A stretch of 64,000 nucleotides of DNA. It comes from Heptranchias perlo (Eukaryota). The notes below the pieces were generated by a model. It had not been told where the DNA came from. It was given only the letters and a program-made list of their open reading frames with translations, and made no database searches. Below are positions 1 to 64,000 of the stretch, piece by piece. Location of the stretch: contig NC_090326.1 in NCBI RefSeq assembly GCF_035084215.1, positions 92,690,001 through 92,754,000 on the forward strand. The letters are read 5' to 3'. Numbering within the stretch: position 1 is the stretch's first letter; each line of letters begins with the position of its first letter. Both the position numbers and the translations under genes were made by a program.

Positions 1-834
1 TTACCTATACTTCACTAAACGAAATCATGCCTATTTCACTAATATCTGCCAAAAAGTAACTGCAAATCTGAAGGCAGTCTTGGTAATGGTATTTTAAACA
101 TACTTGTGCCAGCAAATGCATGAACTGATTACTGATGATGTAATTACTTCAGCATTCGAAATTAACTGCAATCCAACTTTCTTTCAGAGTAATATAATAT
201 GACAGTTTGGTTTCGATGGTCTACAGGCAGCAGGACGAAGAATGAAGTACAGAATTATGGTTAGGGAAAGACAGGAAGTTTGACCAAGAAAATGTCAATT
301 ACATTCTGTGTAAGAATTCATGTTTTGTTTCTGATAAGTAAACGTTGTAACTAGGTCAATAGTAAAATACATTTTATCTTCTGTTTGTGCAATAAACCCT
401 CTCAAATACTTTTATTTTAAAAGATAGCTGCAGCCACACAAAAGCAGGTGTAGAGTGATCTTTTGCCAGATTCGTGGTAGGGAGGGGGGGAATTCTCCCA
501 GATCTGCAAGACAGTCCATTAATAGTTTCAGTAGATAACAATTTCTTGAAAAAGGGTGACTGCATAGTAGCATGTGACTTCTCCAGACATCTGCCTCACC
601 ATGGAAATGATCCCATTCCTGCAGCAGAGGCTTATCTAAGGAAGCCAATAGTTTAAGGAAGTACTTTGTTATAGTACTTTTTTCTTAAAAAGTAAAATAT
701 ATTGGTTGACTTGTGGGCATGAAGAACATATCTCCTGATATTGTAGGCACTACAGTAAAGATTCACTACATGCATTTAGAAAATGGGAATAAAAATGGTT
801 TTAAAATGAAAAATAGGAATATTGCTGTTTGCAA

Positions 835-1035
835 AATGAAAACAAAAAATGAAGGAAATCCACAGTAGGTTAGTTAGCATGGGGAAAGCTATAGGTTAAT
901 ATTTCAGATGTAGCTCTTTGGTTCTGTTGAAAGGTTTCATTGAAAATGTAAACCTATCTTTCACTCTTGAGCACTGATTGGCCTGCTGTCCAAATTCTCA
1001 TTTTATTTTAGACTTCCAATATTTTCAGTCTTGCT
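835..1035. repeat. Degenerate palindromic repeat, probably Penelope-derived
   Basis: Arms AAAATGAAAACAAAAAATG...GGTTAATATTTCAG and GAAAATGTAAACCTATC...GGCCTGCTG...ATTTTAGACTTCC form an imperfect inverted repeat; related pieces occur at about 5567-5645, 9087-9141 and 50240-50395. Confidence 0.4.
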
Positions 1036-1079
1036 ATTTATCTCCACTGTTTCCCCAGCACTTCTCTAGCAGTACATAC

Positions 1080-1195
1080 CAAAGCTGACTTCTCCTCTGC
1101 CACCCGTGTCAAACAGCTGGAAAGCAACAATGTATAAGGCATCTGGTGCACGCAAAACAGACTCAAATGCAAGAAATTCTTGAAAGGAGATCAAC
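1080..1195 (-). CDS. SLC25A13: Aspartate/glutamate carrier (citrin-like) coding exon, equivalent to human exon 4 (end of EF-hand 2, EF-hand 3)
   Basis: Minus strand reads tttgcag|G TTG ATC TCC TTT CAA GAA ... AGC TTT G|gtatgt = (G)[38 protein letters not shown]. Human citrin has [38 protein letters not shown]. 116 bp, canonical AG/GT, phase-compatible with the 143-bp exon. Confidence 0.93.
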
Positions 1196-1678
1196 CTGCA
1201 AATACGAAGTAGACTATGTTATTGCAATACAAATGAGGGCCAAATCCTTAAATAGAATATTGCATCACTGTCTGCAGTGCTTCAAGTCTTAGAAAATGAG
1301 GCAAGCCCACAGGAGGAACGTATTACCTTGCAAAGATTCCAGGACCTGGACTGCAGTTTAACTAAGTGTTACAGTAAAAATCCCTTTTGGCTTTAAAAAG
1401 CCAATAAAAATGAAGTGAATTTTAATTTATGCAGAAACCGGCTGTTATGCAGTAGACATGTACATTATTAGTGAATGATTGAGATGTGCCTACGGTGGCA
1501 GTGTGCACCCGTATTTAAATTAGGGAACCTTCCCGACTCTGGATATTTCAGCAGAAGAGATTCCCAGGAGGCAGATCCCAGCACTTCTGCCAGGATCTTC
1601 TAGAAATTTCATGAAGTCAAAACGTAACAGTACACAGTAACATAGCTACTAGGAAGATCAAAACGTATTGCCATATCA

Positions 1679-2278
1679 GGGCCCCAGTTTTCCTCTCCCC
1701 ATCCCCTTCACTCAGTCATAAGTCAGGCAGACTTCAGCAGAACTCAGCCTTTTTTCCAGGTTCCGGTCATATAGACTTTAAGCAGATAGGACTACCATCT
1801 GGGAATTAGCACACACACCAGATCATTGACAGAAGTTGTGGCTGCCGCAGACCTCAAGGGCCTATTACAGTGCAAATTCCAGCAGTTTTGGGGCCATTCA
1901 GCTGATTTCAGAACCCGTAGAGGAGTTTTGCTGCATCGTGGAAGGTTAACAGAAACAAAAAATCTTACCTGAAAAGGCAGCCTCGCAATCTCTAATGCCC
2001 AGTTTCCTTGGGAACTATTCTTTTCTGGCATCCATTGGGTGGGGACCCGAAAATGACATGGCGGGGGGGCATGACTACTTCACTCCCATGTCATGTGTAT
2101 GTAAATGCACCTGCTCGTTTCAGGTGGGAGCTCCCTGTCCAGGCTGAGGACACCCAGGAAATGTGCATCTTGCATAAAAGGGGCAGAGACCTGGCATTTC
2201 AGGTCTCCGAACCATTTTCCTTTGCCTAATGTCCTGGAAGCTGGCGCACAGAGGGCATTAGGCAGAGGAAAATCGACC
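1679..2278. mobile_element. Putative MITE (Harbinger-like ends)
   Basis: Left end GGGCCCCAGTTTTCCTCTCC; right end GGCAGAGGAAAATCGACC, an imperfect inverted repeat; GC-richer than the flanks. Confidence 0.35.
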
Positions 2279-2527
2279 ACCATCTGCCAAAGATTTTTAA
2301 ACTGGGGTTTCCTGAAGTTTCCTAGATTTCTGTGTTTGTTTACTTACTAACATTATTTTTTCTGTAATTACAAAAAGTATTTTCTGCAATGACAGCACTA
2401 TTTTCCTATGGGCAGCCTTTCAGAAGTTAGGACATGGGGTCCTTGGGAGTGACACAAAGTTTGCAGGGGTTTCCTACACAGTAAAGTCTGTTACATCAAG
2501 AAAAGAAAATGTCTATGAACTTTTTAG

Positions 2528-3204
2528 TACTGATTTATTACTAATCAATTGAAAATTTTAAAATTACACTGTCACTTAAAACCAAAATAGCATGCTAGTT
2601 CAACAGATACAAAAAAAAGCATTTTTTAAAACCAGAACAAAATACTGAATGTGCAAAGGAGTGAAGGTATGAGAATGTTTTCCTCCAGAATACTGCCAAA
2701 GCTACATTACTCATAGCTACGTAAATAAATCAAAATAATTCTTCCCAAAAGAACTGTGTATAAAGCAAGCAGTTTGTTCATCTGGAAATTAGTTCCATTT
2801 CTTCCTAATAGTTTCTGTAATAATCCATTTCAATTTCAGTTAAAAGCTACATCTTAGTTCAGCCAACACCCTTTCATCTGTGCAAATCTGATGGTGGTGG
2901 GGGGTCAGAGGGGCAATGTTACTCTCCCTTCTAATTAAGGCAGGGACCTCAGGCTATAGTACATGATACCATCAGCCTACTTACTAAATTTGATGCAAAT
3001 CAGCCAAAACAATTTCAAGCTGAGACAATGTACACACCACAAAAAAAAAAGTCAATGATTTTGTGTTTCACCAGAACAGAGCTTTTAAGCAAGGGATCGA
3101 TAAAAAGACACGGAATTTACATACTGAATTTATTTCTAATCAATTAAAAATGTTAAAATTACACAGTGTCACTTAAAACCAAAATAGCATGCTATTTCAT
3201 CAGA
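2528..3204 (+). repeat. Imperfect ~80-bp direct repeat pair (2528-2607 and 3122-3204)
   Basis: TACTGA(A)TTTATT.CTAATCAATT.AAAAT.TTAAAATTACAC..GTCACTTAAAACCAAAATAGCATGCTA occurs twice. Confidence 0.85.
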
Positions 3205-4129
3205 ACAAAATCTAAAGACTACAGCTCTAAAACATAGTGGTCAGATGCTGAATCCAATCCACATCTCCCCTCACACAGCAATTTATGCTGAACCAAGAGT
3301 AGGTACTTGCCTACTGAAAAAAGGAAGACAAAAAAGGGAACAAGTGCCCAACTGCTCCTGTACCCTTCTAGTCACTAGCTAAAGGTGGTAATGGCAAAAG
3401 CCTGACCTCTCATCAGGGCCTGAGATGAGTCGGGGTGCAAAAAAACTGCTCATTGGTGAAATAATGTCTGTTGGAAGTCCACTAATGCTGTATTTATATA
3501 ACAGTGCTGCCACTGCAGAAAGCACCCACTCCCTCCAGCAGCAGCACCACAATATAAATTAGATGGAGGTAGTGCCTCCAGCGTCATGGTTATCCACCTC
3601 TTGAGGTGGATTTTCCCTGCATCACTAGGGGCAAAGCCAAATTAGTGGCAAACAAGCTGCCACCGCTTACCAAGGGCAGGCTGCAGCACTTTAAGTATTA
3701 TTAGACTGTATGGGTCTTCCCCAACTTCGAGAGCCAGTAAATTAAAACAGGACAAATTCAGAGCAACAATGACCATAACATACCGTGGAACCACTTTGAA
3801 GCCTTTCTGCAATTTACACATGCCATAAAAGTCAGTTTACAGAGTTGGCAAGCTACTGTCAATGAGAAGATGAGAGACCATATAGCACAACATTGTAAGT
3901 TCTCTCCTTCCCAACCCAAAGTAATAGAGAGGAAGTATTAAACATAACCTATTGGAAAGTGTTAATGTGAACGATCAGATTAATGTGCTTTTCTACCTTT
4001 AGATGGAATCAGACCAACCATTCAGTGCAATATGTAAAACTGGTAACTTTCCAAAAGGATCAGGCTTATTTACTTCAAGTGGTCTTCACAGTATTCATTA
4101 TTTCTTAACCTGTAATCAACGGGTTAACT

Positions 4130-5395
4130 AACAGAAGGATGGAAACAGAATCCACCTGGATTGAAATAAAAGATAAGGAGGGATAGATCACGCTAACAGT
4201 GGAAAGGAGGCAGAGGAAGAAATATGTAAGCAAATATAAGAAATGAGTAAAGGGCATAGAATAATAATCATGGGAGATTTTAACTACACCCAAATAAACT
4301 GGCAAGAGGTAGGTAAAAGGGTACAGGGAATGGAGTTTTTACAATTTGTGCAGGACTCCTTTTTAACCCAGTATGTAACAAGCCCAAGAAAGGAATCACT
4401 GCTGGATCCAGTAATGGGAAATGAACCATAACAGATAAGAGAAGTAAGCACAGGGAAACATCTAGGCAATAGTGATCACAACATAATAAGGTTTAAGATA
4501 AAGACTGAGAAGGACATAAGTAAGACAAGACCAAAGTAATAAATGGGAAAAAAGATGAATTTGAGGGGATGAGAATGGAACAAGGGAAAATAAACTGGAG
4601 AAATATACTGACAAACAAAGAAATAGAACAGCATTGGGAAACATTTAAAATGGTGATCAAGAGAGTCGAGGAGAAATATTTCCCACTAAAAGGCAAGAAC
4701 AAACTAGCCAGTAATGATACACCATGGATGAATGAAGAAATAAGGGCAAAACTGAAACTAAAGAAAAAGGCATACACTAAGTACATAGACAACAAAGGAG
4801 AGGATAACAATAGGGAATACAAAAAGGTTAGGAAATAAGTTAAAAAAATTAGGAAGGCAAAAAGAAACCACAAAATTAAATTATCAAGGAAAATCAAAAA
4901 ATAGTAAAGTATTCCACAAACACAAACAACAAAAGAAAAATCAGGATAGGGATAGGGCTACTAAGGGATATACACGATAAACTCAGGCAATGACAGCAAA
5001 ATGGCAGAAGTATTAAATAATTACTTTGCTCCAGTATTTACCAGGGAGACTAACAAGGTGGGCATGACATTAGAAGATGACATTGAAAAAGATATAAAAA
5101 CATTTAAGATAGAAAGGGGGGAGATAATTGGTAAACTAATCAAAAATAGAGGGGATAAAACCCCAGGGCCAGATGGATTGCAGAAGACGTTAGGGAAGAG
5201 ATAGCAGATACACTGTTACATAGATATAAAAATTAATTGGAAAAGGGAACAGTGTCAGAGGACTGGCAGACAGCTAATGTGATTCCTATATTTAAAAAGG
5301 CAGATAGAACAAGTCCAGGGAACTATAGATCAATTAGCTTAACGACGGTAGGAAAAATAATGGAATCCATACTCAAAAACGTAATAGAAAAACAT
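4130..5395 (+). mobile_element. CR1 LINE fragment (endonuclease to start of RT), decayed
   Basis: ORF pieces IIIMGDFNYTQINW, TPWMNEEIRAKL, AEVLNNYFAPVFT, KTPGPDG, WQTANVIPIFKK.DR.SPGNYR with frameshifts. Confidence 0.9.
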
Positions 5396-6240
5396 TATAG
5401 TTGGTACAGCACAGGAGGAGGCCAAATCGGCACATCATGCTTGTGCTGGCTCTTTGAAAGAACAATCCAGTTAGTCCCACTCCCCCACCCTTCTCACTTC
5501 ACACTTCTCTGCGTTAAATTTAATTTGCTACGTGTCTGCTCATTTCAGTCTGTTTCTGACCTCCTGAAATAAAAACAGAAAATGCTGGTAAAGCTCAGCA
5601 AGTCAAGGACCATCCCATGAAGAAACAGAGCCAATGCTTCAGTCTTCGCCGGAGAGAAGAGCAGAACTTCTTCAAGGTGGACATTCCTGGAAGAGAAGTG
5701 GCAGTGAGGTGTCTCTGGGATGCTTTCACAAAGGTGAAGAATAAAAATTCCTGCCTAAAACACAAGTGGACTGTTTTGTTCCCACCATTTCTGGTACACA
5801 GTCAAATCTTTCCTCAGCATTGAGAGATATTGTACACATGCAGTCAATGGTTCTGAATAGGACTTCATTACTGGAATGATTTTAATTATACAGTACTTGC
5901 AAATACATAACAGAACAAGATTGGTAATAATAGTATTCTGGATTTTTTTGTAGCAATTAGATCTTTTGTAAACAGCAAAAACATAACAGTTGATAATATT
6001 GGTAAATGTATATTCTTACAATGTTCAGAGAGTTGAGTTGGATTTAAACTTACCAGTTATTTAATAATGAGAATATTAGTTACAATATTTTGAAAGAACC
6101 TCCACATTTTGGAACGTATATTGTCCTGAAATATAGTACAACCTGTTGACCACTAAAGAATGGATCACATAGCTTCAACTGCTTACTGTCAAAAACGTGG
6201 GGCCAATCCCCAGTTGTATTCTGGTGGCAAAAGTTGTAAA

Positions 6241-7357
6241 ATCATAGAATGGTTACAGCACAGAAGGAGGCCATTCGGCCCGTCAAGCCTGTGCCGGGTC
6301 TCTGCAAGAGCAATACAGCTAGTCCCATGCCCCCGCCCTTTCCCCGTAGTCCTGCAATTTTTTTTCCTTCATGCACCTATCCAATCCCCTTTTGAACGCC
6401 ACGAATGAATCTGCCTCTACAGTCCTTTCAGGCAGTGCATTCCAGATAATAACCACTCGTTGCGTTAAAAAGTTTTTCCTCATGTTGCCTTTGATTCTTT
6501 TGCCAATCACCATAAATCTGTGTCCTCTGGATAACGACCCTTCCGCCAATAGGAACAGTTTTTCTCTATCTACTCTGTCTAGACCCCTCATGATTTTGAA
6601 CATTTCTATCAAATCTTCTCTCAACCTTCTCTGCTCTAAGGAGAACAGCCCCAGCTTCTCCAGTCTATCCACGTAACTGAAGTCCTTCATCCCTGGAACC
6701 ATTCTAGTAAATCTTTTCTGCAGCCTCTCTAAGGCCTTCATATCTTTCCAAAAGTGGGGTGCCCAGAATTGGACACACTACTCCAGTTGTGGCCGAACCA
6801 GTGTTTTATACAGATTTATCATAACTTCCTTGCTTTTGTACTCTATCCCTCTATTTATAAAGTCCAGGATCCCATATGCTTTTTTTAAAATCACTTTCTC
6901 AACCTGCCCTGCCACCTTCAACGACCTGTGCACATATACCCCCAGGTCTCTCTGTTCCTGCATCCCCTTTAGAATTGTACCCTTTAGTTTATATTGCCTC
7001 TCCTCGTTCTTCCTACCAAAATGTATCACTTCGCACTTCTCTGCGTTAAATTTCATCCACCACGTGTCCGCCCATGCCACCAGCCTGTCTACGTCCTCTT
7101 GAAGTCTATCACTGTCTTCCTCACTGTTCACTACACTTCCAAGTTTTGTGTCATCTGCGAATTTGGAAATTGTGCCCTGTACACCCAAGTCCCAGTCATT
7201 AATATATATCAAGAAAAGCAGTGGTCCTAGTACCGACCCCGGGGAATACCACTGTATACCTCCCTCCAGTCCGAGAAACAACCGATCACCACTGCTCTCT
7301 GTTGCGTGTCACTTAGCCAATTTTGTATCCATGGTGCCACTGCCCCTTTTATTCCAT
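6241..7357 (-). mobile_element. CR1 LINE 3' portion
   Basis: GSVLGPLLFLIYIND...SKFADDTKLG and ALERLQKRFTRMVPG...WNALP, followed by a CR1 3' UTR ending ATTCTATGAT. Confidence 0.95.
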
Positions 7358-7459
7358 GGGGAACAAATGAACGCATTCTGGGGGGAAAAAACTGCTCTGA
7401 AATGGGTAGGTGTGGGATGTGTGCACAATAGCCATACACTGATTGATAAGGTAAGTATC

Positions 7460-8360
7460 TTTTGCTGATGACACCAAATTAAGTAGCATGGTAAAAAGTA
7501 CAGATGGAGCAGAAAGCTGCAAAGGGACATTGATAGATTAAGTGAGTAGACAAAACTGTGGCATATGGAGTTCAATGAGGAAAAGTGTGAGATCATCCAC
7601 TTTGGACCTAAGAAAGATAGATCAGAGTATTTTCTAAATGGTGAGAAGCTAGGAACTGTGGATGAGCAGAGAGATTTAGCAGTCCAAGTACAGAAATCAA
7701 TAAAAGCTAGTCGACAGGTATATTAAAAAAATTTAAAAGGCTAATGGAATGGCCTTGATCTCAAAAGGGCTGGAATACAAAGTGGTGGAAATATTATAGC
7801 TGTACAAAGCTCTGGTTAAGAGCCTGTTTAGAGTACAGCATTCAGTTCTGGGCACTGCACCTCAGGGAGGATGTATTGGCCTTGGAGGGAGTGCAGCGCA
7901 GATTCAACAGAATGATACCGGGGCTAAAAGGGTTAAATTATGAGGTCATGTTGCATAGACTAGAATATAGAAGATTAAGGGGTGATCTAATTGAAGTGTT
8001 TAAGATGATTAAAAGATTTGATAGGGTAGAGAGAAACTATTTCCTCTGGTGGGAGAGTCCAGAACAAGGGGCATAACCTTAAAATTAGAACTAGGCCATT
8101 CAGAGGTGATGTCAGAAAGCACTTAGTCACACAAAGGGTAGTGGAAATCTGGAACTCTCTCCCCCAAAAAGCTGTTGAGGCTAGGTCAAATGAAAATTTC
8201 AAAACTGAGGTTGATAGATTTTTGTTAGGCAAGGGTATTAAGGGTTACAGAACCAAGGCGGGTAGATGGAGTAAGATACGGATCAGCCATGATCTAATTG
8301 AATGGCAGAACAGGCTCAAGGGGCTGAACGGCCTACTTCTTTTCCTATGTTCCTTCTTAT
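7460..8360 (+). mobile_element. CR1 LINE 3' portion
   Basis: TTTGCTGATGACACC (FADDT), ALEGVQRRFNRMIPGL, IWNSLPQKAVEA, and a tail TTCCTATGTTCC. Confidence 0.92.
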
Positions 8361-9183
8361 GCAAGTAGAAACTCCGACAATATCTAATTAAATCAGACCC
8401 AGTCACTCACTGGTTCCCCTTCAAAGAGAATGCTACCAGGCTTTTTAAAGTCACCAGCCCTTCCTAGTCATGACTGAAGTGGCATTGTGCCTCCCCATTT
8501 GAACTACAATATCAACAGATCTCCTTTTGAAAATAAAGGATTTTTTTTTCCTAACCACCCTTTAATTTTTTGTAATTATCTTAAATCTGTGCCCTCTCAT
8601 TATTTTCTTGCAACCAGTGGAAACAAACAATCACTATAGCCCTTCATAATCTTGAAGACCTCCATCAGGTCACCCTGAATTTACTCAGTACTGGCCATAT
8701 AGGAAAAGGCCATCTGGTGCATCAACCCTGCCTATCTAGACATAATGCAGTCACGTACACAATTTATCCAGCCCCTGTCAGGTAATCATTTGAGAGAGGC
8801 AAAAAGCAGAGAGAAAATTTGAGGCCAATTTAGGAGAAACTCTGAAATTCCACTCCAACTTCCCACGCAGTCAAGCAAATCTCCAGGACCCGGCAGTAAC
8901 CCATAAATGCTACTATCCACAGCTTATCCTCCATAACTGGAAATGTCTTCCTCTCTCAAGAACTTGTCCATCTCCTTTTTGAAGAGCTGCAGGCAATCCA
9001 TAAACACCACGTGCTTCGGTAATCTGTTCAAGGCCGATAACTCGTGAAATAATGTATTTCCCAACATCTAACCCAATCTTTTGCCTCCAGATGCTGCACG
9101 ACCTGCTGAGTGTTTCCCAACATTTTCGGTTTATATTTCAGAATGTTGTTGTGCTCATTGCTGAGGTCCCAAACTCCGATTTC

Positions 9184-9636
9184 AGTCTTGGCTCAGTGGT
9201 AGCACACTCGCCTCCAAGCCAGAAGGTATGGATTCAAGTCCTACTGCAGAGACTTGAGCACATAATCTCGGCTGACACTTCAGTGCAGTAGTGAGGGAGT
9301 GCTGTATTGTCGGAAATGCTCTCTTCTGAATGACATTCAAATGAGGCCCCATCTGCTCATCCAAGTGGATGTAAAAGTTCCCATGGCATTTTTGAAGAAT
9401 AGCAGGGGAGAACTCCCAGTGTCCTGGCCAACATTTATCCTTCAACCAACATCACTAAAAACAGATCATCTGGTCATTTATCTCATTGCTTTTTGTGGAA
9501 TCCTGTTGTATGCAAATTGGCTGCCGTGTTTACCTACATTATTTCAGTGATAATACTTCAATACTTCATTGGCTGTGAAGCACTTTGGGATGTCCTGAGG
9601 ACATGAAAGGTGTGATATAAATGCAAGTTCTTTCTT
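9184..9636 (+). mobile_element. Full-length tRNA-derived SINE of DeuSINE (SacSINE1/AmnSINE1-like) type with L2-type tail
   Basis: Box A TGGCTCAGTGG, box B GATTCAAGTCC, central body (…GTCCTGGCCAACATTTATCC…ATCTCATTGCT…CAAATTGGCTGCC…), tail GAAAGGTGTGATATAAATGCAAG shared with the L2 3' end at about 23440-23465. The family name is from recall of the consensus. Confidence 0.8.
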
Positions 9637-11034
9637 AATAGTGCAAGTCATGATGGGAAGCCAGGAGACAGAGGGCCAAGGCACTTCTCTTTCACGCTGA
9701 GGAGGAGAGGGGGAATATACTTCAATGAAAGCTGTCTCCAGGCCACCATCAGGGATTCTAATGGCTGGTTTGGAGGCACAATTGGTGGGAAGTTATCCTT
9801 TTAGCTGAAATGGAGACACAGCCTAGAAAGGACCTAAGGTGAGAAAGTTTCCCCCAAATGCTTAGTTTCAAAAACAAAATTTTGTATTCCAACTAAAAGG
9901 GCAATGCTTTACCTTGAAAATACTTCCCAACCATAACATTCCTCTTTAATTGGTAAAAATGAATACAGGACTTGTAATCTTTGTATAATGAAACGGCACA
10001 TCTCGTTGAAAGCAAATTCAAACAAACTACTTTTAAATGTCTGTACTGTTAATTTAGAAGCTTTCTAAAACAAAGTATAAGCCCCACTACCAGTATACAA
10101 GTTCCTCCAACTATATTAGAGTCATTTGGTTTTAATTCATGTTTAGAAAATTAAGTCAGTATGTTAAACTCTCAGGATTTGAAACAGCAGCCACATGATC
10201 GTTCCTAATCAAATCAGATTGAGGTTACTGTTTATTACCACACAAGGGCTCATTATTTACCACTATACAGTGAGCTTAAACCAACACGGTACTATTTCAT
10301 TTTTGGCATATACATTTAACAAGTCAGTCTTCCAAATTTAGTTACCTCTACAAACAAATCCTAAAAGTTCTACTTTTAACCACATTATAGATGGCTCACT
10401 AACCTGTTTTAAATTAATCATTTAATTCAATACTTAACATTCAGAAGAATGCATGTTGAGGTATGCAGATAACTTAGAAAAACATAGCTAAAATTTTCTT
10501 GTTCCCTATTGCTACTTAACTGTGGGCATCTCCCTTCAGGTGGGATCATACAGATGAACTTGGCCCACAGACTTGCACAAGACTGCAGATATCAATTTTA
10601 ATTTTTGTATTGAGCCACAACACAATGGCATGGAGCAAGGCAGTCAGATATGGTTTTCCCTCGCACCCTTCAACTTAGTAAACCTCTATATAAATGTTCT
10701 CCTCCAACAACCCCATCCTCAATTTTGTCATCCCAATACATCTACAAATTTTCAGTTAGTGCCCATAAATGCTCATAGCTGCCACTAATCAATAAAACCC
10801 CATATGGGTTGACCCTAAAACCCATCCTAGAACTGAAGACATAAACCCTGGAGCTGCAGAGTTTAGTGTAGTACAACTATTTTATAATATCTCTAACATA
10901 ATGCACTTAAGATTGTGTAGACAGATACGTTATATGACAATCATTTCACCAGAAATTTTAAATTAGGTAGTTAGACAGCTTGAAGTTGAACCAGGACATG
11001 TATGCTAGCCTGGGGCGCAGGGAACTGTTAAATA

Positions 11035-11110
11035 GAATTACATATTACATAGAGTCTACAGCACAGAAACAGGCCATTCGGCCCAACTAGTCTATGCTGG
11101 AGTTTATGTG
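11035..11110 (-). mobile_element. CR1 3'-terminal fragment
   Basis: CATAGAGTCTACAGCACAGAAACAGGCCATTCGGCCC matches the reverse-complemented CR1 3' ends at 6241 and 54600. Confidence 0.7.
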
Positions 11111-11328
11111 GATTGCAAATATCTATGCATTCATTTATTTCTATTCTTCATATTAACTAGTGAATCGTATGTCACATTGCTGACAGGAAGTCTGAGGAAA
11201 TGGTATTTTATAGAAAGTGTAGTGCTGGTGATAGTACGTGAGAAAATATGGTATTTGGGAAGGGTTGTTGGTAATATGGTGATTTAGGAACTGTGTAAAA
11301 GTTGTTTAGGAATTGGGACGGTGAGGTA

Positions 11329-11507
11329 CAACGTAGTTGATGCTTAACTGCCCTTTGAAGTGGCCTAGCAAGCCACTCAGTTGTATCAAACAGCTGCACT
11401 GCAGCAGTTCAAGATGAAGGCCCACCACCATCTTCTCAGGGAAACTAGGGATGGGCAATAAATGCCGGCCTTGCCAGTGACGTCTACTACCTGAGAATGA
11501 ACTTTTT
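11329..11507 (+). mobile_element. Short non-autonomous derivative (SINE) of the tRNA-headed LINE family B, 5'-truncated
   Basis: First half CTTAACTGCCCTTTGAAGTGGCCTAGCAAGCCACTCAGTTGTA matches the 5' body of the LINE at about 16247-16300 (reverse complement). Second half CTGCAGCAGTTCAAG...CACCACCATCTTCTC...GGGCAATAAATGCCGGCCTTGCCAG matches the LINE 3' end at about 21023-21120. Confidence 0.85.
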
Positions 11508-12959
11508 GTTTTAAAGTGCGGACTGGTGAGTAGTTTGGAGACAGCAGTCAGTAGTTGGTGCAGGAAAGAATTGAGGATTCTTGGGGGAAGCGGAGGTAAA
11601 GAATTGAGATGGGGTAGAGAGAGTAGCTGAATGGGTGAGGAGTACTTGAAAGTTGGGATAGTCAGTAATTCAAGTGAGTGATGTGGGGCAGTAAGAATTG
11701 AGTTGGAGAAGTGAACAATTATGGAGGGAAACTTCAGTATGAGGGGGAAGGATAGTAAGTATAGACATAATGAGTAGTTGAGAGGGTTGAAGTGGAGAGG
11801 GAAGCTTAGCAGGATTGAAGTTTGGAACGGGGGGGGGGGGGGGGGGGGGGAGGGTAAATGGGAATTTAGTTGTCAATGGGTAATATGGTAAAATGATAAA
11901 ATGACTAGTTTGGAGATGGGTAGTGGTCAGATAGTGTATATGTGAGGCGGGAGTGCGCATCTGTGTGATAATGTATTCAGGAGTGAGGCGTTGGAAGAGG
12001 TAGAGTGCAGGTTGAGACTTGCTAAATGAATTCAAGCTGCATTCTATGCATTTATTAAATTTATTCCCAGTTGCCTTGTTGCTGAATTCCGTGAATTGAG
12101 GCTGGATTTAGACATGCATTAAATTAAAGCCCAGCTAGTCTGCTGTTGAATTCTATTAGTAGACGCTCCATTGATTTATTGAATTTTAAAACTATATTTT
12201 AACTATATATGCAATTAAATTCACAGAGGAAATCAAAGTTTAAATTCTTGTTTCACAATAGCTCCTGATATTAGAATATAAAATATTATAGTTCAAAATG
12301 AGGATTTCCTCTGATGAATTTTCGATGCATTCCACTCAGAAAATCAGCTATTTTACCTCATTTTCTTTGGGATTAATAAGGATTTGCAGAATCAATGTAA
12401 TTTATCTCTGTACTGGGGCTCCATAGAAACCCAAAAAGACAGCAACTCATCCAGTAGAATATATGAGACTTCTCTGGAATCCTACAATCTCCTGTCTCAT
12501 ACTTTGTTTCAGGGTTTGATAACATTACGCAAGAGAGTGAATTAAATTACTTTTCCTGATTGCAATGTGCGTCATTTGCCGTATATTTAGCACAAGTAGC
12601 CAAACGCTCCAAAGTGCAAATATAAATATCAGGCCACAGAGCAGCAGGATTAAAAGTTTGAAGACTGGGCACAGAACAAAGCTGACTAGTGACAGGACAT
12701 TCACATTCTTGTGGCTGAAAGGAGACTGACCAGCAGGGACAGCACAGAGAAGTGCCAACAAGAATACAGGGTGCAATAAAACCTGGGTTGGGGGGGGGGG
12801 GGAAGGAAAGGGAGAGAGAAAGAGAGATATAAAGATATATAAAATAAAAAAGAATATTAATACAAAAAAAAATTGCCTCACCTCCATTCATGGAGAAACA
12901 TCGGAAAAGACTTCAAATCCAGACGTTCTCTCTCTTCCTTTTAGTGCATGTGGATAAAA

Positions 12960-13312
12960 TGGTGTTGTCATAGCCACACCTGTGGCTAGTCAGCAATTTC
13001 TATTGGATATTACTATCCTAGACAGTGAATGGCAGCAAGCTGTTCAATCATGACAGACATCTCAGCCAAGCCCAATCAGTCCTCAACCAATACACACACT
13101 TCTAGAAGGAGTCACTGAATAGCGGTGAGAAGTGGAAATCCTGGGTGATTCTTTCCCCCTCCATAGCCCAGGAGCGCTGAGGCACATTGTAGCTCACTCA
13201 CCATTACCCAGCTAAAAGATATGCTAATTTAGCACTGATTTGGTTTTGGGACTTTCATAGTGTATACTTACTACCACACAAGCAGTGCATTTTTGTACTG
13301 AGCCATTGAGGT
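12960..13312 (-). mobile_element. Possible ancient tRNA-derived SINE
   Basis: Minus strand starts CCTCAATGGCTCAGT (box A-like) followed by a SINE-like body; heavily decayed, family not assigned. Confidence 0.35.
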
Positions 13313-13634
13313 GTCCAAGTCTACCTTTTATCTTTGTGCTGCAGGTTCATTCCCAATTCCACACATACAATCGGAAGTGTGCTATCAAGGGAAACATGAA
13401 GCCATAGCCATCTGAGATTGGGACAAATCTTCAGGTTAAGAGTTACCTGAACTCACTCTTGAAAACTTTACAGAGGCCAGCTCAAGAGCACCACTGACAG
13501 AGGCTTGAGTATTTCAGCTATCTGTCCTCTAGGCTGGAGAACAAGTAATATAGGAAACTCAAGGAGAGAGGTAAATAAAACACAAAAATAGGGCCAAAAA
13601 TTACTTTGTAGTTCTCTTTCCACCCCCGTACAGT

Positions 13635-13948
13635 TACCACTGGAGTCTCCCAAGGATCTATCCTTACCCCCCCTCCTGTTACTCATCTGCCCCTCAGTGA
13701 CATCATCCGAAGACATGACGTCGGCAAACGTGTGGAAACCTGACAACACCCAGTTCTACCTCACCACCACCCCTCTCAGCCCCTTCACTGTCTGTGTTGT
13801 CTGACTGCTTGTCCGACATCCAGTCCTTGATGAGCCAAAATTTCCTCCAATTACACCTTGGGGAGGCTGAAACCATTATCTCTGGACCCTGCCAGACTCC
13901 ATTCCCAAGCTACCGATTCCAAGCCATCCCTGGCCACTGTCAGGCTGA
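13635..13948 (+). mobile_element. L2-type LINE RT fragment
   Basis: GGAGTCTCCCAAGGATCTATCCTT (GVxQGSIL), CCCTCAGTGACATCATCCG (PLSDII), GACAACACCCAGTTCTACCTC (D.TQFYL). Confidence 0.75.
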
Positions 13949-13949
13949 T

Positions 13950-14047
13950 CCACACTGACACTTCACCTGACGAAGGAGAAAAGCTCCGAAAGCTTGTGAT
14001 TTCAAATAAAGCTGTTTGACTATAACCTGGTGTTGTGCGACTCCTTA
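13950..14047 (+). mobile_element. Penelope-like element terminal-repeat fragment
   Basis: Contains a hammerhead core followed by AATAAA and CTATAACCTGGTGTTGT; an inverted piece of the same sequence occurs at 55006-55030. Confidence 0.7.
13963..13999 (+). ncRNA. Minimal type I hammerhead ribozyme motif (Penelope-type)
   Basis: TCAC-CTGACGA-A-GGAG(AAAAG)CTCC-GAAA-GC-TT-GTGA: stem I TCAC/GTGA, core CUGANGA and GAAA, stem II GGAG/CTCC, palindromic stem III region AAGCTT, NUH site CUU. Confidence 0.7.
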
Positions 14048-16578
14048 GATGGAGATGGTCATTGCTTGGCACTTGTCTGGCGCGAACGTTACTTGCCACT
14101 TGTCTGGCGCGAACGTTACTTGCCACTTATCAGCCCAAGCCTGGATGTTGTCCAGGTCATGTTGCATACGGGCACGGACTGCTTCATTATCTGAGGGGTT
14201 GCGAATGGAGCTGAACACTCTGCAATCATCAGCGAACATCCCCATTTCTGACCTTATGATGGAGGGAAGGTCATTGATGAAGCAGCTGAAGATGGTTGGG
14301 CCTAGGACACTCCCCTTAGGAACTCCTGCAGCAATGTCCTGGGGCTGAGATGATTGGCCTCCAACAACCACTACCATCTTCCTTTGTGCTAGGTATGACT
14401 CCAGCCACTGGAGAGTTTTCCCCCTGAAACCCATTGACTTCAATTTTACTAGGGCTCCTTGGTGCCACACTCGGTCGAATGCTGCCTTGATGTCAAGGGC
14501 AGTCACTCTCACCTCACCTCTGGAATTCAGCTCTTTTGTCCATGTTTGGACCAAGGCTGTAATGAGGTCTGGAGCCGAGTGGTCCTGGCGGAACCCAAAC
14601 CGAGCAGGTTATTGGTAAGTGCCGCTTGATGGCACTGTCGACGACACCTTCCATCACTTTGCTGATGATTGAGAGTAGACTGATGGGGCGGTAATTGGCT
14701 GGATTGGATTTGTCCTGCTTTTTGTGGACAGGACATATCTGGGCAATTTTCCACATTGTCAGATGGATGCCAGTGTTGTAGCTGTACTGGAACAGTTTGG
14801 CTAGAGGCGCGGCTAGTTCTGGAGCAGAAGTCTTCAGCACTACAGCTGGGATGTTGTCGGGGTCCATAGCCTTTGTTGTACCCAGTGCACTCAGCCATTT
14901 CTTGGTATCACGTGGAGTGAATCAAATTGGCTGAAGACCAGCTTCTGTGATGGTGGGGATATCGGGAGGAGGCCGAGATGGATCATCCACTCAGCACTTT
15001 TGGCTGAAGATGGTTGCAAACGCTTCAGCCTTGTCTTTTGCACTCACGTGCTGGACTCCGCCATCATTGAGGATGGGGATGTTTACAGAGCCTCCTCCTC
15101 CTGTTAGTTGTTTAACTGTCCTCCACCATTCATGACTGGATGTGGCAGGACTGCAGAGCTTTGATCTGATCCGTTGGTTGTGGAATCGCTTAGCTCTGTC
15201 TATAGATGTTGCTTCTGCTGCTTAGCACGCATGTAGTCTTGAGTCATTTTTATATACGCCTGGTGCTGCTCCTGGCACGCTCTTCTGCACTCCTCATTGA
15301 ACCAGGGTTGATCCCCTGGCTTGTTGGTAATGGTAGATTGAGGAATATGCCGGGCCATGAGGATACAGATTGTGCTGGAATACAATTCTGCTGCTGCTGA
15401 TGGCCCACAGCGCCTCATGGATGCCCAGTTTTAAGCAGCTAGATCTGTTCTGAATCTATCCCATTTAGCACGGTGATAATGCCGCACAACACGATGGATG
15501 GTGTCCTCAGTGCGAAGACGGGACTTCATCTCCCCAAGGGCTGTGTGGTGGTCACTCCTACCAATACTGTCGTGGACAGATGCATCTGCGACAAGTAGAT
15601 TGGTGAGGACGAGGTCAAGTAGGTTTTTCCCTCGAGTTGGTTCACTCACTACCTGCCACAGGCCCGGTCTGGCAGCTATGTCCTTTAGGGCTCGGCCAGT
15701 AGTGGTGCTACCGAGGCACTCGGTGATGGACATTGAAGTCCCCCACCCAGAGTACATTCTGTGCTCTTGCTACCCTCAGTGCTTCCTCCAAGTGTGCTCA
15801 ACATGGAGGAAGACTGATTCATCAGCTGAGGGAGGACAGTAGGTGGTAATCAGCAGGAGGTTTCCGTGCCCATGTTTGACCTGATGCCATGAGATTTCAT
15901 GGGGTGCCCGAGTCAACATTGAGGACTCCCAGGGCCACTCCCTCCTGACTGTATATCACCGGACCACCACCGGTGGGTCCATCCTGCTGGTGAGACAGGA
16001 CATACCCAGGGATGGTGATGGAAGAGTCTGGGACGTTGGCTGAAAGGTATGATTCTGAGAGTATGGCTATGTCAAGCAGTTGCTTGACTAGTCTGTGGGA
16101 CAGCGCTCCCAATTTTGGCACAAGTCGCCAGATGTTCTTGAGAAGGACTTTGCAGGGTCGACTGGGCTTGGTTTGCCTTTGTCGTGTCCGGTGTCTGGTG
16201 GTCCATCTGGTTTTATTCCTATTCTGACTTTTTTTAAGCGAGATTTTACAACTGAGTGGCTTGCTGGGCCATTTCAGAGGGCAATTAAGAATCAACCACA
16301 TTACTGTGGGTCTGGAGTCTAGGCCAGACCGGGTAAGGACGGCAGGTTTCCTTCCCTAAAGGACATTAGTGAACCAGATGGGTTTTTATGACAATCCGGT
16401 AGTTTCATGGCCACCATTACTGATACTAGTTTTTTTTTTAAATTCCAGATTTTATTTAATTAATTGAATTTAAATTCCCCAGCTGCCATGGCGGGATTTG
16501 AATTCACGACTCCAGATTATTAGTTCTGGCCTCTGGATTACTAGTCTAGTAACATAACCACTAAGCTACCGTACCCCC
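14048..16578 (-). mobile_element. Non-LTR retrotransposon family B (CR1/Jockey-group-like EN-RT, single ORF) with tRNA-derived 5' head; 3' end missing; frameshifted
   Basis: 5' end GGGGGTACGGTAGCTTAGTGGTT with box A at 16558-16568 and box B at 16494-16505. ATG at 16301 is in frame with APE motifs KVLLKNIWRL...DIAILSESYL; later LLDLVLTN and GRSDHH; RT motifs WKIAQ.CPVHKK..KSNPANYRPISLL, ALDIKAAFDRVWH, GVPKGSVLGP, MFADD. No ORF1 between head and EN. Confidence 0.9.
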
Positions 16579-16579
16579 A

Positions 16580-18860
16580 TTGTGTTGTCTCTAATTAGTA
16601 CAGCTACACCCTCTTGTTCGGTCCTGTTCCTTACATAATCATGTTTCAGTTATCCCTACCACATCTGGCTCCTTGCTATGAATTACTGCCTCTGGTTCCC
16701 CCATTTTGTTTCGGATGCTGTGCAGGCAATTTGATTTGTTTTTAATAACTGTTCCACTTAATTTATTTTTAAGTCATTTTTACTCATGTTCTATAACTGT
16801 ATTTGTTGCCTGACTGTTTACCCTTATTTCTTACCTTGATCTGACCTTTACTCTCATTTCCTATATCTTCAAACTTATGTTATCCTCATCAGATCCCTCC
16901 CCCCGTCTTACTAGTTTAAAGTCCTATCGACAACCCTATTTATCCTTTCCGTTAGGACACAGGTCCCATTCTGGTTCAGGTGGAGCCCATCCCAGCAGTA
17001 CAGCTCCTTCCTGTCCCAATACTGGTGCCTGTGTCCCATGAAATGGAACCCTTCCTTCCCACATCACTCTTTCAGCCACGCATTCACCTTCCTGATCTGT
17101 TTATCTCTGTATATTAGCACGTGGCTCAGGTAGCAATTCCAAGATTACCATCTGTGAGGTCCTGTTTTTTTTTTAAGTTTAGTTTCTAATTCCTGATATT
17201 CTCTTAGCAGGATCTCCTTCCTTTTCTTCCCTATGTCATTGGTCCCAACACGGACCACGACAACTGGATCTTTCCAAGTTCCTCTCCAGATGCTCCGAGA
17301 TATCCTTTACCCTTGCACCAGGTAGGCAACACACCCTCCTGGACTCTGTCGCGACTACAGAGGACGCCAATAATGCTCCTAATTATCGAATCCGCTATGG
17401 CTACAACCTTTCTGTTCTGCTCTTCCACCACCTCCCCCCCCCCCCCCCCCCCGAACTGCCTCCTGCTGCAGTGTGCCATGCTTAGCATTCTGGCTGTCCA
17501 CCCCGCAACCTGCATCCTTATCGTCACAGATAGCAAGTACATTGTACCTATGCAGGTACAGCAAGCACTTAGGAAGGCAAATGGTATGTTAGCCTTTATT
17601 GCAAGGGGGTTGGAGTACAAGAATAAGGAGGTCTTGCTGCAATTATACAGGGCTCTTGTGAGACCACACCTGGAGTACTGTGTACAGTTTTGGTCTCCTT
17701 ACCTTAGGAAGGATATACTTGCCTTAGAGGGGATGCAACGAAGGCTCACTAAATTTATTCCTGGGATGAGGGGGTTTTCGTATGAGGAGAGATTGAATAG
17801 AATGGGCCTATATTCTCTGGAGTTTAGAAGAATGAGAGGTGATCTCATTGAAACGTATAAGATTCTTAGAGGGCTTGACAGGCTGTTTCCCCCGGCTGGA
17901 GAGTCTAGAACTAGGGGTCATAGTCTCAAGGTGGCGGCCATTTAAGATCGAGATGAGGAAAGATTCACTCAGAGGGTTGAGAATCTTTGGGATGCTCTAC
18001 CTGAGAGGGCTGTGGATGCTCAGTCATTGAGTATATTCAAGACTGAGATTGATGGATATCTGGACACTAAGGGAATCAAGGGATATGGGGATAGGGCGGG
18101 AAAGTGGAGTTGTGGTAGAAGATCAGCCACGATCTTATTGAATGGAGGAACAGGCTCGAGGGGCCTTATGACCTACTCCTGGTCCTATTTCATATGTTCT
18201 TATGTTGGATAGGACCAGTGTCTTCAGGACCTCCTTCGCTACCTCCTCTTGGATCCCCTTACCCTGCTGACTTAGGTGTCGGAGTGTCTCTAATTCGCAC
18301 TTCAGCTCAAGGTCACTGAGCAGAAGTGACTCAAGGCAGAGACACTTCCTGCAGTCGCGGCAATACAGGACAGTCTCTGTGTCCACAGACTCCCACGTAC
18401 CGCAGTCCCAACACACAGCCTGCAAAGCCATTATTTAATATTAATTTAATTCTAGAACTAGTAGAAGCGCTTACGGTCTAAATTATGTTTAGTGGGTGGA
18501 TTTTAGCTTGATTTTAAATCAATTAGTAATTAATATTCTGAATATTTAATTATTTATTTATAGTTTATATTTAAAAATATAGCGTGTGTAGTAAATTAAA
18601 GGCTTAGTTTAATTTCCTCAGATTCCACCGCTCCCCCCTCTGTGCTGACTATGACGTCACCTTTTGAGATTTTTCCCTGGATTTGTTTAATTGCTGCAGT
18701 TCCCACGCTTTTTAACCATTTGTTTAGCTTTAAGGCTATTTAACGAACACAATAAAAACATTACCAACCACTAAACACAATGACCAATAAAAGACACTTA
18801 CCAATAAACTAAATAATCACTGACTTCCCTCGGCGCTCCTCTGTGCCAGTACTTTTTGAC
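16580..18860 (-). mobile_element. CR1 LINE 5' portion (5' UTR and ORF1 zinc finger/esterase), decayed and interrupted
   Basis: MALQAVCWDCGTWE...CRDCRKC (18135-18431) and VVAIADSIIRSI...CCLPGARVKDISE...VGTNDIG pieces (about 17200-17420) are homologous to ORF1 at 60550. Confidence 0.8.
17548..18205 (+). mobile_element. CR1 3' fragment nested in the preceding CR1 ORF1
   Basis: MQVQQALRKANGMLAFIARG...LVRPHLEYCVQFWSP, followed by the tail CATATGTTCTTATG. Confidence 0.93.
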
Positions 18861-19865
18861 TTTTTTTTGATTTTGCCGCGCTTGCCTCAAACCCCCAGTT
18901 TCCCTCCCACTGCTCTCCCTGCTCCCATTCTCCTCACACACCCAGGTCCGCTCCCCGTTCCCGCTCGCCTCACACCCCCAGTTCCCCTCCCACTGCTCTC
19001 CCTGCTCCCACTTTATGGTGTGGGCCATGCTTACCTCACATACCCAGGTCCACATTTAAATAAAGAGCACTGAATGACTGTTTAAACAATGTTAAAAGAA
19101 TAATAAAGTTAATTTCCATTTTTAACAACAGTGCTTGCTCTCAATTCTGCTCACAGCGTCAGTTTTGGGTTGATCACCATCTTCTTTCCCTTCTTCCTAC
19201 CTTTTTGGGAAGACCGTCCCAAACTTATCAGCACAAACGATGAAAAAAATGCAGGTTTAATCAAATTGATTAGACAACTAGGATTTGATCCTTATATCAG
19301 CATGATCACTACAAGCAGTGATTACTACAAGTGGATTCCATTGTAAAACCTTAAACAACAATTGGAAGAATAAAAAGTTACCAATTCAGAACTGTTGTAA
19401 ACTTTAGAAATTGTATACTGGTACTTCATGTTGATTGGTACTTCATGTTGATTGGGATGATTGCTATACTGAAAGCAATGATTGTTTAAGGGTTGATCCA
19501 ATTTATTCAGTCTTGATCAGAGAGGCTCAATTGCACAGGGCGGGGGATGGGACAAGACATTCTGTCTACATAAAGTAATGATTCTACTAATTTTGGGGGA
19601 GGGGGTTTAATTCTGCTGTGAAGTTTAATTTTCACATATGTTGAATAAGCCACAAAGTAAATTAAGTATTAATAAAATCACAAAATTATCCAGGCAGTAA
19701 CTGGCAAGCTCTTTGGAAAATGAAGTTCAAATTCAAATTTCAAAATCAGATTATATGGAACTCGTGATGTATGATGCACTCAATTGTCTCAGTGTTTTAA
19801 CAGACTCTAGGCCTTGGCTTGAAGTATTTAAATATAATTCATGTCAGCTAGTAATCAAAGATAAA

Positions 19866-21219
19866 GGGCACAATTTTAACATTGAAAATCGGGTGGGTTG
19901 GGTGCAGGAGGGGCATTGAAAATCGCAACTATTTCAGACTGATTTCCAGTTTTCACCAGGGTGGGACGAGGAGCAGGCAACCAACCCGCTCCCAGGAAGT
20001 GGGTTGGTAACTAAAACCTTTCAAGGAGGCTGCGGGCCTCCATTTTTACAGATTTTGCAATTTCAACCTCAGGGGCCACGTGAGAGTAGGCAAGGCGGCC
20101 CAAAACTGCAGGTAAGTGCCTTTCTGGCATAGCTTGTAGGTCCGGAGGAGCAGGAGTGCTTCCTCCAGGCCCAACAAGCCCTACCTGCAGCGATCCCCCT
20201 ACCATCGCGGACCCCAGCCTCTGATCTCTGAACCCCCCATGCCAACGATCTCCGACCCCCTCCTCCCCAATGATCGCAGACTCCCGCGAAAACCCCCGAA
20301 CCAGACACCCACCCCACCCAGTGACTGACCCCCGATCCCTCCCCCCATGCCCATCAGTGCCCCGTGCCCACCCATGTCCATCAGTACCCACCCATGCTCC
20401 CCCCCCCCCCACCCAATCCATACAATCAAAGACTTACCTTTTCATGTCCTCTCCCTGGCTGCTCTCCCTGGGGTCACCATTGACCAGAAACTTAACTGGT
20501 CCAGCCACATAAATACTGTGGCCACAAGAGCAGGTCAGAGGCTGGGCATTCTGCGGCGAGTGACTCACCTCCTGACACCCCAAAGCCTTTCCACCATCTA
20601 CAAGGCACAAGTCAGGAGTGTGATGGAATACTCTCCACTTGCCTGGATAAGTGCAGCTCTAACAACACTCAAGAAGCTCGACACCATCCAGGACAAAGCA
20701 GCCCGCTTGATTGGTACCCCATCCACCACCCTAAACATTCACTCCCTTCACCACTGGCACACTGTGTCTGCAGTGTGTACCATCCACAGATGCACTGCAG
20801 CAACTCGCCAAGGCTTCTTCGACAGCACCTCCCAAACCCACGACCTCTACCACCTAGAAGGACAAGGGCAACAGGCACTTGGGAACTACACCACCTGCAC
20901 GTTCCTCTCCAAGTCACACACCATCCCGACTTGGAAATACATCGCTGTTCCTTCATCGTCACTGGGTCAAATCCTGGAACTCCCTACCTAACAGCACTGC
21001 GGGAGAACCTTCACCACACGGACTGCAGCGGTTCAAGGCGGCGGCTCACCACCACCTTCTCAAGGGCAATTAGGAATGGGCATTAAATGCTGGCCTCGCC
21101 AGCGACGTCCACATCCCATGAAAGAATAAGAAAAAAAAAATCACTGTTCTTCCGGGTTTCCTGTCTGCAATTTGACACCATCCCCACCCCCTTCCCGGCT
21201 CGGAGTCAAAATCATGCCC
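19866..21219. mobile_element. Harbinger-type MITE interrupted by a LINE
   Basis: TIRs GGGCACAATTTTAAC (19866) and GTCAAAATCATGCCC (ends 21219); the left TIR nearly matches the Harbinger end GGGCATAATTTTAAC at 44022. Confidence 0.75.
20468..21140 (+). mobile_element. Family B LINE 3' portion with poly(A)
   Basis: GVTIDQKLNWSSHIN...IYKAQVRSVMEYSPLAW...KSWNSLPNS; 3' UTR GGGCATTAAATGCTGGCCTCGCCAGCGACG then an A-rich tail. Confidence 0.92.
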
Positions 21220-21589
21220 ATAATGTCAACTCAGTTGTCGATCAGTACAGGTTACTCAGATCACTTTTATAGTCCAACCACATATAGCATGGACAAGGGG
21301 GGGGGGGGGGGGGGGACAGACAGCGTCCCAGAATGCTAAATGAAGGAAACCAGTATTGCTGACATCAGTGTCCAAACATCGAAATGAGTGCTATACATGA
21401 GATGCATATATCGTCTGGTAATTCACAAGATGCCAGTGAGTACAGAAGCTTGTGCTTTAAGTGCAAAAGTAAGAGGCCATAATACTTCTGGTCATGAAAA
21501 TCCAAAAGAACCTGCCCTGTCACATTAGTTAACCTGTATCAATCAGTTTTTGTAGAGATCAACTCTCTCATCTTCTACTCCTCCATTTT

Positions 21590-22720
21590 CTCCAACTGGC
21601 ACCTTATTTACAACCTTTCCAAAGCCCTGAAATGCACTGTTGCCTTGCAACTATGCTCCAACCTGTCTTCTGCCCCACCAACAGCACCGAGACTGCACTG
21701 GTCAAAGTGACTAATGGCATCCCATGTGACTGTGATGCACGGTTAGTCCTCACCTTCTTCTACTTCGTTGCTTTTGACACCCAACATCCCACCCCTGCAG
21801 TCCACAACCATGGCACTTGGTTCCAATCATACATTAAGCAGACATTAAATCATCTTCAATAGCTTCTCCTCCTCATACCACACATTCACCTCCAACTTCA
21901 GCTTGAACCTTGCCCCCCTCCACTTCATAATTTACATGGTCCTTGGCCAGTATCACCCAGAAGCACTGGGTCAATTTCCACATATACATTGACGAGACCC
22001 CAGTTTTACCTCTACCACCTTCACTCATCCAAAGACTGTTGCTACACTCTGATTGCCTGTCCAACACAAACTTAGAAAGGTCAAAATTTCCTCCAGCATA
22101 CTGTCGCAAAACTAAAGCCACCCACTTCTGACTCTGCCTGAGGTTTACTGCTCAGTTCCAAGTTCAACTTCCTCCCCCACATACATTCCATTACTCAGCA
22201 ACATTGCTCACTTCCACCCAATTACTACCTCCCCATCACAAGGCTCAACTTCCTTCTCCAATGCTCTTCCAGCTCCCTCCTTAACCTCAATCCTCCACAA
22301 GTTACAAATCATTCAAAACACTTCAGGCAACGTTCTCACTCTCACAATTTCCCACATTCCCATTGTGTAGTCGTCCCCAAACTCTAGGGGCTGTGCCCCA
22401 ACAAGTTGATTTCAAAATTCTCACTCTTGCTTTCAGATCATGGCCTCAGCCCACCCTACCTTAGCACTTTCCTCCAGATTTACATGCTTGCACACTTTCC
22501 GCTACCCTGACACTGGCAGCTCTTCGTCCCCATTCCTTCCGCTTCACCATTGGTGGCTGCTCATTGAAGCACTGTGCTCCTGTCCTCTGGAACTCCATCC
22601 ACAGTTCACTCCGTCTTGCCACATTTCTGCCTATTTTCAGAATCAACCGTATTTTCGCTCCCCCCCATTCAAATTCTGTCAGTTTTTCTTCATTCCTCCA
22701 CTGTTTTGCTGCTTAATGTA
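21590..22720 (+). mobile_element. Old L2-type LINE fragment
   Basis: CACCAACAGCACCGAGACTGCACTGGTCAAAGTGACTAATG (HSTETALVKVTN), FHIYIDET (FHxYADDT-like), C/T-rich L2 composition. Confidence 0.7.
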
Positions 22721-22904
22721 AGCACTCAGACATCTTCCCGAACACGAGAAGAGCTATTGAATTGCAAGTCACTTATCCTTCTGGCTTCGTATCAATTTTA
22801 TTTGCTGGAATTGCCAAAAGCATCAGATTTGAGAAAATAGTTCAAATTCTAGTAACCCACAAACAGATATCCCCATTTGAGAAGCACTTTTACTGAATTT
22901 TTAA

Positions 22905-23472
22905 AATTCTCATCCTTGTATTCAAATCCCTCCATGGTCTCGTCCCTCCCTATCTCTGTAACCTCTTCCAGCACTAGAACCCTCCAAAATCCCTGCGCTC
23001 CTCCAATTCTTGCCTCTTGTGCATCCCCGATTTTCTTCGCTCCACCACTGGCAGCCGTGCCTTCAGCTGCCTAGGCTCTAAGCTCTGGAATTTCCTTCCT
23101 AAACCTCTCCACCTCTCTCTCCTCCTTTAAGTCGTTCCTTAAAACCTACTTCTTTAACCAAGCTTTTAGCCACCTGCCCTAATATCTCCTTATGTGGTTC
23201 GAAGCCAAATTGTGTCTGATAAGTTTCCTAGAAGTAAAGGGAATTAGGGGTTACGGGGAGCGGGCAGGAAATTGGACATGAATTTAGATTTGAGGTTAGG
23301 ATCAGATCAGCCATGATCTTATTGAATGGCGGAGCAGGCTCGAGGGGCCGATTGGCCTACTCCTGCTCCTATTTCTTATGTTCTTATGTTCTTATGTTCT
23401 TATGACGCTCCTGTGAAGTGCCTTGGGACTTTTTATTACGTGAAAGACGCTATATAAATGCAAGTTGTTGTT
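22905..23472 (+). mobile_element. L2 3' end interrupted by a short CR1 3' tail (about 23222-23403)
   Basis: L2 tail CTCTGGAATTTCCTTCCT...GTGAAAGACGCTATATAAATGCAAGTTGTTGTTG; the inserted CR1 end terminates in (TTCTTATG)x4. Confidence 0.85.
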
Positions 23473-23894
23473 GTTGGGAAGCAATAAGTTGGTGTGCTGA
23501 AATGGCTGAATGACTAAGTCCAAAAGCTCCTTTCAACTGTGATAAAGGACTGAAGAGGAGCAGAGACACATCCACAGTTATGCCAAACACTGATTAACAT
23601 CAAGCCCAGATGGCTACAGAACCAAGGACAAGAGTGTCAGTATCAATGACAGTGCTAAACATTTGAAGACATAACTACATTTTATTCTTTAAAATAGTTT
23701 CCTCTGTATTGTTACCCTCAGAACATTTCAAAAACTACCTCAAAGCAAGCAGATATGATCTTATGCTTTGCCCTGTTTCTTTGGCTAAATATTCTTCAAT
23801 CAACTGTTCAGATGTCACTAGAAAACTGGCAACGTTCACACACCAAACTTTTGAAAGTGTAAAGTATTAAAATTAAATATTCGAAGAGTAGCCT

Positions 23895-26800
23895 TTGTTT
23901 AAAAAAAGGGAGAAAAGGATAAAACGGTAACTATAGACTAGTTAGTCTAACATAAATTGTGGGCAAACTCTTATAATCCATAATTTAAGATAATATTCAT
24001 GAGCATTTAGAAATGCATGGGTTTATCAGGGACAGCCAGGAAAGATTTGTTAAAGGCAAGCAGTGTTTATTAAATGTTTTTTTTTTGAAGAGTTGACTGA
24101 TGGGGAATAAGAACATGAGAAATACGAGCAGGAGTAGGCCATTCAGCCCCTTGAGCCTGCTCTGCCACTCAGCAAGATCATGGCTGATCTTCTACCTCAA
24201 CGCCATTTTCCCGCACCATCCCCATATCCCTTGATGCCTTTAATAACTAGAAATCTATCGATCTCTGTTTTGAATGTACTCAATGACTGGGCCTCCACAG
24301 CCCTCTGGGGTAGAGAATTCCAAAGATTCACCACCCTCAGTGAAGAAATTTCTCCTCATCTCAGTCCTAAATGACCTACCCTGTATTCTGAGACTGAGAA
24401 GCCCGGTTGTGGATTCCCCAGTCAGGGGAAACATCCTCCTTGCATCTACCCTGTCGAGCCCTGTAAGAATTTTGTATGTTTCAATGAGGTCACCTCTCAT
24501 TCTTCTAAACTCTAGAGATTACTAGTCTATTCAATTTCTCCTCATACCACAACCTCACCATCCCAGGAATCAGTCTGGTGAACCTTCATTGCACTCCCTC
24601 TATAGCAAGTATATCCTCTCTTAGGTAAGACGACCAAAGTTGTACACAACACTCCAGATGCGGTCTCACCAAGGCCCTATATAATTGCAGTGAGACATCT
24701 TTACTCCTGGACTCAAATCCTCTTAATAAAGGTCAACATACCATTTGCCTTGCTAATTGCTTGCTGCACCTGCATGTTAGCTTTCAGTGATTCATGTACA
24801 AGGACACCCAGGTCCTTTTGAACATCAACATTTCCCAATCTCTTACCACTTAAAAAACACTCTGCATTTCTGTTTTTCCTACCAAAGTGGATAACTTCAC
24901 ATTTTTCCACATTATATTCCATCTGCCATGTTCTTGCCCACTCACTTAGCCTGTCTATATCTCCTTGAAGCCTCTTTGCATCCTCCCCACAACTCACATT
25001 CCCACCTAGTTTTGTGTCATCAGCAAACTTGGAAATATTACATTTGGTCCCCTCATCCAAATCACTGATATAGATTGTGAATAACTGGGGCCCAAGCACT
25101 GATCCCTGCAGTATCCCACTAGTCACAGTCCTGAAAAAGACCTGTTTATTCCTACTCTCTTTTCTGTCTGTTAACCAATTCTCAATCCATGCCAGTATAT
25201 TACCCCTAATTCCATGTGTTCTAACTTTGTTCACCAACCTCCTGTGTGGGACCTTATTGACAGCCTTCTGAAAATCCAAATATACCACATCCACTGGTTC
25301 CCCCTTATCTATTCTACTAGTTACATCCTCAAAGAACTCCAATAGGTTTGTCAAACATGATTTCCCTTTCATAAATCCATGTTTATTCTGCCAAATCCTA
25401 TTATTATTTTCTAAGTGTCCTGTTATCACATCCTTTATAATAGATTCTAGCACTTTTCCTACTACTGATGTCAGGCTAACAGGTCTAAGTTCCATGTTTT
25501 CTCTCTCCCTCCTTTCTTAAATAGTGGGGTTACTTTTGCTACCTTCAAATCTGCAGGAACCATTCCAGAATCTATAGAATTTTGGAAGACGACAACCAAT
25601 ACATCCACTATCTCTATAGCCACCTCTTTCAAAACCCTGGGATGTAGATCATCAAGTCCTTGGGATTTATTGACTCAGTCCCATTAATTTCTCTAGTATT
25701 ATTTTTTTTTACTAGTACTAATTTCCTTCAGTTCCTCATTCTCGCCAGACCCGTGGTTCTCTAGTATTTCTGGGACGTTTTTTTGTCTTCTTCCGTGAAG
25801 ATAGACACAAACATATGTTTAATTTCTCTGCCATTTCTTAATCCCCATTATAAATTCTCCCGTCTCTGTCTGTAAGGGACCCACATTTGCCTTCGCCAGT
25901 CTTTTCCTTTTTCGCACCTATAGAAGCTTTTACAGTTCGTTTTTATGTTTCTCACTAGTTTATTCTCATATTCTATTTTCCCGTTCTTTATCAATTTCTT
26001 GGTCCTCCTTTGCTGAATTCTAAAATGCTCCCAATCCTCAGGCTAACTGCTTTTACTGGCAACTTTATATGCCTCTTCCTTTGATTTAATACTATCTTTA
26101 ATTTCTCGTTAGCCATGGTTGGACCACTTTTCCTGTTGGGTTTTAAAGGCATGCATTAGATATAGCGTGCATCAATTTTCATACGGTGTTTGAAAAGATA
26201 TCACACAGAGGCTCATTAGAAAAATTCAGGCACATGAAATAAGAAAATGTAGCAGCATAAACCAGAAAGTTGGTTGATGGACAAGAAACAAAAGAGTTAG
26301 AGTAAATGAACGTTGCTTGGGTTGGAAATGGTATTCCTCGGGAGTCAGTACTAGGTACACATTTGTTATCAGTATATATAGATGACTTGCACTTGGGCAC
26401 TGGGAGCATAATCTTGAAATTTGCTGACAACACAAAAACAGTGAGAAGGACTGTAAAAGATATCAAGCCAACAGACAAATTAGCAGAATGGGCATACAGG
26501 TGGCTGAGGCAATTTAGAATGAATAAGTGTAAGGTATTATATTTTAGGAGAAAAAACAAGGAATGGGAGTATACACTCAATGGAAAGACATTGAACAAGA
26601 AGATCTAGGGATTCAAATACATAGTTCCTTGAAAGTGCAAGTGCAGGTAAATAAATCCATATAAAAGGCCAAAAAAATTATCAATTTTATAAATAGGGGC
26701 ATAGTATACAAGAACAATGATAAATTTGTATGAAACATTGGTTAGGCCACAGTTAGAGTACTGTGCACAGCTTTTGTTGCTCCATTACAGAAAGGACATG

Positions 26801-27265
26801 AAGGCCATAGAGAGTGTACAGAGTAAATTCACCAGAATGATGGGAAACTATAGTTATGCGAAGAGACTGGAGGTACTGGGACTATTTCTGCTAGATTAGA
26901 GAAGGCCAAGGGGAGATTTAACATGGGGTTTTTAAAATTATGATGGATTTTTGATAGAAGGAATAGGGAAAAACTATTTCTCCTGGTTGGGGAGTCAGTG
27001 ACAAGAGGTCATTAATTTAAAATTGTCACCAAGAGTGAGGTTAAGAGAAAGTTCTTTACACAAAGGGAGTATGAAATGCATTGTCACAGAGAGTGGATGT
27101 AGCAGAGACAATGGCATCTTTTAAGGGAAAATTGAATGAATATTTGAAGCAGAGGAAGGTACAAGACTATGGGGAGGGACCAGGCAATGAGAATAGTTTT
27201 AGTGTGCTCTAGCGAAGAGCATGATCGGCCGAATGACCTCGTTCTGTGCTGCAAATTTCTATGGT
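23895..27265 (+). mobile_element. Older CR1 (RT to 3' UTR) split by the younger minus-strand CR1
   Basis: 23895-24105 encodes PLFKKG.KDK.GNYRLVSLT-like sequence; 26150-27265 continues with LKFADNTK, LYETLVRPQLEYC and a CR1 tail. It ends about 90 bp from the donor of the 143-bp exon. Confidence 0.8.
24107..26147 (-). mobile_element. CR1 LINE (RT and 3' UTR)
   Basis: 260-aa ORF RPVSLTSVVGKVLE...HGFMKGKSCLTNLLEFFE...YLDFQKA...SKFADDTKLG; tail at 24107 (ATAAGAACAT). Confidence 0.95.
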
Positions 27266-27357
27266 TCTTTTCACAAAAGGTCTGCAAGATTGGGAACTTA
27301 TCAATACATATGAAATGGAATACTGTGTTGAGTATTTGCCAGTAGCAATAAGCTTAC

Positions 27358-27500
27358 CCAGTTTTTGATTGATTCAATGCACCTGCAAGCAACTTCACTG
27401 TCTCGGTATTAGTTTCCATTCCATTACGCAAATTCAAAAATCTTCTGACAAAGTCTTCAGGGGACATGTAGCGCTCTCCATTCTGCTCAACAGTTGCATA
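27358..27500 (-). CDS. SLC25A13: Aspartate/glutamate carrier coding exon, equivalent to human exon 3 (EF-hand 1 and start of EF-hand 2)
   Basis: catttcag|TAT GCA ACT ... AAA ACT GG|gtaagc = YATVEQNGERYMSPEDFVRRFLNLRNGMETNTETVKLLAGALNQSKT(G). Aligns without gaps to citrin [48 protein letters not shown]. 143 bp. Some residues (ERYM, EDFV, LLAG) are aralar-like, so the paralog call is less certain than the family call. Confidence 0.92.
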
Positions 27501-28282
27501 CTGAAATGTACAAGTATCATTTCATCAGTGTGCATGACAATACATAGTGCAGGGCAAAGGGCCTCAAGTAACTCTCAAAAACATCCTCATTACTAAAATT
27601 TCATGGCACTGTTTTTAAGATATGAAACCTTACACATTTTTCACAATAGTGAATTAATAAGGACCAAATACAAGTATTTCTGAATTAAAATAGTCCACAA
27701 ACAAAATCTATTTAAATTAATAGCATTGCACAAAGCTGCCACTTTCCTCAAAACAATTTCTCCACTGAGAAACTACTGTTAGACAATAAATTCATGGGGA
27801 AGTCCTGAGGAACACCCACACACTTGGGTATGTACTAGGGTTCCCAATTCTGGTTGGACATATTCAGGGAGGTTTCATCACCTCTCACCTCCAACACATC
27901 CATCCTCGCAGTGCACTGCCTCTCCACGCCAACTGGAAAGCAAACTTATTCTTCGTTATCCGATTGGATGATTCTAGACTGTCAAACAGCCTTTCTTCCT
28001 ACCTTCAATAATTTTATAACTAATAAACGAAAGTGTTCAAAGAAAATAATTTTTTAAAAAATCACACAATTTGTTGTAGTGCTCCTTTGATTTTTCTCCT
28101 GGGTTGCACAGAACAGTGTCCAGGAGATTAATCTTTAATTCCTGGAGACTCCAGGACAACTTGGGAGGGCTGGCAATCCTGGTAAGTTTGTACATCCATC
28201 TATGTAAATTAATTTTGATAAGTCCTCAGTACCAATTCTCAGTGAAACAGTAACAATATGAAAATACTTGATTTAAAAATAT

Positions 28283-28749
28283 GGGCCCCAAATTTACATG
28301 ACCATTCCAGCACAGTCATGCTATAAGTTGGGTAGAAATACAGCAACAGGCTCCCAGAATAGGCCAGAACCCAGATACATCAGGATCCAAATTTCCAAGG
28401 GGCCTTGTTTGCAGCACAACTTCTGTCCATTCCAAATATGTTCCGCCAGGTCAGAGACGGTGTGGTGGAGGTTGGAGACTCACAGGTCAGAGGTTTTTTG
28501 GCCCTGAACTGGGATCTACTGGCCAGCTGATGTGCCAGATGAAAAGAGGCATGCCAGTCAGCCGCTGGACATGAAGACCACCTGGGGTCCAAGCCAAGAG
28601 CCATCAATTTGCATCCCTCCTGCCACCAGGAATTTTAAATTGTGAAGCTCCCCCAACTTTGCATACTCTGGCAGAGGAGGTGGCAATCGTTCCTGTTTGG
28701 CAGATCCTGGCACTTACATCAGAATCTCACACTTGTGTATTTTCAGCCC
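28283..28749. mobile_element. Putative MITE (Harbinger-like)
   Basis: Begins GGGCCCCAAATTTAC and ends GTATTTTCAGCCC (weak TIR); a GC-richer island in AT-rich flanks. Confidence 0.35.
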
Positions 28750-29734
28750 TTAGAAACCAAATCAAAGTTAAAATGAACAAAAACTGAAAAAAAAATTAAA
28801 ACCAGCAAAAACTTTTTAAAAATGAAGAATTGATGAACATCTAAAATTAAGTGCAAAAGCTGTGCAGAAAAATACGTTTTCTTTCTCCTTAGTTATGACA
28901 TTTTGTCTTTTGAGTAGGAAGTATGTTCCATTACACTAAGATTTTTGCAAATTTCTATTTTCAATAGCAACCCAAGAGCTCAATGAAAACCTGGTTTTCT
29001 ATCACGGTATCTGAAAATTGAACTGATGCGACACCAATAGATGTAGTATAATTGCAATTTTTATGTACCATGCCTCTCTTTTCAAAGTCTTTTGACTATT
29101 GATTTGTCAGTAATAATATTTAATCAGCAGTTTTTTTTTAAACTTTCTTTCGTACTGCAGTCAGAGAAAATCAAATGATGTTTGGAAGCACAGCTATCCC
29201 AGCATCCACTGTGCAAGTGAAAGGATTTTAATAAAATTATAAGGCCTATAATTTTAGTAGAGCCCTTTCACTTGTGCTATGCATGATGTGAAGGTCCTGT
29301 TTCCAAAATGTGTTCTTTGGCTTTCTCTGGTTTTTATAACCCACTTAAATCAGGCTTACCTGGACAATATAGGACACTTATTCACAATGGTTTTAATTGG
29401 GTCTTAATGCCCTGTCGATACAGGAAAGTATTGAGAGACCTGTCAATACTGAAAGGGTGCATTGTGTATAGCATCATTGAATAAATTAAAAATAAAAGAT
29501 TAAACCAAATGTTCAAAAAGTTGGAAGCAATTTTATTCTATTCCATCTAGTTTTCAAAAATTGTTCATTATCTCAATTTTGAGGATTAGTGCATCATAAA
29601 TATTAATACTGATTATACGTGTAAGAAATTACCATTATTTGTGTGAATGTAGGGCAATGGCACTCAGTAATCGTTTGAACTCTGGGTCTCCTTTAAAAAA
29701 AACTAAGCAGATTGGATTTGTTGTTGATCTCAAC

Positions 29735-31220
29735 TCATCTTCCAAAATTCTATAGATTCTGGAATGGTTCCTGCAGATTGGAGGGTAGCAAATGTAACCC
29801 CGCTATTTAAGAAAGGAGGGAGAAAGAAAACAGGGAATTACAGATCTATTAGCCTGATATCATTAAGCAGGGAAAATGCTAGAATCTATTATAAAGGATG
29901 TGATAACGGCACACTTAGAAAATAATAATAGGATTTGGCAGAGTCAACATGGATTTATGAAAGGGAAATCATGTTTGACAAACCTATTGGAGTTCTTTGA
30001 GAATGTAACTAGTAGACTAGATAAGGGGAACCAGTGGCTGTGGTGTATTTGGATTTTCAGAAGGCTTTCGATATGGTCCCACACAGGAGGTTGGTGAACA
30101 AGGTTAGAGCACATGGAATTGAGGGTAATATACTGGCATGGATTGAAAATTGGTTAACAGACAGAAAACAGAGAGTAGGAATAAACAGGTCTTTTTCAGG
30201 TTGGCAGACTGTGACTAGTGGGGTACCGCAGGGATCGGTGATTGGGCCCCAGCTATTCACAATCTATATCAATGATTTGGATGAGGGGACTAAATGTAAT
30301 ATTTCCAAGTTTGCTGATGACAAAACTAGGTGGGAGTCTGAGTTGTGAGGAGGATGCAAAGAGGCTTCAAGGGGATATAGACATTCTAAGTGAGTGGGCA
30401 AGAACATGGCAGATGGAATATAATGTGGAAAAATGTGAATGTTTTGGAAGGAAAAACAGAAATGCAGAGTATTTTTTAAATGGTGAGAGACTGGGAAATG
30501 TTGATGTTCAAAGGGACCTGGGTGTCCTTGTACATGAATCACTGAAAGCTAAAATGCATGTGCAGCAAGCAATTAGGAAGGCAAATGGTATGTTGGCCTG
30601 TATTAAAAGAGGATTTAAGTCCAGGAGTAAAGGTGTCTCACTGCAACTATATAGGGTCTTGGTGAGACTGCACCTGGAGTATTGTGTACAATTTTGGTCT
30701 CCTTACTTCAGGATATACTTGCCATAGAGGCAGTGCAACAAATGTTCACCAGAATGATTCCTGGGATGGTGGGATTGTCGTAGAGGAGAGATTAAGTAGA
30801 CTGGGCCTGTATTCTCTAGAGTTTAGAAGAATGAGAGGTGATCTCATTGAAACATACAAAATTCTTACAGGGCTAAACAGGGTAGATGCAATGAGTATGT
30901 TTCTCCTGGCTGGAGTGTCTAGAACCAGGGGTCACAGTCTCAGAATAAGGAATGGGCCATTTAGGACTGAGATGAGGAGAAATTTCTTCACTCAGAGGGT
31001 GGTGAATCTTTGGAATTCTCTACCCCAGAGGGCTGTGGAGGCTCAGTCCTTGAGAACATTCAAAACAGAGATAGATAGATTCCTAGTTATTAAAGGCATC
31101 AAGGGATATGGGGATGGTGCGGGAAAATGGCATTGAGGTAGAAGATCAGCCACGATCTTGTTGAATGGCAGAGCAGGCTCGAGGGGTCCGATGGCCTATT
31201 CCTGCTCCTATTTATGTTCA
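29735..31220 (+). mobile_element. CR1 LINE (RT and 3' UTR), same subfamily as 24107-26147
   Basis: [68 protein letters not shown]. Confidence 0.95.
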
Positions 31221-31311
31221 AAATGCATTATTATCCAGTTTATCTGAGGACACAAATGCACACTATATACTACGATATCTAGGAAGATAAACCCACTATT
31301 ATAATTATATC

Positions 31312-32083
31312 GGGCCGGATTTTGCACTGAGTGCCGAATGAATGGCGCCAGCCACTCATTAGTCTTGGACTTGCCCATGGACTTTTCATGGGCTTTTGCA
31401 TGGTAAGTTCCTCTTATCGGGTTCTCAATCCAGCACAGTGCCCTCTCCTGGGCATCCGTAAGCTGTGTGAACGGTGAAAGCTGCTGTGTATCCCCTTAGT
31501 CAATCAATCATATTGAAGCATGTTAATAAGCACGTTAATAAGCAGCGCATTCACAAAACCAGGAAGTGTAAGTTAGAATAGTGAATTCAATGTAAAATCA
31601 GTTATAAGAAGCGAAATAAAGAGAGGTTAAGAAATACTGAATTAAAAGACAAGTAAAAAAAGAGACAGAAAGGAAAAGTAAAAATAATTAAATTTTTTAA
31701 ACAATTAAAAGACTCCACACACTTGTTTAAAAGTAAATTTTCAGTGCCAGAGAAGTTGTTTGGCAGTCATTAAGACCCACCACGCCATTAAAATTTTGGT
31801 TAGACTAAAAAAACTGGACGTACCTTTCTCGGGGGAGATTAGTTCGTTTCCAGCAGGGCAGAAGAGAAACTTCACGTTATTGCAATCATTTCAACGGGGA
31901 GTGAGCCGGCAAGATCTCCTTCCCGCGAAGCTTCTAGGCAAGCAGGGCATTTGGTAGAGGAACCTCCGGATTTCCGCATTTAACTGCGCATGTGCGGTCG
32001 CCAGAAGTTCCTCTACCATTTGCACTGAAATAACGTTGAACGCTGTTAAGTCCGCCGTTATTGTTTAGAGCAAATTCCGGGTC
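31312..32083. mobile_element. ~770-bp MITE, copy 1 (PIF/Harbinger-like TIRs)
   Basis: Ends GGGCCGGATTTTGC and GCAAATTCCGGGTC. Internal blocks (AAGAGACAGAA.GGAAAAGTAAAA, GTTGTTTGGC.GTCATTAAGAC, CCGGATTTCCGC.TTT.ACTGC.CATGTGCG) are shared with 53651-54430. Confidence 0.8.
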
Positions 32084-32892
32084 ATTATAATAGCAACAGA
32101 GACCACAAAGCTTCTCAAAGATTGCACACTTGAAACTAATTGACGCAATGCAAAACGTTCACTTAGAACGTCACTTAATTCTGCAAGATGATCTCACCCT
32201 ACCAGAAGTACTTCGCGGACAGTTATAAAACACCAAATTATATTCCAAACAGCGCAAACCCGATAATTATTAGGTCATCTTCACAAAGGGAAACAAAAAC
32301 AGCATTTCATGATTCATTCCAGTATGAATTTAATACCATACAAAAAATGTAAGAATTGTCTTGCCCACTTGGTGTATTAATCAGTTTGAAGCATACTGAA
32401 TAAATGTTATCTCTAACTTCTATAAATCCAGTATTACAACTGCTAAACACATTATTGAAAAGAAACAATAACTGCCAACTTCCTGCTGCTTCAGCACCTT
32501 TTTCTGGGCACTTCCAAAAAGTGTGTCTTGCAACTTCTGAATCCTACTTTCCACCGTCTTCCAGCCTGATTGCAGTTGCTAGCTCCCCTAATGAGAAGGC
32601 CAACTTTATTGGGTCATTACGCTACTCTAGCTTTGATCTTGATCTTTCCACCACTGCTCCATTCTGTTCTACCATTATGACTGGTATCGAGTTTTATCAT
32701 CACCATATCTATTGGATCTTTAGCTGTTTGGACTCCAAAACGATTTCTGGTTCCCATGATATCCGTACTAAGAAAGAACAAACTTGCATGGAATGTTAAT
32801 TTGTTTCAAATTCTCAATGTTATGGAAAATATGATGACACATCATGGGCCTGAGTAGCAGAGTGCTCCACATCTTGGGACACAAAGAACAAT

Positions 32893-33285
32893 GACTGAAC
32901 TTGCATTTATATGGTGCCTTTTGAACACTTAGGACATCCCAAAGTGCTTCTGAAGCACGGTCACTTGCAGAGTAGACAAACATGGTATCCATTTGCACAC
33001 AGCAAAACCCCATAATCAGCAATGAGACAGATGACCAGGTAATTTGTTTTAGTGATTTTGGTTGAGGAATGAACATTGGTCAAGACACGGAGAACTCCCC
33101 TGCACTTCAACCAGCGTCATTGGTTATTTTACGTCGACTTGAGAGGTCAGATGGGGCCTCCGTTTAACATCTCATCCAAAAGTAGTCACCTGACAATGAA
33201 GTGTCAGCCTTGATTATATGCTCAAGTCTCTGGAGTGATGCTTGAGCCCACAAACTTGACTCAGGGCGCTGACACTCATCAAGAT
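32893..33285 (-). mobile_element. DeuSINE-type SINE
   Basis: Reverse complement of the 9184-9636 element: ACTTGCATTTATATGGTGCCTTT tail, CAGCAATGAGAC, GCTCAAGTCTCTGGAG. Confidence 0.78.
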
Positions 33286-33584
33286 GTGGATTCCCAAACG
33301 TATCCCTGTTCTGTACATTCTCTTCAATGATTCTTATTCCTATACACTTTTCCTTCGCCATGGAAATTTTCTCATGATCTTACGAAAGCTGGTCCATCTT
33401 ATTTTTCCAATACTACTCCAGGGCAGGATACAAGAAAAAAAGCTCATCTTAATAGCAATACCTTTCTTACCTATAGTCTCCAAACCCCCTCAATACTGCC
33501 ACAATCAGTGCTCCACTGAACTTTCCTCTCGTTTCTCGAAAGTTGCAAATATGCATTCTTACATGTTGCTCTTTGTCCTTCCAC

Positions 33585-33723
33585 GTTGGACACTAAGGGA
33601 ATCAACGAATATGGAGAAAGGGCGGGAAAGTGGAGTTAAGGTAGAAGATCAACCATGATCTTACTGAATGGCGGAGCAGGCTCAAGGGGCCATACGGCCT
33701 TCTCCTATTTCTTATGTTCTTAT
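33585..33723 (+). mobile_element. CR1 3' tail fragment
   Basis: GGACACTAAGGGAATCAA...GAATGGCGGAGCAGGCTC...TTCTTATGTTCTTATG. Confidence 0.85.
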
Positions 33724-33980
33724 GTGTGTGTTGAAATCAGTACTCATCTCACAGTCTCCTACTCTAATTCATTCTTTCTCAGGTCCTCACAACTGTGGAA
33801 CTCTACTTCTTAAGCCTGATCTTCCCCCATAAACCCAAGTTGATGTCATCTAATCACTAGTTCCAATTTACTTAGTCTTCTCTATATGCTTTTAAACCTT
33901 AGAGGTAGCATAGCTTTTTGCCTTTTACCTTGGTTTCTTAATAAAAATCATTTGAAACCCATCAAAATGGGGAAATATTG

Positions 33981-34700
33981 AACAACTACATACATTTATA
34001 TATCGCCTTTAATTTAATAAAATATCCTAAGATGCTTCACAGGGGAAAAATAACATACACCAAACATGTTATTTTTCCACTGTGAAGCATCTTAGGATAT
34101 TTTATTACATTAAAGGCGATATATAAATGTATGTAGTATGTAGCCAGAAGAGTTAGGATAGGTGATTGAACACAATTAAATAGGGAGATTATGAAGATGC
34201 TTTTGGTGGGGAAGAGTTTAAGGACAGCAAATGAAGGCCACATCACTGAATACATAGCAGGGGGGAAAGAGGGCAGAGGGCAAAGTCAGAATAATGGAAA
34301 ATAATTGGCTGTAGGAAGTCACTGAAGTAAAGAGAGGCAAGGCCACGGAAGAATTTGTGAACGAGGAATTTGAATTCAGTATGTTAGGAGATAAGAAGCC
34401 AATTGAAGATGGCAAAGACTTGGCTAATAAATGAATAATACATAAATAATGCAGGACAAGATGTTGGAGGTGGTACTTTGGATGAGTTGGAGTTTAGGAA
34501 GCCTGCGAGGACGGCATCAGCAAAGTCTAGCCTGGAAATGAGGAAGATGTGAATAAGGATTTCAGCAGCAGTGGGAGAAGAGGCAAAGCCAGGGACTAGG
34601 TAAAGTTGCTGTGGTGGAAATAGGTAGTCTTGGTGACGAATAGCATACAAGGGTTCAAGCTCAGTTAAGGGCCAAACAGAACATCAAGGTTGCACAGCTT
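33981..34700 (-). mobile_element. L2 3' region containing an inverted duplication of its tail
   Basis: The minus-strand L2 tail starts at about 33981; the body continues 34140-34700 with AAEILIHIFLISRLDFADAVLAG (L2 ORF2 C-terminal motif). Confidence 0.7.
33985..34137. repeat. Near-perfect inverted repeat: 72-bp arms, 9-nt loop
   Basis: 33985-34056 versus the reverse complement of 34066-34137 differ at only 2 of 72 positions. Confidence 0.97.
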
Positions 34701-36234
34701 CAGTTAATCTCCTTTATATCAGAGCAGTTTCTTAACAACATCATATTCCAGTATCAAAAGAACTAGCCTATGAAAATGATGTTGATACATGTAATACAAA
34801 ATGAGAATTTATGTACAACAATTATAACAAGTGCAAGAAATGGAAACTGCTCTTTCCAGTTTAATAATTCTGTAATTTGCATGTAGAAACAAAATCAGCT
34901 CTGTGAAAATATGTTCAAGATGAATGTTATCTCATGTGCTGAAAATAAACCACGTCCACTAATTAATCAGCCACTTCTTTTGTTCAGAAGAGGCTAATTT
35001 ATCAACATTTTTAAGGTATAGTCAACTGAATTGGTTTTTTTTAAAAAGAAACATTTCATTCTTTTTTCATAATCACGTAATGGAAATTGTGATCTATTTC
35101 AGATTTATAGGAAATAAAGATTGTAAGATTAATTCTTAAGCCAGGTCCTTAATCAGATACTTAATCAGAATTTGGATCTGGTCTAGATGGTGCCCTGTGC
35201 TTACATCAGATGACATAGGAAAGTACAGAAGCAATCAGAATGCAGTCTACATATCTCTGGACTACATTAAAGTCATCAGAGTGGCAGGTTTTCATGTCAA
35301 GAGCTTGAGATCACAAAGAGGTTACATTAGCTTGTGCAATATTCAGATCCTATAATAAGAGTAACAAATTTGCAATATGATCTGACCTTCCGGCCCATTA
35401 TAAATTTAACAATCCTTTTTGAAGGATAAAATGATGACATAGCCTCCACAATGACACTGATGGAAATGAATTTTATACATTTATCTTTAAAAAGTCAGTA
35501 ATTTGTGAGAGCCAGAACTTCAGGTAATATCATCAATCCTAATGTTAAACACAAATCTCTTCCCTTTGCATTTATGGGTTTCCTGAATGGGAGGCTTTCG
35601 AGATGCCATATTGCTGTGAATGACTTGTAGACTCTTCAGCCCCCATTATGAAAAGCCCCACTGGCAATATAGAGCTTCACCGGGGTGAGCACAGATCAAG
35701 AAATTGCGCATGAAGACCTGTACATCTGATCTGCAGCATGCTCATATTTTGCAGCGAAGAGAAATGTCAGGTCATGGGAGACTACGCTTGCGACCAGTAC
35801 CAGCCTCACTGTAATCTGCCAATTGTGATAATCAGATCCCACACCGAATTTCATGATCTTCAGGTGAGCTCTGCAACAAGCATATGTCTCAAGATGGGCA
35901 TGTGACTAATCCACTGGCCTGGCCTGCTGAAGCTGGATCCTTAGCTAGCTTTCTATTGGAAAAGTTGATGATAAACTCGTGTTTTTGAAGAAGCATTTTG
36001 CTCCCTGCACTAGTTTCTGTTGCTGCAGACAGCACTGTTTTTGCATAACATTTTAAAAAAATAATACTTTTTCCCAGTATTGCTGCTGCAATTAAAGTTG
36101 CAGCAAACAAAATGCTAAGGATGGAAATTCCTTTGGAGCTGTATGGGAACCTCAGACAAGGAAGACGAGTTAATGAGGAAACACCAAATGTAGGTACAAT
36201 ATCACCCAAGACACTGTATCCACATCCATCAGTA

Positions 36235-36905
36235 TCTCGGGTACCCTCATTCATAGACCATAACACTCCAGCCTAGACCAATCAGAGGAGGCCCATCTTT
36301 GCCACCTCTGCTTCACTAGAGAAGCTGCCACTGAGCTGTGCCATCTGCTGCAGGATGATTAAACAACTTTTACTAAGATTAGCACAGTATTCGCTTTTAT
36401 ATCAGATCCTTCCAAGGCAATACAGGGAACATCTGCTTGATCAGACAGCCTGCAGTCTCAGACACATCAAGCAATTGACAGATGCTATGCTTGCAAGGAG
36501 CAATAGTTTCCTACTTTCCCTGTGGAAGAAAGGCATCAGCTGGACAGGGCACAGAACTTTCACTGGATGGCAGGATTCCAAGGGTCTAGGACAGAGTAAA
36601 TGGCACTCGTGGACATCAGCAGTCCTCACATCAACTCCACCACATACATGGAACGAAAGGGCTTCCATTCAAATCATTCTCATGTGGTGTCTGACCACAG
36701 AAACATCATAATCAGTTATCCAGGAAGCACCTCTCATTAAGTGACAGTTCACAGTATTTGAAGGCTCAAACAAACTGAACAGATAGCAGTCAGGAGACCA
36801 TGGCTATCCTCTCCAGTCGAGAAGATAGATGTCTGAACCAGAACTACTGTACAACGTAACACTGGAATGCTGAAGCAAAGGTTCTGCCGTTTGAACTGCT
36901 CAGGC
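36235..36905 (+). pseudogene. Decayed Harbinger (HARBI1-like) DDE transposase
   Basis: Frameshifted remnants LDQSEEAHLCHLCFTREAATELCHLLQ, SFQGNTGNIC, HIKQLTDAMLAR, AGF.RV, RKGFHS, DHRNII..YPGS, in the expected order for a Harbinger transposase. Confidence 0.7.
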
Positions 36906-36913
36906 AAGGTTAT

Positions 36914-38076
36914 GAACATAGGAGCATGGGAATAGGAGTAGGCCATTCAGCCCCTCGTGCCTGCTCCGCCATTTGATAAGATCATGGCTGATCTGTGATC
37001 TAACTCCATACACCCGCCTTTGGCCCATATCCCTTAATACCTTTGATTGCCAAAAAGCTATCTATCTCAGATTTAAATTTAGCAATTGAGCTGGTATCAA
37101 TTGCCGTTTGCGGCAGAGTTCCAAACTTCTACCACCCTGTGTGTGTAAAAATGTTTTCTAATATCACTCCTGAAAGGTCTGGCTCTAATTTTTAGACTGT
37201 GCCCCCTACTCCTAAAAATCCCCAACCAGCGGAAATAGTTTCTCTCTATCCACCCTATCGGTTCCCCTTAATATCTTATAAACTTCGATCAGATCACCCC
37301 TTAACCTTCGAAACTCCAGAGAATACAACCCCAATTTGTGTAATCTCTCCTGATAACTTAACCCTTGAAGTCCGGGTATCATTCTAGTAAACCTACGCTG
37401 CACTCCCTCTAAGGCCAATATGTCCTTCCGAAGGTGCGGTGCCCAGAACTGCTCTCAGTACTCCAGGTGCGGTCTAACCAGGGTTTTGTATAGCTGCAGC
37501 ATAACTTCTGCCCCCTTGTATTCTAGTCCTCTAGATATAAAGGCCAGCATTCCACTAGCTTTATTGATCATTTTCTGCACCTGTTCATGACACTTCAATG
37601 ATCTATGTACCTGAACCCCTAAGTCCCTTTGGACATCCACAGTTTTTAAACTTTTTACCATTTAGAAAGTACCCTGTTCTATCCTTTTTTGATCCAAAGT
37701 GGATGACCTCACATTTGTCTACATTGAATTCCATTTGCCACAGTTTTGCCCATTCACCTAATCTATCAATATCCCTTCGTAATTTTATGTTTTCATCTAC
37801 ACTGCTTACAATGCCACCAATCTTTGTGTCATCGGCAAACTTAGATATGAGACTTTCTATGCCTTCATCTAAGTCGTTAATAAATATTGTGAATAATTGA
37901 GGCCCCAAGACAGATCCCTGCAGGACTCTACTAGTCACATCCTGCCAATGTGAGTACCTACCCATTATCCCTACTCTCTGTCGCCTTTCGCTCAGCCAAC
38001 TTCCTAACCAACTTCCCTCGATTCCATGGGCTTCTATCTTAGCTAACAGTCTCTTATGTGGGACCTTATCAAATGC
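36914..38076 (-). mobile_element. CR1 LINE 3' portion
   Basis: [18 protein letters not shown]...SKFADDTKIG, LVRPHLEY, ALEGVQRRFTRMIPG; tail at 36914. Confidence 0.95.
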
Positions 38077-38197
38077 AAATTCTCCTATATAGTCTAAAGA
38101 TGCTGTGACAAGAATTAGGTATTAGTGTCTAGTTTTGATGTTGTGGATGTTGTCTTAAATCCAGTTACAATACAAAAGCAGTTTTAAAAAAAACATA

Positions 38198-39012
38198 ACT
38201 AGTGAAATGGGCAGTCACATGGCAGATAAAATGCAATGCGGAGAAGTGTGCATTGTGGGAGGAAGCATGAGGAGAGGCAATATAAACTAAATGGTACAAT
38301 TTTAGAGGGGGTGCAGGAACATAGAGACCTGGAGGTTCACATACATTAATCTTTGAAGGTGCCAGGACAAGTTGATAAAAGTTGTTAAAAAAGCATACGG
38401 GACCCTTGGCTTTATAAATAGAGGCATAGAGTACAAAAGCAAGGAAGTTATGCTGGACCTTTATAAATCACTGGTTCGGCCTCAGCTGGAGTATTGTGTT
38501 CAATTCTGGGCACAACACTTTAGGAAGGATGTCAAGGCCTTAGAGAGGTTGCAGAGATTTACTAGAATGATACCAAGGAAGAGGGACTTCAGTTATGTGA
38601 AGAGACTAGAGAAGCTGGGGTTGATCTCCTTAGAGCAGAGAAGGTTATGAGGAAGTTTAATAGGAGGTGTTGAAAATTATATGGGATTTTGATAGAGTAA
38701 ATAAAGAGAAAAGTTTCCACTGGCAAGAGGGTCAATAACCAGAGGACACAGCTTTAAGATAATTAGCAAAAGAACCAGAGGGGAGATGAAGAGAATTTTT
38801 TTTTTATACAGCAAGTTATGATGATCTGGAGTGCACTGCCTGAAAGGGCGGTGGAAGCAGATTCAGTAGTAACTTTCAAATGGGAATGTGATATATACTT
38901 GAAGAGGAAAAAATTGCAGGGCTATGGGGAAGGAGCAGGAGGATAGCTTTTTCAAAGGGCCGGCACAGGCACAATGGGCTACTGGCCCCCTTCTGTGCTG
39001 TATATTATGACT
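38198..39012 (+). mobile_element. CR1 LINE 3' portion
   Basis: VVKKAYGTLGFINRGIEYKSKEVML.LYKSLVRPQLEYCVQFW and a CR1 3' UTR. Confidence 0.92.
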
Positions 39013-39579
39013 TTATGACTGCAGTTAAGACTCGTTACAAGCTTAAACTGATAAATCATCACTGGAGAAGGGAATAATTCAAACTTTGTTGTGTAATTGG
39101 TACAGTTTGTATTTGACTGACAATTCTTTTTCAAATGTGAATGTCTCAGAAATTCAAAATCCCAACAAGTTCCAGCATCTCTTTTCCAAGATATAAGGGT
39201 TGCTCTGTTCAAATCAATAGTTAACTTGGAAAAACCTCAAGGAAGGGACAATAAATTTGAAGCTCCTGAAAAAGAAACAAAACTCACTTAAAAATTCAAA
39301 CAAATGTTTTGAATTATTATAGGCTCCCACAGTAGTTAAGTCAAAAAGGATCATTGAGTATATCTGAAAGCTATTCATAAAAGGATTAGCTTAGTTCCCA
39401 GAGTTGCAATCCTTTTATTATTTTGTTCACTCAAGAAATTAGATAATAGTTATATATTTACACTAGAAAGTCTATCATATAGCTGCTACTTACTTGCTGC
39501 TTTGTCTTGCTTAAAATTTAAAATCATTAAGCTAATTTATTTAACAAGGTATGATGCTCTATTTGCTCACTGAAGATTA

Positions 39580-41500
39580 TAATGAGATCATATGGAGGCA
39601 GGACAAGTCAAGTAGCTAAAAGGCAAATACCAGACAGGGTTTGCTCTGCATTTCCTGACTGTAATACTGAACCCTTACACAGATCTCAAGAAAAGAACAG
39701 ATACTCTCGAAGGTATGCGCATTTGGGACTCAACCACAAGAGCAATCTAAGATACAAGACAACTAAATGTAACATGTTCTAAAATAATCACGGTCAGCGG
39801 CATAGCTTCACAAGTATGCAGCAGGCTGAGGTGGAGACCATTGGTAAAGTAGTAGGACAAAGAGAAACAGCATGAGGAAGACGAAGAGGAAATAGAGGAA
39901 GCAAAGGTACAGCCAGGAAGGTTGATGCAGTGGGCACTCTGATAGCTGCTTCCAATAATTCCAGATCTGGCAAATGAGACACCAGTGTACACAGAAGCAA
40001 CATGCTGTACATTTCCATCTATTGCATATTAAATGTCATCTTAAACCATTCTTCTGTTTACCTTAACAGTCCCTCTCTAATAAAATCTGCTTGCAGTAAA
40101 AGAAAAAAAAAATGCCTAAAATTTATTAGGTGCTCCTAGCTCCACCAATATGCTTTCCCTTGGTAACCATATAAGTGTTTCCTCAGTGGGAGGGGCAAAT
40201 GTGGGTGATGAACATTGTGGATCTCAAGCAATCTACCTCTGGTAAAGGGCTAAAAGAGGTCCTGTTTCAGCTGTCCACATCCAAGAAGCAATACTGCAAG
40301 TGCCTGCATGTTAACTGCCACTTCTGCAATGCTTTAAGGGGTTGGGTGAGCTGGATGCACGTGCAGTCATCTGGAAATGAAGCTGCATCATCTGTCCCTT
40401 CTTTTGTCATGTAATGTCATGTCCATGTGCTGGGTATCTCTGCAGATGACTTAGGATCTGAGTGAAAGCAGACTGCAGTCTACCTCTGAGCAGCATGATG
40501 CCTGCTGTCATGGCTCACAATACCTCAGCCTGGCAAATTCATCAACAGACTCCTGCAAGTTGGAGCCCAAGATTTCCTTAGTTTTTCTCATGAACACTAT
40601 GACTGGGGCTGTGCCTAGGCTTGTACCTCCACTCTCTGGTGACAGTGAAGTTGCCACATGCTTCACTTCAGTCGTGTAAACCCCTCACACAATGCTGCGG
40701 TGAAGTGGGATGTGCACTGCTGCACATTTGTCAAAGATTTTTGCAGGGTCTTCAGCATAATTTAAAGATATGTCACAGACGTCAAAAACAATGCTCTTCT
40801 AAAACCCTTCTCCACACAGCCGAGGAATGCTTCTAGCTGTAAATGTGGGCAGCTGCTTGCTGTTCTTTAGCTGCCACTTCCAGTTGCTCCCCTCCTGTTT
40901 ACTTTGAGGGCTGCTGCAGCTCACAAATGTGGTTTGTATCACGTAAACTATGGCCCAATAGTAAAATAATGTATTCCAAGATGGGAGCTTTTACTTTGGC
41001 GCTGCTGATACCTGCTTCTCCCTCAAGCTTGCTAGATAAATGTCCCAGGATGCTTGGAATTCTGATGCTACTTGTGCCAGGAGGAGCATGACACATGATC
41101 TGCTGTGAAGTGTTCGATGATGACACCTTGGAGGACCCTGTGTTAAATGGTTTCAAAATGGGGGCAAGGGGGCATGATGCCAATATACTATATGCCATTC
41201 TGCTGTTGTGCAACGTATTACTGAGTGAGAATGAGTAAGTAAGGGTAACGAGTTTAAGAAAAGGATACTTTCTGGATGGTGACAGCATGCCTCTTTCCTT
41301 CCCTTATTCCCCCTGCAAATTCCAAATCAAAAATGCTGAGAACCATCTCCTCAAACAGCTTCTTCAAATTGTGAGGGTCGTCACCAGTGCACGTGCGCTC
41401 GCAGTGGTTGTGGCTTTCTCCTGGAAGCACATATAAGTCATCAGATGTTAGAAGTTGGCAGACCTCAGAATGCTACCTCTGTGGTCAGTCCACATCCTTC
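39580..41500. mobile_element. Possible highly decayed Harbinger remnant (transposase C-terminus on +, Myb-like gene on -)
   Basis: Weak remnants: RRY...TTRAI, KIITV...LH and an acidic EEDEEEIEE tail at about 39700-39910; a minus-strand REK...TG-like segment near 40870-41035. Pattern-level support only. Confidence 0.35.
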
Positions 41501-41780
41501 ATATGAATGCATTTTAGTGCAGCATGCCTAGTTGCTGGTGGCAGTGCTGGTTCAGAGCACACCTTTCAACTTGTGCGTGTTGCAGTGCAAGCAATTTGTG
41601 TGCCTCCCAAAAAGTCTGCCATTCAATGACACTATGTAGAAAAAGGGCGAATATTGCTCCCATGCTACCTTCCTGAGGCTGCTGCAGCTCACAAATGTGG
41701 TTTGTATCACGTAAACTATGGCCCAATAGTAAAATAACGTATTCCAAGATGGGAGCTTTTACTTTGGCGCTGCTGATACC
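40909..41780 (+). repeat. 104-bp direct repeat pair (40909-41012 and 41677-41780), one mismatch
   Basis: GGCTGCTGCAGCTCACAAATGTGG...TTACTTTGGCGCTGCTGATACC occurs twice; the only difference is AATAAT versus AATAAC. Confidence 0.97.
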
Positions 41781-41957
41781 ACAAAACTTTTACCTCATTT
41801 GTTCCCAAGCTGATTCCATTCACTGTCTGCAATCTCATTTCAAGCAGCTTGCCCCTCTGATTTGACAGGAGAGAGTGTGCTACCCCTCCAAACAGAGACA
41901 CCCCACCTTTACTGCAGTTTTCTGTAGCAGGACTTCCAAGGAGTAATAGTTTCCACA

Positions 41958-42075
41958 ACCTTCTTCAACCAATGCCACCTAAGAAAACGGATCAAATGGT
42001 AATTCATCTCACTGTTTAAGGGATGTTGCAGGCACAGAATGGCTGCGTCAGTTGCCGACATAACAACAATTCAAA
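41958..42075 (+). mobile_element. DeuSINE fragment
   Basis: CTTCAACCAATGCCACCTAAGAAAACGGATCAAATGGTAATTCATCTCACTGTTT resembles 9440-9495. Confidence 0.55.
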
Positions 42076-44226
42076 AAGTGATGGTGTTTCAGAGCACTTC
42101 ATACAATTAAACAAAATTAAGGCAAAGTACTACAAGTATTTATAGTGCCTCATGGTGAGAATGCAACAAACCTGGTAAATATTGGCACTTGCTAAATGTT
42201 GACCATCATTCCACCATTGACAAAAAGCAAAATCCACACACGTACCAGTTGAGATGTGAACCTTTTTGTGACCACTGTGGCAGATTTAGTTGTAAAGATC
42301 TCACAATATGCCTGACGTCTAAAGCATTGAAATTTACTGGCATCAAGCCATCTGAGGTTGACTTTTGGCTGGAGTTTGATCGCTCAACTGGAGGAATGCC
42401 AGCTGTTTTAGATATTAACTATCTGCCTGGCATTGAGAATGTGGAACAGTCTGAAACCTGATTCCTATTAAGGAGATGTCTTGGAAAGTTTCCAATTGAG
42501 ACCTTTCCAAATTCTCTACAAGACCCTGCTGGCAGAATGCTTACAGTTTGAAGGACAGTTATACTGGCTCTTTCCCAAGAGTCTCTCCTCTTTAATCAGC
42601 GATCTTGCTAGGAGCAGATATATACCACCCACTGCAGCGTGACTATGACTGATAAACATTCAGTAAGGTACCCTGAGGTCAGAAGTTAGACCAAAAGTTA
42701 ATTCTTATAATGTTATCACGTGGCTAGCTGGAACCTGGAAACTTTCAGCAATTCTCCTTGATGACCGGGTAGAAATAAATATCTTTTTAGGCTCCTACCC
42801 AACTTCTTGAACATACTGCGTAAATAATATTGGACAGTGTGATCATTTTGAACTCTTCCTTTTTAGGGAGTTTTTTCCCCCCAGGAAATAAATAATGAGA
42901 AGATTTTGGGATCTTTCTACAGTCCATTTTTTGCCACCCTGCAAAGTCATACAGCCAAAGGTCAGAGATTAATGTTTCGGGTAGGAGAAGACTATGGCAC
43001 TCCCCCCCCCCCCCCCCGAGCCATCACTACTCCTTTGCCTTCCTTCTCTCCTGCCACCATTCTAGGCTTGAATCCCCTTTGAACAAACCCACAGCTATTC
43101 TCTGTGCCTCTTTTGGCATACTCCAAGAGGGCCTATTGAAGCATCCATCGCCGCCTCCTTACAAGCAGCAACCCCAACTGCTGCATCTTCCTCTCTCACT
43201 GTTCCTCCTGCCCAGCGCACCCACTGGGGGCTAACCGTGACAACTTCCTTCCCATCACTCTCACCTCACCTGTCACTATCCCCTTTGACTCTGCCAGCTT
43301 ACCAATCACAGATCCTCACATTTCCTCCCACAATGTCCACTCACTCATTCACTTGCCATCCAAAAAAGCTATCTTTCATCATCAGGAACGTCAGTTTATA
43401 TTTACCCAGCTGCAAAAATATAAATACTCTTAACAAGTTACGGATAAAACCCACCTCTTCCCTCTGGGTGCACTACTAGACTCTGCAGAGCAGTAAACTT
43501 TGCAAAGTGTGGTGCCGGCCATTCTCAAAGATGTGGTTGGGCTGTCAATTCTCAAGTAGATAACTGGAGCAGCACCAAAAGAAAAATGAGCCAAATAATG
43601 GTTAAAATAATACTCCAAATCATTTAAAAATAATGGTTAACACACCAATCCTACAGCAACTCATTTAAAAATAAATTGGTTGAAATTACCTGGATTACAA
43701 CACAAGATTGGGCACAGTAAACTTGGGGTGCAGAGTTTGAACAGAATTCTGAGTCAACAGATAGAATGGCAAAAAAACAGGCTAGACAGACCAAACTATC
43801 TTTTCTAGTTCCCAAATTCCTTATGTGCTATACATCATTTGAAGCAAGCTTAAACTGGCAATGCTAAACAAACTTGCAATTCTTACCAATACTGTTAAAG
43901 TTCCAGTAAAATAGTGTTAAGCCACAGGAAACCCAGCTTCAGATTCTTCTGCATGTCTGGATTTAAAAGCAATAACTACAATGGGCCTGAAATTCTGCAA
44001 CCCTGGGACTGGATATACAATGGGCATAATTTTAACATGGCGGCAGGGTGAATAGTTGCGTGGGAAACCTGGACAAATTTTCCATGCGTCGGCTCAAGCG
44101 ATCACAACTACATTGAAGGCCCTTAATGTGACTTCTGGGTTTCGCGTCTCCAAGCTGCGCAGCGGACGTACTGCGCACCCGAATGATGTACTGGAAACTG
44201 GAGAATTTAAAGAGCCATTGCAACCA

Positions 44227-46347
44227 TGGATTTTGAGGGAGAAAGGAGGAATGTGCAGAGATGCAGCACCCCGCTTTAACGACTCTTCTCGAGTTGCTAC
44301 TGGCTGGTGCGAGGAGCAGGAGGGACATACCGTACCTGGCTGATCAGAGGAAGCGCCCTGTCTCTACCAACAAAAAGGCCTGGCTCGAGGTGACAGAGGA
44401 GCTGAGCAGCAGGAGCACCAAGGCAAGGTCGTGGGTGCAGTGCAGGAAGCGCTTTAATGACCTGACCAGGTCAGAAAAACTGAGTAGTTACTGATTCACC
44501 TACATCCTGTGGTGTACATTAACCAAACCTCACTCTATCTTGCCAAGCATTCTCCATCACATCATTCCACACACCCACTTAAGTCTCACCATCAACTTAT
44601 CTTCACTTTCTGTGCACTTCATCACCTCCCCATTTGTGAACCCACCACTCCCACTCACCCCAATCCTGATGCAATGTCATGAGTCTGTCTGATACTCACC
44701 CTCTGATGCATCTCTTTCATTGGCAGCCTCACCTAAAGCAATGCATCCATCGGGTGACCATGTCACCATCACTCACTCACGTGTCTGTTCTTTCTCCCAT
44801 TGTAGGAGAAACATAGAAATGGAGTAGGCCATTCGGCCCTTCGAGCCTGCTCCACCATTCAATATGATAATGGCTGATCCTCTATCTCAATAGCATATTC
44901 CCGCTCTCTCCCCGTACCCCTTGATGCCTTGTGTCTAGAAACCTATCTAGCTCCTTCTTAAATATATTCAGTGATTTGGCCTCCACAGCCTTCTGTGGTA
45001 GAGAATTCCACAGGTTCACTACCCTCAGTGAAGAAATTTCTCCACATTTCAGTCCTAAATGTCCTACCCTATATCCCCTCGTTCTGGACTCCCCAGGAGA
45101 GAGCGCAAAATGCACGGGAGAGGAGTAGGACTGGAGGGTGCCACCACAAACAGTGCCCCTGACAGAGGCGGAGGAGGCGGCCTTGGAGCTCAGCTGCACG
45201 GTTAAATGCCTGGCTGTTGGAGATGGAGACTGGCAGCCCGCAAACAGCTGGTGACAGAACTTTAACATCCTTCACACACATCACAAATTGATGTTATCAA
45301 TGATTGACCGATTTCACAACTCATTGCAAACTAACATCTACAATGATTGTTAATATTGCTTTATGTTCTCTTCCAAGGCCTTCAAGGATTGATGAGGAGG
45401 CATGCGCCACAGAAGAGGGCGATCCCTCACAGGAGCTCCATTTCTCTGAGGGAGCACGATCACATCATATCCAGCCATGCACCAGCGAAGATACTGGCAC
45501 TTCGGTGGGTCCTGTTGGGCAGATAGTTGGATTGTCACCTGGTGATTCACCACTCAAGTGTGCACGAGCAGACACTGGTGGCAGGGGCAGCTGTGGAGAG
45601 TCTGTGTCGGGAGACACACTTCTCTCTAACATCTGCTCAGCTGGATGCAGATGCTGAACCCTGGGGGCCATCGCTGAGAATGATGTTTGATAGAGGTACA
45701 GCTACATCTTTGCGAGGTACTGAAAAACGCACACTCTCCACAATAGCGGAGAGGATGGAGGAGTCCATCTCCAGCATCAGTAGAATGGTGGCACAGTTGA
45801 GTGTGGGATTGTCTGCGATGGAGAGAATAGCAGCCTTCAACGAGCTTCAAGCATGGCTCACAAATGAGTCCATTCAGGCCATGACAAGAGCCCTGCGGAC
45901 TCTGGATGCCAGCGCATCTGCCACCTTAAACTGGCAGACAGATACTTTAGCCGTGGCCTTCAAAAGCATCACAGATCTGCTCCAAGCTGTTGTCCAGTAG
46001 AGCGGTAGAAGTGACATGGTCCTGGCCCAAGGGGGGGATAATGGCGAAAAGGGCCATGGGAGCATGGTCTCCACTCAAAGCGCTCCCCATCTCATCCGTT
46101 GCCACCCCCCCACCCCACAAACCCGGTACCCTCAATTCTGCCTCCTCTCCCGATGGCCGAGTCTGCCCCTGCACAGGTGAAGCAGACTTGGCAGGGCCCT
46201 CATGAACTCCAAAACCCAGAGGTCATAGGCTAAGAGCATCTCAGCAGTCAAGGCAGGGACCTGAGCAACCAGCCACTATCTCTGCTGAAGCCACAGGGGA
46301 TGCACCACGTAGAAGCGGTAGGAAGAGAAAGGCGAAGATTTTGTAAT
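44227..46347 (+). pseudogene. Harbinger Myb/SANT-like DNA-binding protein gene, three exons, frameshifted
   Basis: Exon 1: APRFND..LELLLAGARSRRD...KKAWLEVTEELSSRSTKARSWVQCRKRFNDL. Acceptor TTGTAG at 44805; exon 2 continues after the CR1 as RAQNARERSRTGG...PLTEAEEAALEL. Acceptor TTCCAAG at 45377; final exon ends RRSGRKRKAKIL-stop. Confidence 0.8.
44810..45094 (-). mobile_element. Short CR1 3' insertion with 6-bp target-site duplication
   Basis: AGGAGA at 44804-44809 and 45095-45100 flank a CR1 3' end (VVNLWNSLPQKAVEA). Confidence 0.9.
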
Positions 46348-46599
46348 CACCAAGGATATGCACAAGGGTGTCTGATGCAATTTCATATATATTTGTTTTT
46401 TTCTTACATGCACATTAAATGTTATAATTGTCACCACCACTGCAACATCTTGTCCATTCTTGAGTCCCTTTTGTGAAAGTACCCTTTCATATGTTTCATC
46501 ATGAACGCCAAGACTTGATGCCACCCATTGGGTGCATTTACAATGAGTGTATGTGTGATTGAAGGACAAGCGGGGTGGTGGGGAGTGCTGGTTTTGGTT

Positions 46600-48885
46600 C
46601 TCCAAGGGGGTCTGAGTAGTTCACGATCTTCAGTTTGCATAACATGATAGAATTCTTCATTAAGATGGAAAGTGAAGTAGTCCAATCTGAAACTAGGGTC
46701 CTAAATCTAAACGGAAACTATGGGAAGGTATGAGGAGTGAATTGGCTGTGATAGATTAGGAAGGTTCATTAAAAGGCATGACGGTGGATAGGCAATGGCT
46801 AACATTTGAGGAACGAATGCATGAATTGCAACAATTATACATTCCTTTCTGACGCAAAAACACAAAAGGAAAAGCAGCCCAACCATGGCTAAAAAGAGAT
46901 TAAGGATAGTATTAGATCCAAAGAGGAGTCATATAAAGTTGCCAGAAAAAGTAGCAAGCCTGAGGATTGGAAGCAGTTTGGAATTCAAAAAATGACCAAG
47001 AGATTGATTAAGAGGGGGAAAAGAGTAGGAGAGTAAGCTTGCAAGGAACATAAAAGTGGACTGTAAAAGCTTCTACAAGTATGTAAAAAGAAAAAGATTA
47101 GTGAAGACAAATGTAGGTCCCTTACAGTCAGAAACGGGAGAATTTATAATGGGGAACAAGGAAATGGCAGAGCAATTAAACAAATACTTTGGTTCTGTCT
47201 TCACGGAAGAGGACACAAATAACTTCCCAGAAATGCTAGGGAACCAAGGGACTAGTGAGAAGGAGGAATTAAAGGGAATTAGTATTAGTATAAAAAGTGC
47301 TGGAGAAATTAATGGGACTGAAAGCTGATAAATCCCCAGGGCCTGAGTACTAAAAGAGGTTGCCATGGAAATAGTGGATGCATTAGTTGTCATCTTCCAA
47401 AATTTGATAGATTATGGAACAGTTCCTGCAGATTCGAGAGTGGCAAATATAACCCCACTATTTAAAAAAGGAGAGAGAGAAAACAGGGAACTACAGACCA
47501 GTTAGCCTAACATCAGTAGTAGGGAAAATGTTAGAGTCTATTACAAAGGATGTGATAACAGGACACTTGGAAAATATCAGCGGGATTAGACAAAGTCAAC
47601 ATGGATTTATGAAAGGGAAATCATGTTTGACAAACTTACTGGAGTTTTTTGAGGATGTAATTGGTAGAATAGATAAGGGAGAACACCACGGTGGATGTAG
47701 TTTATTTGGATTTTCAGAAGATCTTTGATAAAGTCCCACATAAGAGGTTAGTGTGCAAAATTAAAGCACATGGGATTGGGGGTAATATACTAGCATCGAT
47801 TGAAAATTGGTTAACAGACAGGAAACAGAGTAGGAATAAATGGGTCTTTTTTGGGGTGGCAGGCAGTGACGAGTGGGGTACCGCTTGGGCCCCAGCTATT
47901 CACAATATATATCGATGATATGGATGAGGGAACCAAATGTAATATTTCCAAGTTTGCTGACGACAAAATTAGGTGGGATTGTGAGTTGTGAGGAGGATGC
48001 AAAGAGGCTTCAAGGCGATTTATTCAAGTTGAGTGAGTGGGCAAATACATGGCAGATGCAGTATAATATGGATAAATGTGAAGTTATCCACTTCGGAAGG
48101 AAAAACAGAAAGGCAGAGTATTATTTAAATGGTGATAGATTGGGAAATGTTGATGTACAAAGGGACCTGGGTGTTCTTGTACACCAGTCACTGAAAGCAA
48201 ACATGCAGGTGCAGCAAGCAGTTAAAAAGGCATATGCTATGTTGGCCTTCATTGCAAGAGGATTTGAGTACAGGAGCAAGGATGTCTTACTGCAGTTATA
48301 CAGGGCCTTGGTGAAACCACACCTGGAGTATTGTATGCAGTTTCGGTCTCCTTACCTAAGAAAGGATATACTTGCCATAGAGGGAATGCAGCGAAGGTTC
48401 ACCAGACTGATTCCTGGGATGGCAGGACTGTCGTATGAGAGATTGGGTCGACTCAGCATGTATTCACTCGAGTTTAGAAGAATGAGGGGGCATCTCATTG
48501 AAACATATAAAATTCTGACAGGGATAGTCTGACTGGATGCAGGGAGGATGTTTCCCCTGGCAGGGGGGTCCAGAATGAGGAGTCACAGTCTCAGGATACG
48601 GGGTAGAACATTTAGGGCTGAGATGAGGAGAAATTTCTTCACTCAGGGTGGTGAACCTGTGGAATTCTCTACCACAGAAGGCTGTGGAGGCCAAGTCACT
48701 GAATATAGTTAAGAAGGAGCTAGATAGATTTCTAGACACAGAAGGCATCAAGGGGTATGGGAAGAGAGCAGGAATATGCTATTGAGATCAAGGGTCAGCC
48801 ATTATCATATTGAATGGCGGAGCAGGCTCGAAGAGCTGAAGGGCCTACTCCTGCTCCTATTTTCTGTGTTTCTATATTTCTATGC
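46600..48885 (+). mobile_element. CR1 LINE (end of EN, RT, 3' UTR) inserted between the Harbinger genes
   Basis: KSFYKYVKRKR, MAEQLNKYFGSVFT, QHGFMKGKSCLTNLLEFFE, LVKPHLEYC; tail TTTCTGTGTTTCTATATTTCTATG. Confidence 0.95.
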
Positions 48886-48893
48886 ACATCTCC

Positions 48894-49705
48894 TTATGAG
48901 AACTTGTTAGTTAACAGTGGCATCACGAGCAGCCATGTGCACTGCTGTTCTGGTGATGGGTTGCCCATCTTTCTTCTCCTCCTCACCTTCTTCAACATTG
49001 CCAGCAGATGAGGATGCTTCATGAGCACATTCGAGCTCTTCCACCTGTAACCTTCTCTGCTGAGCGATGTTGTGCAGGACGCAACACACACCTATTATTC
49101 TGCACACCCTCGCTGGTGAGTACTGAAGGGCTCCATCAGATCTATCCAGGCGCCTGAAGCACAGCATCAGCATTCCTATGACTTGCTCAATGACAGACCT
49201 GGTGATGATGTGACTGTCGTTGTACCGCTGCTGTACTTCATTGGTGGGATTTTTCACAGGTATCATGAGCCACATCTGCAGGGGGTATCCCTGTCTCCAA
49301 GAAGCCTGCCCTTAAGTCGGTCTTGTGTGGAAGAGGGCTGGAATGTTGGACTCGCACAAAATTAAGGAATCATGGCAGCTGCCAGGGAATTTGGCACACA
49401 ACTGCAGAAATTTCTTCCAGTAGTCACAAATGAGCTGCGCATAGATAGAGTTATATTCCTTTCGGTTAATGAACAGTCCTGGCTCATGTGTAGGTACTCG
49501 GTTTGCTATGTGTGTGCAATCAATTGCGCCCTGCACCCTGCGAAGGCAGGCAGTGTGTTGAAACCCACTCCCCTCTCAGTCTGGCTGATGTCATCACAGG
49601 GGGAAGTTGACATAGTTGGATACCCTGGCAAACAAGCCATCCGTGACCTGTCGTATACACTTATGTGCAGACGACTGAGACACCCTGGAGATGTTACCGG
49701 TGGAC
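48894..49705 (-). pseudogene. Harbinger (HARBI1-like) DDE transposase, 5'-truncated and frameshifted
   Basis: QGAIDCTHIA...FINRKEYNSIYAQLICD...AKFPGSCHDSLIL, LLGDRGYP, WLMIP...RYNDSHIITRSVIEQVIGML..FRRLD...LQYSPARVCRIIGVCCVLHNIA. Confidence 0.92.
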
Positions 49706-49975
49706 ATGTTAAACCAAAGCCCCATCTGGCCTCTCACGTGGACATAAAAAAAAAATCTCATGGCACCTCTTGAAGGGGAGCGAGGGGAGGTTTAACTTGG
49801 TGAACATCTGTTCATTTATTTCATTGCTGTTTGTGAGACCTTGTTGTACACAAATTGGCTGCCGTGTTTGCCTACAATAAAACAGTGACCACACTTCAGA
49901 AGTACTTCACTGGCTGTGATGTGCTTTGGAATGTCCTGAGGATCTGCTGGGCATTATATAAATGGAAGTTTTTTC
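49705..49975 (+). mobile_element. DeuSINE-type SINE, 5'-truncated
   Basis: CCCCATCTGGCCTCTCACGTGGAC...TTTCATTGCTGTTTGTGAGACC...CAAATTGGCTGCCGTGTTTGCCTACA...GTCCTGAGG...TATATAAATG matches 9345-9625. Confidence 0.8.
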
Positions 49976-51982
49976 TGCTTTCTCTTAATATGACAAAGTA
50001 ATCCTTTGTGACGTTGGATTGGCTTATCCTTAAGAGTATTTGGATTTGTGCTATCAAAATGCCCTTTTCAGAACAAAAAGAGCTACTGTAGTAATTATGT
50101 TTGTAATTTTGATCCTTAGAAATATGCTGACATCAGTATTTCACGTGCCCCACCTCGCAAGCAAATGCAAACTGTACGACCATATTAGTGCTCTCTTGCT
50201 GTACTGTAAGTGCACATTAAAAAAAAAATCTAAGAATACCAAAAATGCTTGGAAAGTCAATCAGTATCTGAAAGAGAAACGGCAGCTTAACATTTCAGCT
50301 GGGTTCTAATAAATAGCCCTACCCAAAATGTTAACCTATCTTCTCTTGCTCTCTTGCTAACTGACCTATGACCATCCAGCATTTTCTGTTTTACCCCCAG
50401 GTATGGGTCCACAATATTTTGGCACTTACGTTTCACTCAACCCACAATGGAATAAGAGCCACATGTGCCTCATGTCTTCTGCCATATTTGCTAGTGTAGT
50501 ACCAATTGCAGCATGCTGCAGTTACAAAGTTATGCAACATGCTTGCTGAGTATCAGTCAATGGTGACAAGGGTAGTTAAAACTGAGGTACAGACCATTCT
50601 GTATTGGCAGCTTTGATAAAAAAACATTTACTTAGGTTTTAGTTTATGCTGCATTTAAAAGTCTGGAAGGTATACTGAGAGTTGTAATCTGTTAAATCAA
50701 GCAACACAATATGTCCGACTGTAACCTCGATTTAAAAAAAAATACAAAAATAGGCCCTCGATACCTATTTCCCCAAAAGGCTATATCTACAGTTCAAAAA
50801 TGTAACTCCAAGCTGAGTTTTGTGCATAATAATTTTGGTTTAATGTTACATTAGTTTCACCCTTAAGAATCTTCAGCAAGTTTATCAGTGCAATTTCACG
50901 CACAGCAAATCTTTGCTGAGTCATCAAGGTAAGGCACCAAGTGAAGGCTCAACAATGGGGCACAAATTGGAGGGCAGCCATCTGCATTGATCTTGCACAT
51001 CTCCCAGAGACAGTTATAATGGTAGAAGACTGGAAACAGTCCGGCTTCCCTTGACATCGGTATTTTGTTTGCCCCACCCCATTATTAATATAATCCTTTT
51101 TACCATGGATAAAAAGAAAAACTGAATGCCAAAAATGCACAGAGGATCAATCAGAATCTGAACGAGAGAATGAAGTTTAACATTCATAAATTAAATCTCC
51201 CTCAAACACTTTTATAGAGTCCTTCTAACATACATCTTTGTAAATTGGAAGTAGTCAAAATTGAGCATTTTGTATTGAATCTCTGTTTCTGTACTATGGA
51301 GATACTAATGCCCTTCCAAACAAAGTAACAAAAGTAAGATACAATGAACTTGGCAACCAACTGAATGAGATAAGAAATTGCTATTTACTAATTGGGCCTG
51401 TGACTCTGGCTTAGTCTGAGGTTACGCAATTTCTAATTACTTGAATTAAGCGGAAAAAGGACCTGCTAATCTATCTGACCTAACTGCTGATTAGCGCAAT
51501 TCAATCCAATATATTAGAGATCAAAATCTAGAAGTAATCCAGATACTAGCTGCATAGGCCATTCAGTGTACAAACTATGAATTTACACCAAGTATTAGGC
51601 TTAGGTTCAGACATCAGACAAAAATCTACTAATCTTGAATGTACTTATTCCACTCAATTTCTAATGCAGTGGAATGCCCTACATCCCATTTTGATCAATT
51701 ATCCACTTCAATCTGATCTTACAGTTCATATTACAATTCACACGTAAACTATATCATTACCCATGGTTTGATTCCACAGAAACAGATTTTGTGGAAAGCT
51801 GTCGCAAATTGGAATTTTATTCTGTCGTGTTCTTTAAAAAGTTACTTATATTAATTTATACAATCTGGCCCCATATCCAAGGTCGGTCCAATTAGTAAAT
51901 TGTGATTGTTTGTTGTAGTTTCTTAAAATGTATACATACTGACCAAAGGAAATGAAAACCAAGTGTTAGTAAAATCACATAC

Positions 51983-52036
51983 CTTTAGAAATATAGTTTT
52001 CAGTTCAACTGGACTTGCTTCCTTGGTCAAATCCAA
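51983..52036 (-). CDS. SLC25A13: Aspartate/glutamate carrier coding exon, equivalent to human exon 2
   Basis: ttttttttccag|TTG GAT TTG ACC AAG GAA GCA AGT CCA GTT GAA CTG AAA ACT ATA TTT CTA AAG|gtatgt = LDLTKEASPVELKTIFLK, versus citrin VALTKRADPAELRTIFLK (aralar ends RNIFLQ). 54 bp, phase 0. Exon 1 was not found in the window. Confidence 0.9.
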
Positions 52037-52129
52037 CTGGAAAAAAAATAAAGTGCTGTTAACAGACAAATTTCAAAACAGCAGCATATAGTACTCCTCC
52101 TTGATGCGTAAATGACCAAATAAAATGAC

Positions 52130-52390
52130 ACAACAGGTTAGATTTATATTAAGCTTAGTTAAAAGGATGGGTTTTGACATTTTTAAAGGTGAAGGGAAAA
52201 ACAGAGAGGCAGAGGGGATTAGGGAGGGAATTAGAGAGTAGGCCTAAAACATCTTACGACTCAGTCAATGGTAGGGTGATGGTATGGGCGCATGAGGCAG
52301 AGCCATGAGGACTGAAGGGTCCAGGGAGGAACACAAGGTTGAATGCAGAACGGGGAAAGGCCATGGAGGGATTTCAGCATTGACAACTCT
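52130..52390 (-). mobile_element. Old L2 3' fragment just upstream of the 54-bp exon
   Basis: AAGCTTAGTTAAAAGGATGGGTTTT...GAGGGGATTAGGGAGGGAATT resembles the reverse complement of the L2 end at 23085-23170. Confidence 0.55.
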
Positions 52391-53650
52391 ATCCTTTCAG
52401 CTGATACCAAACATCTTCCTTGGAAAAACATGTAGCCTCTGTTTCTGTATTTTCATTACAGCACGAGGCACACAACATCTAAACACTTCTAAACTAACTC
52501 TAGGATTTTCTTCCCAATTAAACTGCTTGTGAATCTCAAACTGCTTCCAGAAGGTGAGTACATTTTCAACTGCAAACTTCTCTGCATCAGTTATCAAAAG
52601 CATCTCAAGAGGGACACGCCCTTCTCCCCGGTTGCACTCCATCTTACTAAATATCATGCTATAGAGCATTTCAGACACGCAGCTGAAGACTACAGTACTA
52701 TCAGATTAATCAAAATCAACATGCCAATATGGTGTTAAACAAAAGAGACACTGACAATCCCACTAATTGTTATGAGCAAACCAATTTCACCTTGCTGTTA
52801 ATTTTAATTTATTCAAAAAGTTAAAGGAATACTCCAGGATAAATCTCAATGATGGAGTTGAGTACTCATGTTCAGTACTTATCGCCAACTCTTATTTATT
52901 TAAACATTTTCTTAAAAACCTGTAGTGACTAATGATAAGGCTCAAAGACCTCACCTTAAGGTATTTCATAGACTGGGTATGAAAATATGGCACCTTATCA
53001 CTAAGGGTCTTGCCTCCCACCAATCTGGAGTGCTGTGGGGAGGTTGGGAACTGAGGCTGAAATGCAGTAACAGTCTCAAAAGGGGGTTCCTTTAGAGCAA
53101 ATCTGCTTATTTTCAGTACCCATTGGCAAGTGTGCTCAGCTCAATATTGCAATCATGAACCTAATCACACAGTAATATATTCATCATGTTACTATGGTCT
53201 GAGATCAAAGGCAAAAAAACTAACCCTAAAAAAGGGAAGACTAAGTTCTTCCTCTTCATTTCAAATTTTAATTTTAGGCTTAAAAAATTTAATCCAATTT
53301 ACATCTAGTCCTTGGTTCCTAAATTTCAGTCATATTTTAAAGCAGATGTCAAAAATTTAGTTTTTACTTTCCATATTTCCTTCTAGTCTTTTCAGCATTT
53401 TTTTTTGAAAACATGCATCATAAATGTCATTTTTTAATCACTTCTTACATAACATTTCTTATGAATTTGTGAGTTAAGAAATAATAAACTGATACTGCAA
53501 TGTCAACTAAAACTTTAATCATCAGTTTCAATTTCCAACATCTGTTCCAAAAGTTCTGGACCATTGATTAAAATTATTTCTAGAACTAAGGGCATGTAGC
53601 TTCATGAGAAATTTAATCATAATTTTCATCTTAGTTGATGAAAATACATT

Positions 53651-54430
53651 GACCCAGAAATTGCTTGGAGTGGTGAATCAACAATGCTCGCCGCTCCATA
53701 GATTTTTACTAACCCACTAATTTACCGCTGTCTTCACTGGGTGCACTTCCTCTAATAGGAAGCAGAGAAGAGCCCAGCGTTAGCTCCAGTGAAGCTAGGA
53801 CCCATAGGAGAAACGAGAGGATCGATCTCTCCCCTCGAACAATCAGATCGTAGCATTTTTGACAAGCTGCGAAACTTTCAGCAAACTGGAACGTAAAATC
53901 CAGGAAGTGAAAGGTACAACATTAAAATCATTGTAAAAACAGTTATAGACGGCGAAAAAAGAGAGGGTAAAAAATAATCAAATTAAATAAAAGAGACAGA
54001 AGGGAAAAGTAAAAAAAAAATTTTACATTTTTTTTAATAAAAGGATTTTAATGACCAAAAACTATTAATAAGGAGTAATGAGACTCCACATTTTTAAAAG
54101 TTAATTTTTAGTTGTTTGGCCGTCATTAAGACTAACTGCACTGTTAAAAACTTAGTTTAGACCTGGTACTTTTAAGCATACCTGTTTGTGGCGATATTAG
54201 TTACTTTCCAGCTGGGCACATGAGCAAGTTGGCGCTGGTCCGTTGTTTCCACTGATTCCCCCTGGCAATATCCCTTTAATGCAAAGCTGTCATATCGCCA
54301 ACGAACCAGGAGGAGCAAGTTCCGGATTTCCGCGTTTCACTGCACATGTGCGAACGTCAGAACTTGCTCCACGATTTCGCCACTAACAACGATGAGCCAT
54401 GCTCACCATTCTTTAAGCACTTTCTGGGCC
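53651..54430. mobile_element. ~780-bp MITE, copy 2
   Basis: TIRs GACCCAGAAATTGCTT and AAGCACTTTCTGGGCC; internal homology to 31312-32083. Confidence 0.82.
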
Positions 54431-55005
54431 AATAATTTTAAATCGACAAATATTTGCCTGTTTCGTTGACTAAAGCAACACTTTAGATGATACTTTTTAT
54501 TGTCATTTGTGTAGTGTAAGTGATATTGTCAGGATCCAATGTTACTAATACTAAATGCTACCCAATAACTTAATTGCATAAAAGTACTACATAAAATTAA
54601 ATAGAACCCACAGCACAGAAACAGGCCATTCAGTCCATCTGGTCTATGTTAGTGTTTATACTTCAGAGGAGCTTCCTCCCACTCTACTTATCTCTTCCCA
54701 CCCTGCCTCCGTATCCCTCTAGTCCCTTCTCCTTCACATATGCATCAAGCCTTCCCTTAAATGTGTCAATGCTATCTACTTCAACCACTCCATGTTGCAG
54801 CGAGTTCCACATTCTTACCAAGAAATTCCTCCCAAATTCTTTATTTGATCTGTTAGTGGCTATCTTATATTTATGCCCCCGTGTTCTAAACTCATCCACA
54901 AGTGGAAACAGTTTCTCTATATCCACCTTATCGAACCCCTTAATAATTTTAAAGACCTCTTGGTCTTCTTTTCCGGTGTAGTCTAACCAAGTTCTACATA
55001 AATAT

Positions 55006-55049
55006 TAGGAATCTTACAACACCAGGTTATCCACATCTCCACATCATGG
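55006..55049. mobile_element. 44-bp Penelope-like micro-insertion with 12-bp target-site duplication
   Basis: CTACATAAATAT at 54994-55005 and 55050-55061 flanks TAGGAATCTTACAACACCAGGTTAT+CCACATCTCCACATCATGG; the first part is the reverse complement of the 14022-14047 sequence. Confidence 0.75.
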
Positions 55050-55904
55050 CTACATAAATATAACATCACATTCCTGCTTTTGTATTCTATTGCTCTAGAA
55101 ATGAACCCCAGTAAGTAGTTTGCACTTTTGATGGCCTTATCAACTTGCTACTTTTACGAATTTATGTATCTGTATTCCAGATCACTTTGCTCCTTTACCC
55201 CATTTAGTTTCTTATCTTCCAAAGAACAAGTCTCTCTATTTCTTCTAGCAAAATGAACCACTTCACACTTTGCTATATTGAATTTAATTTGCCATTTATC
55301 AGTCCACTCTGAAAGCCTGTTTATCTCTGCCTGTATTTTGGTGCAATCTCCCACATTAACAACTATATTCCCCAATTTGGTACCACCTTCAAATTTCAAC
55401 ACCATACCTTCAGCTTCTGAGTCGAAAACATGTATATGGTGAACATGGGTCCCAGCACGAATCCCTGCAGGACCCAACTCCCTACTTTCTGCCAGTCTGA
55501 GAAACTTTCCCTCACTCCTACCCTCTAATTTCTAGTCATCTTTCAATCCATTCTGCTACCTGCCCGACTCCATACGCCCTGACCTTGTCATGAGTCGCTT
55601 ATGTGGCACCTCATCAAAAGCCTTCTGAAAGTCCATGTATGCCAAATCCACTGCATTGCTTTTGTCTACTCTTTGTTATTTCATCAAAGAATTCAATAAA
55701 GTTGGTTAAACATAACCTTCCTTTTAGAAATCCATACTGACTTTATTATATTCTCCATCTCTGGATAATCTGTTATCTCATCTTTTAACAAAGATTCTAG
55801 TATCTTTCCTACCGCTGAAATTAAGCTAACATAGCTCCCAGGGTTAGTTCTATCTCCATTTTTGAAGATAGAGTTACATTTTCTGTTCACCAATCCACTG
55901 GTAC

Positions 55905-56232
55905 TTTTTTTTAAAATTCGTTCACGGGATGTGGGCGTCGCTGGCGAGGCCAGCATTTATTGCCCATCCGTAATTGCCCTTGAGAAGGTGGTGGTGAGCC
56001 GCCATCTTGAACCGCTGCAGTCCGCGTGGTGAAGGTTCTCCCACAGTGCTGTTAGGAAGGAAGTTCCAGGATTTTGACCCAGCGACGATGAAGGAACGGT
56101 GATATATTTCCAAGTCGGGATGGTGTGAGACTTGGAGGGGACCGTGCAGGTGGTGTTGTTCCCACGTGCCTGCTGCTCTTGTCCTTCTAGGTGGTAGAGG
56201 TCGGGGGTTTGGGAGGTGCTGTCGAAGAAGCC
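55905..56232 (-). mobile_element. Family B LINE 3' fragment with poly(A)
   Basis: RSFIVAGSKSWNFLPNSTVGEPS; homologous to 20812-21140. Confidence 0.92.
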
Positions 56233-56552
56233 TATACCTTTATCTACTGAAATTTTACATGCGGATATTAGTGCTTCTGCTATCTCCTCCCTAATGAATA
56301 TCCGCGGGTGGAATCCACCTGGACCCGGAGTCATATCCTCCTTAAGTTTGGCAAGCCTGCCTAGTATTTCCTTTCTTTCTATCTTAACTTTTGTAATAAT
56401 CCTCGATGACTTCTTCTGTTGTAGTTTCCTCTCTGTTTGCCTCAGTTTTCACTGAAGAGGCTAAGTACCTATTCAGTATCCTTGCCATTTCAGTATCATC
56501 TCCTATGAGTTTACTTGCTCATCCCTTAGTGGCCCTCTCCTAATTCTCCTTT

Positions 56553-57900
56553 ACATAGAAACATAGAAAATAGGAGGAGTAGGCCATTCCGCACTTTGAG
56601 CCTGCTCCGCTATTCAATATGATCATGGCTGATCCTCGATCTCAAGACCATATCCCCGCTCTCTCCCCATACCCCTTGATGCCTTTTGTGTCTCAAAATC
56701 TATCTGGTTCCTTCTTAAATATATTCAGTGACTTGGCCTCCACAGCCTCCTGTGGCAGAAAATTCCACAAGTTCACCACCGAGTGAAAAAATTTCTCCTC
56801 ATCTCAGTCCTAAATGTCCTACCCCGTATCTTGAGACTGTGACCCCTCGTGCTGGACACCCAAGCCAGGGGAAACATCCTCCCTGCATCCAGTCTGTCTA
56901 GCCCGGTCAGAATTTTATATGTTTCAATGAGATCCCCTCTCATTCTTCTAAACTCGAGTGAATACAGGCCGAGTCAACCCAATCTCTCCTCATACGACAG
57001 TCCTGCCATCCTAGGAATCAGTCTGGTGAACCTTTGCTGCACTCCCTCTATGGCAAGTATACCCTCTCTTAGGTAAGGAGACCAAAACTGCACACAATAC
57101 TCCAGGTGTGGTCTCACCGAGGCCCTGTGTAGTGCAGTAAGACATCCTTGCTCTTGTACTCAAATCCTCTTGCAATGAAGGCCAACATACCATTTGCCTT
57201 CCTAACTGCTTGCTGCACCTGCATATTTGCTTTCAGTGACTGGTGTACAAGGACACCCAGGTCCCTTTGTACATCAACATTTCCCAATCTATCAACATTT
57301 AAGTAATACTCTGCCTTTCTGTTTTTCCTTCCGAAGTGGATAACTTCACATTTATCCACATTATACTGCATCTGCCATGTATTTGTCCACTCACTTGTCC
57401 AAATCGCCTTGAAGCCTCTTTGCATCCTCCTCACAACCCCACCTAGTTTTGTGTCATCAGCAAACTTGGAAATATTATATTTGGTCCCCTCATCCAAATC
57501 ATTGATATAGATTGTGAATAGCTGGGGTAATTGATCCCTGCAGTACCCCACTAGTCACTACCTGCCACCCCGAAAAAGACCCATTTATTCCTACTCTCTG
57601 TTTCCTGTCTGTTAACCAATTTTCAATCCATGCCAGTATATTACCAACTCCATGCGCTTTAATTTTGCACACTAACCTCTTTTGTGGGACTTTATCAGAG
57701 GCCTTCTGAAAATCCAAATAAACCACATCCACTGGTTCTCCCTTATCTATTCTACCAGTTACATCCTCAAAAAACTCCAGTAGGTTTGTCAAACATGATT
57801 TCCCTTTCATAAATCCATGTTGACTTTGTCTAATCCGGTTGATATTTTCTAAGTGCCCTGTTATCACATCCTCTAGCATTTTCCCTCCTACTGATATTAG
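56553..57900 (-). mobile_element. CR1 LINE (RT and 3' UTR), same subfamily as 46600-48885
   Basis: VITGHLENINRIRQSQHGFMKGKSCLTNLLEFFE, SKFADDTKLG; tail (ACATAGAA)x2. Confidence 0.95.
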
Positions 57901-59456
57901 TATCGCCCATGATAATAATCCTGTTACTTATGTGCCTATAGAATACTTTACTATTCTTTTTATATCCCTTGATATTTTCACTTTATATTTCTTCTTTGCC
58001 TTCCTAATGGCTTTTTAACCTTTCTCCTAAGCTCATCATATTCCCTTTTATCATCCTCTCCTTTATTGTTTATGTACTGTCCATATGTCTTTTCTCTTTA
58101 GATTCAATTTTATCCTCACCTCTTTATTTATCCATGGCATCTCATTCTTCACAAGTTTGTTCTTATTAGTTTAGTGGAATATATTTGTCCTGAACTCTTA
58201 GTATCTTCTTTAAATATTGCCCACTGTTGTTCAACTTCTTTGTGAATATTTTTCTCCAGTTTACCTTCCTTAGCTCCATCTGCATTCACTTATAGTTGGC
58301 TTTTTTTCCAACCTATTACTTTGGTCTTTCTCCTATCTATACCTCTCTCAATCATTATCTTAAACCTTATTCTATTGCGATCATTAATTCCAACGCTTAC
58401 TTTTCTTATCGACTTCGGTTCATTTCCCATTGTTAGACCTACTTCCTAGTTGGTCATCTTACATACTTGGGTCAGAAAGGAGTCTTGTACATACTGTAAA
58501 AACTTCATCCCTTTCACTCTCTCTCTCCCTGCCAAATTATTTGGGAGTAGTTGAAATTGCCCATGATAATGATTGTGTTTTTCACTCATTTCATATATTT
58601 GCCTACAAATTTCTCCCTCCACTTCCTGTCCGCTATTTGGTGGTCTATGGTATACCCCTAATAGTGTGACCAATCCCTTTCTGTTATCTCAATCCATATG
58701 GATTCTGTTTATATCTTTGCTAGTTATATAATTTCTTGCTCCTGCCATTGTATTATTACTAACAGTTACCCCAGCATCCTCCCTTCCTGATCATTTCTAA
58801 AAACATTATAGCCTGCAATATTTTAACTGCCAATCTTGTCCAATCTGCAGTTATGTTTCCATTATCCCTATTACATTTTTTTCCTCACTTCTAATTATTG
58901 CCTCAATGGGTGTGAGTGCTTCAGTAAAACAAAAAGTCCAGAACCAGGACTGTGCTACTGAAAAGGCTTCAGTTAATCTTTTATTCTCCTTTGCGAATGC
59001 AAAGCTATTAAGATATGTTATCTATAAGCAATACACACCAAGAGTGTTTGCAAGCTTACTTGTGTATGTTAGCATGCACATAAAGATGCTGAAATTAGGA
59101 TTCCAAACTAACAGTATCCACATGCCTCAAGGCATTAAAATAGAATGGTAATTTAGTTAAAAAAGCCAGATTTTAACTAAGCGTGGGAATCATAAAAGCA
59201 GGGGGGTGGACAGCAATCTTCCATAACATTTTAACTCCCAGGCCTCTAACATTTGATGGGCGGGCTGCCCTCCTGATCACCGCAATTCCCGACTGTACTT
59301 AGAGCGGGGATACACCTGTTATGGCAAGGTTGCATCCTCTGCTTGCATTTTCCAGTTAACCACTGCAGGGATGAGTCAAAGAGCTGCCCCCACTTTCCTA
59401 ACGCCTTCCGCGAGGTCCCAGGCGAGGAAATGAGGGCTAGGAGGGAGGTTACTTTG

Positions 59457-60322
59457 CCAAAGGCTATGGGCCCCGACAACATCCCGGCTGTAGTGAAGAC
59501 ATGTGCTCCAGAACTAGCCGCGCCTCTAGCCAAGCTGTTCCAGTACAGCTGCAACACTGGCATCTACCCGACAATGTGGAAAATTGCGCAGGTATATCCT
59601 GTCCACAAAAAGCAGGGCAAATCCAATCCAGCCAATGACCGCCCCATCAGTCTACTCTCAATCATCAGCAGAGTGATGGAAGGTGTCGTCGACAGCGCAA
59701 TCAAGCGGCACTTACTCACCAATAACCTGCTCACCGATGCTCAGTTTGGGTTCCGCCAGGACCACTCGGCTCCAGACCTCATTACAGCCTTGGTCCAAAC
59801 ATGGACAAAAGAGCTGAATTCCAGAGGTGAGGTGAGAGTGACTGCCCTTGACATCAAGGCAGCATTTGACCGAGTGTGGCACCAAGGAGCCCTAATAAAA
59901 TTGAAGTCAATGGGAATCAGGGAAAACTCTCCAGTGGCTGGAGTCATACCTAGCACAAAGGATGATGGTAGTGGTTGTTGGTGGCCAATCATCTCAGCCC
60001 CAGGACATTGCTGCAGGAGTTCCTCAAGGCAGTGTCCTAGGCCCAACCATCTTCAGCTACTTCATCAATGACCTTCCCTCCGTCATAAGGTCAGAAATGG
60101 GGATGTTCGCTGATGACTGCACAGTGTTCAGTTCCATTCGCAACCCCTCAGATAATGAAACAGTCCGAGCCCGCATGCAGCAAGACCTGGACAACATCCA
60201 GGCTTGGGCTCGTAAGTGGCAAGTAACATTCGCGCCAGACAACGACCATCTCCAACAAGAGAGTGTCTAACTACCTCCCCTTGATATTCAACGGCATTAC
60301 CATCGCCGAATCCCCCACCATC
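59457..60322 (+). mobile_element. Family B LINE RT segment, interrupted at its 3' side by the CR1
   Basis: KAMGPDNIPAVV.KTCAPELA, ALDIKAAFDRVWH, GVPQGSVLGP, MFADD; closely similar to 14048-14870. Confidence 0.93.
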
Positions 60323-60549
60323 TACTTATCTACAGTAACTAAAGTAAAAAGAAAGGGAAGGTCTGCAGGCCTTATAGGAAGTAGCGTTTATTTTTTAGTG
60401 AATCAAGGTCCCGAGTGTAGTTAACATTCTCTAAATTAAGAACAATTTAAAGGAATAAACTCCTTAAAGGGAGTGGGGTAAGTAGTTTTTCTTTCCTTTT
60501 TTTTCTCTTGACATTGTAGTTGTTGTTAAGCTAACTTAAGGGTTAAGTC

Positions 60550-61497
60550 ATGGCAGGAGATCCCACAGCCGTGTCATGTTCCTCTTGTGGGATGTGGGAA
60601 TTCAGGGATCCTTCCTGTATCCCTGATTCCTTCACCTGCGGGAAGTGTGTCCAGCTGCAGCTATTGTTTGACCGCTTGACGGCTCTGGAGCTGCGGATGG
60701 ACTCACTTTGGAGCATCCGCGATGCTGAGAAAGTCGTGGATAGCACGTTCAGTGAGTTGGTCACACCGCAGATAAAAATTACTGAGGGAGATAGTGAATG
60801 GGTGACCAACAGACAGAGGAAGAGTAGGAAGGCAGTGCAGGGGTCCCCTGCGGTCATCTCCCTCCAAAACAGGTATACCGTTTTGGATACTGTTGGGGGA
60901 GATGGCTCACCAGGGGAAGGTGGCAGTGGCCAGGTTCATGGCACCGTGGCTGGCTCTGCTGCACAGGAGGGCAGGAAAAAGAGTGGCAGAGCTATAGTGA
61001 TAGGGGACTCGATTGTAAGGGGAATAGACAGGCGTTTCTGCGGACGCAACCGAGACTCCAGGATGGTATGTTGCCTCCCTGGTGCAAGGGTCAAGGATGT
61101 CTCGGAGCGGCTGCAGGACATTCTGGAGGGGGAGGGTGAACAGCCAGTTGTCGTGGTGCATATAGGCACCAACGATATAGGTAAAAAACAGGATGAGGTC
61201 CGACAAGCTGAATTTAGGGAGTTAGGAGTTAAACTAAAGAGTAGGACCTCAAGGGTAGTAATCTCAGGATTGCTACCAGTGCCACAGGCTAGTCAGAGTA
61301 GGAATGACAGGATAGCTCGGATGAATACATGGCTTGAGAGATGGTGCAAGAGGGAGGGATTCAAATTCCTGGGACATTGGAACCGGTTCTGGGGGAGGTG
61401 GGACCAGTACAAATTGGACGGTCTGCATCTGGGCAGGACTGGAACCAATGTCCTAGGGGGAGTGTTTGCTAGTGCTGTTGGGGAGGGTTTAAACTAA
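60550..61497 (+). CDS. CR1 ORF1 protein (N-terminal CxxC..CxxC zinc finger/coiled coil plus SGNH/GDSL esterase-like domain)
   Basis: Intact 315-aa ORF: CSSC...CGKC, IVIGDSIVR, VHIGTND, DGLHL. Confidence 0.93.
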   Translation: MAGDPTAVSCSSCGMWEFRDPSCIPDSFTCGKCVQLQLLFDRLTALELRMDSLWSIRDAEKVVDSTFSELVTPQIKITEGDSEWVTNRQRKSRKAVQGSPAVISLQNRYTVLDTVGGDGSPGEGGSGQVHGTVAGSAAQEGRKKSGRAIVIGDSIVRGIDRRFCGRNRDSRMVCCLPGARVKDVSERLQDILEGEGEQPVVVVHIGTNDIGKKQDEVRQAEFRELGVKLKSRTSRVVISGLLPVPQASQSRNDRIARMNTWLERWCKREGFKFLGHWNRFWGRWDQYKLDGLHLGRTGTNVLGGVFASAVGEGLN

Positions 61498-61532
61498 TAT
61501 GGCAGGGGGATGGGAACCGATGCAGGAAGTCA

Positions 61533-64000
61533 GTGGGAAATAAAGTGGTGACAGAAACAAAAGGCAGTGAGGGAGAGTGTACAGAACATGACCGGACAGA
61601 TGGTCTGAGAAAGCAGGGCAAAGACCAAGGGAAGTCTAGATTAAACTGCATTTATTTCAATGCAAGAAGTCTGATGGGCAAGGCAGAGGAACTCAGGGCA
61701 TGGATGGGTACATGGGACTGGGATGTTATAGCTATTACTGAAACATGGCTAAGGGAGGGGCAGGACTGGCAGCTCAATGTTCCAGGGTACAGATGCTATA
61801 GGAAAGATAGAGCAGGAGGTAAGAGAGGAGGGGGAGTTGCGTTCTTGATTAGGGAGAACATCACGGCAGTAGTGAGAGGGGATATATCCGAGGGTTCGCC
61901 CACTGAGTCTATGTGGGTAGAACTGAAAAATAAGAAGGGAGAGATCACTTTGATAGGATTGTACTACAGACCCCCAAATAGTCAACGGGAAATTGAGGAG
62001 CAAATATGTAAGGAGATTACAGACAGCTGCAAGAAAAATAGGGTGGTAATAGTAGGGGACTTTAACTTTCCCAACATTGACTGGGACAGCCATAGCATTA
62101 GGGGCTTGGATGGGGAGAAATTTGTTGAGTGTATTCAGGAGGAATTTCTCATTCAGTATGTGGATGGCCCGACTGGAGAGGGGGCAAAACTTGACCTCCT
62201 CTTGGGAAATAAGGAAGGGCAGGTGACAGAAGTGTTAGTGAGGGATCACTTTGGGACCAGTGATCATAATTCCATTAGTTTTAAGATAGCTATGGAGAAG
62301 GATAGGTCTGGCCCAAAAGTTAAAATTCTAAATTGGGGAAAGGCCAATTTTGATGGTATTAGACAGGAACTTTCAGAAGTTGATTGGGAGAGTCTGTTGG
62401 CAGGCAAAGGGACGTCTGGTAAGTGGGAGTCCTTCAAAAATGTGTTAACCAGGGTTCAGGGTAAGCACATTCCTTATAAAGTGAAGGGCAAGGCTGGTAG
62501 AAGTAGGGAACCTTGGATGACTCGAGAGATTGAGGCCCAAGTCAGAAAGAAGAAGGAGGCATATGACATGCATAGGCAGCTGGGATCAAGTGGATCCCTT
62601 GAAGAGTACAGAGATTGCCGGAGTAGAGTTAAGAGAGAAATCAGGAGGGCAAAAAGGGGACATGAGATTGCTTTGGCAGATAAGGCAAAGGAGAATCCAA
62701 AGAGCTTCTACAAATACATAAAGGGCAAAAGAGTAACTAGGGAGAAAGTAGGGCCTCTGAAGGATCAACAAGGTCATCTATGTGCGGAACCACAAGAGAT
62801 GGGTGAGATCCTAAATGAATATTTCGCATCGGTATTTACGGTTGAGAAAGGCATGGATGTTAGGGAACTTGGGGAAATAAATAATGATGTCTTGAGGAGT
62901 GTACATATTACAGAGAGGGAGGTGCTGGAAGTCTTAACGTGCATCAAGGTGGATAAATCTCCGGGACCTGATGAAATGTATCCCAGGACGTTATGGGAGG
63001 TTAGGGAGGAAATTGCAGGTCCCCTAGCAGAGATATTTGAATCATCGACAGCTACAGGTGAGGTGCCTGAAGATTGGAGGGTAGCAAATGTTGTGCCTTT
63101 GTTTAAGAAGGGCGGCAGGGAAAAGCCTGGGAACTACAGACCAGTGAGCCTGACATCTGTAGTGGGTAAGTTGTTAGAGGGTATTCTGAGGGACAGGATC
63201 TACAGGCATTTGGAGAGGCAGGGACCAATTAGGAACAGTCAGCATGGTTTTGAGAGAGGAAAATCATGTCTCACGAATTTGATTGAGTTTTTTGAAGGGG
63301 TAACCAAGAAGATAGATGAGGGCTGTGCAGTAGACGTGGTCTACATGGACTTTAGCAAAGCCTTTGACAAGGTACCGCATGGTAGGTTGTTACATAAGGT
63401 TAAATCTCATGGGATCCGAGGTGAGGTAGCCAATTGGATACAAAATTGGCTTGACGACAGAAGACAGAGGGTGGTTGTAGAGGGTTGTTTTTCAAACTAG
63501 ATGTCTGTGTCCAGCGGTGTGCCTCAGGGATCGGTGCTGGGTCCGCTGTTATTTGTTATTTATATTAATGATTTGGATGAGAATTTAGGAGGCATGGTTA
63601 GTAAGTTTGCAGATGACACCAAGATTGGTGGCATTGTGGACAGTGAAGAAGGTTATCTAGGATTGCAACAGGATCTTGATAAATTGGGCCAGTGGGCCGA
63701 TGAATGGCAGATGGAGTTTAATTTAGATAAATGTGAGGTGATGCATTTTGGTAGATCGAATCAGGCCAAGACCTACTCCGTTAATGGTAGGGCGTTGGGG
63801 AGTGTTATAGAACAAAGAGATCTAGGAGTACAGGTTCATAGCTCCTTGAAAGTGGAGTCACAGGTGGATAGGGTGGTGAAGAAGGCATTCAGCATGCTTG
63901 GTTTCATTGGTCAGAACATTGAATACAGGAGTTGGGATGTTTTGTTGAAGTTGTACAAGACATTAGTAAGGCCACACTTGGAATACTGTGTACAGTTCTG
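61533..64000 (+). pseudogene. CR1 ORF2 (APE endonuclease plus RT) with a nonsense codon at 63498-63500
   Basis: YFNARSL, IAITETWL, YRPPNS, GDFNFP, SDHN, PGNYRPVSLTS, QHGF, YMDFSKAFDKV; after TAG (Trp position) the same frame continues [22 protein letters not shown]...SKFADDTKIG. Confidence 0.93.

Follow-up and report, generated by a model that had tools for sequence, protein, structure and literature searches.

According to the available text of PMC5786205, Pol II transcribes LINEs, and SINEs have no capacity to encode a protein. Several LINEs (RTE, Ingi, Vingi and some of the L2/CR1 group) have one endonuclease-reverse transcriptase (RT) open reading frame (ORF) and no ORF1; the passages of PMC3894237 that cover such elements also note briefly that a LINE promoter may be 'pol II (or pol III)' and that a rethink would be needed were IGR-type IRESs to exist in non-LTR elements. 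Among SINEs, the tRNA-headed DeuSINEs of sharks and coelacanth, SacSINE1 and LmeSINE1, are of particular relevance. In the parts of the reports that are available, SacSINE1 consists of a tRNA head, a Deu domain and a tail common to an L2-clade LINE (PMC5499810), has a length of 463 bp (PMC2746220) and has a partner LINE given as CR1-4_DR-like (PMC3747384). SINE bodies can arise from LINE 5′ UTRs via internal deletion, according to passages of two sources (PMC5786205; PMC4494074). A description of an autonomous Pol III LINE was not found in the open literature searched; Repbase, Dfam and subscription journals lie outside that scope, and a database entry may exist.

The element described here is a LINE copy on the minus strand at positions 14048-16578 of a 64,000-nucleotide stretch (the window) of the 3.25 Gb genome of Heptranchias perlo. 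The original prediction was of a protein-coding LINE with a tRNA-type head, no ORF1 and a sense strand purged of Pol III terminators. The ORF remnant (14050-16245) displays a basic N-terminal extension, an AP endonuclease and a reverse transcriptase, with FADD at 14225-14236. It carries stops and frameshifts and is 3′-truncated; the copy spans family positions 3-2537 of 3299 and has a 27-nt tandem duplication (14075-14128) at its truncated 3′ end. A short repeat directly past this end (~13960-14040) recurs in loci L012, L019, L038, L040 and L045. A frame upstream of the copy (16914-17346) was considered as a possible ORF1 and rejected: it is a CR1 ORF1 remnant (40% identity), absent from other copies, into which the window LINE copy is inserted. 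Related sequences in the window are an internal LINE-family fragment on the plus strand (59458-60325, 95% to family positions 1742-2625), a 5′-truncated LINE copy on the plus strand with the tail and a short poly(A) (20470-21135, 95.5% to family positions 2632-3299) and a 5′-truncated copy on the minus strand whose tail ends in TTTT and an A-run (55905-56233). The sequence near 11330-11500, which had been counted as a LINE copy, proved to be a 5′-truncated SINE form on the plus strand (11329-11500), with the body end joined to the tail (matches to family positions 276-332 and 3186-3271).

The column majority of 30 copies is ~3,300 nt long and comprises a ~330-nt leader, a 967-codon frame, a 3′ UTR of ~60 nt and an A-run of 8-10; the leader has no long frame, in agreement with the predicted lack of ORF1. 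Pfam domains PF03372, PF14529 and PF00078 (AP endonuclease and reverse transcriptase) are present in an intact natural copy, L229. Of 30 young loci, 12 have frames of at least 900 codons. Among common non-CpG variants of the ORF body, 25 of 35 leave the amino acid unchanged. The copies are dispersed and 5′-truncated, have an A-rich tail and lack an LTR; no consistent target-site duplication was detected in 19 full-length copies. Exact genome matches number 6,046 for the leader end and 37,986 for the tails, both lower bounds that include some SINE copies. With its endonuclease and RT ORF and its dispersed copies, the LINE is an autonomous APE-type non-LTR retrotransposon. As in the single-ORF APE-RT LINEs mentioned above, there is one ORF, a set of 5′-truncated copies and an A-run tail. 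The RT has 28% identity to the CR1 ORF2 of the same genome and falls in a clade separate from CR1 (support 99) in a quick tree built with no named references; for these reasons, and because there is no ORF1, the LINE is not assigned to the CR1 clade proper. Its closest RT relatives are unnamed (best 39-40% identity).

The tRNA-type head is at 16480-16577 of the window copy. Both predicted promoter boxes are present, box A at 16558-16568 and a box B with one mismatch at 16494-16505. The latter reads GAATTCAAATCC in the window copy, with a G-to-A change; the family form, GTTCAAATC, is found in 62 of 74 copies scored. Box A is TAGCATAGTGG in 43 of 63 copies scored and fits the type 2 box A consensus. 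The family 5′ end, GGG, is 8 nt before box A and is sharp, as G is at the first three positions in 48-52 of 58 copies and the letters beyond are flank-like. A further G beyond GGG is present in 13 of 58 copies, which is the flank level, and there is no variable extra G. The Rfam tRNA model gives 16.5 and 19.2 bits in two young copies, below the 29-bit cut-off, and ARAGORN detects no tRNA in the window. RNase P processing of the head was considered and rejected, the acceptor stem being unpaired, by eye, in predicted folds. A tandem duplication of an anticodon-arm-like part is found between boxes A and B (16494-16550); it is present in the old SINE majority and apparently missing from the old LINE copy in L184.

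A single copy could owe such a head to a chance SINE insertion, and the association was therefore followed across the family. Of sixty copies chosen through the start of the ORF, 40 extend to family position 15 or less, 17 break off inside the leader and 3 end at the ORF start. These represent two sets. An ORF-start-only query yielded 39 other copies, or 37 after two near-duplicates were dropped (28 reach position 15 or less, 8 end in the leader and 1 at the ORF start), and 23 young copies were matched through the ORF (12, 9 and 2, respectively). Flanks of the 20 truncated copies have no alternative 5′ UTR in common; three pairs match briefly and look like other repeats. With a head-only query, 27 of 30 loci continue into the ORF, two are short forms and one ends at the A-run, and a pattern search giving 30 loci in genome order found 27 with the ORF, 19 of the 30 loci reaching position 15 or less. 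An old LINE copy of 69% identity also has a decayed head and body preceding its ORF. The head is thus family-wide in the full-length copies checked and is not a one-off insertion; no full-length copy with an ORF1 or a different 5′ UTR was found among those examined. In sequencing runs of four other organisms, 31-72% of sampled head-plus-ORF words are present, and the contigs of three of these organisms, aligned to this stretch, cover all 30 bins, which shows the presence of the family rather than the head-ORF junction; among the matches listed, no piece bridges head and ORF. Contigs from four RNA runs aligned to the element give a depth that climbs toward the 3′ end, as copy number does.

Between the head and the ORF are an AT-rich linker and a conserved SINE-type body (16249-16479), common to an older SINE family of which 30 copies were aligned with the LINE leader. 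These old copies, of ~440-450 bp, have head, body and tail in common with the LINE. The body is putatively Deu-like and the old SINE putatively a SacSINE1-like DeuSINE, as layout and length fit published descriptions. The Deu domain is conserved in deuterostome SINEs, and its function is not known. Head, Deu-like body and LINE tail are arranged as in SacSINE1 and LmeSINE1; however, for the partner LINE of SacSINE1 (CR1-4_DR-like; L2-2_CM) the available text reports only the tail as common, whereas the LINE described here also has the head and the body. With tRNA-derived SINEs (SINE2) the LINE has boxes A and B in common, but it is 3.3 kb long and has intact ORFs of 961-973 codons. Young short forms in L061, L072 and L191 have the body joined to the tail at a short shared motif, and such joints are numerous in contigs of sequencing runs. 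These deletion forms are akin to bipartite non-autonomous LINEs and LINE-derived SINE bodies (Bov-tA, SINE2-1_ACar). In the latter, as far as the available text goes, the tRNA head is on the non-coding derivative only, and here it is on the coding element itself. The SINE may be a deletion product of such a LINE, and may equally have been the donor of the LINE head.

Vertebrate Pol III terminates at four or more Ts. The sense strand of the window copy (14048-16578) has no TTTT, 8 TTT and 17 AAAA runs, no TTTT is found in 59457-60340 or 20468-21145, and the CR1 ORF2 of the window (61551-63990) has 7 TTTT runs, all as originally described. The purge of terminators read from this pattern stands in part. 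The absence of TTTT from one copy is within chance (P = 0.017 with a mononucleotide shuffle, 0.125 with a dinucleotide shuffle), and its absence from the family ORF has p = 0.07-0.12 under three codon-aware nulls; zero TTTT was therefore rejected as stand-alone proof, being non-significant under codon-aware and dinucleotide nulls. What holds is an avoidance of TTT across the family. The family ORF has 5 TTT vs 11.6-16.9 expected (p ≤ 0.004, codon-aware nulls), and the column majority as a whole has 0 TTTT and 7 TTT. In L229, TTT is the most depleted of the 64 trinucleotides (5 seen, 12.4 expected). Where synonymous T would create a run of at least three, this copy uses it at 5 of 59 sites, vs 194 of 695 sites elsewhere (Fisher p 0.0006, ratio 0.30); A, C and G have no comparable drop at run-making sites, and A-runs are at expectation. 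Stretches with four T in five bases are also few (3 vs 8.8 expected, p 0.03).

Other elements were used for comparison. CR1 of the same genome has synonymous T at 53 of 102 run-making sites and 230 of 566 other sites, and each of 10 intact ORFs of the young CR1 has 9-11 TTTT. Metagenome relatives with frames of at least 500 codons (48, from 80 loci), most of which are more T-rich than this LINE, have 5-49 TTTT, with ratios all at least 0.63. A Penelope-like ORF of the same genome (L192), with 19% T, has 4 TTTT and 12 TTT in 490 codons; two RTE-like frames of 289 and 244 codons have 1 and 0 TTTT, respectively, but their short length permits no judgement. Low Phe content is common to many relatives. 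The best control for TTT avoidance, a headless sister from the same clade, was not found in this genome, and the closest headless relative, L080, is from an AT-rich host. Base composition, the alternative that might have explained T-run avoidance in full, does not account for the avoidance of TTT.

In 93 copies (246,455 aligned bases) there are 35 TTTT vs 1,475 AAAA, 785 CCCC and 485 GGGG, and the 35 are scattered, with at most two per 10-nt bin. Rare post-insertion changes to T arise at similar rates whether run-making or not, and mutation bias is for that reason not the cause: active lineages have been selected for T-run avoidance, not spared T-runs by mutation. A shorter motif, TVTTT, is reported as a minimal Pol III terminator in the available part of PMC8466645. 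None of the 7 TTT of the family majority is in this form, and an internal terminator, TTTT or TVTTT, is absent from the family sense strand. The signal is thus specific to the strand and to the base, in line with the expectation for Pol III termination.

The tail ends in AATAAA and an A-run. The TTTT noted originally at the extreme 3′ end of two copies is present, at 55916 and 11503, but such tails are a minority (6,043 vs 31,943 exact matches). A role as a built-in terminator was rejected, as 15 of 94 tails have four or more T, and a similar share (14 of 92) was counted for T-runs that precede A-runs in 400 kb of sample DNA, a comparison set that itself includes repeat tails. T plus A length in the tails stays near 11. 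T elongation at short A-tails with age is described in the portion of PMC8466645 available. More generally, A-runs after T become T-runs at roughly constant total length, both in tails and in internal A-runs (55913-55916, L012, L230, L231, L299).

Translation was originally proposed to start at an ATG at 16301 (16299-16301). This triplet is in frame in the window copy, where an extra base adjoins an A-run, but across the family just 16 of 81 copies, and 1 of 27 young ones, have it in frame, and the old SINE majority has ACG at this position. It is one of eight ATGs in the leader (nine are listed, the first of which is flank). Among the 12 young loci with frames of at least 900 codons, eight have ORFs, of 961-973 codons, that begin directly after an in-frame TAA (16246-16248 in the window copy; all 21 young copies scored have TAA, and 26 of 108 copies of any age have TAC). 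Their first Met is at residue 245-250 in six and at 197 and 48 in one each, in every case past the NIWG endonuclease motif at residue 42. Over codons 7-36, all six common non-CpG variants are silent in the main frame and none of the six is silent in the upstream-ATG frame, and common length variants are multiples of three, except for the A-run slip. The main frame is under purifying selection from codon 7. Intact ORFs, synonymous variants and in-frame length variants together place the start, in all likelihood, within the first few codons after the TAA, and these contain no AUG, CUG, GUG or UUG. Initiation in the family thus appears to be non-AUG. A family without an AUG start fits cap-independent translation better than the AUG version of the original prediction, and eight upstream ATGs would hinder scanning. 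The relatives differ in that they mostly have a Met shortly before the endonuclease motif, although gene callers may write Met for other starts; the LINE here lacks both an AUG and TTTT and carries a SINE head.

Directly before the TAA is a hairpin (16252-16277) with a 7-nt loop, C-T-AGC-A-A by column counts and C-C-AGC-A-A in the window copy. C-T-AGC-A-A is an anticodon-loop pattern. Twelve bases past the stem is an in-frame GCT (16237-16239) that is complementary to the loop AGC, a candidate codon mimic or first codon. The hairpin followed by 7-12 nt and GCTA has 6,046 exact genome matches, with the LINE-type spacer in 94 of the 100 matches listed. The old SINE majority has the same loop on a perfect 5-bp GTGGC/GCCAC stem, then a spacer of equal length that differs at 5 of 9 letters and a CpG-decayed GCTA; AGC loop and in-frame GCT are equally spaced in LINE and old SINE, and no compensatory change was seen. 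In the LINE family, but not in the old SINE, the hairpin holds an in-frame ATG-GCC-TAG mini-ORF. In the fold of a young copy the hairpin is in the MFE structure and not in the centroid. Relative to shuffled sequences, the whole leader has z = -2.85 and the body alone z = 0.21, the latter no more stable than shuffled sequence. The T of the loop differs in 31 of 104 copies and ranks first of 3,282 positions. This was considered as a trace of RNA modification and rejected, since other CTAG sites vary likewise, and a DNA-level cause suffices. The T of CTAG sites (family positions 313, 381, 488, 1151, 1802, 1814 and 2180) changes to C, G or A far above other non-CpG positions, which possibly represents a context-specific mutation process in this genome.

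The type 6, or dicistrovirus IGR, IRES is non-AUG and factor-free; a pseudoknot mimics an anticodon-codon pair, and GCU is the commonest first codon (PMC12221177, available passages). The LINE leader is similar in its anticodon-like loop, A-rich spacer and in-frame GCT, and in an apparent non-AUG start directly after a structured element. It differs in having 3-4 possible pairs, and PKII, PKIII, SLIV and SLV were not identified by eye; Rfam IRES families have no match to E = 10. The hairpin loop may tentatively be said to resemble pseudoknot I of the type 6 IRES, a resemblance and not a membership, noticed after the fact and with 3-4 pairs. That the Deu domain should be a factor-free, anticodon-mimicking IRES in a Pol III-transcribed LINE, and a ribosome anchor for a SINE capturing a new reverse transcriptase, is a speculative and rather unlikely extension.

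Pol III transcription is the best reading of the head and of the avoidance of T-runs, and a quite likely one. That the family is a Pol III-transcribed 3.3-kb single-ORF LINE with a SINE-type leader and cap-independent, non-AUG translation, all parts taken jointly, is given a probability of about 0.62. By this model, TFIIIC would bind boxes A and B, and Pol III would read through the 3.3 kb, terminators having been purged, and end at the next T-tract in the flank. The LINE RNA would then be copied from its internal A-run, as for T-minus SINEs. Translation would proceed without a cap from a non-AUG codon just past the body; in the weakest step, itself less likely than not, the loop AGC would pair with the in-frame GCT, mimic an anticodon-codon pair and set the frame. 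The SINE, which has this head, body and tail too, would represent a non-coding short form mobilised by the LINE protein.

A Pol II transcript is an improbable alternative, in which the leader would serve as a Pol II promoter or RNA structure, the ORF would be reached by scanning from a cap, a short upstream ORF (such as ATG-GCC-TAG) and non-AUG reinitiation, much as for human L1 ORF2, and T-avoidance would have another cause. The mini-ORF is a feature of the LINE that the old SINE lacks, and the tail has AATAAA and an A-run at its end, both of which are compatible with this possibility, as is the published view that Pol II transcribes LINEs and that SINEs do not code for protein (PMC5786205, available text). 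One of the three 5′ G residues could be cap-derived, but the extra G beyond GGG stays at the flank level (13 of 58) and does not vary. Against a Pol II transcript are also the eight upstream ATGs, the boxes A and B intact in the family majority with a 5′ end where a SINE starts, and an avoidance confined to sense T, with A-runs at expectation, as Pol III termination predicts.

Two other possibilities concern the protein. With either polymerase, an AUG in the leader might reach the ORF by A-run frameshift or stop read-through. The ATG at 16301 is, after all, in frame in 16 of 81 copies, with its frame open for ~70 codons, and TAC copies have only one stop, TAG-CAA, between ATG-GCC and the ORF; TAG-CAA is a leaky stop context. 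This start is nevertheless very improbable. An interruption (GCTACGAAAAG) breaks up the A-run of the young subfamily, where 1 of 27 copies has the ATG in frame and both stops, TAG and TAA, occur (TAA in 21 of 21); variants are, moreover, synonymous in the main frame and not in the upstream one. Still less probable is a long Pol III RNA that does not code and is mobilised in trans as a passenger, with the protein made from the few copies that host Pol II promoters transcribe by read-through. In favour of a passenger, translation of uncapped Pol III RNAs is not the norm, and there is no AUG start. However, read-through copies would still be without an AUG, and the intact frames of at least 900 codons in 12 of 30 young loci, together with the 25 of 35 synonymous ORF-body variants, point to selection in cis on the RNA that is copied.

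By current understanding mRNA is not a Pol III product, and SINEs are non-coding by definition. Should the Pol III model be true, this family, which numbers tens of thousands of copies, would provide a vertebrate example of a natural Pol III transcript that encodes protein. The location of a SINE central domain directly before an ORF start makes the function of conserved SINE domains testable. If the model holds, a compact LINE that needs one ORF, brings its own promoter and is translated without a cap would also be of interest to RNA-based gene insertion.

Searches for relatives gave unnamed endonuclease-RT clusters only in the ESM Atlas, no relative of the LINE in viral contigs and no tRNA in 44 of 80 metagenome loci scanned. 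L080, a metagenome relative, has an ATG and 20 TTTT runs, with no tRNA or box match in 949 nt upstream. This upstream stretch (L080:1-949) has no long ORF; two similar stretches in it, beginning GGGCGGATGAGACC, give the impression of small ribozyme cores. A fragment of 53% identity was considered as a sister family in the same genome and rejected, as it retrieves only itself; it and similar fragments of 69-78% identity look like old copies of this LINE lineage, to judge from the sequence, and a search with one 69-78% fragment returned young LINE copies. The sole named close protein match to the LINE ORF is the publicly deposited gene model P0070 of a shark aldo-keto reductase, which contains ~210 residues of the LINE ORF in an 86%-identical stretch; the LINE stretch in this model is probably an annotation artefact. 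The 490-codon minus-strand ORF in L192 is labelled Penelope-like from a reading of its translation, and Penelope-like elements are also noted in L177 and L038. A young CR1 family, with copies 98% identical, is represented at 61300-64000 of the window and in L160-L174, and many loci carry an intact ORF1 (316 codons) and ORF2 (949-1035 codons).
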